A stretch of 64,000 nucleotides of DNA from Fistulifera solaris (lineage: Eukaryota). The position numbers were made by a program, and so were the translations under genes. Positions 1 to 64,000 of this stretch are shown here, one piece after another (the stretch's first letter is position 1; each line of letters starts with the position of its first letter). The notes under the pieces are model-generated. The model saw only the letters and a program-made list of their open reading frames with translations. It did not search any database and had not been told where the DNA came from. The stretch is from positions 2,294,001 through 2,358,000 of the forward strand of contig AP026123.1 of the NCBI GenBank assembly GCA_030295235.1, written 5' to 3'.

Positions 1-1605
1 CTGCGTCCAAAAGATGAATGTACTGACAAAAAGCTGGAAGTGATCCTCGGTCCCGATACGACGGATCTACAAATGCGTGTCGGTTTGCACAGTGGTCCAG
101 TGACCGCGGGTGTTCTACGCGGTGAGCGTTCTCGGTTTCAGCTGTTCGGTGACACAATGAACACTGCAAGTAGAATGGAGTCCAACGGGCTTCCAGGAAA
201 GATCCATATTTCACAGGAAACCGTCAGGCACTTGATCGTAGCGGGCAAAGAGCACTGGGTGGTTCCACGCGAGGAGAGAGTGGTGGCGAAAGGTAAGGGC
301 GAGCTTCAAACTTACTGGCTGGTCACTACCAAAGCGTCGAACCATACTCGGAGTGAAACTGCTTCCAGCGAAACTGAAACCACCGGTGATGTGGTGGGAA
401 CCGTGCAACCTGCTGCTAAAGATGCAATCGCTGACACAATGACCAACGAGAAGACCGACCGGCTCGTCAAGTGGAACGTAGAAGTCCTTGCTGCCCTGCT
501 TAAAAAAGTAGTTGCACACCGTAAGGGTGCTGTGCAACCAAAGGAATCGACCCGTAATGCAAGTTTCAGCAAGGTAACAACGACCCCGTTAGACGAAGTC
601 CAGGAAATAATCCGAATGCCGGTCTTCAAACGTGGCAAAGGTAGCCAAATTAAAGAGGAAGATCTTGGTACTGCCGTCCTAGAGCAGTTGCGAGAGTATG
701 TTTCTGCCATAGCCTCCATGTATCGCAGAAACCCATTCCACAACTTCGAGCACGCGTCCCATGTGACGCAATCAGTGGTAAAATTACTTTCCCGCATTGT
801 TGCCCCGGATGTTGATGCTGGAAACAGCGATCTGGAATCGACTTTGCACGACTACACGTACGGCATCACGTCGGATCCGCTCACTCAGTTCGCGTGTGTG
901 TTTTCCGCATTGATCCACGATGCAGATCATGCCGGCATCCCGAACACGCAGCTCATCGTTGAAAATCCTCAGCTCGCCAAATTTTACAAGGACAAGAGTG
1001 TTGCCGAACAAAACTCGGTCGACTTGTGCTGGGAGCTGCTTCAAGACAGCAATTTCAATGACTTGAGAGCTGCCATTTGCCCCACTGAACATGATCGAAT
1101 TCGCTTCCGGCAGCTTGTGGTCAACTCCGTTATGGCAACAGACATCATGGACAAGGACTTGAAGGCTCTTCGAAACATGCGCTGGGAAAAAGCCTTTGCT
1201 GGAAAGAACCACGAGGAGTCGATGAAGGACGCCGTTGATCGCAAAGCAACCATCGTGATCGAGCACTTGATTCAAGCGTCTGACGTTGCTCACACAATGC
1301 AGCACTGGCACATTTACCGCAAGTGGAATCAGAGGTTGTTTGAAGAGTTGTATTGCGCTTACATTCAAGGCCGCTCCGCGACCGATCCCTCGGAGAACTG
1401 GTACAAAGGAGAGATTGGGTTCTTCGACTTCTACATCATTCCCTTGGCTAAGAAGTTGCGCGAATGCGGTGTCTTTGGTGTTTCCAGCGACGAATATTTG
1501 AATTACGCTGAGAAGAATCGTCAGGAATGGGAAGCCAGAGGCATGGAAGTCGTCGCGAGCATGGTGGAAGCCGCGCAGAGGAAGTTCGGCACAAAGTCGA
1601 TGTAA
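1..1605 (+). CDS. Class III nucleotide cyclase fused to a 3',5'-cyclic nucleotide phosphodiesterase (diatom GC/PDE family), 5'-truncated by the window edge
   Basis: Cyclase motifs MRVGLHSGPVTAGVL and RFQLFGDTMNTASRMES; PDE motifs FHNFEHASHV, ALIHDADH, ATD, ASDV, EIGFFDF. Probable 1-nt loss in the A-run at 28-32 (KMNVLTK/KLEV). Confidence 0.9.
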   Translation: MRPKDECTDKKLEVILGPDTTDLQMRVGLHSGPVTAGVLRGERSRFQLFGDTMNTASRMESNGLPGKIHISQETVRHLIVAGKEHWVVPREERVVAKGKGELQTYWLVTTKASNHTRSETASSETETTGDVVGTVQPAAKDAIADTMTNEKTDRLVKWNVEVLAALLKKVVAHRKGAVQPKESTRNASFSKVTTTPLDEVQEIIRMPVFKRGKGSQIKEEDLGTAVLEQLREYVSAIASMYRRNPFHNFEHASHVTQSVVKLLSRIVAPDVDAGNSDLESTLHDYTYGITSDPLTQFACVFSALIHDADHAGIPNTQLIVENPQLAKFYKDKSVAEQNSVDLCWELLQDSNFNDLRAAICPTEHDRIRFRQLVVNSVMATDIMDKDLKALRNMRWEKAFAGKNHEESMKDAVDRKATIVIEHLIQASDVAHTMQHWHIYRKWNQRLFEELYCAYIQGRSATDPSENWYKGEIGFFDFYIIPLAKKLRECGVFGVSSDEYLNYAEKNRQEWEARGMEVVASMVEAAQRKFGTKSM

Positions 1606-2143
1606 ATCTTTGATGAAGGATTATGAACGTTAATTGTTAAAAGGAGATCATTTGTAAAACAAGTTTATTTTATTAGTTGTTCATGAATCATCCAGCACTT
1701 TTTGCCTGCAGGTAGCGGCGCGATAATGGAAATGGAAGGCATCGCAATCGCATGAGGCAACGTTTTTTTGTAAGAATAACCAGGTACCGTACCAGGTACC
1801 GGTACCGGTAAGGTACGGTAAAGGTAAAGTGAGAGGCGAGCGTCTTGATGACGACTTGATCATGACTCGAGACTTACTGGTACGACTCGTCAAAAAATAA
1901 TGATCGACGAGCGCGACGACGATGATGATAAGAAATAATAAACGTTTCAACACATACCAGGTAAGAAACAAAGATGATGATCATACATAACTTGTCAACA
2001 CATTTCAGCAACGAGAGTCTCCATTGCGGTTCAAAGCTACGGAGTGCTATTCTTCCAAAATATAAAGTTATCGAAGTTGATCATTTCTATTATGTTTATT
2101 CAGGCTGCAATTAACTTATTTTCTGTACTGCCGGAGACGCAGC

Positions 2144-4000
2144 TTACTTTCCTTCCATCATCATTTTAAGGTCACTAGAGGGATCTCCAATCGGCATAAT
2201 GTTGTAATTTTGCTGCAAAACACTCAAGATTCCCGGGCTGATGTACGCCGGCAGCGAAGGACCGAGTCGAATGTTCTTGACGCCCAAATGTAACAGAGTG
2301 AGCAGCACGGCAGCTGCCTTTTGCTCCAAATGAGAAATTGCCAAGGAAAGAGGCAGCTCGTTCACCGACTCCAGCTTCATCGCCTTGGCTAATTCAAGTG
2401 CTACTACTACCGCGGAATAAGAGTCGTTGCACTGTCCCATGTCGAGAACGCGGGGAATGGTGGCGCCGTTCGGAAGTGTGATCTGATTGGTAGGGAGATC
2501 ATCGAATTTGAACTTTTCAGACTGTAAGATGCGATTCTTCGCACAGCCAAGTGTGAGAATAATGCTATCTTCCGGGCTTTCGTCAGCCAGATCTGTAAAA
2601 TACGACCGATTCCACTGGGAACCATCACAGCCACCAATGAGTAAGATGCGAGACAACTTTCCAGCCGTGGCGGCTTCAATGATCTGATCCGCTAGAGGCA
2701 AAACCGCTCTGTGATTGAATCCAATGGTTCGGAAAGTGGCCGGCTCGGCAGTCTGCTCAAAGCCCTTGCATTGTTTCGCTTGCTTGATAACGGCCGAAAA
2801 GTCGCGGTTCTTCACATGCTTGATGCCGCTGAGGCCCGTAGCATTGATGGTGTACAAACGATCTTCATAAGTTTTGCGCGGCTTCAAAACACAGTTGGTA
2901 GTCACAACGACGGGGCCCGGGAAGCAACTAAATTCAAAGTTTTGATTCTGCCACGCCGTACCGTACGATCCAGCCAGATGAGGGAAAGCATGAAGCTTCG
3001 GGTACGAATGGGCGGGTAACATTTCTCCGTGCGTGTAAACTTGAATACCAGTGCCTTCGGTTTGCTTCAACAGATGATACAAATCCACCATGTCGTGCCC
3101 GGATACGAGAATGCACTTTCCTTTGACGGCCGAAGTTCGAACGGGTGTCGGGCAAGGCGCTCCTAAAAGTTCTGCATGCGCCGCATCCAAAGCGGCGAGG
3201 ACCGACGTGTTGACTTCGCCAATCCTCAATGCAGCCTGCAGCAATCCATTGACATCCGCTGTATCGTCCGCTAGCTTGGCATAAATTTCATGAATGGCGA
3301 CCATGACGCTCTCGTCGACACTCGATCCATCAATCTCTTGACGCAACTGATGAACGTGCTCGGCGTAGGCACACAGTCCCTTCATACCGTACGTAGCGAG
3401 CTCGTGCAACGAGAAAGCATCTTCGTGATTCATCACCTTGGCTCGTTCCGGAACCGAAACTGGCAGAGCGGCTTCTTGAATTTGCGACTCGGTCTTGTTG
3501 AACCAGTCCAAGTGTGCCACAGGATGGCTCGGAGTCGCCACACCCGCCGCTGCGAATTCTTTCTTGAGGGCTTCACCTTGCTGTATGTATTCGAGAATGC
3601 GACTCTCATCAAAATTCACATTGGTGAGCGTACTGAACGTCGCTTCGAGCGTCCACGTGTTGGCCTTGGCGAGGACATTGGCCGCAGCCCCACTGGCGCG
3701 GGCGGCCGTGCACCACAATGCGACGGATTTTAACACATGAATCAGGGCATCTTGGGCGGCCGAAGTCTCGGGCGTCTTACCACAAACTCCGACGGTCGTG
3801 CAGGCGTGATGATCCGCCGTTTGCTCACATTGACGGCAGAACATGGCGGATTCCGTCGACTGCCAGCGGGCCGTCATGGGAGAGGAAGGAGTCGTCGTTC
3901 TCGTTAAGCCTTGAGGCAAAGCTTGTGTAGCGACCAGGCTCTTGGCGAGCGTCGATCGAAGCTGCGACGAAGCCGCAACGCGGCGTAGAGTGCTCAACAT
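2144..4000 (-). CDS. hcp: Hybrid-cluster protein (hydroxylamine/NO reductase, prismane) with a predicted mitochondrial presequence
   Basis: MFCRQCEQTADHHACTTVGVCGK (C-x2-C-x8-C-x5-C cubane motif); hybrid-cluster motifs SGHD, THGEM, TTNC, GGCDG, LGCAK, GQCNDSY, EQKA; about 50-aa R/S/T-rich N-terminal extension with no acidic residues; intronless. Confidence 0.95.
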   Translation of the reverse strand: MLSTLRRVAASSQLRSTLAKSLVATQALPQGLTRTTTPSSPMTARWQSTESAMFCRQCEQTADHHACTTVGVCGKTPETSAAQDALIHVLKSVALWCTAARASGAAANVLAKANTWTLEATFSTLTNVNFDESRILEYIQQGEALKKEFAAAGVATPSHPVAHLDWFNKTESQIQEAALPVSVPERAKVMNHEDAFSLHELATYGMKGLCAYAEHVHQLRQEIDGSSVDESVMVAIHEIYAKLADDTADVNGLLQAALRIGEVNTSVLAALDAAHAELLGAPCPTPVRTSAVKGKCILVSGHDMVDLYHLLKQTEGTGIQVYTHGEMLPAHSYPKLHAFPHLAGSYGTAWQNQNFEFSCFPGPVVVTTNCVLKPRKTYEDRLYTINATGLSGIKHVKNRDFSAVIKQAKQCKGFEQTAEPATFRTIGFNHRAVLPLADQIIEAATAGKLSRILLIGGCDGSQWNRSYFTDLADESPEDSIILTLGCAKNRILQSEKFKFDDLPTNQITLPNGATIPRVLDMGQCNDSYSAVVVALELAKAMKLESVNELPLSLAISHLEQKAAAVLLTLLHLGVKNIRLGPSLPAYISPGILSVLQQNYNIMPIGDPSSDLKMMMEGK

Positions 4001-4648
4001 GGCGATCGAAAGAAGGGGAAAGGTTTTGATTTATGTCCGCAAAGCAAAACAGATTTATGACGATCCGAAAAGATTCTTTATTTTGGTGAAACGAAAGGTA
4101 TTTCAATGAATGGATTCGGATTTCAAGCATTCACATTGTGGTCTACACTTTCGATCCGCCGATCCGAGAAAAAATGCGAACCTGCAACGCTGCACTCGAC
4201 CGTACTATTTCTGAGTGTCACAACACTTCGGATTGCGGGGAGTTTTGTAATAGTTCACAAATTTATCGGAATCTGAATAATCTCCCCGCGAAATTCGAAG
4301 TCACGCCTGTTCTACCGGAGAACGAAAGTACTTTTTCTATGGTAGTAGAAAGGTATGAGGTCACAGACATTGTCCCTCGGTCACAAAATTCCGGAACAAG
4401 GGCTTGATGAGCATCAACAGCCGCAAAAAATCCGAACTCGCATCTTCAAAAAAATATCCCAAACGATGCATCGTTGTTGTTCGTCACGTTCCTTCCAATG
4501 GCTTGTTTCAAGACTTCTTGGATAGAAAGCGCAGGACGGACTTGACACCAAACAATGAGTTCGGATTCGTCGGGGTAGACATACACCGAGTAAAGATCGG
4601 ATACCGACACCACAATTGATTCATGCCCACAAATTAGAATATCCTCGA

Positions 4649-6504
4649 ATGATGAATCGTTTCTTGTTGCGCTCCACAAGAGCGTCTCTTCCCATGGCGG
4701 TGTCGCGGCATCTACGCTGGTTGTCAACACAATCAGTCAAAGACTCATTCAAAAGGTATCCATTCTTTACGGAAGTCAAACAGGGACGGCTCAACTTTTT
4801 GCCATGCAATTGCAACAGGCACTGCAATGTGCCGGGAAGGAATGTACAATGAAAGCGATGGCCGAAGTTCCACCATCCTCTTTGACCGATGATTGTCTGC
4901 ACTTGTTTCTGATCAGTACGACGGGGGTCGGTGAGTTTCCTTCCAACGCCAAATCGTTTTACGATGGTTTGTCGTCGTCACAGAACGAAGCGGCGGCAAT
5001 TCCATACGCCATCTTCGCCCTCGGAAATTCACAGGCACATCCCAATCACTTTTGTGCCGCCGGCAAAGCACTCCAACAAGCGTTTCAGACCAAATTTCCG
5101 AGTGCCGTTCAGGTTTTGCCGCTGCGATTGGGAGATGACGCTGTCTGTATTGACGACGAATTCGATCAGTGGCAAGAGAAAATCCTTCGAACAATTGCAA
5201 AAGGAACGGAAAGCACCGACGACGAGACTCCCACGAGCGAAACATCGACACCGGAGACGGAGACGAATGTGCCCACGAGTCGGATACCGACAAATTACCC
5301 GGAATTGCACTTGTTGGCAACTCAACAAAGCCATGACGACACGCCAGACCTGCTGGGCATTTTCCCTAGTTTTTATAAGGAGAACTGTCGTCAACGAATG
5401 GAAGTCACGTACAATAGGAACATGCATCCCCACGCCGTCGTGGATACGGGGTTGCATGAAATGCGCTTGTCTTTACCGTCGGACTTGTCGTATGAAACGG
5501 GGGATCACATCATGATATACCCCCGAAATCCAGATCTTTTAGTTCAAGCCTACCTCAGTTATGTCTTGGAAGATGGTGTTGACCCCAGCCAAGTCGTGAA
5601 CGAAGCCAGTCAAGCGGGGCATTATCCGCACCCTTCTGGAATATCGGTGTACCAAACACTCAGTCACTGCGTCGATCTGACAGCGCCTCCATCACCATCC
5701 TTTGCGCGCTGGCTCACCTCATCGAAGTCGTTGGAATACAGACAACAAATATCCCAGCCACGGCGGACAGTGCTGGACTTGGTCATGGAGAATTCCCAGG
5801 TAGAGAAAGTGTCGCTGGCGGATTTGTTGTATCAACTGCCGCCCCTGCAGCCTCGCTACTATTCCATTGCTTCCGCTGCCTCTGTGCATCCGTACGAAGT
5901 ATACCTTACTTACAGACCCGTTCATTACATATCGTCACGAGGAAGTCTACGAGACGGTCTTTGCACAACGTTCCTGCAAAACTGCAAGCCACCCCAAACG
6001 GTCGTCGCTGGATTGGTATCAAATCCCGCCTTTCGCCTTCCGTCGGACCCTCAAGTTCCGGTGATTTTTATCGGTGGAGGATGTGGTGTTGCCCCGATAC
6101 GAGGTTTTCTGGAGGAACTGGTGCATCAAGGCACGAGTCGGCCCAAAAATGTTTCGCTTTACTTGGGTTTTCGTGATCGGGCAGATCAAGTTTATCATCA
6201 GTTAGTCGAAGAGAGCCAAGGATTCCTCCAAGAGTGTCACATCGGATATGCCAGTGTTGGATCTCTCGTGACGAAGGCTTTGGCGCGCAACGCTGAATCC
6301 CTGCATCAACAATTGGTCAGCCAAGGTGCGCATGTATTTATCTGCGGAGGTGCGGCATCCTTCGGTGCTGCCATTCGAAAAACAGTGACCGATCTACTCT
6401 GGCAAGGCAACTGTTCGGGAACGATTCCTGATGCCGAGGCAGCTACAACGTTCCTTCAAAATATGTCATCGGAAGGACGATGGCATGAGGATTTGTCAGA
6501 TTGA
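4649..6504 (+). CDS. Diflavin (FMN-FAD) oxidoreductase of the cytochrome P450 reductase family, with a predicted mitochondrial presequence; one apparent frameshift at about 4751-4754
   Basis: ATG at 4649 gives MMNRFLLRSTRASLPMAVSRHLRWLSTQ. Adding one A in the run at 4751-4754 joins it to VSILYGSQTGTAQLFA (flavodoxin P-loop), STTGVGEFPSNA, FALGNS, YETGDH, PRYYSIAS, GLCT, GGGCGVAPIRGF, YLGFR and FICG. Confidence 0.9.
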
Positions 6505-6619
6505 ACATACGCATCCAAATGCTAGAGAGAATCATACAGAAAAGGTTTAAGTCATAAGTCATAAACAAACCAACGCTATCGATTACGTTATAGGTTCTAG
6601 ATGATCATCGTTAGAAGAT

Positions 6620-7416
6620 TTAGTATTCAGAGGACGTCATAGGAGCATCCGACGAAGTAAATTCAGGATCTTTCTTGGGTCCGTCCTTGAGCAATCCTAA
6701 CGGCTTCAAAAGAGTATTGACAATCGGCTTAAGCATTTCTTGGGTCTTGTCCGAAGCGCCGATAAGTAGACTGAGGACCGCGTTAATCGTAGGATTCAAG
6801 ATACCGTCGTCCACCTGGTGCAACTTGACAGCAACACCCTTATCAACGTCTCCGAGGTTCTTGCCAACTACGGACACAACAGTACCGGCTACACCTTCAG
6901 CAAGACCGAGGAAGGGACCTACGAAGAAAACTCCTTTTCCCCATCCCCAGACGCCCTTGGCGGAGTCGTAAACGTGGGTAGCAACATCGAGATTATTTTC
7001 GGAAGTCATTTCGGAATCTTCAAAGTCTTCTGTTTGAGCGGTAATATCTACAAAGTCCTGTGAAAGAGGGTCACGAGCAAAGGGTGAATCTTTTGATAAA
7101 GAATAATCATCAGCGGGAAAAAGTGTCGACCTCGGCCTGTCTCCATTCCAGAATGCATTGATTGTGCAACCGAGGCAAAGTCTTCTGTCGCAACAGACAA
7201 GCTGCAAGACGATTTGTGCTTCTCATGTATCTGATGCGCTAGTGCCAAGGCTGATATTGTGTCCGTCGGGAGGCCTGGACCGAAGAATAAGGACTCAGCA
7301 GGGCCCTTAGGCGATACAGGTTGAAGCATATCATCGTCGTCCAAGCTAAAATCCCCCGAGGATGGAGTCATCATTGAAATGCCTGGAATGTCGAACTCTG
7401 ATCCGATAAGACTCAT
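6620..7416 (-). CDS. Hypothetical protein (low-complexity N-part, G/V-rich amphipathic C-part); either a frameshift near 7120 or a start at 7009
   Basis: Overlapping ORFs 7048-7416 and 6620-7207 with protein-like composition; no family recognised. Confidence 0.5.
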
Positions 7417-8708
7417 TCTTTCCCTTGATTAACTAATCGAAAGATCAAATGCAACAACTTCAAGTGTTCTCAAAACGGAACAACTATAATATCAAGCAAA
7501 GGAAAGACGCGTGAGAGTTTTGTCTTTCGAAAGAATTGGACGTGAAGCGGCAAGATACAAACGACGGTGCGGTTCGCTCTCCCAATGAGTATGAGTCAAT
7601 GTGTAGACGGCACCAATGCTTCGCAACCGCGGGCGTGCGCGGCATAGCAAAATAGTGTCGGTGAAACAGTAGAGTGACGCGCCGGATAGCGGATCGACGT
7701 CGATTTTTCGCACGGATACGCGAACGCTTTCGCAGGACTATCTCGTGTAAAGTAGCTAAATACTTCGCACGAAAGAATGATTTGCGCCTCTCCGCCACCA
7801 CCATGGCGATCGTGAACGGCGTTTTGTTGCTGAGCATGAGCGTATTCGGCTAGAATGGACTCTAACATGATTATGAAGCGTCTCAATGACTTGGTCGGAT
7901 AAACGAGCGATCAGAAGAGAGCTTACGTGTCTATCGGAAGCATGGTGCGCGTTGCATTGCAATTCATCTCTTTTTTGCACCCAACAGATCCTCTCGCATC
8001 TTTGCTCTTCGGAACGTACCTCTGCAATCAACAACAATATTGTTGCATACCTTGTATTGAATTGTAGTTTGATCTTTTTTGTCGAATGGATTCCAGCTTC
8101 GCGGGGAACGGAACATTACGATTTGTGGAACAAGAAAGGAGTGATGAAAATGGCGGCTCGGATCTCTGCAGATGTGAGGAAGTCGATCGACATCGTTTGA
8201 AATAATTCGACCCTAGACCCATGAATTAAAGTCGTCGACCATTTACGTTTTGCCATTAGCTTTGAGTGCCGTGTAGTCTGTCACATAAGAATATTGTGTA
8301 AAGTATAAAGTACTCTATCGGTTCTGAAATTTACCTAGGGCGTCAAAAATGGGAACTGCATAACATCACCTCTCGAACTCGAAATTGCCGTTCATGTTTT
8401 ATGCCATGGAAGAAAGCGAGGCAGCCAACAGCATAAGTGACCAGTTATCGTCTTCCAACATGCACTCAGCGATCGCTATGTATGCCATTGTCACCCACAA
8501 CGGTCAAGGGCAACGACAAAAGATTCTAAATAGAAATTGTATGGAGCGACTCCTATTTCGTGACACGTCTCAGGTAAAACTGTTACGTGTGCCTAACAAA
8601 CTTGGCTAGGCGACTCGATTCTTCTAATACTTGGATTGCTTCTTTCGCGACTGGTGCACTCGAGACAAATTGGTAGAGCCTAGAGGTATTAACACTCTAA
8701 AACTCCAG

Positions 8709-8787
8709 GAAACGACGTTAAAATTCTGCCTCGCCGTAGGCGCTACGTAGAAATTTGTACTGAGAGGCAGAATTTTAACGTCCTTTC
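8709..8787. mobile_element. 79-bp MITE-like element / hairpin with 24-bp inverted repeats flanked by CAG
   Basis: GAAACGACGTTAAAATTCTGCCTC (8709-8732) vs GAGGCAGAATTTTAACGTCCTTTC (8764-8787), 1 mismatch; CAG at 8706-8708 and 8788-8790. Confidence 0.55.
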
Positions 8788-9554
8788 CAGGTACTTCAGT
8801 TAAAAGATAACTTTTTGCCTTCCCATAGACTAGCCAAAGCGTAGGTCATCGTACCAAGAAAATTAAGGAAGCTTTCGTAGCTTCATAATACTCAAAATCT
8901 TTCTCGGATTTCAAAAGTGATTCATCGCGTTAAGCGTTTCTTGAGTTCGACTTCTTACAACCATGCATGCATCCTGGACCATGCAAAGGAAGTTGCAGTC
9001 GCCCGTTTAGCAAACTAATCCATTTTTTCTTCTGCAACGAGCAAAAAAATGTGGGTATTGATTATTGATCCGGATCCTTGTTGATGGGCTTCAACCAAGA
9101 ATTTGTGTCTTTCACGCTCTACGAAAACGAAAAGCCTTGGTCCCAGTTGGGCTCACATCTCATACTCTTTATCCAAGTGTTGTCCGAAATCCTCAGAGCC
9201 AAAAAGTACGCTGAATCACGAATTCTTGCGGCCGCTATTGCAACCGCGAGTACCAAGAATAAACTTTGAGTACCGCAAGATTTATTTCGCTACTAGCTGC
9301 GCGGAGACGGCATGTAACTATGGTGCACTGTATTCGTCACTCTAGACTTCTTTAGATAGAATTGATAGTACTAAGAATGTTTCGGCCCCCATAATCCGAA
9401 ATCACACGATCCTTATTTCCATGCACCTCATACCTCATACCTCATCCATTTCAACATTTCAACACTTCAAAAACGTTCTTTCCTCCTCTCGGCATCTTGC
9501 TGTTTCAATGGAATAAAACGAAGCCAGTTTGCTCCCATAGACGCGTCCCATACA

Positions 9555-11254
9555 ATGAAATCGCTCTCCCAATGGATTCTCGCTTCATTGTGCGCATCGG
9601 CTGCCGCACTCTTGAAAGAAGATGCTCGAATGGTACGACGATCGGATCTTTCTGTGTCTCATTGTGTATCCGACGATCACTCACTCACTCATGCACTTAG
9701 ATGGCGTACGTCGGAAACTGGCAAACCTGTCCCTCGGAGGCTCAGCTCGAACAATACACGCACATTGCGATCGGATTCGCGGTCACGTATACGTATGCGG
9801 AGCCGAAGAATTTGTGCAGTGAAACGTGCGTCATCGAAGTACCGTTGATTTGTGAAAATCAGGCGGATCCTAGCATTATCAGCGACTGGAAGTCTCGCGG
9901 CATTAAAGTATTACTGAGTTTTGGAGGAGCGGGTATGGGTGGAAGTTGGGAAGGAGATGTCAACGATTGCTGGAAATACTGCTTCGGCCGAGAAGATTAT
10001 GTGATCGGTCGTTTGGTCGAATTGGTGAATACGATGAACCTTGACGGCATCGATTTGGATTATGAATACTTTCTAGAAGATGAACCCGAACGAGGATTTA
10101 CAGAAGGGGCTGCGGCAATCAACTTTCTCGAAACTGTGACCGTTGGATTACGACAACAGATGCCCGATAAGATTCTGACGCATGCGCCGATGGATGTCGA
10201 CGCGGTGGCAGGAACGGCCTACTATGAAATGTTGGGACGCATTGCTTATACCATGGATTTTATCATGCCGCAATATTACAACGGTGTCACTCGACCCAAT
10301 GTGGACGGCTTCATGAATCAAGTACAAGGGGAAATGTCACCCTTGGATCATTACAACGGCCTGTTGCCTTTGTTTGAATACGATCCTACTCGTATCGTAT
10401 TTGGGTTTTGCATCAATGATTGTGGAGGTGAGTGATAGATGAGAACGGCTGCTTTGTGAGTATGAGTGTTCGAAGTGTCTCAACTTTGCTTGACAGGTAC
10501 CGGCTCGAACTCGGATGCAACCCAGGCCTCAACTGTCATCACTGAGCTAGAAAGTCAATTTCCCTGTCATGGCGGAGCTTTCTTCTGGGTAAACTTAGAC
10601 GATACAAATGGAGATTGGTCGAGAGGTGTCAATCAAGCTCTGTCTTTTAATCGCGGATGCACCAATATTGGTGGCGTAAGCCCTACTCCCCCTCCTCTTG
10701 CCGTCCCTGTGTCTGTTCCTGTCGCTCTTCCGGCTCCCACGTCTCCAATCGGGGTTTCTCCCGTTCCTGTCGCTCTTCCGATCCCTTCGTCTCCGATAGG
10801 CATTTCCCCTGTTACAGTTCCGATTCCAATTCCTACACCAGCCCTTCCATCCGCTCCTATCGCCTTTCCGAGCCCTTTGTCTCCGATAGGTATTTCACCT
10901 GTAACAGTTCCGATTCCTATCCCTACATCCGCCCTTCCTTCCGTTCCTGTAACAAGTCCTATATCAAGCCCTCTTTCCCCCAGTTTGCCTGTTGGGACTC
11001 CAACTCCCACATTCCCGGTAATAAACTCCGCACCGCCCGCCGTGACTCCGGCTACAACGACTTTGGAACCCACCGAGCTTTTAACACCGACAGCGAGTCC
11101 CATTGGCATGGTCAGCATTGGTAACGGCTCGGTGACCGATCCCAATGAACCCAATTTTTATGATCCCAACAACTCTCTGTCCTATGCGGTTTCGTCATTT
11201 CAAGCAAGCCTTCTTCTCGTTCCAACTCTGGTTACATGGGCTTTATTGATGTAA
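9555..11254 (+). CDS. GH18 chitinase, secreted, with a Pro/Ser/Thr-rich stalk and probable GPI-anchor signal; introns 9633-9700 and 10428-10496
   Basis: Signal peptide MKSLSQWILASLCASAAA; LLSFGGA and catalytic NLDGIDLDYEY (DxxDxDxE); MPQYYN; GT-AG introns restore the frame; hydrophobic C-terminus ASLLLVPTLVTWALLM. Confidence 0.9.
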
Positions 11255-11377
11255 TACATGCTTCAATTAGATACTATGTTTTTATTTAGTGAATCAAATA
11301 CAGTTCATCGCTATGCGTCAATGTCTGTCTGTTATCGCACACCACAGAATATTTCTTCCCTTAGCCATTGCAAATGC

Positions 11378-12238
11378 TTACTCGACTTCCATGGCCGTCT
11401 CTCCTCCCGCCGCAACGACCGGATGAGGCTTGAATTCACTCTTAATAATCGGTGTCAAACCCGGTCGCATGTTCAATCGTCCGGAACGTTGCACCTGCGC
11501 GCGCAGCGGAGCCAATTCATTGGGTTTGACCGCATTGCGACGATAATCGACCGTTCCGTCCGTCTTAATGATGCAAATATCGCAATTCGAGCCCGAACCC
11601 AGGTCATTGAAAATACCGGCACCGATCGCGCGCTGCACCAACTGCACGGCCATGTCTTCCGTCATGTTCTCTTGCCAGCTGCTTTCCAGAACCGCCATGG
11701 CCGCCAACGACCCACTTCCCATACTGGTATACGGGAGTTTCGCGGTACTGCCGTGCGGATAGATTTGATAAATGTGCGGTCCTTGCAGGTCACAGCCGCC
11801 CAACACGAGTGCCGCACTCACGTGACCTTGATAACGGAACAGCATGCGCTTGAGCAACGTCACGGCCGTCACGAGACGCGATGGACGTGCCGTATCCATG
11901 CGCAACAATTCGAGTTGACGCGAAATGAGTGCCGTGGTGTTTTCCGTGTCCGCGGCCGTTCCGGCACCGCAACAGTACATGTTGGGAGCAATGTAATGAA
12001 TCTTTTCGCAATTGCGTTCCGCGACTTCCGTGTCATTCGTGGCTCGCGTATCGGCACCCAAGACGACTCCTCCCGCGTAGACGGTTCCGACAATGGTAGT
12101 TCCGGTCTTTTTGGCTTTCAACTTGGGGGCAGCGCCGTCCGTTTGCAGCAAATTTTGATTGCGGAGGTAGTTGGAGAAATCGAAACCAGCGGCTGGTTCG
12201 TGTAGATTGTTAGCGTTCATTTGCGAGCCTGCTGTCAT
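11378..12238 (-). CDS. PSMB7: 20S proteasome subunit beta type-7 (beta2)
   Basis: Propeptide [10 protein letters not shown], then KTG|TTIVG with catalytic Thr, [36 protein letters not shown]. Confidence 0.95.
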
Positions 12239-12697
12239 TGTTGCTTACTTGATTGATTTGTATATTAATTATTTAAAAGAAACAAGCGTATGCTAAAGTC
12301 CTGCAGCAATAAACAAAAAAAAAATGCAAGGAGATCATGGTGCAAAAGGCGGCGTTTGACGAAGCAAGAGGATGAGCAAAGATTTCCGGCGTCTGTACGT
12401 CGTGAGTGTCAAAGTCTCAGCGAATCACGAAACATAGTGACCCAAAGCTAGGATAACAAAAGGGCATCGCCATTCCGTCTTTAGATACACTAGCCTTGTA
12501 AAATCTAGACCTACTCAAAGACGCACTTTTATTATTTTCATTAGTCTAGTAAAGATTATCAGGCGAAAATCGCTCGTCTAACCACCAAAAGTGCATGAAA
12601 TTGGTGTGCGAAAAGAAATAAAATAAAAATCTGTTGCACTACTTGAGCTCTTAACTGCTCGTAAAATTAGTTTTTTCTCTAAAATAATAAAACAATC

Positions 12698-13741
12698 TTA
12701 CCACCGCGGACGACCGAACCGAAACCCTCCAAAATGCCCCCTCCCATAATAACCTCGCCGTCGACCACCCATCATATTCATCATGAACATGGCATGCAAT
12801 GGATTGATGCCATTTCGATGACAGAGATACGCCGCCCCCAATACCATGGCTAGAGACGCCAGCGAAGATGCATCCGAAGACGATGGTGTGCTTCCGTAAT
12901 GGGTAGTGCTTCCGTAATGACTATTGTGATGGTGCGTTCCGCGGGGACTCGCTTGGCGATAATCGTTGTAGTAGGACGACGATGGAGGACTGTGATAACT
13001 TTGTCGATACTGATCGTACAAATTGCCTCGTTCGTAATTCCCGTGACGACGATGGTGTGATTCCCATCCGAATCGACCCCCAAACGCGATATAGAGCACC
13101 AACAAACCGATCCCCAATTTCAGTATCTGCTTGGATTCGGACGACAGTTGGTCGTACCACAATGACAACCGGGCTACATAAAATTGCAAACGCTCTTGAA
13201 TCGAAACGGAATCATCGACGGGGTCCTCCCATACGGTTCTTTCAGAATTTTGGGGTTGTGTGGATTGCGGGGATTGTTGTTGTGATTGTGGAGGAGGCAC
13301 ATAGTCGGGATTGATGGGAGGATCGGGTCGATGATCGCGTCGCAATTCCCGCAATAACATTTGCCGTGCCATGGCATTCCCCGGATCCAATCGCAACGCC
13401 GTCTGCAAGGCATTGCACGCATCGTTGCTGTGTCCTCCCAGCGCCACGAGCGCGGAAGCGAGCCGCACATGACCTTTCGCCCAAGCTGGATTCAATGCGA
13501 CACATTGTTTCGCTTCTTGGACCGCCAGTTCCGCCGAATCTCCTATCTTCAATCGACAAGCCACGATATTCGATAAAATGATCTGTTGTTCTTGACGGGG
13601 CGCTTCTAACACAGGATCGAGAGCCGCTTGATATTCTCGCAGCGCTTCCGCGTATTGTTGTCCTTCGTACAGTTCTTTGCCTCTATTTTTGTGGCTGAGC
13701 CACGAGTCTCTTCGCTGCGATGATTCAAAGGGGTATCTCAT
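12698..13741 (-). CDS. TPR-repeat membrane protein of unknown function
   Basis: TPR helices KNRGKELYEGQQYAEALREY, AKQCVALNPAWAKGHVRLA, ALRLDPGN; one or two hydrophobic segments; RG-rich tail. First ATG at 13741. Confidence 0.75.
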   Translation of the reverse strand: MRYPFESSQRRDSWLSHKNRGKELYEGQQYAEALREYQAALDPVLEAPRQEQQIILSNIVACRLKIGDSAELAVQEAKQCVALNPAWAKGHVRLASALVALGGHSNDACNALQTALRLDPGNAMARQMLLRELRRDHRPDPPINPDYVPPPQSQQQSPQSTQPQNSERTVWEDPVDDSVSIQERLQFYVARLSLWYDQLSSESKQILKLGIGLLVLYIAFGGRFGWESHHRRHGNYERGNLYDQYRQSYHSPPSSSYYNDYRQASPRGTHHHNSHYGSTTHYGSTPSSSDASSLASLAMVLGAAYLCHRNGINPLHAMFMMNMMGGRRRGYYGRGHFGGFRFGRPRW

Positions 13742-13993
13742 AATTGAATATTGTACTCCGTATTGATTTTGTGGATTGGTTATGACAAGATGAAAAGCTC
13801 TTTTAATGTTGCTTTTGTTCTGCAACGAGAAAAAAAGAGGAACAAGGGCGCGTCGCGTCAAAGTCAAAACGGTTATTCATTCACGTTTTCACGATCCAAG
13901 TATCGCTCGCATCGGCACTAAATTAGCTAAGTTTCAATTGCCGTTTCCACGTGGAGAAAAAGGAGTACTCCGTAGCGGGCAAAAAGAGGGAGG

Positions 13994-14021
13994 ACGAACG
14001 ACGAACGACGAACGACGAACG
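13994..14021. repeat. (ACGAACG)x4 tandem repeat in a divergent promoter
   Basis: Four exact 7-bp units read directly. Confidence 0.85.
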
Positions 14022-14147
14022 CGACAACTCTCAACAATGTAATGAGTAATGAGGATTATTACGGCGCAATTCAATAGCAATTGATAGTCCTTCTTCTTAT
14101 ATTCTTTTTACCTTTATCTTTTTAAATTGAAAACATAAAAGTCAAGC

Positions 14148-15200
14148 ATGAGAACGTGTTTGCTGTCATCTCTGCTGTTACTGCTCGGTGAAAGCAGCGG
14201 ATATTCACTGTGGGATGCTCAAAAAGCGGCACGCAGTCTCGTTTCACCCAATCAATCGCTCTTTCGTCCTCCTATGACAATGTTACAACGCGATACCATT
14301 CAAATGCCGAGTACAACTCCAATGGTTCCTTTTAAGGTAATTTTTGGTTGAGCTGGAATCACTGTGACGTTGTTTATCTCTCTAATTGCTTCTCATTCGA
14401 CTGATGTTCTCATTCATTTATGTCTTTCGCAACTCTTTCACTAGCCCCCCGGTTCCGATTACGCCCAATTTATCGACATCGAGTCCGCCATGTACCGCGA
14501 TCGAACCATGTTCATTGCTAAATATATTGACGACCAAGCTGCGAACAGTATTATCAGCATCATGCTCTACTTGCGCAACGAAAGTCCCCGTTCTCCCATC
14601 AGCATGTATTTCAATGTCCCCGGAGCCAATCTCCGACCCGCCTTGGCTATTTACGATTTGATGCAGAATACGAAGAAAAATTGTGAAATCCAAACGGTCA
14701 ATTTGGCCTTGACGGCGGGAATGGGGTCAATATTGTGTGCGGCGGGCACGAAAGGGCAACGCAGTGCCTTGCCGAATGCGCGTTTCTTATTGCACCGGAC
14801 CGGGATGGATCAAGTGTTTCGGGGACAAGCGACAGATATTGCGCTTGAAGTCAAGAATTTGAAGCAGGCGAATGATCGAATGGAACAGGAATTGGCGCTG
14901 TTGACGGGTCAACCGGTGGATCGAATTCAGCAGGATTTGAAACGTGATTTTTACTTGTTTGCCGATGAAGCTGTCCAGTATGGATTGATTGATCAAGTGT
15001 TATTGCCATCACCGAGGAAACGTGCAGCTCGAGGACAAGAAGCTAATTTGGGCGCCTTTGAAGGTGAAGAAGAACAGCGTTATCAGAGCGGTGATCAGCA
15101 GCAAAAGGATGGTGGATGGGGCAGTCGACAACAGCCGCCTGGTACCAACAACAATAACAACAGAGATGACGACGATGAACCGAAAATCGCCAAAGGATAA
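14148..15200 (+). CDS. clpR: Plastid-targeted ClpP-family subunit, probably non-catalytic ClpR type; intron 14337-14444
   Basis: Signal peptide; MYRDRTMF, ISMYFNVPG, ALAIYDLM, RSALPNAR, RDFYLFADEAVQYGLIDQV. The nucleophile position reads AGMGS instead of ASMGS. Confidence 0.8.
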
Positions 15201-15518
15201 AGCAATGACTAAAAATGTAGTTTGTCTCTTTTTTACGACAATATGACCCATCGATTACCACACTGCTACGATTATCTTGGGTTAATTACATTGAGCTCTC
15301 CGTAAATCACAACGAGCTTCCTTTCACAAGCCAGTTACGCGGAGAAAACGACAAGGCCTGCTTTCCGTTTTATATCCATGTTCAGTGTATTACTCGACAC
15401 ACATGCACAATCTAAACTTCAAACGCGTCAAAGGTATACTCCTAATTCGTGCACAACTTACTAAAAAACTAAAGAATGATTTTTCTAGAAAACGTAACAA
15501 TCTATGTGAGAAATAAAT

Positions 15519-16242
15519 CTAACCAAGGAAATGTTCAATAATTCCCTTGCCATCAGCCAACTCTTGCGCCAAGAAACCGGCGGCGGCGAGCATGGCCAGA
15601 CGTCCGTTCTGCAATTCCTTGTTTTGCATGGCCAAAAGGGCCTCGGGTTCCGCAGGCTTCAAGCCAAGAGGGTCGAATCCCAAGTCACCGGGGGTGTAGT
15701 CGGTGCGCAAGAGTCCCGGCTTGTCAACGGGGACGTCACGGGGAGGAACCCAGCCGTATTGGGCACGGTCGAGCTCGAGCTTGGCAATGGAGATGGCCAA
15801 AAGAGTCCAGAAAGGAGCAGGGACCTGAGCCAAGTGGGTAATGGCGGGTCCCGAGATTTGGGAGTCGAAAAGGAACGACGATCCTTCAACCTTCTCACCG
15901 ACGAGGAAACCGACGGTGGCCAACATGGCCACACGTCCGTGGGTGAGTTCGGCTTCACGGTATCGCTTCAAGGTGTTGGCATCCGCCTTGGCAGCAAGTC
16001 CGAGGGGATCGAAGATTCCTACCGGAGGAAGAGCACCAGGGATCTCGTCAACGGAGAACGACTGTAAAGGTTAGGCAGGAGGTGAGAATCTTGTCATCGA
16101 TAACCGTCAATCGATAAGATACGCGATGAAGACTTACCGGAGCAGCAACGGCGGCAGGAGCGGCAGCCTTCTTGGGGCTGAAGGCATTGAAGGCCGAAGC
16201 CGAAGAGGCGAGAAGGGCGATGGCAGAGAGAGTGAGCTTCAT
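15519..16242 (-). CDS. LHCX: LHCX (LI818-type) fucoxanthin-chlorophyll a/c protein, Lhcx3-like; intron 16062-16137
   Basis: MKLTLSAIALLASSASA-FNAF bipartite signal; FDPLG, RYREAELTHGRVAMLA, VEGSSFLFD, GWV.P.DVPVDKPGLLR, KELQNGRLAMLA. Spliced frame checked (105 + 543 nt). Confidence 0.93.
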
Positions 16243-16491
16243 GTTGTTGGTAGTATTTGAGAGATGAAAGTCGTCGGTTGGCAAAATTTATGAATCTTTT
16301 GGAGTGAGAAGAAAAAAAGTGATGGGCCGGAGTTGGCTTGCGGCCGTCGTGTGAGTCGGAATTCTTTCGTCAGAATAATGTCTGAGCTTGGGTACACACT
16401 GAATTCGAAAGTACATGACCGGATCACGGTTTCTGATCAGAAGTACGCACTTCGACTTAGTCATTCCAGTTTGGCTGCCTCATTGGGTGCA

Positions 16492-16504
16492 TGACGTATG
16501 ACGT
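16492..16504. promoter_or_regulatory. Tandem TGACGT motifs (candidate aureochrome/bZIP site) about 250 bp upstream of LHCX
   Basis: TGACGT at 16492-16497 and 16499-16504. Confidence 0.5.
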
Positions 16505-16920
16505 GGATGAATGATGTAGTTCAATGCAGACGTGTTAAGACTGAGTCACGTATCACCGACTGACGACTGACGACCCGATCTTGTCACACTCGTGAATTAC
16601 TGTTCGCGATTAAGTTTAACGTCTTTTTAACGGAAAATGGCCGATCCGACAACTGTATGACCTACAACCTAAAACGCATAAACCGTTTCTCGCCTAAGTA
16701 CTTGTAAGGTTACTCGGAATATGATGCATACGTAGTAGTAACATGCCTGGCTCGCTCGGAAAAGTGAGCAGAAACCTTTCAACATCAACACACAAAAAAG
16801 AGCACAAAAAGACCGACAAAGTCAAAAGGTCAAGGACAAAGATCAATGTCTGATCGATCAAAACGGATTGCATATCGTGTTTTATGCTAGGCTGCCAGAA
16901 TATTGATACTCAAATTCAAG

Positions 16921-18239
16921 ATGAGAGTCCTCCCGCTCCCTTCATGGCGACGTGCAGCTTTCTCGGAAGCAAGACAAAGAAACCGGTCTTCCAAACAGTC
17001 AACGAAAAGCAATCTAACGTTGGGGATCTGTTGTGTTTGTCTCGGGTTGGCTTTACTCGGTTTATGGAAAAGCAATGAGCTGACAGTGGGTCAGAAATTC
17101 GACTTTGCGGAGGCGAACGGATGTTCGCGAAAGAGCAGGGCCGGAGGCAAGAAATGTCCGTGTCGGATCGCTATCACCAATTCCGTCACCTATCATTACG
17201 AGATTCTGGAATCCATCGCATCGCAACTACCTCTGCGATTTTTCAACTTGGAGGATGCCGACTGTGATAAGACCAATTTAATATCCGATTTCTTCATTGT
17301 GCAATATCGGCCTCCTCCTCGGTTCTGGGAGTATTATAGGCTCGACATGGTCTATAGAATGTTGGTGCCGAACCAACTCGCGGTCTCGTTTGCTTCGTAC
17401 TTTGAGTCTGAAATAAAGGGTATGACGGTTGTCGACGATGCAGCATCACCCAAAGTTACGCGGACGATCGGCGCGTTGACTGTGCAAAGAAAGAATCATG
17501 AACAAAAGCCCATCGAAGTGGAAGGTTATGACGCTATCATTGAAGCTTCGTGTCCTTGCTCGTCCTACAATCTATTTTCCTTGCAACACGACCGGACACG
17601 GTCTTGCATTTTCACGAAACATGTCCATCGGTCGAGAATCATCCGCGGGCCGTTTGGGTGAGTCCATATCACGCCAATTTCTTCATTCCGACCCAGTTAC
17701 CAAAAGTAGCAGCCGCAAGAGCACGTGCTGCTGGAGCGCCCTTGGGTCTTTGCGTCATTGGCACCGTGCATCGAAGAAGTTGGAGATTACTCGCGGCATA
17801 TTTGGATCAATTTACAAGGAACACCGGCAGATCGTCACCTTTATCTTTGAGCGTCGAAATTATGGGCGTTGGACGATTCCCCGAAGAACTTTTTCCTTAT
17901 AAGAGCATGATTCGGCTGTCTGCGCCTCCTGGTTACGTGGGATTTCACCAGCAGGTAGAAGACGACTGTGACGCTATCTTGTTGTTATTAACCAAGCAAG
18001 ACCAGCCGCAATATTTCGAGGGTCCAGAAAGTCTTCTTCGATTGACGGGTGCGATTCCCTTGGTCATGGCGTATCAGAAGCCAGTTCTTTTGCACGAAGA
18101 GCTGTACAGACATTACGAAAAGTTCTTTCCTTCCGATTTGGTGGCTGTCACTCACGAGGATGACACAAGTAGCTTTGTGAAGGCCGCGTCGGACTTGATT
18201 GAAAAGTTGTCGAACAATAATCTGGTTCAAAGCATTTAA
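16921..18239 (+). CDS. Hypothetical type II membrane protein (possibly glycosyltransferase-like); frameshift near 17610
   Basis: N-terminal TM LTLGICCVCLGLALLGLW; ORFs 16903-17661 and 17550-18239 overlap in different frames; HYEILES and RLTGAIPLVMAYQKP motifs. Confidence 0.6.
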
Positions 18240-18463
18240 GGACGACGTAATGCAAAAAACACTCTCACTACATCGCTGCAACGTGATGTTTATAACAATT
18301 TCACGACAGACAAATTGACGACAGACGGACTTCCGGTGTGCATGATGATTGATAGATAAGTATAAAGGAGATGCATTCTCGACTGAAACGTCTACCTCGA
18401 TCAAGTTCAACAAAACAATCGACCGTATATCCCTCGATCGCCAGGCCTACACGTTACATGTCT

Positions 18464-19553
18464 TTAGTCGAGCTTCTTTTGTGTGGACGTTTCCTTTGTG
18501 GGCGCAAAGTGGAAAATGGCTCGCTTAATGGTGTCCGCGACGGCGACTGGTAACATCGAAAGTGCCCTCCACAGGATCTTCGCATCTGATCCTACCCAAT
18601 AATATGGCTCGATCTCGTTGCTGGGCAATGTAAGAATGTCATTCAAGACTTCGATCACCATGCTTGGATCTCCTATGATTGCTGAGGACTGTTTATTGAT
18701 GTTTTGAAAGGTATCAAGGACTTGATTACGAAAGGCTCCTCCTCCGTACAATTCCTGAATGGTTGTGGGGGCGGCGTCAAAGTTTTTCACATAATTTGTC
18801 TGCCAATCGACTTGAATCTGCGTCCGAATTTGTCCCGGTCGAATTTTGGTGACGGCAATATCAAAGGGTGCCAATTCGGTGCGCAATGCATCACTCCACG
18901 CTTCGACCGCGAATTTACTGGCACTGTATCCGGCATTGCTGGGACTCGCGACGGCTCCGCACACTGAGCTCATATTCAGAATTCGAGCTCCGTGGCTTGA
19001 TGTGCGCAACATGATCGGTAGTAGGGCTTGTGTAACACGGAGCATGCCGAAAAAGTTGACATCCATGATATTACGGTATGTACTTATGGTTGGATCGAAA
19101 AGAAAGTCACTGGGGTCCGCTATGGCAGCATTGTTAACAATTGCGTACAATGCACTGTTGGGGTCCTTTGATAACAACTCTTCGACCGCATGTGCCATTT
19201 GCTTAATTTCCATCTCATCTGTTACAATTGCATTGAATTGCCAAGTGATGCTTCGCCAAGACAGCTCGCAATTCCGTCACGGCCTCGGACGTGAGGGCCA
19301 GTGCTACGACCAAGAAATCACTCGAGGATGCAAGATGCTCCGCGAGCAAACGTCCAATGCCTCGATCACAACCCGTAATAACAACAACACGTCGTACAAC
19401 AACATGCTGCTCTTGTTTCTTGCGAAGCCAAGCTTGTAACTGTTTCCAAGCATGATAGTAACAAAACAAACAGCAAACGATCGCCACAGCAACCAGTTCG
19501 AAAAAACCTTTTATGAAAAGACTAGGTCGAGCACTAGAGCCGAACATCGTCAT
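18464..19553 (-). CDS. Short-chain dehydrogenase/reductase (retinol/17-beta-HSD-like) with an N-terminal membrane anchor; frameshift near 19220
   Basis: VVITGCDRGIG, VNNAAI, MDVNFFG, NMSS, catalytic YSASK, IRPG. Confidence 0.88.
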
Positions 19554-20038
19554 ATTGTACTTCAAAATGATGAATGTTACGACTTTCAATCAATGATTCG
19601 AAGCTATCGCTCTTCGCACAATTATTCTTTCTTTTTCGTTGTAATGTGTGTGTGTTCGCATTGTTGAAAGTTCTTACATCATGATGCCGTAGATGCTAAG
19701 AAACTGCTTGCACTAAAGTACAATAAGGTAGTATCCTTTGTTGACCGTTGTGACGTGACAGTGACAGCTTCCACTCCAAAATGCGTCGCGCGTCGAGATA
19801 TAGAGACACTCACGGGTGGCGGACGTACGCGTCGCGCCCGTCTTTTCGTTTTCTTCCCCGCAACAACTGCAAAATGTTTTCCCTCAAAAAAAGAGACGGA
19901 GATAGAGTCGGGTTTCTTATTCATCTCATCATAGGCAATACTCGGTTTCTTGTTTTTCCAGGTCTCTTAATGCTTCCCGAATGGATGTGTTAGGTTTGAG
20001 CGTTTTCTTGTTCAAACTTTTACCCTTGAAAAGACACA

Positions 20039-22203
20039 ATGAGCACCGATGAATCATCATCCTTTGCGGCCGCATTGGCCGCTGCCTTGCAAGAAAATGA
20101 ATCGAAAACACCGACACCTGCTGAACTCATACATGAGACGTATGTGAAATTATGCCACGATGATCCGTACGATTTGAATGCGAATGGTTGTGAATTATTG
20201 GCGCAGGAATTATTGAAATCCGAAACGTCCTACGCTCTTTCGTCGCGACTCGTACAAGGTCTGGATCAAGTATTACGACGACCAGCCGATACGGAGAGTT
20301 CACAAACGAAACTCGAACGAGCCGTTTCGTTTTTGGCTTGGACGGTGCATGTTCGAATACCTTGGACTTGTTTGAATCTGATTTGTAGTCCGTCTTCCAA
20401 GTCAGCGGATGAGAGACTACAAACCGCCAAACGATACATGGGATCGTATCGGGGGAGTCACCAATTTTCTAATACTGATGACAATTTACTACAAAAGATG
20501 ACACAGCAATTGAGTATTGCGGAGGACCCTCGAAATCCGACAGAAAATGAGCCACTGGATAATTTGGAATCAAACGAAGGCGAGAACGTCGAAGTGACAG
20601 CAGCAACCCAACAATACCCAAGCACCTTAGAGGAGGAGGAAGAAGAAGTGTGGGCAGCCGAATCCGATCCGGATGACTTTGAATTTGAATCAGGTTATAA
20701 CTATCAAGAAGAACTACAAGGACTCCAGGAATGGGCCGCACAGGCCGTAATCGATCCGCATGCACTCTCCCTGGCATCCGATGATCCAACTTGGTCCGAT
20801 ATTGCGGTAGGAATAGTTTCTTTACTGACTCCGGTGCGGTATAGCTCTCATTTAGCGGCCTTGTCGAACCAAGATTGGAAGGGATCATGGGAGTCCTGTT
20901 AGTGCCCTTGATCCTGTCGCTTTTAGTTCTCCCGGATCAAAATTTAGACTGTCCCATGTGGAGCATGAGTACCAACCATCGAGGTGAATTTCAACGTCTA
21001 GGTTTTCATGTCATGCAAATAATACGTGACGCTGCATCACACCGACCGGACGTACTCCTGACACCTTACATCGAACTACTGCAGAATTTGCTTCAAGTAC
21101 AAACAGCACAAAGTGAACCTGCGAAAAGAGTCTTGCCGGCGGCGTGGGTAGGATTGGGATCCTTATCGGCACTTTGTGATAGCGCGTTGGCTGTGGGAAC
21201 CAACCAGGCATCAATGCTTCCTATTGTGCAAAACGGCATCATTGAATCATGTGAGCAATTAACCTTGTTGCTGGAGCGTTCCCAAGGTGACGCCGAAACT
21301 TATTGCTCGGTCCAGTGGTCCTACCTGTCTCTGATGCGTGCGCTAGCGGTCGATCCCGTTTCTAACATACCTGCTATGGGAAGCGCGCACGGTCAACTCT
21401 TGTTGCAATCGGGTTTATTCCGCCAATGGCTGTTGCACTGGATGAGTCAAAAAAGTAAAGACGACGCAGAAGTGGTTCATGTACACAGGCTGATGCACCA
21501 GACACTGTGGGATTTATGTGCGGCGAGTCCAAACTTGTTGGGAAAGTATGCTTGGAGGTTCCCAAATGTAGCAGCGACCGTTACGAAGGAAACCATGGAG
21601 ATCGGCGTGAACACCCTGTTGTGGAATTTGTTGGGCATTCTTTTGAGCAAAAGTGATGCACCGATATTGAAGCTTCGTAACTCCGTCATAGCGGAACCGC
21701 CCAGTACAGCGGATTGTCAAACCAACGCGTGGTTGGCGTTTCAATCTCTTTGTCGTAGCATGGAGGCTATTTTGCTGCGTTGGCGAAAGAAAGTAGAGGG
21801 AGGAGAATCGAAAAGCGAATCTTCAAGGGAAGAAATGAAAAAAGACATTCACATGGTTAAAGAGTTCGAAACTTTCGTGGGAGTTATAGCGAAGTCGCAG
21901 CTAACGTGCCAACTCCTTTTGGAAGAAATGGTGCCGATGGTAGACGGCAAACACCCTCTCGCAATACTAAAGTCATGTTTACAGCCTCTTAAAGAAGCGC
22001 TGCAAGACTGGCCGTCACAGATTGCAGGTTCCGTTTGCGATAAGGGGCCGAACGATGATGATTCTGATGATGAAAAGGATGGAAGTATCCGCAAACGAAC
22101 ACACGCGCTTCCAATTCAGGAAGTACGGAACTGCATTAAGACGCTTTCTACAATTTTTCTAAGTCATGGGGAAGGCACCCGATCGTCCAGTAAATCTGAT
22201 TGA
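20039..22203 (+). CDS. Hypothetical helical protein; frameshift near 20880
   Basis: Consecutive long ORFs 20039-20902 and 20875-22203 overlapping by 28 nt; no family recognised. Confidence 0.65.
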
Positions 22204-22253
22204 TAAGTGATCAACTGAATCGAGCTGATCGTAAATTCCCGTTGATGTAAAAG

Positions 22254-25200
22254 CTAGCGCTTGAGCGTGCGTTGCTTTTCGGCAGCAATTACCGTACGGC
22301 TTGAATCGACCATCAAGCCTTTTCGTTGCCTTACCTGCCGAATGTATTTCAGCGCAATATTGCCCATACCAGTTGAACTATCTCCGGTCCGTTCTAACTC
22401 GCCAAAATCTTCTCTTTCTTCTTGACTAGTTGGAATCCAGAAAGGATCTTCGTCCAGGAGTTCCCAGTGGCTGAAGATTAACTCAGGAGCTGTCACTTCG
22501 CCGCTGGTTTTTCGGAAAAGCTCTGTAGCCAGCCCAAACGACTCTGCTTGTGGTATCAAGGCAGATATAAGCAACAAGTCCGTACCGTCTACCATTGTGT
22601 CTTCCGTAACCTTTCCTCGACGCTTGCTCAAAACCGAGTACAATGATCCTAGCCCCGTGAGAGAAGAATGAAGTGTTAATTGGAGAACACCCTCGACAAG
22701 CCGAGCGGGGCGACTGATGAGGGCGCTTCGAATAGCGGTCCGAACAGCCGAGACAACCATTCCTCCCGAAAATGATTTTGCCGGACCATAAATATCATCT
22801 TTCAAGGTCAAAGCAATTTCAACACCCTCTAGTACGACAAGAACGTGTCGGTTAGGCTCTTCGCAAATCCATCCAGATCGAACGGCCATTTGAAAGCCTG
22901 CAACACTGGACTTTCTCATGTCACGATTCCATATCCGGAATGCAGCTTCATCGACGTCTGATTTCGGTGTCTCATCAGGTTCTACGCGTTGCTGAGTTGA
23001 GCGGATAGATTTGCGCAATGAATCATAGGCGTCCTTTTGCTCCGATTCTGTGACAGATAACTGCTGAATGTCTTCCTCAACAGGGTTGCCGGATGTGTCG
23101 TTCAACGAAAAAACTTCACCGCTCTGTGCTAGTACTCCTTTTATCGATGATCCTGTTTTCATTCCGTTGGTCTCCATGAGCCCGTTACCATTGCTATCCA
23201 GGAAGTATAAAAGATTAGACACCTCACTCAAAATCTGCTTAGCAGTTTCATCGCTATGCGTGCTAGCAGTCTGGCTTTCGAGTCCCAAGCCTCGCCCAAG
23301 TATTAAAATGTCGCGAATAGTATCATCGTCTGGACTGAATGAGCGGTCTTGCTCGTGTAATTTTAACGCTTTAACAATTGACGGTGCAAACGGAACCGCC
23401 CTTACACTAATGGCAGCTCCTTTCCCTGTCAAGAAAATACGCGATCTTCCATGACGCGCTAAAGCCACGCCTTCTTCTTCATTGTATGGTGGGATGGTCA
23501 TTTGTCTCAACGGCGGCCTAGTTTCGTCCTCGAAGAACGCCTCGAAGCCGTTCTCCTCTGTCTCCTTGTCAAACCAGCTTGTTGATTCACCAAAGTCTAC
23601 AATAGGATCCGATACGCGAAATTTGATTCCTTCCTTATTGCAATAGACGCGTTCCAAGTCAATCAGCGATTGCTCAAGATGAAGTTCGCCTAAAGCAGCA
23701 AGAAGCTTTTCACCTCGGGCTGTCGAGGTAACCTCGATAGCTGCATCCGCCAACGACAACTTGACTAGACCTCGCTCTAAAGCATCTCCATCTCCAGCGT
23801 TCTCTGGTTCGATGCTCACCTTGACAAGAGGACGTAAATTGTTGCCAGTGAAACCTTTAATGGGCATAGCTCCTTTGTCATTACAGAGTGTTACCGTTTT
23901 AAAAGGAACACCTTCCAAATTAGAGACAGCACAAAGATGCCCCGCTGGTACCTCTGGAACACATATGAATGAAGAGCCCATGAGAAGAAAGAGTCGAACA
24001 GTCCGCTGTAAAGGTTCATCAGTCGATGACGCAGGATACTTTGGGCCGAACAAATGATAAGCGTCACCAGTTCGTAAGAATCCCGACAGCACACGTGCTA
24101 AGCCCAGCAAGACCGTGGGTTCACCATTGTCAGGGAGATGTGGGTCTCTGATTTGAGACCTGTTTGTACTAATATACTTGCTTACATGGGCGACGGCTGG
24201 GGCCTGAGGTGTGGCATCGCACGCTTTTACGCAGTTTTGTATACCATTCCACGTTTCTTGCACCACTGAGGTATCCGTGAAATGTTCACAAAGGCTCAAT
24301 ACATTTCCTCTGACGGCCGATACTGCATGTTCGGGTGATGGGCAATATTCACAAATGGTATCCAAAATGGCGGGTGCCAAGGGACGATATCGACGTAACA
24401 GTGCACGAAGAAACAATTCTTCATTGCTCGCCGCAACTGCACTTTGCAGTTGTTTCAGCTCGTCTAAGGTAGATGGAAGTTTGGCATCCATCGATGTACA
24501 ACCTGTTTCGAGTGCTTCCAAGAGTGACTGCGCGAGCTCCTCGGTCAGGTTCAATTTTTGATTGCGATTCTCATGCATAGCTGCCGCCGTAGAAGTCGCT
24601 TGGTAGATCATCCAAAGCGGCTTTAAGACGTATTTTGCAAACATGGGCTCATCGTGACTTCCCTGCTTCCATTTTAATACCTTGCTGTTGACATATTTGA
24701 CACCGGAAAAGAGTGTTTGCTTCAAAATAACCGGTTTGATCGGCAGGACTTTTTGTCGAAACAGCGATCGAGCCATGGACTGAACAGTGAAACCCCATCC
24801 AAAAAGAGCCGAACAAAAGATCACGTTGCCTACTGCCGGGTCGAAGTTCCAGCACGCCTCGTACGTTTCATCCTCTTCCTGTTCTCCCAACGACGCGGCC
24901 GATCGTAGCATGGCGGAAGCGGCCGCATTCACGGTTTCTAGTAAGGTTCGAAGACGCAGGTAACTTTCGGTGGGATCCAAGCCGAGATCCGTAAACAAAC
25001 GATCAATTTTGTTGATGACCAGAACAGGAACCAGTCGATGCATGTACGCTTCTCGCAGTACTTGATGCGTTCTGGGTGCCATCCCTTCCACGGCATCCAA
25101 TACTAGCAAACAGGAATCACAAGCCAGCAAGGATGAACTCACTTCCATACTAAAGTCCGTGTGACCCGGAGAATCCAATAGATGAATGATATAGTTCTCG

Positions 25201-25525
25201 GTAGCGTCCGTTTTGGGAGATTTTAAAGTGTGCTTGAGTCCGATGGCCGAACTTCGCATGGTGATGCCTCGACGCTGCTCCTCTGGATCCGAGTCCAGGT
25301 AGCGTACAGTACCAGCAATTCTTTCGGAGATAATACCATTGTATTCGATGAGATTGTCAGCAAGAGTTGTTTTTCCATGATCGACGTGCGCTAATGCAAC
25401 ATTACGAGAGAGTAGAGTGAGGAACCTACATCACACCTTGTTGATTACAGCTTCATGCGAGAGATTTTCGTACCTATGATCGTCACTAGTCTTGTAGCAG
25501 AAGGTTCGAGGAAAATAGACGACAT
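22254..25525 (-). CDS. EFL1: Elongation factor-like GTPase 1 (60S maturation); intron 25391-25473
   Basis: Spliced IIAHVDHGKTTLAD, RYLDSDPEEQRRGITM, LLDSPGHTDF, NKID, GELHLE; C-terminal DEDPFWIPTSQEEREDFG and IAAEKQRTLKR typical of EFL1/Ria1. Confidence 0.92.
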
Positions 25526-26013
25526 GCGTGTTGAGATGATCTTTCGCTTCTCTTATCGATAAAGGGGTTGCTTCTTTGATTTATCGTCTCTTTGTTTCGT
25601 TTTTATTCGTTTTTTTTTGTGGTTCATAGCGTCGCGTGTCTCATTCTTGCGCGCGTCTCGATAATTAAAGTCACGGGTTGAGCTGGGCGTATGACGTCAT
25701 ACCGCGAGGAACAAGTACTATCCAGTAATATGAAAACGTTGAGTGCCGGTCAAGAAAAGTATGCTACTTACAATTTTACAGTAAGAGGACCACGAGTAGA
25801 AAATGTCAGGCACTCTACTTCATAGAGTACATGAAACGGAGTATTTTTCCGACCCGCAAGATGCAACGAATGCCTCTCACAAAAACCAGAGCGAAAAACG
25901 AAAACGAAGATCCTTCTCCTTGCTTTTTCCATCCGATCCAACCTATTCCCAAGCATTCTTGCGCAAAGAAAGGACCGAACTTGATAAGGACCGTAGACAG
26001 GGCGAAGACTAGC

Positions 26014-27311
26014 ATGGCCAAGGAAGCCATAGGTGAGGAGCAATGTCATAAGATTCTAGCGATTATCCAGTATCTCGACAAGAATGGTTTTCCCAAGGTT
26101 GCCAAAAAGCTCAAACGTAAACTAAAGGAGAAAGTCGACGGATCATTACCGAGTAGTATCAAAGGACAGTGGATCTGGGAAGGTCACGAGACTAAAGCCA
26201 CGGAGGAAGAGCGTGAAAAATCGAAAAAGGAAAAGAAAAAGCAAGAAGGAGAAAAAAGCCAAAAGCAAGTCCAAGTCGAAACCAATAGACGACTCTGACG
26301 ATTCGATTGACGACAGCGAGTCATCCGAGGAAGTGTCATCGAAAAGAGTAAGAAGAAGATATCAAAGAGTAAGAATGATAAGTCGAAACGAGTAGATGAC
26401 TCTGACGAGTCGACCGACGACAGCGAGTCATCGGAAGCCGAATCTACGAATAAGAGCAAGAAAAAGCGATCTAAAAGCAAGGCAAAGCCGAAACCGGTAG
26501 ACTCAGACAATTCGATCGATGATAGTGATTCATCTGAAGACGAAACTTTGAAAAATACGGCATTCAAGGGCAAGTCAAAGTCGAAACCCATGGTGGACTC
26601 TGACGATTCGATCGATGATAGTGAGTCATCGAGCGATGAATCTTTGAAAGAAAGCAAGCAATGCAACAGCAAGTCAAAGCCAAAACCGGTAGTAGACTCG
26701 GACGACTCGATCGATGACAGTGAGTCATCCGACGACGAAGTTATGAAAAAGACAACTTCGAATGGTAAGTCAAAGTCGAAATCCGTAGTAGACTCTGACG
26801 ATTCGATGGATGATAGTGAGTCATCGGACGATGAAGCTTTGAAAACGACCAAAAGGGAAAACAAGCTATTGCAAAAGAATTCGATGAATCGTGCTCTAGC
26901 GACGATTATTCGTCTCAAAACAGCTCGGAAAAGAACACAAAAAAGAAGAATAGCGCCACGAAAAAACAAAAAGAAGATTCGTCAGAGAGTTCAGTCGATG
27001 ACTCGGAGACATTGAGAGAAAAGGAAAGACAGGCACGCCGAAAGAAGAAAGACGGCAAAGGATTATCTTCAAAGAAATCAAGGCCCAAAATACAACGAGC
27101 GGTATCATTTTCTGATGACGAGCACGTTGTCCATCTTCTGTCGCCTATGCAACGTGGCGAGAAAGAGAATTGCTTTTACAATAAAGCGGATCTCAAACGC
27201 TTTCAACAAGAAAATAGGGATGAAAAAGTCCAAGCGGCAAATCAAAGCCTCCAGGATATGATCGCAGCAGCGGGGGTCACCATGGGATATACGCTCCCTT
27301 TTCCCTCATAG
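26014..27311 (+). CDS. Lys/Ser/Asp-rich repeat protein with a LisH-like N-terminus (Nopp140/SRP40-like composition); several frameshifts in A-runs
   Basis: ILAIIQYLDKNGFPKVAKKL followed by alternating KSKSKP and DSDDSIDDSESS blocks across ORFs 25831-26298, 26213-26395, 26548-27015 and 27012-27311. Confidence 0.55.
26265..26845 (+). repeat. About six degenerate coding tandem units of roughly 96-108 bp
   Basis: GACTC(T/A/G)GAC.ATTCGATCGATGATAGTGAGTCATC-like core near 26291, 26398, 26500, 26596, 26695 and 26791. Confidence 0.85.
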
Positions 27312-27536
27312 CTCATAGATACGCGTGTGTGGTAAAGGTAGACATTCTACCTATCAACTAAAGAGTGCTACATGATAGACAAGATGCTGAGAGTAAAAGA
27401 TGATTCTAATCAATATGCTTTATAAATTTATGAAATTTCATATACAAGTAACGCGAGAGTATAGAAGCTCTCGAAATGATACAGGAAATCAGTGTTTTTG
27501 AAGCTTTGCCTTTTCCGCGTCGCGAAAGTGTACGTT

Positions 27537-29273
27537 TTAAGCGTTCCATTTTCGCCAGCGTCGTACCGGTGCTTTCACTGGCGTTGCGACCGGTGTTGGA
27601 GCTGGAGCCTTTACTGGAGTTGCCACAGGCGTCGGAGCAGGTGCCTTTACTGGAGTTGCCACAGGCGTCGGAGCTGGTGCCTTTACTGGAGTTGCCACTG
27701 GAGTCGGAGCTGGAGCCTTCACTGGAGTTGCCACTGGCGTCGGAGCAGGGACGGGGGCTTTCACTGGTGAAGCCACGGGTACCTGACCGCATCCATTGGA
27801 TATACACGTGACTTGACTGGCCCAATTGCAGACTTGCTTCGATCCATCAAAAGAAGACCCGTCGAGCATTTCACTTCTCCTCCTATTTGAACTCCATTTT
27901 GGCACGTGATGAATCCAGTACAAGCACTTGATGGGACCAAGCCCGTAAAACCACTTGGACAACAAGCTACGGAGGTAGGAGAAGCCACTGGAGACGGCGG
28001 CTTCACTGGAGCTGCTACAGGCGTAGGAACAGCCACTGGTGACGGCGGCTTCACTGGAGTTGCTACAGGTGTAGGTACGGCCACTGGGGACGGCGGCTTC
28101 ACTGGCGCTGCTACAGGCGTGGGCACAGCCACTGGAGACGGTGGCTTCACTGGAGCGGATACCGGTGTCGGGGCTTGCACAGGCGGAGCAACAGGAGTTG
28201 GAGGACTGGGGAGACTTGCGGAACACCCTCGATTAACTTGCAAGGCCGTATTGACGGTTTGAGACCATTGACCATTTACATCGTGTGCTGCAACCCAAAA
28301 GAAAGCACCTCCGTGGCAGCTGTAAGCCGTGTTCACCTGATCCATGACGGCTTTCGCGGCAGCAGCTCCCGTGTTACTGCCTGTTCCAGCGCAATCACTG
28401 ATGCAGAAGCCAAGAACGAGGCGATCCGCTTGTCCATTGAAAAGCGTGGTGACGAGGTTCTGATAGTGAGCAGATGTCTTAACTGTACCAACGCCTGCGT
28501 TGAAAAATCCATCTCTTGCCGGTCGCGTAATTCCATTGTAGTATTGCGGCATGAGAAAGTCAATGGAGCTGCTGACACTTTGTAGCATGGTCAAATAGTC
28601 CGATCCGGCGACGAGATCGGCGTCCATTGGAGCATGGGTGACGAGTGCATTCGCCGGAAGTTTGCTGCGAAGTCCTGTCGTCACCTGTTTGAGAAAGTTG
28701 ATAGCTTGAGCCCCCTTGGTGAATCCAGAACCGTTCTGATTGTTTTCGTAAAAGTATTCGTAATCAATGTCGACACCGTCCATGTTGAGCTCGTTAACAA
28801 TCTGGACTAGACGGTCGACGACTTGAGTTTCCCGTCCAAAACAATATTCCCAGCAGTCATTGACGTCTCCCGCCCAGCTTCCTCCCATTCCGGCACCACC
28901 GAAACTCAACACAATTTTCTTTCCTCTGGCGTGAAGGTCGTTGATCAGGTTGGGATTGGGAGCATTGTTGCAGATGGGCGGTGTGGCGATTTCGCACGTC
29001 GGACTGCAAATGTTCTTGGATGGACTCCATGTATACGAAACCGCAAAAGATAGCATGATATGAGTGTATTGATCCAGCTGCGCTGCTGTAGGGCATGCTT
29101 GCCAGTTTCCTAGAAAGGCAACCTGAGCGTTGTCGAAGTGTGAGCGCACATTTTGTTCTTCGTGAAGATGATCGCGCGCGCTGAAATCTTACCATGCGGT
29201 TGTCTTCTTTCACCAAGGCGTTGGCGAAGGAAACGCAAACACATAGAATGTTTAAAAGTCGAGTAATTGACAT
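27537..29273 (-). CDS. GH18 chitinase, secreted, with Pro/Thr/Val linkers and a CBM14-like (chitin-binding type 2) domain; intron 29123-29192; frameshift near 27850
   Basis: Signal MSITRLLNILCVCVSFANA; NMDGVDIDYEY; MPQYYN; Cys domain CCPSGFTG...CTGFITCQNG...CSTGLL(F)DGSKQVCNWASQVTC; PVAAPVKPPSPVAVPT and PVATPVKAPAPT repeats. Confidence 0.9.
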
Positions 29274-30142
29274 GGTCGACGAGCTTGTAATTACTTCCTC
29301 TTGGCTTTTGATTTTATGTGACAATGAATGATGATTGAGAATGGATGCCGAATGCCGATGCACATCGGAGTGGAAATGTACGTTAGAACGTGTGTATGAC
29401 TTCCTCAAGACCAAGAACAAGATAATGACCTAAAAAGAAGTAATGAAAGATGAAAGGTCATTCATTCATGTCCCAAGACGTTATCTAGAGAGAAAAATAT
29501 ACACCGAACGATATAGCGAAAAAAACGAATAATCGAGGTTCAAGATTATTCAAGATGATTTGGTGATAACGCAAGGGTCATTGAAATTGTCACTATCAAC
29601 TTAACTTCTGAAGAGTATACTCCGTATCCGGCAACTCCGTACTTTGTAACCTACTCCGAATTTTCTGTTACGTGGACAAGGGACAAGTTCCAATTTCCTT
29701 CAATGCTACTCCGTAAACCATAATGACTTTCACTTTCGGAATCCGTAATCCGTACCAGGTAATCCATGCCAGTGGGTTCGTAATTCGTAATGCTTTTTCC
29801 CTTTGTAGGGGCTTACCAGTATCAATTTGTTATGTTCGTGCTACTTTACCAGTAAGATTGGGCTATAATAAAGAAGCGCATCTGAAAAAAAAACGCCAGA
29901 AGGGCAATAATAAATTTACGAATAATGACCTGGACCCAGTTTCTCCTTTTTCCCGAGATGAACGGGAATGTATTTCATTCACGGTCATGACGCAGCGTTT
30001 AGTTCACGCGTTTGCGAAACAGGGCGAATGACAAAGAACACGAACGTTTCTATCATTCAATTCATTCATTACAATATATTCATTCGTATGCGTTTGCGAT
30101 TATAGCATCCAATTTGAATAGATAACTAAGTTTTTTATCATT

Positions 30143-33100
30143 ATGTTCGACGGTCAGTTTCGGACCCGCCGGAACGTAAATTTGGGCGGAAAGACGAGTC
30201 GCAGCCGGAAGGAAATTCTGGAAGATAGCAAGCGTCAGCGACAAGATCGTGAAAAGGCACAACGGCGAGAAAAATGTGCTATCTATGTACAAAAATTGCG
30301 GAGAGGGGCGCAGGCGAGAAAGAAGCTGATCGAACAGCTGGAACATTCGTTGACACACGTTACCGGCATTGACACCTACACACGAAACCTCGATGTCCTC
30401 TTACGATTGTACAGCGGATCGAAAATACCGGACGCAAATGTCGAAATATGGCTGAGAAATTATTCCCTAATGCTTCAAGGCCACGGAACGCAGCTAAGAG
30501 AAGGAATTCTCGCGAAATGGGTGATACGAGCGACCCTTTTGTGGATGCAACAAGCACCGACCGCCATCGCTGAGAGAGATGCGATTTGTTCGGTGATTCT
30601 TGAGCATATTTTGTCGCAAAAAGATTATGTACGACAAAATCTTGGATACGATTCAGGGTATAGCTTAGCAGTCGACACGATGCTTACCACAACGAACAGC
30701 CGGTTGACACAGTTGATTTGCGACACCATCTTCCTTGCTACACCTCGCCCGGCTGGAGAAGCAGTCTTGGGTGCTCTTTCTTTGCTGCAGTCTTCCAAAG
30801 TGGATTGGCAGAAGCTACAAGCTTTGTACGAGTCGCTATCCGAGTCAACGGCGATTGATCCACGATATATTTATCTAAGGGATACAGTGGATAAAATTGC
30901 TGCGCAACACGGTCTCGCGATGCTACGTTCTGTGCTAAGTTTACCGTCTACAAATGCTGTTCAAACTGGTGTCGTAGTTGGAATTACGAACAAATTAATG
31001 GCGAGGTCAACTGCTGTTCCATTCTTTTGCAGTCTTTTGGTTCGTGACGAAGACCCTGTGAAAGTACTGTCGTCTTCTCCAGAACGTTCCGTTGCGACTC
31101 CCATCAATACAGATGAAAATGATAGCAGTAGCGACGAGGAAGACGAATGGAGTTTAAGAAGAACATCGAATACCGTTCCTTCAAATAAAGTTTCGTCCGT
31201 AGCACGCGCGACAATGAGGCATGAAATCAAGACAGCCGCTCAGCTGGACCGTGTCATGAGCGCCGAGTATCAGAGTTGGCGCAACCAGTCCTTGGAACTT
31301 TTACGGAGTGCAAACAATGAGCGGGCTATCGCTGTTGCACGCGAAATCGTTGACGCGCGTCGTTGGATCAAGTGGAGTGCTGATCTCGTTCGGCCGTCAG
31401 ATAGCATGGAAATCGTGGGGACTGAGGACATGTTTGCACTGCTGGGCCAGTTGTTGAAGCCACTGACAGGCCTTACTGTCCGACAAAGTTCTCGTAGTAC
31501 GTTTTTGTCACAGTTGGCCTTTGAGCCAAGTATTTCGGAGCACTTGTGGTTTTACACGCAAAGGTTCGGTGAGCAAACTCATGACGCATCTTTTCTTACA
31601 GCCATGTCTGCATTCTGCGACCTTCTTTCGCATCGGCTCATCGCCATGCTGGATAGCCAGTTTCTTGAGCAATACAACAGTGCGGGTAGTCGAATTCGTG
31701 CAGGAGATGCTATTCTGCGAGTCAAGCAGATCTTGTTTAGTCTGTACTGGGAAAAGCCCGTGAAAACAGGGGACTTTAATGGGGTTTTTGACACCAGATA
31801 TTCTGTTGATGGCCTAAGAGCGCGTCTCTTTCTCACCGGTACGAAACTTTGGAATAGCTTACACGATCGATGGTGTCGTCTTTTACGTCACGCAGAGATC
31901 TGTGACGAATCGAATTGGTTGTTTCCTGACTTCTCGTCGTTCGGAGATAGCAATGCTGTGGTTCGCGGCAACACGCCAACTAATGACGACCAGATGGATC
32001 TCGACGAAAGTGAAGACGAGCAGATGACAGGAGACGATCTAGATCAGCTTGCAGATGTTTTCAGTGATCCAAAAATGGGGCGTGTCCTTACGTCTATACC
32101 TCAAGCTCTGCCCTTTGATCGCCGTGTTCGACTATTTCAGTCGCTGCTTAATAATGACAAGCAAACGACTCAAAATGACGAGGCGGCGGCTCGATCAGCA
32201 TTAGTTAATATGCTTAGAGGTGAAGACGTTGACATGATGAGCGGCCGTGAACGTGTTAGTATTCGGCGAGATCGTCTTTATTCGGATTCCATGGAGACTC
32301 TGAACAAACTTGGCTCTCGTCTTCGCCGGCGCGTCCAAGTCAGCTTTGTAAATCAGCACGGTGCTGCTGAAGCTGGAATCGACGGAGGTGGGGTCTTCAA
32401 AGAATTTATTGACGATTTGATCAAAGACGCGTTTTTGAGGCCGCAGGGTTCTACTGCTACGCACCAGCTATTTTCAGTTACTCAACAGCAAACGCTTGCC
32501 GTGAATACATCACTTGTTGTTGACCAAAAATTCTGGACCAATACGAATTCCTGGGACGTGTCTTGGGAAAAGCAGTATATGAATCCATTCTTGTAGATCC
32601 GCAATTCTGCTTGCCATTCTTAAATCAGCTGCTGGGCAAACGAAACTCTCTAGAGGATCTTAAGAATTATGACCTGGAGTACTATCGGAACCTTATCAAG
32701 CTTCTTTCTCTGTCAGCTGAAGAAATTGAAAGTTTATGCTTGACGTTTGAAGTTACGATTGGTGACGAACGAACGGGGAAGGTTCACATGGTTGACTTGA
32801 TCGCAAACGGTCGAAATGTAGCCGTGACAAAGCAAAGCGTAATACAGTATGTTCATTTGGTGGCGAACCATCGCCTAAATGTCATCTCGGCTGCACAGAC
32901 CAAAGCTTTTTTGAGCGGCTTCCGCGATCTAATCCCCGCGCCATGGGTGCGCCTTTTCTCATCTTACGAATTGCAAAAACTTATTTCGGGTGATGATCGA
33001 GGTATAGACGTTCTGTCATTAAAAGATGCTATGCAATACGCATCGGGATATCATCCGTCGCAAGAGGTTGTGAAATGGTTCTGGGAGATTGTGTGCGAAA

Positions 33101-33387
33101 TGAGCGCAGAACAACAACAAAAATTGTTGAAATTTATGACATCTTGTTCGCGCCAACCTTTGCTTGGGTTTTCATCCCTCGAACCCTCTCCGTGCCTGCA
33201 ACAAATTCGTCTGCCGAGTTCTTTGCGCGAGACCACGAATCTTGACTTGTTGGCGAAGACAACCCCTCTCCCGACGGCTTCTACTTGCATGAATCTTCTG
33301 AAACTCCCAAATTATCCCAACAAACAGCTCATGAAGTGGAAAATACTTGCAGCCATAGAAGCTGGAGCCGGGTTCGAGCTTACATGA
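30143..33387 (+). CDS. HECT E3 ubiquitin ligase, UBE3C/UPL6-7-like with an IQ motif; frameshift in the A-run at 32526-32530
   Basis: MFDGQFRTRRNVNLGG start, IQ-like YVQKLRRG, IPQALPFDRRV, EAGIDGGGVFKEF, FMTSCSRQPLLGF, LPTASTCMNLLKLP (catalytic Cys), GFELT end. Confidence 0.92.
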
Positions 33388-33962
33388 CACTTTTAGCATG
33401 ACAGATGATATTACTAATTATCAACATGAATGTTGGCTTTGGAGGACGCGTTGTGGTCAAGGCATCATCGTCAATTTTTGGCTTTCAGATCGAAGGTCAA
33501 TAATGATGAGAAGGCTAACAGGATCCACTAAGTTCCGAGCGTCTTACCATATACTTGTGCAACAAGTAGGTCCATTGTTTTGCTAGAATGTGAGGACCAA
33601 AGCTCTTTTCGTTTGAACATGCTTGGAATTCCTAGGAACTCTTCAACTTCTGTTGCCTACCTAAGCGAGAGATCACCATAGGTCTCTCTAGCCGACAAAG
33701 GGAAAGATGCAAGATTGATTTTCTGCGTACATTGCTCGAGCTCGGGGCCCCAAACGCGATCAAAATAAATTTAGACTCAATGAACAAGTATAATGTATCA
33801 CTCAAGTGCACTACCAAAGACGAAGTAATGTACTACGTAATGTACATTACGTACGTAGCCACCATTTCTCGATATTTCCATTTTCTCATTCTCGTCACTT
33901 TCTTATCTTCATTTTTTCTTCGCCCCAGCGCTTGTTCATCTCTTAACATAAGACCTTTGGCA

Positions 33963-34831
33963 ATGAAATCGAAAATAACTCTTGCGCTCGTCATCATTAC
34001 TGTAGCAATCACGGCATGTGAAGCCAGTGTAGATCGAATTCAGCCACACGATCACACAGGAAAGCTGGCGCCTTACTTCCCGAGACCTTTTTTCCGAGAT
34101 CAAGTTGACGCCCCAAGACGAGGCTCAACTTGCTCGTGGTAAACCCGTGCTGAAGCAAATAGAAGGCGAGGGTGTCGTCTGCATACAAGATATCCATGCA
34201 CCCAAGGCAGCGGTGTGGAACCAAATTCTCGATTTTGGAATGTAGTAAGTATCCTTGCAGTCACTATCTACTGACTCGTAACCAAGATCTAAGCTTCATC
34301 CAACGCTCACAGCAAGAAGAAAGTCAATTTAGTACTTCACAGTAGTAATTATTACGTCGACAAGAGCAACGAAGAGGCTAAAAGGATCAAGACAAAAGTG
34401 AAACTGGGAATTCTTCCTGGCTATTCGGTATGTAAAGCACGAGTCTGCTGTCTCTGCATATTCATATCGCCCATCTGATCCTTTGAATCAACGACGTTTA
34501 GTACGATTTGTACTATGATCACATTTTCTACCCGCAGAAAGATAGCATGACATGGACATTAGATTACTCGAGGAAATCTGACATGGATGACGTTTCCGGG
34601 CAATGGCACATAGAAGAGCGCGATAATGGTTCGAAGACACGAGTCTTTTGTGCTTGCGATGTCTTACTTCGAGAATTTGTTCCTGTGTCTATAATGAGTT
34701 CCATTTCGAGGGCTGCTTTGAAATTGGCGACCGGCTGGGTTAAGAAGCAAAGTGAGCAAAATGCTGATAGTTTTCATGTGGCTGAACAGTTTGGATATAG
34801 ACGCATGACGCCGGTCGCTGTAGCAGTGTAG
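33963..34831 (+). CDS. Secreted SRPBCC/cyclase-fold-like hypothetical protein; intron-containing and disrupted, exon structure uncertain (possible pseudogene)
   Basis: Signal peptide MKSKITLALVIITVAITACEA; segments QPHDHTGKLAPY, CIQDIHAP..VWNQILDF, MTWTLDYSRKSDMDDVSGQWHIE, ALKLATGWVKKQSE in shifting frames. Confidence 0.5.
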
Positions 34832-35217
34832 GTCAGTGCAATCTTAGACATGGCATTTTTGGCTGTCATGGACCTTTGGCTTGTTGCGAATTAAACTACC
34901 GCCCTAATAGTAAAGGTGCTGCGAGATACAAGTACGTAGTACGGAGTTCTGTCTTACCTTAGCAACCCGGAGTCGGAACATTCTTCTGCCGAACACCAAA
35001 GCGATTTCGTTGTCTAGTTTAATCTTATTTCGTTGTCTAGTTTAATTTAAAAAAAACATTTAGCACGTCAACTAGTAACTGCTCCGTAGTGCATAAATCG
35101 CGTCATGGTTTGATTATAGAAATATTATGAATGCGAGTGAATGCAGCCGTGAGTCGTGAACAATATTTGCTCGCTAGGTCACGACGCAACAATTATACCT
35201 GGTAGCAGGACAATAAT

Positions 35218-36700
35218 TCATTTGCAAAGTAATCTGGCGTTTTGGACGGGAGTACTCCCAACGGCAACAACTCCCACATAGAGAAGTACAGGTTCTGTCC
35301 ACTGCTGCACGGGACTCCGAGTTGGGCTCTGCGAAGGAACCGTCGCTGGATCGTCCACGTCGGCGAATGCCCTTCTTATGAAACCAGCCAAAGCTCGAAT
35401 AAGCAGCCGGAAAAGACCTGTTTCGTTCTCCTCCGTGGGCTCTTGCACGAGTTCATTCACAACAAACGCTCCTGTAGAGCACGATTCTGCGCTCCCCAGA
35501 CTATTTTTCACGCAAAGATCGGCTGCACTCCACGATGGCGGGCTCAACAAGTTCATGTACATATCTGCGTTGCCTTCGTTGGCCGAAATAGTGCATGTTG
35601 TGTTCCCTTGTACCAAAACTCGCAAAACTTGACGTTCTCTTGGTATCAAATTAAAGGGATCAGATTGTTCGCCAGGCTGCAAGTCAATTATATCGTTTTC
35701 CCAGCGACCATGGCGGAAATACGTGTAGCATGCTCGCATAGCCAGCGCTTGGCCTAGAGTGAACTCATACATACACGCATCGAGAGAGTAATCCATAAAA
35801 TTAAAGATTGGATCAGGACCTCCTCCTGGGCAAGTATCAGGACGCGTCGCAGGCGAACATCCTCCATAGGCGTTGCCTTGTGGCGGCGTATCAGCTATAC
35901 CGTCGGAAATATCACAACCGCCAGAAAATGTGTGCGAGAGACCCAGCCAATGTCCGACTTCGTGTGCCAACGTATCCCCCCTCATTGTAACGCGTATTGG
36001 TTCCTCCCGGTATGGAAGAAGCCTTTACGACAACACCGTCTTTGACCGACCCCGGCGTAATCGCCCATGGGTAAAACGTGAAGCCGAGAGCCCGAAGATC
36101 CGTAAAATACACGTCCAGGGTTTTCGCATTGCCCTTTTTCAGCGCTGTTTTCATTTCCATTTCATCTCCAGAATCCAGATACGCCCACATATTGTTGACC
36201 ACATGAAATACACACGCGCCACTTGTTGAAACACCTTGGACGGTTGCGCCTGGGACGAGGACGCCATTCGCATTCACTTTCGCCATGGCAAATTGGATAC
36301 CTGTTTTGATGGAGCAGGTACCAGGAACACACCAACTCAGCGTAGTGTTGCAACATGACGAAGATCCGTAGGCCCTGTTCAATGCGTCAAGCTGCCGTTG
36401 CAGATCGGCGTTGGAGAGTTTGTTCTTTCCTGTATCGTCGGATATTGAGTAGAAGCACACAGGAACCAATATATTCGCTTCGACATCGACTTCGTCTGGG
36501 CTAGAGAGAAACTTTTCTACCACAAGTTGCTGGGTGGTAATGTCGGCCTCTTTTGCTTCGGGGGTATCACATCGCACAGTCGTCGTTTCGAGGTCGCGGT
36601 CATCCAGCGACCCATGCGACCCATGACAGGATGCTTCTTGTATTTTCGAAAAGCAAGTTATTAATGCGAACGACAATAGTGCATATCCAGGTAGATTCAT
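35218..36700 (-). CDS. Secreted M43 (pappalysin/ulilysin-like) zinc metallopeptidase with a PPC-like C-terminal domain, copy 1; extra base in the C-run at 35976-35981
   Basis: Signal peptide, Cys-switch RCDTP, DGVVV, TLAHEVGHWLGLSHTF, DTPPQ, Met-turn NFMDYS, FTLGQ. Confidence 0.9.
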
Positions 36701-37348
36701 TTGGAAGTTTTTGTTTTGTTGCTCTTCTGTGGGGTGGTTCGGATTCAAGCGAGGTATTTTGTTACAAAGACGTTCCTTTTTCTGTTCGTCGTTTTTTTTT
36801 TAGAGAAGTTGTGAACATTGCGCGAGGGACGAGTTTCGCTCTCGCCAGACGCGCAGGTTCCTTACAGGTTTGCATCAAGACTATAATAAGAAAAGTATAA
36901 TCCGTAGGTACTAAATCGAAGGATCCATTAAGTACGAAAACTCAATGTATTTTTGTGACTATTCAAGATACCTATGAGAAAACCAGCTCATTAACACAAA
37001 ACCGTCTACTAATGTTTTGGTCCCCTCTCGCAAAAAAATAGTACTAAGGTTAATGTTACTGGTAAGCTAGGTACCTGGTACTGTAAATGCAACGTGAAAC
37101 ATGAAACATGATAGAGATAGAGCGGATCGGCGGATGAGCCGACGGCGAGATGAAGAGGAAGAGAGGGAATCAACTACATCGAGAGTTACAACAGGCCTTG
37201 CATCATCTTTGTCTTTCGAAAGACACGTTTATCTCAGATAGGTGAGTTTTAAAGGCCCGAAGAGCACGCTGCGAGCTATCGACGCAACAACACACAAATT
37301 ATTCACCAACTGACGTCACTTGACTTCGATATTCCCTCCATAATCACG

Positions 37349-38128
37349 ATGCAATCTCGTCTTTCTCTCCTGTGCTTTCTCTGTGTCGCATGCGTCGACG
37401 CGTTTGTTCCTACCGATGTACGGAGGCACCACTTCTTATCTCTTTCCCAGAGCTTAGATGAGCACGCCGAGACAGAAACCGCTAGGTCCTCTCAGCAGAC
37501 AAGACGATCCTTTGCGAAAGCCTCCGCTGCCGTCGTTGCTGCCTCTTTATTCCATAAAAACTCACCGGCCAGAGCAGTCGATGGAGAAGTTCCCGTTTTC
37601 AAGACAGCATCCGGACTGAAATACATCGATCTACAAGTAGGAACCGGCGAGTCGCCTCAATATGGTCAGCTTTGTTCGATTCAATACGCAGCCTACATCA
37701 AATTACCGGCATCGGCCAAAAATCCCAATCCTAAACCGGAACTCTTTGAGAAACAAAGTGCCTATCTTTTGAAGCATGGGAATGGTAGAACGATTCCTGG
37801 ACTCGATGAGGGATTGCACACGATGAAAGTGGGTGGGAAGCGTCGATTGCTGATTCCTCCGAAGCTAGGTTACATTGAGAACGGTCTCGGCCCAATTCCA
37901 GAGTATCCATGGGATCGAAGGAAGCTAAACCAGCTGTTAACGTCGATGGTGGAGCAAGCGGGAGGAACTGTGATATTTGAAGTGACACTGTTGTCCGCAA
38001 TTGATGACGAAGCCGATCAGGGTTACTACTCCGATGATTCCCTTTCGCCGGAAGACTTTGATACATTACGAAAGAACTTGCAAAGAAAAGTTCAGGAAAA
38101 TAGGGCACAACAGCAAGACGCGGTGTAG
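37349..38128 (+). CDS. FKBP-type peptidyl-prolyl isomerase, plastid/thylakoid-lumen targeted
   Basis: Signal VDA-FVP, twin-arginine TRRSF plus hydrophobic stretch and ARA; SGLKYIDLQVGTG, IPGLDEGLHTMKVGGKRRLLIPPKLGY, FEVTLL. Confidence 0.9.
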   Translation: MQSRLSLLCFLCVACVDAFVPTDVRRHHFLSLSQSLDEHAETETARSSQQTRRSFAKASAAVVAASLFHKNSPARAVDGEVPVFKTASGLKYIDLQVGTGESPQYGQLCSIQYAAYIKLPASAKNPNPKPELFEKQSAYLLKHGNGRTIPGLDEGLHTMKVGGKRRLLIPPKLGYIENGLGPIPEYPWDRRKLNQLLTSMVEQAGGTVIFEVTLLSAIDDEADQGYYSDDSLSPEDFDTLRKNLQRKVQENRAQQQDAV

Positions 38129-38169
38129 ATCTACAGTGACTTAACGAAAGTTTAATCAAATATATTCGC

Positions 38170-39554
38170 TTAATATCTTTGTTTCGAAGCAGCAATGCAT
38201 TTTTTGCGCCAAGCCGTCATGTCGATAGGATGCGTCAATTCGGACGCTTCATCGTCCGGTTTCCAAATCTTGATAGTTTTATCTCCTTCTCCCGTGATCA
38301 ATCGTGTACCGGTAGCGTCAAAGGCCGCCGCCATGATGGAGTTTTCCGAGTCCAAACTACCCGGCTGCACCTGTGACATGGTCTGCTGGAAGGAATATCC
38401 CGTTTTGTAATCCCAGAAATGCAAACTACCGTTATCTCCGCCAGACACCATAACTCCATCATCATTGACTGCCATAGCGTTAATAATAGCTTTATGGCCC
38501 GTAAAAGTGTGCAGAAATTTCCCATCTTTTCCTTGAAACTGTTTAATCTGACCATCGGCAGCCCCGGAGCAGAACGTGTGCTCAAACGAGGGCTGCGCTA
38601 AGGCACGAATCGACTTTTGATGATGCGTCAAAGTCGTGACGCATTTACCCGCCACGAGATCCCATAATCGAACGGTGCTGTCGTGGCTCCCCGTGATCAC
38701 TTGCGGTTGCATCGTCTTGGTCACGACGGCGGCTACCGTATTGTCGTGTCCGCTCAAGCAATGCACCTGTTTCTTGGTACGAATATCCCACACACGCGCC
38801 ACGGCGTCTCGTCCTCCGGTCACCAAAACATCGACCGTCGGATGGAGGGACATGCAATAGACACCCGAGAGATGTCCGTGATAATGACGAACGACTTGGT
38901 TCGTTTCTAAGTCCCAACACTTGACCTGCTTATCTTCTCCGCAACTGAACAAATACGGATGTCTCATCGAAAACGCCAGTCCCCGCACGGCAGAAATGTG
39001 TCCCGTCAGAGTGTATTGCAACGCGGACTCACTGCCGACCGAGGCCGCTGCGAGATTGAATACTTTGATCGTCCGATCCGCGGAACCGGTAGCAAACCAT
39101 CGGTTCGTGGCTTGATCAACCGCAATCGAACGCACCCATCCCAAATGGGATGATATGACAGTCGAAAGCTTCCAGGGAGCATGCCATTGGGGTGTGGGAA
39201 TGTAAACAGAACGCTGATGATCGGGTCGTTTCACTAAAATGCGACTCGACGATGTTTCTTCATCCGCTTCCTTGCTCGTTGCTGCTATCAGAGCTTGAGA
39301 AATTCGTTCTTTTTCGGTTCCGATGACGCCACTACCAATGCTTGAGAGCTTTCCCCTCCTTCGGATTTCGTCACAATGCCGTATCGCATCCGCTTGCGTC
39401 GAGCGAGGGACGCTTCGCGGAGGGAAGGGTCGGGTAAGAAGACCGGATCATCGAAGAGTTGTCGGGAGCGACTGGCTATGTGTAACGCCGACTCGGCGGC
39501 GTAGTTGTGGATTGCTTTTTCTGTCATGCTATTCCGTTCATCTGTTTTATGCAT
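38170..39554 (-). CDS. PRL1: Pleiotropic regulator 1 (PRL1/PLRG1/Prp46) WD40 splicing factor; frameshift near 39300; start uncertain (39554 or 39527)
   Basis: PQWHAPWKLSTVISSHLGWVRSIAVD, HPYLFSCGEDKQVKCWDLETNQVVRHYHGHLSGVY, QPGSLDSE, EASELTHPI. Confidence 0.92.
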
Positions 39555-39902
39555 CCATGTCGCTTCTTTTGACAACTTTGTGTCTTCGTCTGCACGGTTT
39601 TGCTGTGTGCAAATTTTTGCGGGGAAACGGAAAAAGTAGTGGAGCGGCGGGCGGACGCTGTGAGCCAAAGCCTTATACATCTTAGCGGTACTCCGGAAGA
39701 TAATTGTGGGTGACGAGCGGTAATAAAACGAGGGAGAGGGATCAGGATCGGGCTAGATATCGATTTTATGCCTGTCTGAATTGAATTGGCTATAGCACTC
39801 TTCTCTTTTGTTCATTAAGTTTCGATGGGTGACGAATCATCACGACGGAGATAAAAATTTGATATAATCGGTTTCCAGCAAAAAGCAAAAATGAATCTTA
39901 GT

Positions 39903-41305
39903 CTATGATCTTAAGCTGCAACGAACTGTAAAATTTTGAACGGGTGTGTTCCCATTAGCAACAACTCCCACATATAATGGTATAGGGTCTCCAGGAAAGA
40001 GAATATCACGGATGAGCCCCGTCAACGCGCTAAATATGGAACGAATCGGGCCTCTTCTTTGAGAATTGACGTATTCACTAATATCACCCGTGGAACATGA
40101 TTCGGCGCTTGTCGTACTATTTGATTTGCATAGATCTGATGCACTCCAAGATGGCGGACTCAACAGGTTCATGTACATGTCTGCGTTGCCTTCTTTGGCG
40201 GAGACAGTGCAAGTAGTCCTTCGTCGGATCATTACTCGAAAGATCTGCCGTTCTCTCGGTATAAGATTCAAAGGTGCCGATTGCTCACGAACTCGTAATG
40301 AAATGACCTCGTTTTCCCAGCGATCAAGTCGGAAGAAAGTGTAGCACGCTCGCATGGCCAACGCCTGCCCTTTCGTGAATTCGTACATACAGGCGTCGAG
40401 AGAGTAGTCCATGAAATTGAAAATCGGATCGGGACCACCTCCGGGGCATGTATCCGGACGCGTCACAGGCGAACAGCCACTGTAGGCATTTGCCTGAGGC
40501 GGTGTATCCTCGATTCCGTCCGAAATATCACAGCCACCTGCAAAGGTGTGCGACAGACCATCCAGTGCCCCACTTCGTGTGCCAGCGTGTCTCCTTCATT
40601 GTAGCGTTTGTTGCTTCCTCCGGGTACCGTCGAAGCCTGCACCACAACACCATCTCGAATCGATCCGGGAGTGATTGCCCACGGATAAGACGTAAAGCCG
40701 AGCAAGCGAAGATCCGTGAAATATATGTCCAGTGTTTTCTCGTCACCCTTTTTCAGCGCCGTTTTCATTGCCATTTCGTCGCCAGCGTCCAGATAGGCCC
40801 AGGCATTGTTCACCACTCGAGTCACGCAGGCATCACTGGCTGAAACACTGCTCAACGTCGCGCCTGGAACGAGAGCGCCATTGGCATTGATCTTCGCCAT
40901 GGCGAATGATATCCCAGTATTGATCGAGCAGGTACCCGGAGCACACCATGTCAGAGAAGTGTTGCAACAAGAAGAAGAACCGTAAGCTCTGTTCAATGCG
41001 TCAAGCTGCCCTTGGAGAGCGCTGTCGGAAAGACTGTTATTTCCTTGAGTGTCGGATATGACATAGAAGCAAACTGGAACCACAATCTCCGCGTCGACTC
41101 TCTCCGAGCTGGAGAGAAACTTTTCAACCACAAGCTGTTGTGTTGCGATGTCTAACTCTGTAGCTTCGGGGGTACCACACCGATTCACTTCCTCAAGATC
41201 TCGAGCAACGTGTTCCTCATGAGACCCATGAGACGACACACCTTGTATTCTCAGAAAGAGCGTTAGTAGGACGAAGAAAAAGCGCAGATAATCATTTGCC
41301 TTCAT
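39903..41305 (-). CDS. Secreted M43 zinc metallopeptidase, copy 2; one G missing near 40559 inside the zinc motif
   Basis: Collinear with copy 1; RCGTP; HEVGHWM(G)LSHTF is restored by one G; NFMDYS. Confidence 0.9.
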
Positions 41306-41923
41306 TCGGTCTTTTCTATTCTTTTCTTTGAATCGCTCGCTATATGGTGGAATCAAAGAAAGAATACGTTTCGCAATGGTTTGTATTGCAATGCATTGGC
41401 AACAACTCGCTCAATAAGATCGGGGCGTTTTCTGTGTCGGCTTTTCGTCCTCCTTCGCGCTTCGCGGTCATGGCTAAGCACGGATTATAAGTTGGTATCC
41501 AGTACCAGGTAGCGCTATGCTATACTGAAGCTAAGTTTAAGTTTCTACAAATATATTTTGTAACTATTCGAAAAAATTGAATGCCAATTTTATTGTAGCA
41601 ATTGTGGCGATGAGTCGTGGCAAAGTGAACCGCGCGTTATGGGACGTTGACTAAGGTCATGGCGGCCTGCCGACGGTCGAGACTCTCTCACTCTAGCTTG
41701 GCAGTTAAGGGCGTGCACTATCTAGAGCGAAGAACGCATTTCTTCTCTTCTAAAAATCAGATGATACGCATGCTTAACCGGTAACGTAGTGCTTGTAACA
41801 ATGCCTAAACACGCGAGCTTTGTAGATTGAAAATGAAAATCTAGTCGACGGCATTATATAGACTAGCACCTACGATTCCATCGCTTTCGAGACTTTTTCG
41901 CTATTACGTGTATACTAGAGCAA

Positions 41924-43432
41924 TTACAATTTAAGCCACACCCCAGAAGTGCACTTGAATCCGGAACCAAAGGCCACCTGCAGAATTCTGTCTCCCTTGC
42001 GCAGCATATGCTTTTGATTTTCTTGGATGTATTCGAGTTCGTACCAGATACTGCTCGAACTTGTGTTCCCGTAATTCAACAACGTCATTCGAGAAGGTTC
42101 TGTATGATAGGCTTCCAGCTTCAGGTTCTTTTCAATTCCGTCGATAACAGCGCGACCACCAGCATGAATACAGAAATGATCAATCGCAGTCTTAAAGTCG
42201 GGAACGTACGGCTTCATCGGTGATTCTACTTTGAATACGTTTTTCTGAAAGTATCGTACTATGATACTCAAAACCACCAAAGCTTGCTCGCTCCAAGGCA
42301 GTACTTGAGGCCCGAGCATGGTAAAGTTTTTCTCCATGCATTTGCCGGCCACCTTCACGATATCTTTCGAGAGACGCACTCCCTGTTCTTGCTTCGCATC
42401 TTCACCTTCATAAACACACTCGTACGCGGCCTGACCGGTTCCCTGGACACGAACTGTGTGCAACAATTTGTACCACGCGCGACGACCGTCGGACCAACGA
42501 TTGCTCAATACCATGGCGGCACCACCGCAACGAAAGAGAGTATTTTGAATTAAAAATCCTCGGTCATTTCCATGATAAAAGTTGGGTGTCAAAATCTCGG
42601 TCGAAACGACGAGCGCTTTCTTGTACGAGTGTTTGCTAAGAAGCTGCTGTGCCAAATCAATGGAAATCAAAGAAGCCGAACATCCCATACCCGATAAATT
42701 GAATGTTTGCACATCACTGCGCATCCCGAAATGGCTTAACACCATGGCACACAAGGAAGGCGTCGGCGAAAATAGACTGCAGTTAATGATTAGAACGTCA
42801 ATATCTTTGGGTTTCACGTTGGCTTTGCGCAAGGCCTCCTCCACGACCGTGAAAATGACCGTTTCCGCTTCGGCGCGCGATGCCTTCATCGATCGATCCG
42901 CCTTTGGGTAGGTGACCGACCCATCCGGCTGCTTTTCTTCTTTCAAACTCTGCACAATACCCGGAGGCCATGCCGTCGACTGACCCGTTCCACTCCGTTC
43001 GAGGATGCGTTCCATGAATTCGATCGAGTCTTCCGTAAAGCAATTCTGGCGACGCATGATTTCGACAATTTGATCGTGCGACAATTTCCAAGACTCCGGT
43101 GGTTTAAATGTAGCAAACGACAACAGGTAGACCGGACGTTGCACGCGCATAATCAGCGCACCGGAAAGCAACACCAACGCGGTCGCCTTGACGTACGGAG
43201 CGAGCAGACTGAATGTGTTGGTGTTGTTTTTCAAAAAATTGTGATACAGTCGCAGCAGAAGTTCCTTGACGGCGGTAGCGACCGCGTAAACCGTTTCGGT
43301 CGTCCACTTTTCTCGGTGAAACAGTTCTTTGCTCGAGATGACTTGATGAACAATTTGCGCCAAGAGAACGAAAATTAATAGTGTCATGATTTGTGGCAAA
43401 TGAGTACCAATCACATGCGTCCAGTCAATCAT
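41924..43432 (-). CDS. KCS: 3-ketoacyl-CoA synthase (FAE1/KCS-type very-long-chain fatty acid condensing enzyme)
   Basis: N-terminal TMs, RPVYL, LERSG, NCSLFSPTPSL, NLSGMGCSAS (catalytic Cys), HFCIHAGGRAVID, GNTSSSSIWYELEY, FGSGFKC. Confidence 0.93.
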   Translation of the reverse strand: MIDWTHVIGTHLPQIMTLLIFVLLAQIVHQVISSKELFHREKWTTETVYAVATAVKELLLRLYHNFLKNNTNTFSLLAPYVKATALVLLSGALIMRVQRPVYLLSFATFKPPESWKLSHDQIVEIMRRQNCFTEDSIEFMERILERSGTGQSTAWPPGIVQSLKEEKQPDGSVTYPKADRSMKASRAEAETVIFTVVEEALRKANVKPKDIDVLIINCSLFSPTPSLCAMVLSHFGMRSDVQTFNLSGMGCSASLISIDLAQQLLSKHSYKKALVVSTEILTPNFYHGNDRGFLIQNTLFRCGGAAMVLSNRWSDGRRAWYKLLHTVRVQGTGQAAYECVYEGEDAKQEQGVRLSKDIVKVAGKCMEKNFTMLGPQVLPWSEQALVVLSIIVRYFQKNVFKVESPMKPYVPDFKTAIDHFCIHAGGRAVIDGIEKNLKLEAYHTEPSRMTLLNYGNTSSSSIWYELEYIQENQKHMLRKGDRILQVAFGSGFKCTSGVWLKL

Positions 43433-44457
43433 CCTATCAAGCGCAAGTAAAGAAACGATTGAGTAAGAAGGAAGAGAAAGAAAACGATTGTTAGTGACGG
43501 TCCTTTTGAAAAGCTACAAAGGACCTGTCAAGGCTCTTTCAGTAGAAACGGAAAGGACTATTCAAGGTCCTCTCCGAAATCGCACGTACCCAATTAAACT
43601 CGACTTTCGAACTCGGTATTCACGCGCCTTCGAATTGAAATCGGAGTTGATTGAAATGTCGGTATCGGAATCAACGCGATGCATTCCGGTGGGTTCGTTT
43701 TGCTGATTAATATTTTGGTTTCGCATTTGAGGGGGCATTCGATGATGAAAGTAAAGGGAACTTCTGTCGTGCTTGACGGTCGACGAAAGCTCCGGTTTGT
43801 TGAAGATGTGCTCGATCACTGTTGTCCGACCTTTTAGAAACGACGGCTGAACTCAAAAGAGTGCAATAATGAGAATGAAAGAATGAGAAAATCACCCAGC
43901 AATACAGTGTCTACAAGCTCTCTCTTCGAAGCAAATCTTTTAACAGACACGGTGTCGCTGATCTATGATATTCCAGCAGAAAAGATCAGTTTGTTATCGA
44001 CGGATGGTGTGAAGATGATGATGACGAAAGCAAGGATGCAAAGTGTGATTTTGATTTTTGATGATGTCAAACTCCAACAGGAGCAACGTAGGTCGCGTTG
44101 TTGGGTGGAGGTGCGGTGATTTTTTGCGTGATGATGATGAAAACGAGACTGTCGCGGCTTGTAATCTTCCGCGCCAGCCGACATGTCCAATCGTGATTTC
44201 ATTGGTGGAAATCAGATGGAAAGAGTACCCATTCGTGATACTCCCCATTTTGCGGTACTGACTTGTCTAGGTAGATTTTTTATTTAGCGATCTTCCAAAA
44301 GATCGTTAGCTAAGGTGGCTAATCGACTAGGTTCATGTAATTTTAAGCTCAAAACATTGCAAACAGGGTTCAAGGGTTCACAAAACGAATAAATGTACTG
44401 CTGATCCACACGCTCCTTGCAATTGGCGGCGAATTATCATCAGGAATTATTTTCAAT

Positions 44458-46533
44458 TCATTCGGCCTTCTTTAGGTTCTGCGAAAACCACTCATCCAAC
44501 ATTTTACGAATACGTGCACATGGCTCTTCCAATGAGAATAGTTTGTTTATCTGCTCTTTGACTGCATCGATACGTTTCTTGGCTTCTTCCTTGATGTACT
44601 TTCCTGCTCCTTTGATCTCGTAAATCCATGGCGCCGCCGCACTCACAAAGTCAAAATCAGGATCCAAGCTTTTGCCAACTCCGTCCATCTGACTCAAGGC
44701 TCGGGCGACAAAGGCATATTCCGCAGGAAGCTTAAAATACTTCATAATTTCAGCGTCCGTGGATGTTGCGTTACTGGTGATATTCTGTTTCACGGTCTCT
44801 CGAAATTGGTAGCCTCTTTCTTTCAGTCGTTTCCGATTGGCCTTGATTTTCCCCGTTCGATAGTTGTCGGCAATCTTGGCCCGAACTTTTTCCATATCAG
44901 CGTCGGGCTGAAGGACACCCATTTTCTGAAACGAGGTCATCGATCGATCAACATCCGAATCCACAATGGCATCTATAATCTCGAGGATGCCATCCCCTTG
45001 TTCGGCGGTCAATGTTGCGGCTTGCCCAAAGTCATAAAAGACGAGTCGAACGCGATCTTCTGGCTGGGTGGCGTTCATATTCAAAAGCTCCACTCCGAGG
45101 TTCCCAGGATGCGGATCTGTTGAAAAGAAATTGTGACAACAAAGCTGACGCAAATAGGCCCGACCCAGACAGTCCGCCAAGTACATCTTATCATCGTCGT
45201 CGACACCAGCAGCCTCCAGCTTATCATTCCTTGTAATCTTGATACTTGGTACATACTCATTCACCAAAATTTTCTCGGAGGAAAGATTCGAGTACACGTA
45301 GGGTGTTCGTAACCATGGGGCAGCACTTGGTAGTTCTTTCCCATCCTTAGAAAGCGACCGTGACTGCACGCTCCTTCCTCCTAAAGCCAAACCAAAATCG
45401 GAGCAGAATCTCATAGCATTTTCAGCTTCGTCGCGATAATCGATTTCTCGGTAAAGGATTTCCTCCGCATCTATGAAAATTTCCGTCCAGTTTTGTTTGA
45501 TGCCACCAACGTCGCCCATCGACCGCCCACTGAAGCGATCCATCATGCCAGCTAAATTGGTAAGAAGCGCAAAATCTTGATCGTACATTTCTCGCAAATA
45601 AGGTCGCTGTAATTTGATGGCCACAATGTCGCCCGTTTCGCGAAGCGTCGCGGTATGAACTTGGCCCAGACTGGCGGCCGCAATGGGCACATCGTTGAAA
45701 TTCAAAAATGTCTCTTCAAAGGGGAGTCCGGTCGAATTGCCATCACTCGGCCAAGCGGCTCGGACCAGTGCCCACGCTTTTTCACCACTTTGTGCCGGCA
45801 CTTGATCTTGCAATCGTTCCATTGCCTTGATCCACGGTGCCGGCAATAATTCCGACCGACACGATATAATTTGTCCCAATTTAATATACAAGGGACCCAG
45901 TTGCAACAATCCCGTCGTGAGTTGTTGTCCCGATTGTTGTAACAGAGTCTCGGCTCGATTGTGGGCGCCGATCCATTGCCATCCACGCGAAGGAAGGTAT
46001 CCACCCAAGGTCACCACCAACACCAAAGTCAAAAGCGCCCGCCCCCGCGCTCCCGGATTCCGAGCATACCGACCCCATTCCGAAGTAGCATCTTGTGCTT
46101 GCCGTTGTTTCACTTGTCGATGTGCGACGTATTGCCATATCACAAACAAAGCGAAAAGTGGGCGTTTCCACATTTTGTACTGCTGATACAGTATCGTAAG
46201 TAGCAGACGAAAGGGAGTTCCTGTCGTGAAAGCTTTTGTAGCTAGTGCAGTAAGTATTACGAACATGGCGATCCTCTTTATCGAGCTAGACTTGATCCAA
46301 GCAAAGAGCTTTTCTGAAAAGTTGCCGATTGTTTCGTCGTTTCGTCTTTGTTTCGTCGTCACTGGTGAAATGTGAATTGTTTCATCCTTGCGTTCGTCAA
46401 GTGCAGCCGCGGATAAGCACAAAGTGGTACGACTGTCTTTGACATTCGGTGGAAAGGAAAGTACGTGAAAGGATAGAACCGGCTGAAATCCGGCGACGAG
46501 AAACTGCAAGAGCCAGGCGTGTCGCAGTATCAT
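44458..46533 (-). CDS. ABC1/UbiB atypical kinase, probably plastid-targeted
   Basis: LGPLYIKLGQ, LQDQVP, PIAAASLGQVH, AIKLQRP, EIDYRDEA, DPHPGN, YDFG; signal peptide ending VLS-F. Confidence 0.92.
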   Translation of the reverse strand: MILRHAWLLQFLVAGFQPVLSFHVLSFPPNVKDSRTTLCLSAAALDERKDETIHISPVTTKQRRNDETIGNFSEKLFAWIKSSSIKRIAMFVILTALATKAFTTGTPFRLLLTILYQQYKMWKRPLFALFVIWQYVAHRQVKQRQAQDATSEWGRYARNPGARGRALLTLVLVVTLGGYLPSRGWQWIGAHNRAETLLQQSGQQLTTGLLQLGPLYIKLGQIISCRSELLPAPWIKAMERLQDQVPAQSGEKAWALVRAAWPSDGNSTGLPFEETFLNFNDVPIAAASLGQVHTATLRETGDIVAIKLQRPYLREMYDQDFALLTNLAGMMDRFSGRSMGDVGGIKQNWTEIFIDAEEILYREIDYRDEAENAMRFCSDFGLALGGRSVQSRSLSKDGKELPSAAPWLRTPYVYSNLSSEKILVNEYVPSIKITRNDKLEAAGVDDDDKMYLADCLGRAYLRQLCCHNFFSTDPHPGNLGVELLNMNATQPEDRVRLVFYDFGQAATLTAEQGDGILEIIDAIVDSDVDRSMTSFQKMGVLQPDADMEKVRAKIADNYRTGKIKANRKRLKERGYQFRETVKQNITSNATSTDAEIMKYFKLPAEYAFVARALSQMDGVGKSLDPDFDFVSAAAPWIYEIKGAGKYIKEEAKKRIDAVKEQINKLFSLEEPCARIRKMLDEWFSQNLKKAE

Positions 46534-47078
46534 GGCTTTATTGATCGTACAGTTTGTGATATTCGTGCAAGATTCCCAGAAGTTAAATCTCCCTGGTGTC
46601 CATCGCAGCTATGCTGAATGTGATTTTTATGAAGACGATGAAAGATACGATTATAATTCGTTAGATCATTGAAGTATTACCAGTAGAGGTTGAACGGAAT
46701 GGAAAAGAAGCAACGGATCGCAACAAACGATCGGCCATTTATTTGCGCATCGTACCGGTAGTGAATGCCCTCACAAATGAGTACCGGATGATACGACCAT
46801 ACGCCGATGACCGATGACCCGCGCTCTGTACATTTCCCACCTATACAGTAAGTTCGAGTACATAACAAAGTACACGGAAGGAAGTTGAACAGTCATTTTG
46901 TGAGCGAATGACTTTCCCCATCTTGGATCGGTCAAAAGCGCCACCTTTTTCTGTAGTTCACGCCATGGTGTTTTCGAAGGTAATGCATCACAAGTTTTCG
47001 TTCATTGAGTCTTTCGATTGCTTCTAAACAAAAGAATAGACTGCTTGCTAGCCGGGTTTGTTACAAAAGTCTTCAGAT

Positions 47079-49469
47079 ATGAGCAGTTACGACGAGAGCC
47101 TGTCGAATGATCCATTCGTGGGAGAATCGTCGCCGGTAGTCGAGGATGCATCCAACAATAATCCATTCTTAGACACGGTCGATAATCCGTTTGCTACTTC
47201 GGATACGAATTCTTCTGCTCCTCCCGCGACGGTAGATTTATCCAACAATCCGTTTGTGGAGGATGATTTACTCGCGGACGACGTTTCTCCGCCACAACAA
47301 CCCTTGGAAGTCAACAACAACAACAATAATCCATTTGTCGACGAGACTCCGGCAACGTCGGAGGAAGACCCGTTCTTTGAAATCGATCCCAATTCCTCAA
47401 CGGATCCAGCTGCGAATGATGTTCCTCCTGGCCCCAAAGAAGGAGAGGAATACTATGATAATGAACAACAGGGTTATTACGATGAGAATGGTGACTACTA
47501 CGAATACGATGAGAATGCCCCGGGCTATTATGATGAGAATGGAGACTTCATTTACTACGACCAGGGCTATTACGATGACGGGTACGGAGGATATCACGAT
47601 GATCCACACGCGCAAGTCACGTACGATGAGCACGGCAATCCGATCGGCATTTACCGCGACGACAAGAAGGGACGACGTCGGGCCCGCAAAAGGAAAAAGA
47701 AAAAACGCAGCATCGATCGAGAGCGACGACGTGCGCGCCGTCGCCAATGGTGTCGCCGATGTCTCCTCATTCTGCTCTGTTTGTTGTGTTGTTTGGGAAT
47801 CTTATTGCTTCTTCTTTGGCTGTTGAGAGACTTGTTCAAAGAAGATGAGATTTGGCGATCTGATGATGTGGCGTTTGACGACGATCTTGGAGTGGTGGGA
47901 CCCTATTTCGGTATTCAAACGACACCCATGGATCCGTACACTCCCGAAGATTGTTACTTTGACGACAACACCTTCCCTCACACACTGAATCAATGCGAAT
48001 GCAATGATCGAATCGAGAAGGTACCGGAAGATGTTATGGCTCTGTACGAACAAATTCGTGAGGACGTGGCCAATGAATTTTACAACGGAACGCTGCGGTT
48101 CCCTGTGGATTCGTGCGATGCCAAGAACCAAGCCTTGATTTGGCTATCCAGTGGAAGCACGCGTGATTCAGGTGATCTTTTCACCCGCTATGCGTTGGCC
48201 ATGTCGTATTACACCATGAACGGAACCAAGTGGGATTTGAAAGACTTATGGTTGTCCGATGACAGTGAATGTCTATGGATTGGACTAGCGTGTAGTGGTC
48301 GTTTCGAGATCAACAACTTTGCCCTCGACACGAATAACATCCATGGAACGTTCCCGACTGAAATCGCATATATGAGCACTCTCCGAACGATTTCGATTAC
48401 GCGAAATCACATTGCAGGAACGCTACCACCCGAAATTGTGAGCATGCCCATGCTCGAAAACTTGATGTTGTATGCGAATGAACTGACTGGATCAATACCG
48501 TCCGAAATCGGGAAGGCTTCAAGCCTAAAGATTCTCCGTCTCAATACCAACTTTTTGTTCGGAACACTGGTGACCGAAATTGGGCAAGTCTCCACACTGC
48601 AGGAAGTCGGCCTAGGTTTCAACGATTTCATTCGTCATATTCCCACAGAGTTCGGCAATCTAACGAACTTGAAAACAATCGATCTTGAGTCGAATCGTTT
48701 TTCGGGAACGTTTCCGACCGAGTTCGGCAAGTTAACCAAGTTGGAGCATCTTCGATGGACCACCAACTTGATGAAAGGTCCTCTGCCCACCGAGCTGGCA
48801 CATCTCACCCATTTGAAGGAATTCCGTGTCGCCAACACGGGATTGGGTGGCCAAATTCCTACTGAACTCGCCAAGTTGAAAAAGTTGGATCGGTTGGAAC
48901 TGGGAAAGAATAACTTTTCGGGTGTGCTAATGACTCACATAGGTCTTCTCAAGAATCTTACCTTTCTTGGATTGGATGATAACAAGTTCACCGGTGAACT
49001 CCCTTCTGAGTTAGGAGAGCTCACCAAGTTAACACGCTTACTGTTGAGTGGAAACGAGTTCCGCGGAGATATCCCCTCCGAGTTGGGTAACATGGTCATG
49101 CTCGAGAATCTTAGTTTCGACGACACGTTCCTGGGAGGAACCATGCCTGACGAAGTCTGCTCTCTACGAGCCGGAAAGTTGGGCCTCCTTGTGGTGGATT
49201 GTCTATCCGCCAATGGAGTTGGTGTTGATTGTGACTTGGAGCATTGCTGTACATTCTGTCGACGTAGTGAAGCCAACAGTGATCGTATTCCGGGAGCCGG
49301 GAAGAATGAAACGGCTAATGAGGACGCAGGGCAACCAGCAGGAGGCGATAGTCCCGGTGATTCTGAAGCCACGGAAGAACCAGAAGGCGTAGGAGACGAA
49401 ACTGCAGCTCCAAATGAAACATCACCTCCGGATGACCCAGCCACCCCTGCGCCAGGAGGCGGTCGGTAG
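47079..49469 (+). CDS. Type II membrane leucine-rich-repeat protein (receptor-like, no kinase)
   Basis: Acidic N-tail, basic stretch, Cys-rich TM (CLLILLCLLCCLGILLLLLWLL), NQALIWL, RYALA, ECLWIG LRR cap, about 12 plant-type LRRs (LTGSIPSEIG, FSGTFPTEFG), C-terminal Cys cap. Confidence 0.88.
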   Translation: MSSYDESLSNDPFVGESSPVVEDASNNNPFLDTVDNPFATSDTNSSAPPATVDLSNNPFVEDDLLADDVSPPQQPLEVNNNNNNPFVDETPATSEEDPFFEIDPNSSTDPAANDVPPGPKEGEEYYDNEQQGYYDENGDYYEYDENAPGYYDENGDFIYYDQGYYDDGYGGYHDDPHAQVTYDEHGNPIGIYRDDKKGRRRARKRKKKKRSIDRERRRARRRQWCRRCLLILLCLLCCLGILLLLLWLLRDLFKEDEIWRSDDVAFDDDLGVVGPYFGIQTTPMDPYTPEDCYFDDNTFPHTLNQCECNDRIEKVPEDVMALYEQIREDVANEFYNGTLRFPVDSCDAKNQALIWLSSGSTRDSGDLFTRYALAMSYYTMNGTKWDLKDLWLSDDSECLWIGLACSGRFEINNFALDTNNIHGTFPTEIAYMSTLRTISITRNHIAGTLPPEIVSMPMLENLMLYANELTGSIPSEIGKASSLKILRLNTNFLFGTLVTEIGQVSTLQEVGLGFNDFIRHIPTEFGNLTNLKTIDLESNRFSGTFPTEFGKLTKLEHLRWTTNLMKGPLPTELAHLTHLKEFRVANTGLGGQIPTELAKLKKLDRLELGKNNFSGVLMTHIGLLKNLTFLGLDDNKFTGELPSELGELTKLTRLLLSGNEFRGDIPSELGNMVMLENLSFDDTFLGGTMPDEVCSLRAGKLGLLVVDCLSANGVGVDCDLEHCCTFCRRSEANSDRIPGAGKNETANEDAGQPAGGDSPGDSEATEEPEGVGDETAAPNETSPPDDPATPAPGGGR

Positions 49470-49625
49470 AGGATGCATTGGTTGTTGATATTATTGTCGC
49501 CTGAAGAAAGTAAGGACTTGATTAATTAGATATTGCACTTTACTTTGATATTGCGCTTTCACTTTACTTTTTTATGGAAGACGAGTGTTCCTAGTGTTCA
49601 GCCAGAGACATCTAGAGAGAGGAAG

Positions 49626-49994
49626 TGTTGAATAACCAGTCACGCACGTGTCTACAATAAACGGAAAGACATGTGCACTACATATTACATGATACTGAAA
49701 AACGAGAAGCGAACAGCAATCTACCTAATCCCGAATCCTCGTTATTCAAAGAACTAACAGCTGCCGAAGGAACCTAAACTATTACTGACAAAGAACAATG
49801 CCAGCAGCTTCTGCATATTCTACATGAATCAAATGAGAACAATGAAGAGACAAACAAGAATTCAAATCAATAGGATAACTTCATTTACTAGCTCATAATT
49901 TTAACAAGCAATCCGTTTGCAGCAATCCGTTTGCACCAAGTTAATTTTGTCAAGCCCAATCCATAGACGGCTCCGGCACCTGTGGATTTCAAGA
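49626..49994 (+). repeat. 5' LTR (369 bp)
   Basis: TGTTGAA...TTCAAGA; no differences from the 3' copy found by eye; internal 14-bp tandem duplication AGCAATCCGTTTGC at 49907-49934. Confidence 0.96.
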
Positions 49995-50059
49995 CGCTTC
50001 CTCTGCGCCAAGTGACCATAAAGCTCCGCACTTTATAACAACTACTTCGTTCCGACGAA

Positions 50060-51335
50060 ATGGCTGACGCTAACGCGAACAACGCCAACCAAAACCTCGC
50101 TGCTCCCGTAGCAGTAGCCTTTGCTCTAAGCCCGGCTTGAGCACCCACCATGTCATCGACTTCTCTACTCGCGAAGGATCTCGCCTCTACGAAATGGCGA
50201 CCAAGCAGATTGGAGATGAACGATTCGACTGCGATCCCGGTCGACATGCGCTCCTTCATCGAAGGACTTAGCATCCGTGCTAGCAACTTTGGTTGGGGGC
50301 CGATCTTCAACATCCCCGACGATATCGAAGCCATTGAGCCTGTCCAGAACACCACCAACCTCCTCTCCAACTACGGAGACATTACTTTGGAGCACATTCA
50401 AGCTCACGCACGCACATACATCGGTACCCAGACCCGTGCAGCGAAGACTCCTACATGGCAGCCAACTGCCTCATTTCCTCTCTAAGCCCAGCCGCCATCG
50501 ATCGCATCACGATCTGGCGGGACCAGTACACCTTTGATGGTATCCCCAGCGGGCCTTGCCTGTTCAAAGTCATCATCCGTGAGACTTACATTGACACAAA
50601 TGCAACGGTCACGCACATTCGCACGCAGCTCTCCAGTTTGGACCAGTACTTACCTAAGATTCAGCACAACATCACCAAGATGAACCAGCAAGTTAAACAG
50701 CTATTGGAAGGCTTGGCAGCGCGAGGAGAAACCACAAACGATCTTCTTGCGAATCTCTTTAAGGGTTACAAGGCAGCCTCCGATCGCACCTTTGTCAACT
50801 ACATCCTGAAGAAAGAAGAAGATTACCACGAAGGTCTTCCGATGACACCGGATCACCTCATGAACCTAGCAGATAACAAGTACAAGACCTTGGTACAACT
50901 TTCTCTGTGGAACGCGCCTTCGCCGGGAAGAAGAAAAGATTCTCGCATTGGAGGCAAAACTCCAAAAGTTGGAAAGCAAAAGAAGACCGAAAACAAGCCA
51001 AAGCATCAAGCCAAAAGCAAACCCCAGCGCAACAGAAACACTCCCAAGCCAGACTGGATGTCGGCGCCTCCAAAGGATGACGAACCCAAGCAGAAAACAG
51101 TTGAGGGAAGCGAGTACTTCTGGTGCGAAAAGCATAACTCATGGGGCAAACACAAGACGGTTGATTGTCGCCAAGCCAACATCCGCAGACCGGGAGTCTC
51201 CAAACCCGAAGCTGAAGAAAGAGCGACTCGTCAAAGCGCTAGCTGCACTCCTCAATGACAGCGACAGCGATGAGGACAACAACGTAGATGAGTATTCGGA
51301 CGCCAAGTGACAACGAAGCAAGCGACAGTGAATGA
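50060..51335 (+). CDS. gag: Copia gag (frameshifted in this assembly)
   Basis: FALSP, SGPCLFKVIIRETYIDTNAT, NLFKGYKAASD, ADNKYK, zinc-knuckle-like YFWCEKHNSWGKHKTVDC, acidic tail. Confidence 0.8.
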
Positions 51336-54300
51336 CTTACCAAGTCTATCTGGCGGTACCTCAGCTTCAGCTGGGACTGGCTTCTTGCCTGCACCGCAAC
51401 CCTGATCTACTGCTTGTTCTTTGACCATGTTAATGACATTGCGACTCGCTACATTCCTAAACGACTTCGAAAGGAAACCATTAGTAAGCGATTGAAAACA
51501 CTTGGTCAACGGGTCTGCAGTCCAATTCAGACTTACCTGGTCCGCATTCACACAGTATGGATACGAAATTCCACGACCCGAACGGTCCTTCACAAGAGGC
51601 GAAAAGCAGCAAGGCAGGCACTCTACTTTTCTCATACACCACTCATTCGATTCCGCAATCCAATAGCCAGATGGTGGAGACAATGGAAACTGCGTCAAAG
51701 GAGATATGTGTTAATGATGACAGCGATGTGTTACAGTGCAAACGCGGTCCCACAAGTACTTACCAAGACTTTTGATACCGATTCAGTTCCAATTGGTGTC
51801 GACAATAGATGCTCAGCGTGCATCTCCCATGTCGCGACGGACTTTGTTGGAAAACTACAGGAGACCAACTTGATTATCAAAGGCTTTGGCGGTAACCGCA
51901 CCAGCAATGTGATGAAAGGCACTCTGAAATGGTCATGGGAAAATGATGAGGGCAAGATGACATCATTCACGATTCCAAACTCATACTACGTACCAGACGG
52001 CAAAGTTCGACTTCTATCACCGCAACATTGGGCAAAATACACCGGAAACAAACTCTCTGGATGTGATACCACGAGCAAACATGCGATTCTGTATTGGGGC
52101 AGCAACAAGAAAACAATTCCGATTGATCCACGTTCAAACGTTGCGCGTTTACTCCGCCCCCTGGCTTCCGCGAATTTCGAAACCTTCTGCTTCGAAGCAT
52201 CGATTCCTGACGATGAAGACGACAATCCGCTTTGTTTCGATGCAAACACAGTCGACACAACACCTTCAGAGGGAGCGAGCGCAGATTCAGAGGGAGCTGA
52301 ACCATTTCGCAGCCGCACAGTTGACTTCGAGTTCGACGGCAATCAACAATAACACAAACCGGTCATACAGGAAAGTGACACAACAACAAGTCAAACAGTT
52401 CCAGCAGCCGAATTGCTCACTTACCATCGTCTTTATGGTCATGCGCCGATGGAGAAGCTTCAGGAATTGGCGAAGCAAGGAGTTATTCCACGCCGACTTG
52501 CAACGTGTCCGACACCGGTGTGCACCGCCCTGTTTTTACGGAAAAGCAACAAAGCGTCAGTGGCGAACGAAACCAGCTAAACAAAGCAAAACCCTTCACA
52601 AGCCTACTCACCCCGGCGAAGTTGTTGCTGTGGATCAAATGGTATCACCCACGCCTGGCCTCATTGCGCAGCTCACAGGAATCTTGACGACAAAACGCTA
52701 TTTGTACGCCACCGTCTTCGCCGACCTTTATTCCAGCTTGAGTTATGTTCACCTGCAAAAGACACAAAGTGCGAGTGAGACCTTGGAAGCAAAACACGCT
52801 TTTGAACAATACGCTCGAAATTGTGGAGTCGAAAAGATCAAACACTATCATGCCGACAATGGAATTTTCAATTCGAACACTTGGGTCAACGATTGCGTAA
52901 CAAACGGTCAGGGACTTTCCTTTGCAGGAGTTGGAGCACATCATCAAAATGGCAAAGCTGAACGCCGCATAGGACAATTGCAAGAACTCACTCGAGCGAT
53001 GCTGATCGATGCACAACACAAGTGGCCGCAAGCCATCACAACTCACCTGTGGCCTTATGCTTTGCTAGCATGGCAAACGATTCCATCAACCACATGCCAA
53101 ACATGAAGCACCCTGAGCGCCGTACTCCTTATCAACTCTTCGCCAACACGGATATTCATTCGAATCCAATTCATTGGAAACCATTCGGTTGCCCAGTATT
53201 TGTTCTTGACGCCGCTTCAAGGAGGAAAAAGTCGGATATTTCACAAATGGCGTCTGCGCTCACATCTCGGAATTTATTTGGGACGTTCTCCAGTACACAG
53301 CCGTTCTGTCGCCCTGGTACTGAACCCAGACACAGGACTCGTCAGTCCCCAGTTTCACGTCAAATTTGATTCGAAATTCCAAACTGTTCCGGACCTTGCA
53401 AAAACATGTTTGTGGCAACTCAAAGCCGGTTTTATTGCCGCTCCAAGCGCAAATCCTCAACAATCCACGCCTGCATTGTCGGATACACCTACTACTACAC
53501 CACCGACCTCTCTCCGTTACCGATGCCGCTGCCGACCGCACCACCTGATGACAATGTTCCGTCCACCGATCGTCAACCGGAACCACTTTCCTCTCCATCG
53601 CCACCACAATCTCAGAGGGAGAGACGCAGCACTCGCCAACGACGTCCCGTTACTCGATTAATAGAGATTATGATCGCAATGTTCGCTAGTGAACTCAGTC
53701 AATCATCGGCCGACATCAAAGGGGAACTTTTTGCTTACGAATCTCTTCAAACCGCCTCAGCAAAACTCAATCCACCGGATCCATTCTATGTTTTCAAAAC
53801 TTCAATGTATTTGCATCAAGCTCGCAAACAACCCGATCGAGGATCAAATGGCAAATGGAAATTTCTCATTGTTTCCAAGGAGTCAAGTTCCAGAGGGAGC
53901 AACGATTCTACCAACAGTATGGCAACTTCGCCGCAAACGAGACATTATGACACGCCGAAGTCAAGAAGTGGAAAGCGACTGACTATTGATGGGTCACGGA
54001 TGAAATATGGTCAGCGACTATGAATTGACCTACTCTCCGGTTGCTAATTGGACTTCAATCCGCTTGTTACTAGCAATGGTGATCATACATGGTTGGCATA
54101 CTGAAGCAACTCGATTATGTTCAGGCATTTCCTCAGGGCGCCGCGCGACAAAGAAATTTATCTGTCCATTCCGAAAGGATATACAATACACGGAGCATCC
54201 CCGGACGATTATGTTCTGAAAGTCCACAAGAATGTTTATGGAGCAAAGGATGCAAGTCGAACATGGTTCCTTTATTTGCGAAAGAAACTATTTGAGATCG

Positions 54301-55370
54301 GTTTCAAGCAATCGGAATACGACGAATGTGTGTTTTACTACAAGAGCACGATGTATGTTCTATATACCGACGACAGTATTCTTGGAGGTCCTAATGAAAA
54401 GGAAATTGAGGAAATTATTGAAAAGATGAAACAGATCAAACTAGACATTACAGTTGAGGGAGATTTATCGGATTTTCTGGGAGTTAATATCAACAGGATC
54501 GGGTGAATCAACAATTGAATTGAAACAGCCACATCTCATCGACCGATAATCAAAGACATGAAATTCGACCAGAAGGAAGTTAAAACAAAGGATATTCCAA
54601 TGGCATCATCGAAGCTACTTTCGCAGCATCCCAAATCGCCGCCATTTGACAAAAGTTTTCATTACACTTCAGTCATCGGAAAAATGAACTACCTGACGCG
54701 AGGATCCAGGCCAGACATCGCCTATGCGGTACATCAATGCGCACGCTTTGCATCAAACCCAAGGAAAGAACATGGAGATGCAATGAGATGGCTTACAAAG
54801 TATCTGATAGGGACAAGGGACAAAGGAATGATTCTACACCCAGACGTCTCTAGAAGCTTGGAAGTTCATGTCGACGCCGATTTCGCAGGCAATTGGGATC
54901 CAGAGATCGCTTTTGAGGACCGAAACACAGCTCGCTCCAGACACGGATTTTTCATCACCTATGCCGGAGTATTGTTGCATCACAAGAGTCAACTTCAGAC
55001 AGAGATTGCATTGAGTTCCACCGAGAGCGAATTCACCGGATTGAGCTACGCACTCAGAGATGCAATTCCTATCATGAACACTTTGAAGGAGATGCAATCA
55101 CTCGGATTTGATGTGAAAGAGTGGAGGCCAAAAGTCCATTGCAAAGTATTTGAGGACAACTCGGGAGCTCTGGAAATCGCAAAAGTTCCGAAGGCTCGAC
55201 CAAGGACGAAGCATTTGAATGTCAAACTGCACCATTTTCGGTCATACGTTGACAGCGGAGATATAACAATCCACAAAATCGATACTCTCGAACAAGTTGC
55301 GGATATTCTAACGAAACCACTCACATTTGATCTCTTTGCCAAACATCGGAAGGCAATTCTCGGATGGTGA
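51336..55370 (+). CDS. pol: Copia pol (protease, integrase, RT, RNase H) with many frameshifts
   Basis: PR IGVDNRCSACIS and RLLSPQHW; IN H..YGH...C..C, VAVDQ, HADNG, QNGKAERRI; RT LDYVQAFPQ, YGAKDASRTW, LYTDDS; RH VDADFAG, SSTESE, FEDNSG, ADILTK. Confidence 0.92.
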
Positions 55371-55390
55371 GATCGCAGTTCGAGAGGGAG

Positions 55391-55759
55391 TGTTGAATAA
55401 CCAGTCACGCACGTGTCTACAATAAACGGAAAGACATGTGCACTACATATTACATGATACTGAAAAACGAGAAGCGAACAGCAATCTACCTAATCCCGAA
55501 TCCTCGTTATTCAAAGAACTAACAGCTGCCGAAGGAACCTAAACTATTACTGACAAAGAACAATGCCAGCAGCTTCTGCATATTCTACATGAATCAAATG
55601 AGAACAATGAAGAGACAAACAAGAATTCAAATCAATAGGATAACTTCATTTACTAGCTCATAATTTTAACAAGCAATCCGTTTGCAGCAATCCGTTTGCA
55701 CCAAGTTAATTTTGTCAAGCCCAATCCATAGACGGCTCCGGCACCTGTGGATTTCAAGA
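55391..55759 (+). repeat. 3' LTR (369 bp)
   Basis: Direct repeat of 49626-49994, preceded by a polypurine tract. Confidence 0.96.
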
Positions 55760-56050
55760 AGGAAGGCGCGAAAAATTGCGTACTGTAACACGCCGTGTCT
55801 TTTTTTATAAGAAAGTAATACCGTTTTCATTATTTTCCGCTCATTATTATTGTTACTCCGCATTATATTTATTGCCATTTGCTTCATGATGAACTAGATC
55901 TATACATCATCCTTCTTTTGCTTTTCATATATGTTGTATGTTGCAACAACATCGAAATAAAAATCACCAAGTAATCTTTTGTTTCCGCTAACGTACATTT
56001 GGTGAGGCGACATGTTAGCTGGCCGAATAGTAGACGGCCTGACCACGAAA

Positions 56051-58235
56051 ATGTGCCCAAGAATATTCTGCTTTCGACGTCTCACCTGGTTTCTTGGGAC
56101 ACTGATCGTTATAATTCAACTATCAGGCTTGTTCTTGTACGTTAATCGTGGCCAGGATAGCATATTTACCACTCCAGACGTTGTGCTGGATTTCAAGCAA
56201 GAATTTCCTCGCCATTGCCTGTCACCCGAGAGCAAAGTCCCTTGGCCTCTTTCGGGCACTTGCCATTCGCGCGAATTCGGTGTATCGAAAGTATCCAATG
56301 AGCAACGCTCTTGTGGCTTTTGCAAGTCCTCTTATCTACAGGCTATGGCTGCGAGATTGGAACAATATCGTGATTCATGTCAAGATTTAGTAGTCTACGG
56401 TGTGGGTTTTGGTTCCAAGTACACGGAATTCACCCGCGCGACAGCCGATATGGATGAATCGGTGTGTTCGTTCCATTTCGTATTGCCCGAGGACGTCGAT
56501 GCGATTGGAACGTTAAGAGCCAAAAATCAAATTATAGTTCCAGTCAATGTAACAAACATGCCCTACCAGCACATGCGACGAAACGTCAAAATATTCAAAA
56601 TGAGTCCGCTGGATCTATTTCCGTGGGCTGATCGTGTGATATGGCGCGACACGAAGCTATTGCCGAAGAAAATTCTTCCCAGTAGCTACATGAGTTACTT
56701 CAATGATACAATACAGAGCTTCAACGCGTGTGTGAGCTTTGTGAGCCTCCCGGTGCATGATTCCAGCATGGGCCAACAAGTGGAAGATTTGGCGTTTGCT
56801 GAGTACTTAGCGCACTGCGATGCTGTCGTTGCTTCAGCCGTGCATCGGCCCACCGTTTCCGATGGAATAGAAACTGTAATACGACAGTGTCAGCTGACAC
56901 TCCAGCATTACAGACATGAAATTCGAATAAACGGCACCAAGTTTCTGGACCGTTCACTCATTGATGGTGCCTTCATCGTATTTGATCAGCGCAGTTCGAG
57001 ATGTCGAAAGTATAGCGGAGATTTGATGTGCTCCTGGTTAGACGAAGTTCATTGTTTTTCGGATCGTGATCAAGTTAGTTTTGGGCGTGCTTTAGACGTC
57101 AGTGGGGCACGACAGTCGGAAAAAACTACCCAATGGCGATCAAGTGTTCTTTCAAGACAATTTGCCTGCTGTTCACCTGGCACGGTCGGATTGTCACTGG
57201 TATTTTCAAAAGCTGGATACTTGCTATGACACACGATATGAAAAATTGAAAGTGGCCGTGGTTATTGCTGGAAAATATGAAAGATTCGTTTTTAATTCTA
57301 CAATGCATCACCTCTTGGCACCACTAGTGAGGCAAAGTCATGCCGTCGATTTCTTCTTGTCTTTGACGGTAGGCACGACGCCGACTCATCGGTTCCCTGG
57401 CACCTTCTTGCCCGACGTTTTGCTAGAAAATAAAACCGGCAAAGTCTTGGAACAAGTAATTGCTGAGCAAGTACATCGAACGGGGGCCTTTCTACGGACG
57501 CTTCGTGTTTCGAAACCGCTTGACTTAGCAACACAGCCTTTGATTCGAGAAAAGTGGCAACAGCTGGAACAAAAGTACCCCGGCCAAGACCCCTTGGCTT
57601 TATTTCCGGTACTAGATGTACGAAATGACGATGCTAGGAAGCGCAACGCGGTGGGAAATCAAAACCTACTACGCTTATATCGCGCCATAGAGGATCTCTG
57701 GGAGAGTCTGATTGAACAGGAACGTGTTTCTGGGAGCCAATATGACTATGTTATGTTCTGGCGCGATGACGCCCTTTGGATCCGCGACTTGTACTTGAAT
57801 GGTATAATCGCCCGATATGGAGATGTGTTTCTTCCCTCCTGTGATAAAAGAGATCCACCGCTGCATCCTCTTGAAGTGAATGATCATGGACTCATTACGC
57901 GTCGGGCTGTTGCTGAAGTTTTTGGACGGTATTTTTCTGGTTTTTTCCAATTTGATGTCGATGCGTGCGTCGCAAATCTGGCCAACGATTTCACCGAAGA
58001 ACTGAAAGGGGGCTGCAGTGCCGAAATGATGCTTAAATGGACTGCCGATACTCACAATATCACCATCACCAAATTAGGTCAACGCCACATGCCATTTCAG
58101 AGATTTGCGCGCGTGCAAATGATGAATGGGTCCATCACGGAATGCTTTTACGAATATTGTCAAAGTCGGTATGATGGACTCATTTTTGGTTCCAAGCATG
58201 CTAATACAAAAACCTGTCTGGCTTTGGGGGTGTGA
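56051..58235 (+). CDS. Type II membrane protein with a DUF616 (TOD1/MUCI70)-like domain and a second glycosyltransferase-like domain; frameshift in the A-run near 57120-57126
   Basis: N-terminal TM; RRNVKIFKMSPLDLFP, IWRDTKL, WLDEV, SDRDQVSF; second ORF with YDYVMFWRDD and ND. Confidence 0.65.
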
Positions 58236-58516
58236 TAAAATATTTGCGATGCTCAATTATTTTGAGAGATACTTTATTGTAATCCTGGGCTAGAGAGAAC
58301 TATAGAATAGAGAGAGTAAAAAGCCGATGAGACTGTAAAAGCTGCCATCCTGATACTACGCCGGCAATAGGTCCTTTATGTACTATAATTGTCTGACCGA
58401 CACTCGACCCTCAACCGCAAATTTTGCCATAAAAAAGTCAACAACTTCGACGTTGCCATTAAATAATTGCGCTTTGCTTGTCATTTGATATTCGATTGAA
58501 CAATACGTGCATTAGA

Positions 58517-59080
58517 ATGTCATCAAGTCTATTCTTATCACAGAAACTCTTACGTACGAATCCTATCTGGAGACGAACAGCAGTCACAGCGCACTCGGGG
58601 TCCAAGCCAACAATCTCGTTGTTCTCGACCGAAGCTACACCGACGGTGGCTCCGCAAGATGTCCCCTTTCGTTCGGCAAAATCTCGCGACCTATTCCTCC
58701 GTATAACATCTACCTTGTCGAAAGAGGATGTTTCGGAATTATCGCACGCCATTAATCGTCAACTGGGCCGCGTGTTCCGCAAGAACGAATTTTATTATCG
58801 CGGGTTCGGGGGCCGTGTCGCGGGAGGAGGTCCGAAAGCTGCCGAGAAACCAGCGGTCGAAGTAAAATCGACGTTTGATCTCAAATTAGTTGGCTTTGAT
58901 GCGAAAGCCAAGATCAAGGTCATCAAAGAGGTTCGTTCGATTGCTGGTTTAGGCTTGAAAGAATCGAAAGATTTAGTGGAAGGAGTGCCCGCTGTGATTC
59001 AAAAGAATTTGAGCACGGAGAAAGCGGAAGAATTGAAGAAGCTTCTCGAGAGCGTGGGTGCTACCGTCGAACTCGTGTAA
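58517..59080 (+). CDS. MRPL12: Mitochondrial ribosomal protein bL12m (L7/L12)
   Basis: [39 protein letters not shown]...[20 protein letters not shown]-rich presequence. Confidence 0.9.
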
Positions 59081-59147
59081 TAGAAAGAGTTGATACATGT
59101 CTATAGTTCTATTAGTACTACAAATTGTTCGCGTGCTAGATGTCGTT

Positions 59148-60647
59148 TTACACCCCACACCCCATATGCAATGGCGTTCGAAAGTCTCGTTCGTGGATCC
59201 AAGCATTCGCCGCATATTTGACTCCACGTTCCACTGGCAAAGCTTGATGCTCCGTTCGAACATCGATTTGGCCCGGTTCGTCATTCAAGACGCTGGGCCA
59301 CAGAATAGCCCTCCCTTGTTTGGGTACGACCGTCAGATTGTGAATGGCGGGAAAATTGGTTCCACCACCTTCTAAATGGTCGTCATTCAAATACAAAAAC
59401 ACGGTCAGAATCCGCACTCCCGCCATGCTTCCCGCGTGAAGAGGGGTGTAATCGTGATGCACTTTGTAATACTGATTCTCTTCGTACCGCAATAACTGTA
59501 ACGCTTCCGAATTGTTGATGGGTATTTGAATTAGTTGCTCAATGCGTTGTATCACCTTTGCTGGATCACATCTTTTCCACACACCGAGCTTTCAGTACAC
59601 CACGCCGTCGACGACGTTCGACTTTTACTTTCGTACGATTCTGTGGATCCATCGTATTTGATGCGACCGATATCTTTGGAGCGTTGAAACCCTAGCTCGT
59701 GGCCCAGATCGATCAAACGTTCACACTCCATGGCGGACAAGAAGTGATCCAGTTGCAATACCCAAGAACCCGGACGACCGTCGGGTTCGATGGCTTCCGC
59801 CGGACCGGAGAGGACCTTCAAACCGTACAGCTTGCCTACGGTATCGTTCCGGACGACACTCCAAAAGAATCGGTCTAAATCACCGGGTTCACTCCACGTC
59901 GTACTCTCCTTTGCAAGGGATTCATCAAAGGGACACCGGATACGAATATCGAGCCAATGACATGTCTGGCAGGCGGGAGCGCATTCTCTGTGGAGCCAAA
60001 AAAAGGTGAGAGAAGGCTCGGTATGCCGCGAAACAAGTCTTTCATCTTACTTTTTCATGTATTGGGGATTCTTCTCACATTCTCCTTCCCAGGCCCACTG
60101 ACTACAGTTTACGTGTCGATTTTTGCACTGTGAAACGAGATGCTCGTTGATGAGACTCGAAATTTCGCTGCCGACAGCGACCCTTTGGACGTACCGAGGA
60201 ACGAATTTTGGCATAGGTTTCATTGACAAACACTTGATGCATCATGTAGTGTTGTGTCTGGCGTATCACTTGGAGAACACCTGGATTGTTGTTGACATTT
60301 TGTAAATCACCGTAACACGTCTTGACTTGACTCGTTTCTGCATCATAGTTGTTGCAAAGACCACAACTGAAAGGACATTCCTCCAACATGACTTCAGGGG
60401 TTTTAACACACGCATTCAAGAGTGCTTTCATCGGACAGTCTCTTTCATTCGTGTCGACACAATGGGGATGATTCGTGGACACCAAGTCACCAAACCGGTC
60501 CAAGTTGAACGAAAGTGACGGCGAATGTTCGGTCGAGGAGGAACAATCACCGTCGACATCACATATTATAGATTCTTTCTCCAACGTATCACCGAATACC
60601 CACCACAGCAGCGAGATTCTCACCAAAGATGATAAAATGCTGCGCAT
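59148..60647 (-). CDS. Prolyl 4-hydroxylase with two ShKT domains; introns 60128-60194 and 59988-60050; frameshift near 59560
   Basis: Signal peptide; ShKT CVD...ECPFSCGLC and CKNRHVNC..WA..GEC..NP...CAPACQTC; RTSSTAWC, LQLLRYE, HHD, RILTVFLYLND, GGGTNF, HQALPV..GVKYAANAW. Confidence 0.88.
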
Positions 60648-61180
60648 TCTTATTGTGGATCGAATGCTTATGATCAAGAGGTGTAAGCAGCAGATCGTTT
60701 GGATGCGTCGAAGAAGAAAAACAAAAAAAAATAAAATGACCCCAAAAAAATTACAAATGGGTGCAAAACTACATCAGTACCTGTCCGACCAAAGATCTCT
60801 ACTTATTTAGCGACTGTCTCTGACTACTACTTTGTTTGCAGTGACGTCAAACAATGAGAATTCCGCGAACCGCGGTGCGCTGCCGTGTTATTTTTTGTTG
60901 TTTGTTGCCATTGACGCGAAGAAGGATCTCGCTCTATACTGCTGCACAAGAACTCTCATCATTGATTTGCGTTCCTCTCAAAAAGAGAGAAAGTGTCAAA
61001 CGACCATTCTCTCTAAGAATCTTCTTTCGGAAAACCGAACGAAGGATACGCTCTTGTCACTATATTTTTGCAAGCAACGAAGCAAAGATTGCTTACTTTT
61101 CGTCAGTATAACTCGAGGCGATAACACAAGCAATTCAACAATTGCTATTGACAACGCTGCAATTTACCCATCGAATAACG

Positions 61181-63231
61181 ATGTTTGTTGGGCTTGCGGT
61201 GCTCCTTTTCGTATGGAGAGCCGATGCCTTTTCGTCCTCGGCGAGCCATTCCTCACGAACAACTCATTTGTATGCGAATAATAATTTATCAAGAAGAGAA
61301 CTGGAAATTCGACGAAAAATTGCGGCACTCAAAAAAGAAGGCAAAATCAATAACAAGGAGGATTTTTCTCAAGAAGAGAATGAGGATCGATATTCGATGA
61401 AAATTCAGCAAAAGTTGGGGAAAGCAAAAAGTAAACTGTTAGGATATTCGACGGTAGACGAAGAGGATGACGATGACGACAGCACTGAGCAACGAATCGA
61501 CGAAACGTCGACACGGATCGCACAAATTGGTGCTCTCCCGACTGTCGCGGAGCCCTATCAGCAACCAGATGATTCGACTGCGCCGTCACCTCGGAAACAA
61601 CTCATCGACCCATCCTTATTTGACGATATGGAGAGGAAACTGATCTTCCCGAAGAAGATCTGGTTGAACTCGTGGCACAAAAAAATGTTGGAGAAAGAGG
61701 AGCAACGAATAAGAATGGAAACGGCGGCGGTGGAAAGGCCACAACGTACGGAACAACCGAAATCCAGTAGTACGGACGACGGTGGTGAATTACCACAACT
61801 AACCACCGGGGTAGGCGGTAGTTGGAAGAAGAATGAGACTCTCGAAGTCGAATACTACAAACCAAAAGTTGGATCTTGGGAGCGTTCGCTCGTCCCAAAG
61901 ACATTTCGAAAGCTTATGGCGGGGGACGAAGGGTCGGTCCAGGATACAGCAACGAAGAGTTGTCGGAAGCGTCCGTAGAGGCCACACGAGAACGACTGCA
62001 ACAGTACCGTGAAAAAGTGGGGATTGACGTGAAATCCGAGAAAGAGCATGCTGCCGAAATCGATCTGGCACTTCGCAAAGGAGCGTATGCTATGCAGCGC
62101 GGCATGTATTCGGCTGCGGTAGCCGACCTGGAACAGGTTACCAAGTACTGCTCGAGTAATAGCAAAGTCGGCGGAAAAGTTTTCTTGGAGCTAGCCATGG
62201 CTTACGAAGCATCGGGGAGGTTGGAAGAGGCGTCTTTCGTGTATAGAACACTTTCCAAGAGCCGCATTGAAGAAATTAAAATCAACGCCAGTCGCTTGTT
62301 GTACGGTCTGGAGGCGATGCTGTTTATGCGAGACAATGTCGGAAGCAAAGCTTTCTCGAGAACAAAGGTTCGAAACACGTTCATTGATACGACGGGACTG
62401 GCCAACATTGCTCAAAATTTTGACGATGTGTACAATACGGCATGGATTGATCTGGACAAAGGTTTTTACAAGCAGCTGACGGAATCGGTCGTGCGTTCCC
62501 CCCGGGAAGCGCGCCAAGTGCTGATGCGTGCGGTAGCCGGAGGTGAGGTACCGCGCTTGCGGGTGGTTCAGGCACTGCGATCGATTGCACGGCGATTCGA
62601 TGATGCTTTGGAGATCGAGATCAAAAAGGCAGAAAGCAAAGTAGTCGAAGAGGAATCGGTCGCCGTCATTGACGGTAAGCCCATTTTGAGTAGAAAGAAG
62701 CAGGAAGAAGAAATGCTAGCCGGAATGATGCAGGACCTGGATGAATTCACACTGGCGGCACCCGATCAAATGAAAGAGAATCTTTCGGGAGAGTGGCGCT
62801 TGCAACTGTTAGCGGACAAGAAGGGAGATGGTGTTAAGTTCTTCAACAACACCATGTCGACGCAAACAATCGACATGAAACGGTTATCCTTTACATCCGA
62901 CGGTGGCAATAGCGGACTCATCAATGTGAAGCAATCGGGTCAGGTTCAGTTCAATGACGAACGACGGATTCTCAGCAAGACCGACGTACAAGTGTCTGGC
63001 GGTATGTTGGGTCTGTTCGGCGCCACCAGCAGCGGGGCCGCCGGCGCCGTCAGTTCTCCACAGCAAGTGTTAACCGTCGATTCCACACTACTGGTAACGC
63101 GAAGGGTGTTTTCGAAAAATCAAACTCCCGGCGAAGACGCCAAAGAGTTCTTTGCGGTGTGGCGACGGCTGCCGACGAGCGGCATGGTATCGAATGTGGA
63201 CGATCTATTTGCTAACGAGATGACATCATGA
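61181..63231 (+). CDS. Hypothetical plastid-targeted protein with a TPR-like segment; frameshifts near 61630 and 61880
   Basis: Signal ADA-FSS; YKPKVGSWGAF.RPKDISKAYGGG; GKVFLELAMAYEASGR helix pair. Confidence 0.7.
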
Positions 63232-63456
63232 ATACTATAACCTAAAGTAAATTAGACATTAACCAGGATTTTTCTTGTTCCGAGTTGTGAGAGATGAATG
63301 AGTATGAGTGAGTGAAGTGAATGAAATTGATGTGAGATCATGTGAATTGACGAATTGAGGAAGCGGAACAGGAGAGCTCTCTAAGTCCTGGTTCTCGAGC
63401 GGATTGCACAATGAAAGCTGAGTCTAGAATAAAAAGCAACTTGAAACTTCACAAAT

Positions 63457-63990
63457 CTAGCAAGCATTCACTTTCTCCCGCGCCATGATAATCATTTCGC
63501 GCTCTTCCGTCGAAAGACCCCAGACCGGCTGTCCTTCCAATTCAAGTCGATTCAAAGACTCCAATACACTCGGATCCGTCATGAGCTTTTTGATGGCCGA
63601 CTTGAGTTCGATGGACTTGCCATTGACGCCCGCATTTTCCCGCAATTGACTTTCCAGCGATTCGACGGCCGTCATGACGTGTTCGATCTTTTCCACATCT
63701 TGTGACAAGGCAATCATCCGTACGCGCGTTTCATCGTCACTGGCGTAGTCATCAACATTACTACGGGCCCCTCCAGAAGCGTAGAATCCACCCTGGCCTT
63801 CTGTGGGCTGTCCTCCCGAGTACTATGGGGAGAGTCGAGGGTGAGAACATGAAAGATAGATCGACCGGTGCGTGAGAATTGTACCTACCGTGATGGCAAA
63901 GGCGCGTTGTTGCAAAGCGGCGTGCGGCAGACGCGTTGACGAGCGAACAGCTGCAGGAAGAAGACGGGAAACAAGGAAGCGGGTTGTCAT
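63457..63990 (-). CDS. Small hypothetical protein, probably mitochondrial; intron at about 63824-63888
   Basis: MTTRFLVSRLLPAAVRSSTRL presequence-like start; exon 2 GGFYASGGAR...LNRLELEGQPVWGLSTEERE. Confidence 0.65.
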
Positions 63991-64000
63991 TTTCACTATT

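Follow-up and report, generated by a model that had tools for sequence, protein, structure and literature searches.

Among the closest described systems to the locus reported here is the Hcp-Hcr pair of Escherichia coli. There the N-terminal [4Fe-4S] cluster of a hybrid-cluster protein (HCP) is fed by a dedicated pyridine-nucleotide oxidoreductase, the FAD/[2Fe-2S] enzyme Hcr, whose gene is linked to that of the HCP. E. coli Hcp belongs to class II; class-I proteins carry an N-terminal four-cysteine motif, CX2CX8CX5C, and class II has 4 extra residues (PMC10210160). According to the same source, prokaryotic class-I HCPs usually come without a dedicated partner, and its section 4.3 states that the class-I electron donor is unknown. 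Ferredoxin has been put forward as the electron donor of HCP in Chlamydomonas (PMC8003979), and the HCP of Acanthamoeba is described as mitochondrial by microscopy and induced by anoxia (PMC13632651).

Here we describe a locus in the diatom Fistulifera solaris at which an HCP gene stands head to head with a gene for a diflavin reductase (Table 1). Positions are those of the window, the whole 64,000-nucleotide stretch of contig AP026123.1 that was analysed. A first-pass annotation had proposed that an intact HCP and a diflavin reductase diverge from a 648-bp spacer, and the coordinates and profile matches agree with it: the start codons lie at 4000 (minus strand) and 4649 (plus strand), and therefore the spacer runs from 4001 to 4648. 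Comparison with three orthologous spacers found no conserved motif in it. Both genes are covered by cDNA-like contigs, and a loose end in run X3, a poly-T of 25 nt that lies before plus-strand position 2071, corresponds to the poly(A) of a minus-strand mRNA. Runs X1, X3 and X4, each from a single organism, showed no intron-like joint in either gene, in agreement with the first-pass description of both genes as intronless; the single joint of this kind that was listed comes from the metagenome run X2.

Table 1. Features of the divergent HCP/reductase locus, in window coordinates.
Feature	Coordinates	Strand	Support
HCP 3' UTR, as far as a poly(A) site near 2071	2071..2143	-	Run X3
HCP CDS, 618 aa, intronless	2144..4000	-	Prismane and NF003658 profile matches
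HCP [4Fe-4S] motif C55-x2-C58-x8-C67-x5-C73, class-I spacing	3782..3838	-	PDB alignment
HCP presequence, residues 1-52, mitochondrial-type, ending ..ARWQSTESA, then MFCRQCEQT	3845..4000	-	
Divergent spacer, 648 bp, presumed bidirectional promoter	4001..4648	.	
Diflavin reductase CDS, intronless, 618 aa with the missing C after 4749 counted	4649..6504	+	
Reductase presequence MMNRF..LRWLSTQSVKDSF, containing the assembly indel at 4749/4750	4649..4752	+	
FMN (flavodoxin) domain	4762..5172	+	Flavodoxin_1, residues 4-140 of P0002, 75.1 bits
FAD-binding domain	5398..5973	+	FAD_binding_1, residues 216-407 of P0002, 85.8 bits
NAD(P)H-binding domain without the 2'-phosphate ligands of CPR	6067..6357	+	NAD_binding_1, residues 439-535, 38 bits
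C-terminal EDLSD tail, Ser replacing the FAD-stacking Trp677 of CPR	6487..6501	+	

The HCP matches the Pfam Prismane profile (PF03063) over its full length (466.5 bits, profile positions 1-513 of 513) and lies well above the cut-offs of the NCBIfam hydroxylamine reductase model NF003658 (645 bits, cut-off 367) and of TIGR01703 (606 bits, cut-off 361). Its best PDB matches are the E. coli protein 7de4 (466 bits) and the D. desulfuricans protein 1gn9 (434 bits), with which the motifs SGHD, HGE, TNC, GGCDG, GCAK, QCND and EQK align. By the spacing of its cysteines it is a class-I HCP, and the class-II Hcp of E. coli, when aligned to it, shows 3+1 extra residues within the motif. The same 2,8,5 spacing occurs in 101 of 122 stand-alone HCPs, and the cubane cysteines are invariant in all 25 aligned diatom HCPs. 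So are the hybrid-cluster ligands H302, E326, C370, C458, C486, C524 and E559 (25/25), whose roles (one His, two Glu, four Cys) we take from the Desulfovibrio structures. A different contig of Seminavis holds a second HCP (P0270), which has no known partner.

The reductase gene carries a 1-nt shift near 4752 that had been pointed out in the first-pass annotation. The shift is present in the window sequence, where one frame gives MMNRF..KDSF over 4649-4750 and a different one opens the flavodoxin domain at 4753, but it is an assembly error. The contigs of all four public runs that were aligned to the region have an extra C after 4749, each time at full depth, and the deposited protein FisN_20Hh172 (P0003, 618 aa) and that of the other homoeolog (P0317) read ..KDSFQKVSILYG.. 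unbroken. That this copy is a pseudogene, frameshifted between presequence and flavodoxin domain, is suggested by the out-of-frame window sequence at 4750/4753; the run contigs that restore the frame refute it, in line with the continuous deposited protein and the cDNA-like coverage, and we give it practically no credence.

By its domain order, Flavodoxin_1, FAD_binding_1 and NAD_binding_1 (Pfam profiles), the reductase belongs to the diflavin reductase superfamily, whose members include CPR, CysJ, NOS reductase and MTRR. Its best PDB match is NADPH-cytochrome P450 reductase (CPR/POR; 171 bits, full length), with which it shares the three-domain order, the FAD RxYS motif and the catalytic Cys/Asp. 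The FMN, FAD and NAD cofactor motifs are invariant in the family (20/20 and 102/102 sequences), as are RxYS and the catalytic Cys (each 102/102). The diatom enzyme differs from CPR in having no N-terminal membrane anchor and in lacking both the C-terminal Trp677, which stacks on FAD in CPR, and Arg597, Lys602 and Tyr604, which bind the 2'-phosphate there (rat numbering). At the stacking position the family has Ala (75) or Ser (27) and CPRs have Trp (68/68), a split inherent in the comparison, as the two groups were defined by the C-terminal tail itself (Trp versus EDL[SA]D). At the position of Arg597, 68 of 68 CPRs have Arg, but the top three residues in the 102 family members are S (30), T (12) and K (12); Lys602 is kept in 65 of 68 CPRs and is Cys in 62 family members; Tyr604, present in 68 of 68 CPRs, is Leu in 56 and Phe in 20. 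The missing 2'-phosphate Arg, Lys and Tyr suggest that the reductase uses NADH. In a tree of 60 rows, the diatom reductases and other proteins with acidic, Trp-less, EDLAD-like tails form one clade of their own (SH-aLRT 98), adjoining CPR.

Other identities for the enzyme were rejected. Canonical CPR fails on the anchor, the maximal 12-aa hydropathy being 0.65 among 71 family members compared to 2.6 among 49 Trp-tailed CPRs. CysJ fails on its profile (TIGR01931, 179 bits, cut-off 668) and groups with a different set of reductases in the tree (see below), while methionine synthase reductase gives a poorer structural match (PDB MTRR 2qtl, 66 bits) than CPR. For an Hcr of the E. coli type, no Fer2 or FAD_binding_6 match was found in P0002 with the Pfam profiles.

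We compared the arrangement across diatoms. In Seminavis robusta the reductase (Sro1024_g232680, 'P450 reductase', r:24640-26971) and the HCP (Sro1024_g232690, 'Hydroxylamine reductase', f:27344-29309) also stand head to head, 372 nt apart. Consecutive locus tags mark the pair in a Bacillariaceae MAG (SGBAC_005909 and SGBAC_005910) and in the second F. solaris homoeolog or subgenome (FisN_20Lh172 and FisN_20Lh173). A metagenome set yielded 16 loci with a reductase ortholog (L001-L016), six of them with at least 2 kb upstream; five of these six have an HCP upstream on the opposite strand (L008, L009, L010, L011 and L014), and they represent three distinct taxa because L008/L009 and L010/L011 are near-duplicates. 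Over 367 aa, the L014 HCP shares 97.8% identity with that of the centric diatom Skeletonema marinoi. Six further pairs of reductase and HCP clusters lie on contigs of identical size (P0008/P0202, P0021/P0212, P0030/P0296, P0033/P0306, P0038/P0219 and P0058/P0216). The divergent pair is thus conserved in both pennate and centric diatoms, from raphid pennates to Skeletonema, and its adjacency is not limited to F. solaris, as a synteny check suggested at first pass now shows: it recurs in Seminavis, in the Skeletonema-like L014 and in two further metagenomic diatoms. Because the same arrangement recurs in other diatoms, the head-to-head pair is beyond chance, and the two genes appear to move together with respect to a third, conserved gene in the neighbourhood. 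The linkage is not universal in diatoms. The two genes are on separate contigs in Mayamaea (1.24 and 2.99 Mb) and in Cyclostephanos (227,562 and 941,198 nt), and at L007 the 2.8 kb upstream of the reductase hold a capping-enzyme-like gene instead of an HCP.

A physical union of the same two activities exists elsewhere among eukaryotes. Our search for longer HCP proteins listed 74, of which 68 combine Flavodoxin_1, FAD_binding_1 and Prismane in 1136-1283 aa, with the reductase N-terminal and the HCP C-terminal; their hosts include fungi, ichthyosporeans, oomycetes, Chromera and Chrysophaeum. Their annotation reads 'hybrid cluster protein' or 'hydroxylamine reductase', for example in Basidiobolus, Gonapodya, Sphaeroforma, Chromera, Aphanomyces and Chrysophaeum, and a footnote in PMC8003979 calls the fusion in Cyanophora 'HCP fused to sulfite reductase'. 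Class-I cysteine spacing is kept in 69 of the 70 long, fused HCPs P0126-P0195 of the search list, so that, as in the diatom pair, class-I HCP goes together with a flavodoxin/FAD/NAD diflavin module, but within one polypeptide rather than as two separate genes. The fused reductase moieties (14 in the tree) form a clade with support 100 that adjoins CysJ (92) and have an aromatic F or Y at the FAD-stacking position, whereas the diatom reductase belongs to a CPR-sister lineage with Ala or Ser there; it scores 44-115 bits against the fused reductases and 120-169 bits against its best CPR/CysJ matches. As the two sets fall in separate clades, two different diflavin lineages are tied to HCP, and the fusions therefore support the principle, not the diatom protein directly.

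Bacterial loci offered a further comparison. In 4 of 16 bacterial hcp loci an Hcr-like gene (Fer2/FAD_binding_6/NAD_binding_1) lies directly downstream, and all four have class-II spacing; an Hcr-like neighbour was found at none of the six class-I loci in the sample, and a diflavin gene within 6 kb of hcp at none of the 16. A Fer4 protein adjoins class-I hcp downstream in L044 and upstream in L056. Like E. coli, then, the diatoms have an HCP with a genetically linked oxidoreductase that would feed the N-terminal cluster, and we infer that NADH use and NO/hydroxylamine chemistry are shared as well. The diatom partner, however, is an FMN+FAD diflavin enzyme of roughly 580 aa with no [2Fe-2S] domain, its HCP is of class I, and the two genes are divergent, not co-transcribed, with organelle presequences on both products.

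These presequences end in the patterns described for them in the first-pass annotation, as read from the translations (...MTARWQSTESAMFC in the HCP and ...RHLRWLSTQSVKDSF in the reductase). At least 20 aa precede the Cys motif in 73 of 80 HCP orthologs (median presequence 59 aa), with on average 4.8 R and 0.4 D+E in the first 40 aa and a maximal 12-aa hydropathy of 0.89; the reductase presequences have a median of 58 aa. An MPP-like Arg motif was found in 46 of 73 HCPs, 35 of 71 reductases and 0 of 49 CPRs, compared to shuffle maxima of 20 and 17. Both gene families thus have presequences that look mitochondrial in type, rich in Arg and poor in acidic residues, features that would fit a mitochondrial matrix location of the two proteins. 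Plastid import in diatoms needs a signal-peptide-like hydrophobic stretch and an ASAFAP-like motif, and no such motif was present in any of the 73 HCP presequences.

We propose that HCP and reductase form a two-component, NAD(P)H-driven reductase system in the mitochondrial matrix. The soluble, CPR-like reductase would pass hydride from NAD(P)H, probably NADH in view of the absent 2'-phosphate ligands and gating Trp, onto FAD, and its FMN would hand single electrons on to the class-I HCP, which would accept them at its N-terminal [4Fe-4S] cluster. At the hybrid [4Fe-2S-2O] cluster the HCP would convert NO into N2O, hydroxylamine into ammonium, or both, and the 648-bp spacer would act as a bidirectional promoter keeping the two genes in step. 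With electrons reaching HCP through the FAD and FMN of a diflavin enzyme, that enzyme would thus take the role that Hcr has for the class-II Hcp of E. coli. We put at about 0.68 the probability that the reductase acts in mitochondria as a dedicated donor, passing electrons from NAD(P)H to HCP. The synteny, the 68 fusions, the presequences and the bacterial Hcr-like neighbours all favour the first-pass proposal of a CPR-family enzyme replacing Hcr in a mitochondrial two-gene unit, with electron transfer, compartment and co-regulation as its conjectural parts. That annotation had also known of no description of such a pairing, and our literature search found no published one.

The two genes might instead be neighbours that merely share a bidirectional promoter, with the reductase serving another mitochondrial acceptor (a P450, haem oxygenase, cytochrome b5 or other Fe-S enzyme) and HCP being fed by a general carrier such as ferredoxin. 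The unlinked genes of Mayamaea, Cyclostephanos and L007 would fit this, as would the promiscuity of CPR-type enzymes as donors, as described in PMC6397501, the ferredoxin proposed for Chlamydomonas (PMC8003979), the usual lack of partners for prokaryotic class-I HCPs (PMC10210160), mirrored in our six class-I loci, and the Fer4 proteins beside hcp in L044 and L056. A shared promoter alone does not readily account for a head-to-head order kept from raphid pennates to Skeletonema, for a block that appears to move as a unit, or for the fusion of an independent diflavin lineage to class-I HCP in 68 proteins, and we regard this explanation as unlikely.

Alternatively, the pair may be real but act outside the matrix, in the cytosol or plastid, or its physiological task may lie elsewhere than in reducing NO or hydroxylamine, for instance in signalling by protein S-nitrosylation or in the removal of peroxide. 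Our localisation derives solely from sequence features, a plastid location is predicted for three of the four HCPs of Chlamydomonas (PMC7412212), and there is debate about what HCP does physiologically, the proposals being hydroxylamine reductase, NO reductase and S-nitrosylase (PMC7412212, PMC10210160). Against a non-matrix site stand the low hydropathy of both presequence families (0.89 and 0.65), with no signal-peptide-like stretch, the lack of ASAFAP-like motifs in either family (0 of 73 HCPs), the enrichment of MPP-like Arg motifs in both families and the mitochondrial HCP of Acanthamoeba (PMC13632651). We consider such a site or role decidedly improbable.

The dedicated-donor reading may extend beyond diatoms. 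More tentatively, and with the odds against it, the pair of HCP and Trp-less reductase may be an ancient eukaryotic mitochondrial cassette, inherited from early eukaryotes or transferred head to head between eukaryotes, that gives the anaerobic metabolism of mitochondria an NADH-driven branch from NO to N2O or from NH2OH to NH4+, other lineages having fused a CysJ-like reductase to HCP. A link between the pair and the use of nitrate in dark anoxia is speculation. If the ancient-cassette reading is true, diflavin reductases would be the long-sought physiological donors of eukaryotic class-I HCPs, and diatoms, with a dedicated enzymatic route, could add to marine N2O.

By its sequence, the hybrid cluster protein (HCP) encoded in the window, which is from the pennate diatom Fistulifera solaris, is intact and belongs to class I. 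It matches Pfam Prismane over the whole profile (466.5 bits) and the NCBIfam hydroxylamine reductase model at 645 bits, with a cut-off of 367. Its cubane motif reads C55-x2-C58-x8-C67-x5-C73, and the E. coli class-II protein has four extra residues here when the two are aligned. The motifs carrying the hybrid-cluster ligands in the solved structures from Desulfovibrio and E. coli all align and are invariant in 25/25 diatom HCPs. The start codons of HCP and of the neighboring diflavin reductase, at 4000 and 4649, point apart across 648 bp, bearing out the divergent arrangement described in the first-pass annotation. Its further claim that both genes lack introns also stands, as no intron-like joint appeared in either gene in three single-organism sequencing runs, two of which are cDNA-like and cover both genes. 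The poly(A) site of HCP mRNA is marked in one cDNA-like run by a loose poly-T end of 25 nt that precedes 2071. Spacer positions 4028-4609 had contigs in runs X1 (single-organism) and X2 (metagenome) and none in the cDNA-like X3 and X4, a gap that proves nothing about transcript ends. No shared promoter motif was found among k-mers of 7-10 nt in the spacers of the window and of metagenome loci L011, L009 and L014: words of 9-10 nt common to the four spacers were absent, and the only common words were A-rich, at rates that were also reached in 13-15/200 shuffles.

The reductase reading frame is interrupted near its start. Translated in one frame, positions 4649-4750 give MMNRF...LRWLSTQSVKDSF; the flavodoxin domain then starts in a frame shifted by one base. 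When contigs of the four public runs were aligned to window positions 1700-7500, a C was inserted behind 4749 in 4/4 runs at full local depth. The added C restores ..KDSFQKVSILYG.., identical to the deposited protein (FisN_20Hh172, which matches the window reductase at 100% identity) and to the second homoeolog. The 1-nt shift reported earlier near 4752 is therefore present in the window sequence but is an assembly error. We also rejected the possibility that the reductase is a pseudogene, given the extra C in every run and the read-through of the deposited protein and the homoeolog.

An alignment of 20 reductase orthologs, used to search metagenome contigs, picked out 42 loci, with orthologs in L001-L016. 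A tblastn search with HCP against all 42 gave five matches (L008, L009, L010, L011 and L014), each with HCP encoded on the strand opposite the reductase and upstream of it. Upstream sequence of 2 kb or more is available for six ortholog loci, and HCP is present there in 5/6, or in 3/4 distinct taxa once the near-duplicates L008/L009 and L010/L011 are merged. At L007, the remaining locus, a capping-enzyme-like gene takes this position and HCP is absent. The spacer, measured from ATG to ATG, is 553 nt long in L011; for L014 it is 166 or 271 nt. Over 367 residues the L014 HCP shares 97.8% identity with its Skeletonema marinoi counterpart, so the paired arrangement is found in a centric diatom as well as in raphid pennates. 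Further pairs occur in public annotations (see table), and among the best 120 rows of each search listing six more reductase/HCP cluster pairs lie on equal-sized contigs, which does not imply any distance between the genes. In Mayamaea and Cyclostephanos, HCP and reductase are on separate large contigs. The synteny search suggested in the first-pass annotation thus finds the adjacency recurring in other diatoms, among both metagenome loci and public annotations, with a linkage that is not universal. Seminavis robusta has two HCP genes (proteins P0270 and P0287): Sro1024_g232690, which is paired with the reductase, and Sro1750_g295230, which is on another scaffold and has no known partner.

A third conserved gene accompanies the pair: in the window, L001 and L015 it comes after the reductase, in L010 and L011 after HCP. 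Since it flanks the reductase in some loci and HCP in others, the HCP-reductase block looks as if it had been inverted as a unit relative to this gene. In the window, an assembly indel splits the third gene into two frames (an A is inserted behind 7117 in 3/4 runs). Protein-atlas feature matches point, weakly and as a lead only, toward perilipin/REF-type lipid-droplet proteins.

Features of the window, with paired genes and the third gene elsewhere
Feature	Location	Strand	Remarks
Cyclase-PDE fusion ORF	window 1-1605	plus	5' end open; adenylate/guanylate cyclase catalytic and 3'5'-cyclic nucleotide phosphodiesterase domains
HCP ORF	window 2144-4000	minus	618 codons, uninterrupted
Diflavin reductase ORF	window 4649-6504	plus	Flavodoxin_1, FAD_binding_1, NAD_binding_1 in order (diflavin architecture)
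Third conserved neighbor gene	window 6620-7416	minus	~250-265 aa; no Pfam match
Chitinase-like ORF	window 9701-10435	plus	glycosyl hydrolase family 18 domain
Third gene at other loci	L011:6181-6936; L001:2700-2996; L015:668-1042; L013:2523-3042		metagenome loci
Seminavis robusta pair	r:24640-26971 and f:27344-29309		'P450 reductase' and 'Hydroxylamine reductase'; one scaffold; public annotation
Bacillariaceae MAG pair	SGBAC_005909 and SGBAC_005910		consecutive tags; public annotation
Other F. solaris subgenome pair	FisN_20Lh172 and FisN_20Lh173		public annotation

Compared with known diflavin types, the window reductase is nearest to NADPH-cytochrome P450 reductase (CPR, 171 bits), followed by the NOS reductase domain (146), CysJ (85) and MTRR (66). 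CysJ identity was rejected because the score is far below the CysJ cut-off and CysJ groups with other reductases, those fused to HCP, in the tree described below; MTRR identity was rejected on its score relative to that of CPR. Searching 1.84 billion representatives with a profile returned 16,403 reductase relatives. Every member of the top group, which extends to non-diatoms (the rhizarian Lapot gusevi, for example), has the C-terminus ..GR.xEDL[SA]D and an Arg-rich N-terminal extension. In a quick IQ-TREE phylogeny of 60 rows, these EDL-tailed reductases form one clade (SH-aLRT 98) beside the CPRs. Existing annotation labels them 'NADPH-hemoprotein reductase' or 'P450 reductase'.

To compare residues, we counted alignment columns in 102 EDL-tailed family members and 68 CPRs with the C-terminal Trp, using rat numbering via the alignment. 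All 102 family members retain RxYS, the FAD motif, and the catalytic Cys. Arg597, present in 68/68 CPRs, is outside the family's three commonest residues at that position (Ser 30, Thr 12 and Lys 12 of 102); Lys602 (65/68 CPRs) is mostly Cys (62/102), Tyr604 (68/68 CPRs) is Leu or Phe, and the position of the stacking Trp677 holds Ala (75) or Ser (27). In CPR, we take Arg597, Lys602, Tyr604 and Trp677 to serve 2'-phosphate binding and nicotinamide-site gating, and their loss points to NADH use or relaxed specificity in the EDL-tailed reductases. We regard these enzymes as a separate CPR-like family that is soluble, presequence-bearing, Trp-less and probably NADH-linked. Several other matches, among them P0358 (Mucochytrium quahogii, 1169 aa), are 1100-1800 aa long and contain either two diflavin-like stretches or a diflavin module preceded by ~400 other residues. 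One of them bears the annotation methionine synthase reductase; these long proteins end in DIWS and fall outside the EDL-tailed family.

HCP is also found joined to a reductase in a single protein. Of 74 longer HCP relatives, 68 combine Flavodoxin_1, FAD_binding_1 and Prismane in 1136-1283 aa, with the reductase N-terminal and HCP C-terminal. The fusions come from zygomycete and chytrid fungi, ichthyosporeans, oomycetes, Chromera, the pelagophyte Chrysophaeum and many others, and class-I Cys spacing is present in 69/70 of the proteins P0126-P0195 in this listing. In the same 60-row tree, the reductase parts of the fusions group apart, in a clade of their own (100) that is joined to CysJ (92). 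Two different diflavin lineages are thus tied to HCP, one as a fusion and one as a divergent gene pair. The idea that the diatom reductase is a split form of the fused reductases was rejected: scores were 44-115 bits against them versus 120-169 against the best CPR or CysJ, identity to them was 24-25%, and the tree places the two apart.

A search of prokaryote genomes with the alignment of diatom HCPs identified 16 loci, and a diflavin gene was found within 6 kb of hcp at 0/16 (tblastn, four diflavin queries, E<=1e-3). Directly downstream of hcp at 4/16 (L045, L047, L048 and L049) is a Fer2/FAD_binding_6/NAD_binding_1 gene resembling that of the E. coli Hcp reductase, Hcr, and all four hcp genes have class-II spacing. 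In a Pfam scan of the nearest 41 of 99 flanking ORFs, no Hcr-like neighbor was found at the six class-I hcp loci. This distribution agrees with the published rule that a reductase is known for class-II HCP only (PMC10210160). In the four Hcr-like proteins, Fer2 is N-terminal and is followed by FAD_binding_6 and NAD_binding_1. An Rrf2-family regulator adjoins hcp in L047 and L044.

The N-terminal regions of both diatom proteins resemble targeting sequences. At least 20 residues precede the Cys motif in 73/80 complete HCP orthologs (median 59); the first 40 residues contain 4.8 Arg and 0.4 Asp+Glu, the maximum 12-residue hydropathy of the extension is 0.89, and an ASAFAP-like plastid motif occurs in 0 of the HCP presequences examined. 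The extension of the EDL-tailed reductases has a median of 58 residues and a maximum hydropathy of 0.65, versus 2.6 in membrane-anchored CPRs. The common pattern first seen in the two window presequences (ARWQST and LRWLST) proved to belong to a family-wide Arg motif, found in 46/73 HCPs, 35/71 reductases and 0/49 CPRs (shuffle maxima 20 and 17 in 200 shuffles), which is presumably of the mitochondrial processing-peptidase type. From these sequences we infer a probable mitochondrial compartment for both diatom HCP and reductase. Acanthamoeba HCP has been shown to be mitochondrial and anoxia-induced (PMC13632651).

We propose, with a probability of roughly 0.68, that the diflavin enzyme takes over the function of Hcr, acting as dedicated NAD(P)H:HCP oxidoreductase for a mitochondrial class-I HCP. 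By analogy with bacterial HCPs, the substrate of HCP would presumably be NO and/or hydroxylamine. The main rival explanation is that the two genes are neighbors without electron transfer between their products. The linkage of HCP and reductase is incomplete and CPR-type donors are known to be promiscuous, and these two points favor neighborhood alone, which we consider unlikely overall. A complex prediction for mature HCP (53-618) with the FMN domain (36-190) scored 0.13 against a mark of 0.34 and, being without controls, is evidence neither way.

Diatom HCP itself has been described before: its expression is high in Phaeodactylum (PMC2945787), it is recorded for Phaeodactylum and Thalassiosira (PMC7412212), and Parmales lack it (PMC10328945). 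The physiological donor of class-I HCP is given as unknown in PMC10210160, and the main text of PMC13632651 names no diflavin, P450 reductase, flavodoxin, CysJ or sulfite reductase. Our literature search found no paper in which HCP is connected with a reductase of the diflavin, CPR or CysJ type, in line with the initial statement that no description of the pairing was known.

The question of the class-I HCP donor has been open for decades, and the conserved divergent pair, together with the independent fusions, gives concrete, assayable candidates. Diatoms, in turn, gain a testable enzymatic module for mitochondrial NO or hydroxylamine handling, which is relevant to survival in sediment that is dark or anoxic, to stress from nitrate or nitrite, and to N2O production by algae.

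What the first reader, a model, noticed from the sequence alone, without database searches (positions are those of the whole stretch)
6060..6504. The reductase has lost the NADPH-specificity signature and may use NADH
Seen: the C-terminus is GRWHEDLSD*, with no aromatic residue where CPR has GRYSLDVWS. The usual FSR...KxYVQ 2'-phosphate-binding segment is replaced by IGYASVGSLVT, and the Gly-rich loop is GGGCGVAP rather than GPGTGIAP. There is no ER anchor and no fused haem domain. Established: in CPR the terminal Trp shields FAD, and replacing it, or the Ser/Arg/Lys phosphate ligands, shifts preference toward NADH. Inference: this is a natural NADH-type diflavin reductase, matching Hcr chemistry and a mitochondrial matrix location.
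Basis: partly seen in the sequence, partly recalled or inferred. Interest (0 to 1): 0.72.

Follow-up and report, generated by a model that had tools for sequence, protein, structure and literature searches.

The report
Diatom flavin reductase lacking NADPH clamp
A diatom gene sitting back-to-back with a nitric-oxide-handling iron-sulfur enzyme encodes a relative of cytochrome P450 reductase that has lost the residues that normally tie this enzyme class to NADPH, so it probably accepts NADH as well, a natural version of a switch that protein engineers have tried to build.

Summary
Observation confirmed. The ends align with rat CPR (model 1-584 = 78-678), so Ser replaces Trp677. The change is family-wide, not decay. 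Of 120 listed homologs, the 116 with complete ends all have Ala/Ser there; Arg597 survives in 2, Tyr604 in 0; Asp632 is Gly in 119; the Ser/Cys/Asp catalytic triad is invariant. Homoeolog dN/dS is 0.078. The genome also keeps an ordinary CPR. 'NADH-type' is only partly supported. The acid that marks NADH enzymes occurs in 10 of 120, and comparable engineered mutants give NADH/NADPH ratios of 0.2-1.2, not reversal (PMC5817062). Best reading: a soluble, probably mitochondrial CPR paralog with relaxed, NADH-competent specificity that feeds the adjacent hybrid cluster protein (HCP). The head-to-head pair recurs in 5 of 5 diatom-type loci with enough flank. A separate reductase clade fused to HCP lost the same clamp independently. 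A missing base at 4749/4750 is an assembly error. The scan noted the HCP pair before on other DNA. No kinetics exist here.

The parts
4649..6504 (+). Diflavin reductase gene, 618 aa once the one-base assembly error is allowed for; no intron seen
   Evidence: P0005 is 100% identical over 584 aa and reads through; no joints in laid contigs; Pfam FMN + FAD + NAD domains
4649..4749 (+). Mitochondrial presequence-like N-terminus; no transmembrane anchor
   Evidence: 5 R/K and 0 D/E in the first 25 aa, maximum hydropathy 0.3; the same pattern in 63 of 77 scored homologs; TM-like stretch in 0 of 77 against 42 of 45 CPRs. Crude rule, no targeting predictor run
4749..4750 (+). One base missing in this assembly (false frameshift)
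   Evidence: C put in behind 4749 in 4 of 4 runs at full depth; homoeolog in frame
4762..5172 (+). FMN (flavodoxin) domain
   Evidence: PF00258, E 8e-21, residues 5-141 of P0003
5398..5973 (+). FAD-binding and connecting domain, with the catalytic Ser (rat S457) at 5863-5865
   Evidence: PF00667, E 4e-24; Ser in 120 of 120
6073..6096 (+). Gly-rich loop with P533>G and T535>C
   Evidence: G/A in 120 of 120 and C in 120 of 120 in the diatom-type set; C in only 3 of 16 non-diatom members; E. coli Hcr also has Cys here
6172..6174 (+). Arg567 equivalent (pyrophosphate ligand), retained
   Evidence: 120 of 120; role from PMC12472590 passage
6241..6273 (+). Former 2'-phosphate clamp: S596>A, R597>S, K602 lost, Y604>L; shortest loop of the set (7 residues, 2 of 120)
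6343..6363 (+). Catalytic Cys630 retained; Asp632 gate residue replaced by Gly; Arg634 replaced by Ala here (Arg in 106 of 120)
6475..6504 (+). C-terminus: Asp675 retained (6490-6492), Ser in place of the FAD-shielding Trp677 (6496-6498), terminal Asp, stop
   Evidence: A90/S26 among 116 complete ends, none aromatic; terminal D107/N7; register
4001..4648 (.). 648-base shared upstream region between the two start codons (candidate bidirectional promoter)
   Evidence: sequence; promoter function inferred, not tested
2144..4000 (-). Hybrid cluster protein (HCP) gene with presequence-like N-terminus; likely electron acceptor
   Evidence: PF03063, E 1.5e-139; the only HCP loci in the genome are this one and its homoeolog; Cys spacing C-x2-C-x8-C-x5-C, unlike E. 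coli Hcp

Best explanation
A soluble paralog of cytochrome P450 reductase, probably in the mitochondrial matrix, that has given up NADPH discrimination. SHOWN (sequence, alignment, model): the FMN-FAD-NAD(P) fold and the Ser457/Cys630/Asp675 triad and Arg567 are intact. The 2'-phosphate/adenine ligands Arg597, Lys602 and Tyr604 are gone, and so is the coupled Trp677/Asp632 gate. This holds across the family. INFERRED: with no aromatic lid, the nicotinamide can stack on FAD without the 2'-phosphate binding that pays for moving the Trp in CPR. With no basic clamp NADPH has no advantage, but with no acid it is not excluded either. The enzyme should therefore use NADH about as well as NADPH (within about tenfold), and NADH is a likely donor in the matrix. 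Electrons go NAD(P)H > FAD > FMN > HCP iron-sulfur cluster, the job Hcr does in E. coli. Odds on coenzyme: relaxed 0.5, strict NADH 0.27, so NADH-competent about 0.77. Odds that HCP is the acceptor in diatoms: about 0.75.
For: Site counts (101 of 120 lack all of R/K597, K/R602 and Y604; 62 clusters at 70% identity all have A/S at W677). Controls: 22 of 22 CPRs, 7 of 7 CysJ-like and 6 of 6 NOS-like keep S596 and R597 and a terminal aromatic; the genome's own CPR is intact. Trp677 and the Asp632 loop act as one gate (PMC12472590), and both are lost together here. Engineered precedents: W676A 0.236, W677A 1.156, BM3 W1046A 0.629, BM3 R966N/K972H/Y974F/W1046D 0.620; strong reversal came with an added Asp (nitrate reductase S920D/R932S, 65) (PMC5817062). 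Purifying selection: dN/dS 0.078 overall, 0.054 in the NAD domain. HCP is head-to-head in the homoeolog and in 5 of 5 diatom-type metagenome loci with at least 1 kb upstream (4 independent, one Skeletonema-like), against 0 of 45 other diflavin loci. 64 of 65 long HCP hits are diflavin-HCP fusions; none of the 64 has the SR..KxYVQ clamp.
Against: No kinetics and no ligand-bound model. Ser/Thr596 is kept in 90 of 120 and Arg567 in all, so a new phosphate site cannot be excluded; cytochrome b5 reductase D239T, with Thr at this column, prefers NADPH tenfold. Arg298, a pyrophosphate ligand, is also lost (1 of 107 against 13 of 19 CPRs), which should weaken binding of both coenzymes. The one non-diatom family locus with flank (L017) has no HCP upstream. 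Mitochondrial import is inferred from a crude rule. P. tricornutum and T. pseudonana have HCP but are listed as not producing N2O (PMC7412212 Table 2), so HCP's reaction in diatoms is open. The one organellar diflavin reductase I found assayed, Giardia GiOR-1, prefers NADPH about 30-fold (PMC3044749); it was not in my tree.
Confidence: 0.5

Rival explanations
1. Strictly NADH-specific (more than tenfold). NADPH is excluded by some other feature, such as the conserved acids at the C-terminus or at the His607 column.
For: All basic 2'-phosphate ligands are lost, and in this protein the Ser596 hydroxyl and Arg634 too. Acidic E674 (107 of 116), terminal D (107) and D/E607 (104 of 120) are conserved. 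The clamp was lost independently in the HCP-fused clade, which has Ser-His-Asp in 46 of 59. The E. coli HCP partner is annotated NADH oxidoreductase.
Against: An acid at the Ser596 or Arg597 column occurs in only 10 of 120. Asp at the His607 column is also common in NADPH-type CPR and NOS rows (9 of 22, 5 of 6). Removing the ligands without adding an acid gave ratios near 1.
Confidence: 0.27
2. Still NADPH-preferring through a rebuilt site: Ser/Thr596, backbone amides of the new Ser-x-Gly-Cys loop and Arg567/Arg634 hold the 2'-phosphate, and Phe636 replaces Tyr604 on the adenine.
For: S/T596 in 90 of 120, Gly at +3 in 104 of 120, R634 in 106 of 120, F636 in 114 of 120. W676A alone still favours NADPH about fourfold.
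Against: This protein lacks Ser596, the Gly-Cys loop and Arg634, yet stays under purifying selection. The loop varies from 7 to 35 residues, which does not suit a specific phosphate site.
Confidence: 0.15
3. It no longer uses a pyridine nucleotide and takes electrons from a protein or quinol donor, or runs in reverse.
For: Four of the five named basic or aromatic nucleotide ligands are lost (R298, R597, K602, Y604).
Against: The hydride-transfer triad, Arg567 and the Gly loop are invariant. The NAD domain has the lowest dN/dS of the parts compared (0.054 against 0.061 for the FMN domain).
Confidence: 0.06
4. Decayed pseudogene or a wrong 3' end.
For: The window's assembly shows a frameshift at 4749/4750.
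Against: The frameshift is absent in 4 of 4 runs. The same ending type occurs in 116 of 116 complete homologs. dN/dS is 0.078. The model has pLDDT 91.5.
Confidence: 0.02

Closest known systems
NADPH-cytochrome P450 reductase (CPR/POR, EC 1.6.2.4; rat 1AMO, 4YAF)
   Same: Best sequence and structure matches (E 2e-49; Foldseek E 2e-43, TM 0.80; Z 37.6). Same three-domain order and catalytic triad. Groups with CPRs in both trees (99).
   Different: No membrane anchor and a presequence instead. No Trp677, Asp632, Arg597, Lys602 or Tyr604. A separate paralog, since the genome keeps a normal CPR.
Engineered NADH-using CPR and P450 BM3 mutants (W676A, W677A, W1046A, R966N/K972H/Y974F/W1046D)
   Same: The same positions are changed, to the same kind of residue (Ala/Ser at the Trp).
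   Different: Natural, fixed across a family, and combined with D632>G and a terminal Asp. The mutants lose most of their efficiency (relative efficiency 0.016-0.079).
E. coli Hcr (NADH oxidoreductase of class II Hcp)
   Same: Encoded beside hcp. FNR-type FAD/NAD module. Cys in the Gly loop.
   Different: Hcr is 322 aa with FAD and [2Fe-2S] (title of a cited paper) and no FMN domain. The diatom HCP has a different Cys spacing.
Eukaryotic diflavin-HCP fusion proteins (Cyanophora, chytrids, Basidiobolus, oomycetes, Chromera, Sphaeroforma); noted for Cyanophora as HCP 'fused to sulfite reductase' in PMC8003979 Table 4
   Same: A diflavin reductase tied to HCP, with the 2'-phosphate clamp lost (0 of 64).
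   Different: A separate clade, near NDOR1/PNO-like rows (98). One clade with this family is rejected at p-AU 0.011. They keep Phe/Tyr at the flavin-shielding position (55 of 59).
NADH-cytochrome b5 reductase and NADH nitrate reductase
   Same: FNR-type NAD domain with a Gly-Gly-x-Gly loop.
   Different: They carry an Asp at or next to the Ser596 column (own-genome copies); this family mostly does not.
Giardia mitosomal GiOR-1
   Same: A soluble organellar diflavin reductase.
   Different: Measured to prefer NADPH about 30-fold and described as Tah18-like (PMC3044749). Not included in my alignment.

Membership tests
Diflavin reductase superfamily | Flavodoxin-like FMN domain + connecting/FAD domain + NAD(P) domain in one chain | tested here: met
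   Pfam, model pLDDT 91.5, Foldseek and VIA
Diflavin reductase superfamily | Ser457/Cys630/Asp675 hydride-transfer triad | tested here: met
   120 of 120, 120 of 120, 116 of 116 complete ends
Canonical CPR | N-terminal transmembrane anchor | tested here: not met
   Maximum 19-residue hydropathy 0.3; 0 of 77 scored homologs against 42 of 45 CPRs
Canonical CPR | FAD-shielding Trp677 and Asp632 gate | tested here: not met
   Ser and Gly here; none aromatic among 116; Gly in 119 of 120
Canonical CPR | Ser596/Arg597/Lys602/Tyr604 2'-phosphate clamp | tested here: not met
   Ala/Ser/absent/Leu here; family R597 2, K602 2, Y604 0 of 120
Canonical CPR | Reduces P450s with NADPH | not testable with these tools
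   Needs an assay
NADH-specific FNR-type reductases (cytochrome b5 reductase, nitrate reductase) | Asp/Glu at the adenosine 2'-OH position (Ser596 column or next) | tested here: not met
   Ala-Ser here; acid in 10 of 120; present in own-genome controls
NADH-specific FNR-type reductases (cytochrome b5 reductase, nitrate reductase) | Measured NADH preference | not testable with these tools
   Needs kinetics
Hcr (E. coli type) | FAD/NAD module with a C-terminal [2Fe-2S] domain and no FMN domain | tested here: not met
   Pfam shows flavodoxin and no Fe-S domain; Hcr sequence
Hcr (E. coli type) | Conserved linkage to hcp | tested here: met
   Homoeolog plus 5 of 5 diatom-type loci; 0 of 45 controls; 0 of 1 non-diatom member
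Hcr (E. coli type) | Transfers electrons to HCP | not testable with these tools
   Needs an assay; the complex predictor was not available
HCP-fused diflavin reductases | One clade with the fused domains | tested here: not met
   Separate in both trees; p-AU 0.011 on the quick LG+G4 tree, with groups fixed after the first tree was seen
NDOR1/Tah18, MTRR, CysJ, NOS reductase | Tree placement with these groups | tested here: not met
   The family lies on the CPR side of a branch with support 99. Group labels are mine, from Pfam architecture and motifs, not curated

The most novel reading that the evidence does not exclude
A natural NADH-preferring diflavin reductase family, widespread in protist mitochondria (diatoms, a rhizarian, a choanoflagellate). 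It evolved from CPR in steps: first Trp>Phe and Arg>His in a sister group, then loss of the aromatic lid and the Asp632 gate. In diatoms it is the dedicated electron donor to HCP. A second, unrelated diflavin lineage reached the same solution by fusing to HCP and also dropping the phosphate clamp. Eukaryotes would thus have replaced Hcr twice, giving mitochondria an NADH-driven NO/hydroxylamine-reducing module.
Probability: 0.35. Interest if true: 0.82.

Novelty: new variant of a known kind. Interest (0 to 1): 0.62.

Why it matters
From my own knowledge (recalled), characterised diflavin reductases are NADPH enzymes with an aromatic lid on FAD. Nine literature searches turned up no natural exception and no description of this family, though the library lacks most subscription journals. 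A family that has fixed Ala/Ser at the lid and kept its catalytic core is a natural test of what the Trp/Asp gate is for. It is also a ready template for NADH-driven P450 biocatalysis, where engineered switches lose most of their activity. It names a candidate electron donor for eukaryotic mitochondrial HCP, which makes HCP's disputed reaction in diatoms testable with two purified proteins.

Tried and rejected
Decay or wrong 3' end: rejected. Common origin with the HCP-fused reductases: this was my expectation, and it was rejected. GGGCG as an NADH marker: rejected, since the Cys is not kept in non-diatom members. Loss of Arg298 as diagnostic: weak, because 6 of 19 CPR rows also lack it, as does the genome's own CPR. 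The profile search for more non-diatom members was swamped by plant CPRs; it added 3 new members and 1 diatom-like fragment among the 120 listed, so the breadth outside diatoms is poorly sampled. In the DVF rows one alignment column (R567) was misaligned and is not used. Rows dropped: 3 of 210 without the cut motif; 13 of 120 diatom-type and 4 of 23 CPR rows without the anchor motif for R298; 43 of 120 and 4 of 49 not scored for N-termini; 8 of 13 diatom-type loci had under 1 kb upstream and could not be judged for linkage; 5 of 64 fusions lacked the loop motif. Contig depth was not used to rank expression, and the lack of cover between the genes in X3/X4 is not counted as evidence; 4 of 8 listed runs were laid. 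A predicted complex of the FMN domain with HCP was not available, so binding is untested. Elmore and Porter 2002 is not held. No mention of the reductase was found in Smith 2019 main text or supplements with the terms tried. Look-ups of earlier findings by sequence and by place found nothing. Supplements of bioRxiv preprints were not visible and could bear on the not-in-print claim.

Full report
What is there. The finding covers the NAD(P)-binding domain of a diflavin reductase on the + strand (ATG 4649, stop 6502-6504). A homolog search gave a 100% match named FisN_20Hh172 of the diatom Fistulifera solaris, 618 aa. The genome holds a homoeolog, 91% identical. The gene lies head-to-head, 648 bases apart, with a hybrid cluster protein (HCP) gene at 2144-4000 on the - strand. 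In this assembly the first 34 codons are out of frame. Contigs of 4 of 4 laid runs carry one more C behind 4749, and the homoeolog and P0005 read through, so this is an assembly error that hides a presequence-like N-terminus.

Observation. The sequence alignment to rat CPR and the structural overlay (model pLDDT 91.5; model 1-584 on rat CPR 78-678, Z 37.6, rmsd 3.0) put the ends in register. Ser therefore sits at Trp677; the chain is not truncated. The internal motifs are bridged by contigs of all four runs. The listed contig crossing the stop extends only 4 letters beyond it, so the end rests mainly on the homoeolog, the second assembly and the family.

The change is family-wide. The best 120 of 879 hits were aligned with controls; the set includes P0005 itself, and 12 rows carry an organism name or tag, all read as diatoms, one truncated and one inferred from its tag. 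Rat numbering was carried over through a stored CPR-like row. Kept: Ser457 120/120, Cys630 120/120, Asp675 116/116 complete ends, Arg567 120/120. Lost: Trp677 is Ala 90 or Ser 26, never aromatic; Arg597 is Arg in 2 and Lys in 11; Lys602 is Lys in 2 and Arg in 4; Tyr604 in 0; Asp632 is Gly in 119. No row keeps a base at both 597 and 602, and 101 of 120 lack all three clamp residues. The set forms 62 clusters at 70% identity, all with Ala/Ser at the lid. Controls keep Ser596-Arg597 and a terminal aromatic: 22 of 22 CPR-like, 7 of 7 CysJ-like, 6 of 6 NOS-like. The genome's own ordinary CPR has the full clamp and Trp. Homoeolog dN/dS is 0.078, and 0.054 in the NAD domain. The Fistulifera protein is among the most stripped: it also lacks Ser596 and Arg634 and has the shortest loop.

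Does that make it NADH-type? Passages of PMC12472590 describe NADPH binding as Arg597/Lys602 first, then Arg567/Arg298, then Asp632-loop retraction that rotates Trp677. The family has lost the first step and both parts of the gate, so NADPH exclusivity is very unlikely to survive. But NADH-specific relatives carry a positive marker. The genome's own cytochrome b5 reductase-like protein has Asp at the Ser596 column and its nitrate reductase has Asp at the next one (the enzyme names are my reading of the motifs). This protein has Ala-Ser; the family has an acid in 10 of 120 and Ser/Thr in 90. Table 1 of PMC5817062 (passages) gives specificity ratios of 0.236 for human W676A, 1.156 for rat W677A, 0.629 for BM3 W1046A and 0.620 for the BM3 mutant lacking Arg, Lys, Tyr and Trp together. 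It gives 65 for nitrate reductase given an Asp; an Asp alone in Anabaena FNR gave only 0.12. The CPR rows stand under a heading for the opposite direction, and I read them as NADH/NADPH. The precedents therefore predict relaxed, not reversed, specificity. Arg298 is lost too (1 of 107, against 13 of 19 CPRs), which would weaken binding of either coenzyme. The Cys of GGGCG matches E. coli Hcr but is not kept outside the diatom set.

Origin and spread. A search of cluster representatives found non-diatom members with the same ending. Two are named: the rhizarian Lapot gusevi and the choanoflagellate Mylnosiga fluctuans. In a 108-row FastTree and a 52-row IQ-TREE quick tree the family is one group (96 in the latter) on the CPR side of a branch with support 99. 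Next to it, with weaker support (96 and 82), is a group from amoebae, a rhizarian and an apusomonad that mostly ends in Phe (7 of 9) and has His at 597 (5 of 9): a plausible intermediate. The motif columns were not left out of the trees, and group labels are mine. A crude rule finds presequence-like N-termini in 63 of 77 scored diatom-type rows and 4 of 5 scored rows in each of the two non-diatom sets, against 2 of 45 CPRs; transmembrane-like stretches occur in 0 of 77 against 42 of 45. A supplement row of PMC6779911 lists the P. tricornutum HCP as predicted mitochondrial.

Partner. HCP is head-to-head in the homoeolog and in 5 of 5 diatom-type metagenome loci with at least 1 kb upstream (L018, L021/L022 which are one sequence, L024, and the Skeletonema-like L042). 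It is absent beside 45 other diflavin loci with such flank and beside the one non-diatom member, L017. A search for long HCP homologs gave 65 hits, 64 with an FAD domain fused in front of HCP, from Cyanophora-type, chytrid, Basidiobolus, oomycete, Chromera and Sphaeroforma sources. PMC8003979 (passages) notes the Cyanophora fusion in a table footnote. These fused domains form another clade near NDOR1/PNO-like rows (one clade with this family rejected at p-AU 0.011). They keep Phe/Tyr at the lid in 55 of 59, yet none of 64 has the phosphate clamp. Two independent HCP-linked lineages dropping the clamp is the best indirect argument that the physiological donor includes NADH. Against a simple NO-to-N2O story, PMC7412212 (passages) lists both model diatoms as having HCP but not producing N2O, and calls HCP's role in microalgae unsolved. 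Binding to HCP was not modelled, because the complex predictor was not available.

Mechanism. Shown: fold, triad, loss of clamp and gate, conservation, linkage. Inferred: import into mitochondria; hydride from NADH or NADPH to an unshielded FAD; transfer to FMN; one-electron delivery to HCP. Odds: relaxed specificity 0.5, strict NADH 0.27, rebuilt NADPH site 0.15, no pyridine nucleotide 0.06, decay 0.02; HCP as acceptor in diatoms about 0.75.

Known or new. It works like Hcr but is not one, and it descends from CPR but fails three of CPR's defining features. Nine searches showed no paper on this family or on a natural lidless diflavin reductase. Other papers seen only as passages: PMC2945787, PMC10328945, PMC6779911, PMC3044749, PMC1484493; the rest were seen as search listings only. 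That all characterised diflavin reductases use NADPH is my recall. Earlier AI notes of this scan report the same head-to-head pair in another diatom and in Naegleria. I had reached the pairing before reading them, confirmed it for diatoms, and could not check Naegleria. Verdict: real, conserved, a new variant of a known kind; the NADH claim is plausible in a weaker form and needs one kinetic experiment. Interest 0.62.

Noticed in passing
window 4749-4750: One base is missing in this assembly and hides the reductase's presequence; all four laid runs have it.
   Followed up: yes
L093 about 5578-5602 (homoeolog HCP on G000:C4): The homoeologous HCP has a one-base gap against the window copy that splits its frame. 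Probably another assembly indel; not checked with reads.
   Followed up: partly
P0246-P0309: 64 eukaryotic diflavin-reductase-HCP fusion proteins, with the reductase N-terminal. A separate clade with a Ser-His-Asp motif (46 of 59) in place of the NADPH clamp.
   Followed up: partly
homologs of window 6241-6273: Most relatives have two Cys flanking the former phosphate loop. Both are present in 74 of 120, neither in 23 (Fisher p 8e-9, not corrected for kinship): a possible disulfide or metal site, lost in Fistulifera.
   Followed up: partly
P0169, P0183, P0191, P0202, P0206, P0238, P0239: A sister group of anchor-less, presequence-bearing CPR paralogs ending in Phe, from amoebae, a rhizarian and an apusomonad. 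Function not examined.
   Followed up: partly
L096:1242-3671 (G000:C6): A pyruvate:ferredoxin oxidoreductase-like region fused to a diflavin reductase (PNO-like, label from motifs), pointing to anaerobic pyruvate metabolism in this diatom.
   Followed up: no
P0131, P0157, P0173, P0184, P0215, P0222: Proteins with 3 to 6 tandem flavodoxin domains, five of them ahead of an FAD/NAD module.
   Followed up: no
P0105: A family member with EF-hand domains inserted between the FMN and FAD domains; could be a gene-model artefact.
   Followed up: no
window 4389-4394: A CCGGAA core like the nitrate-sensitive promoter motif quoted in PMC6779911 lies between the two genes, but it is not kept at that place in the homoeolog.
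   Followed up: partly
L095:2011-4220 (G000:C11): The ordinary CPR copy also appears split over two frames in this assembly, which suggests more single-base errors.
   Followed up: no
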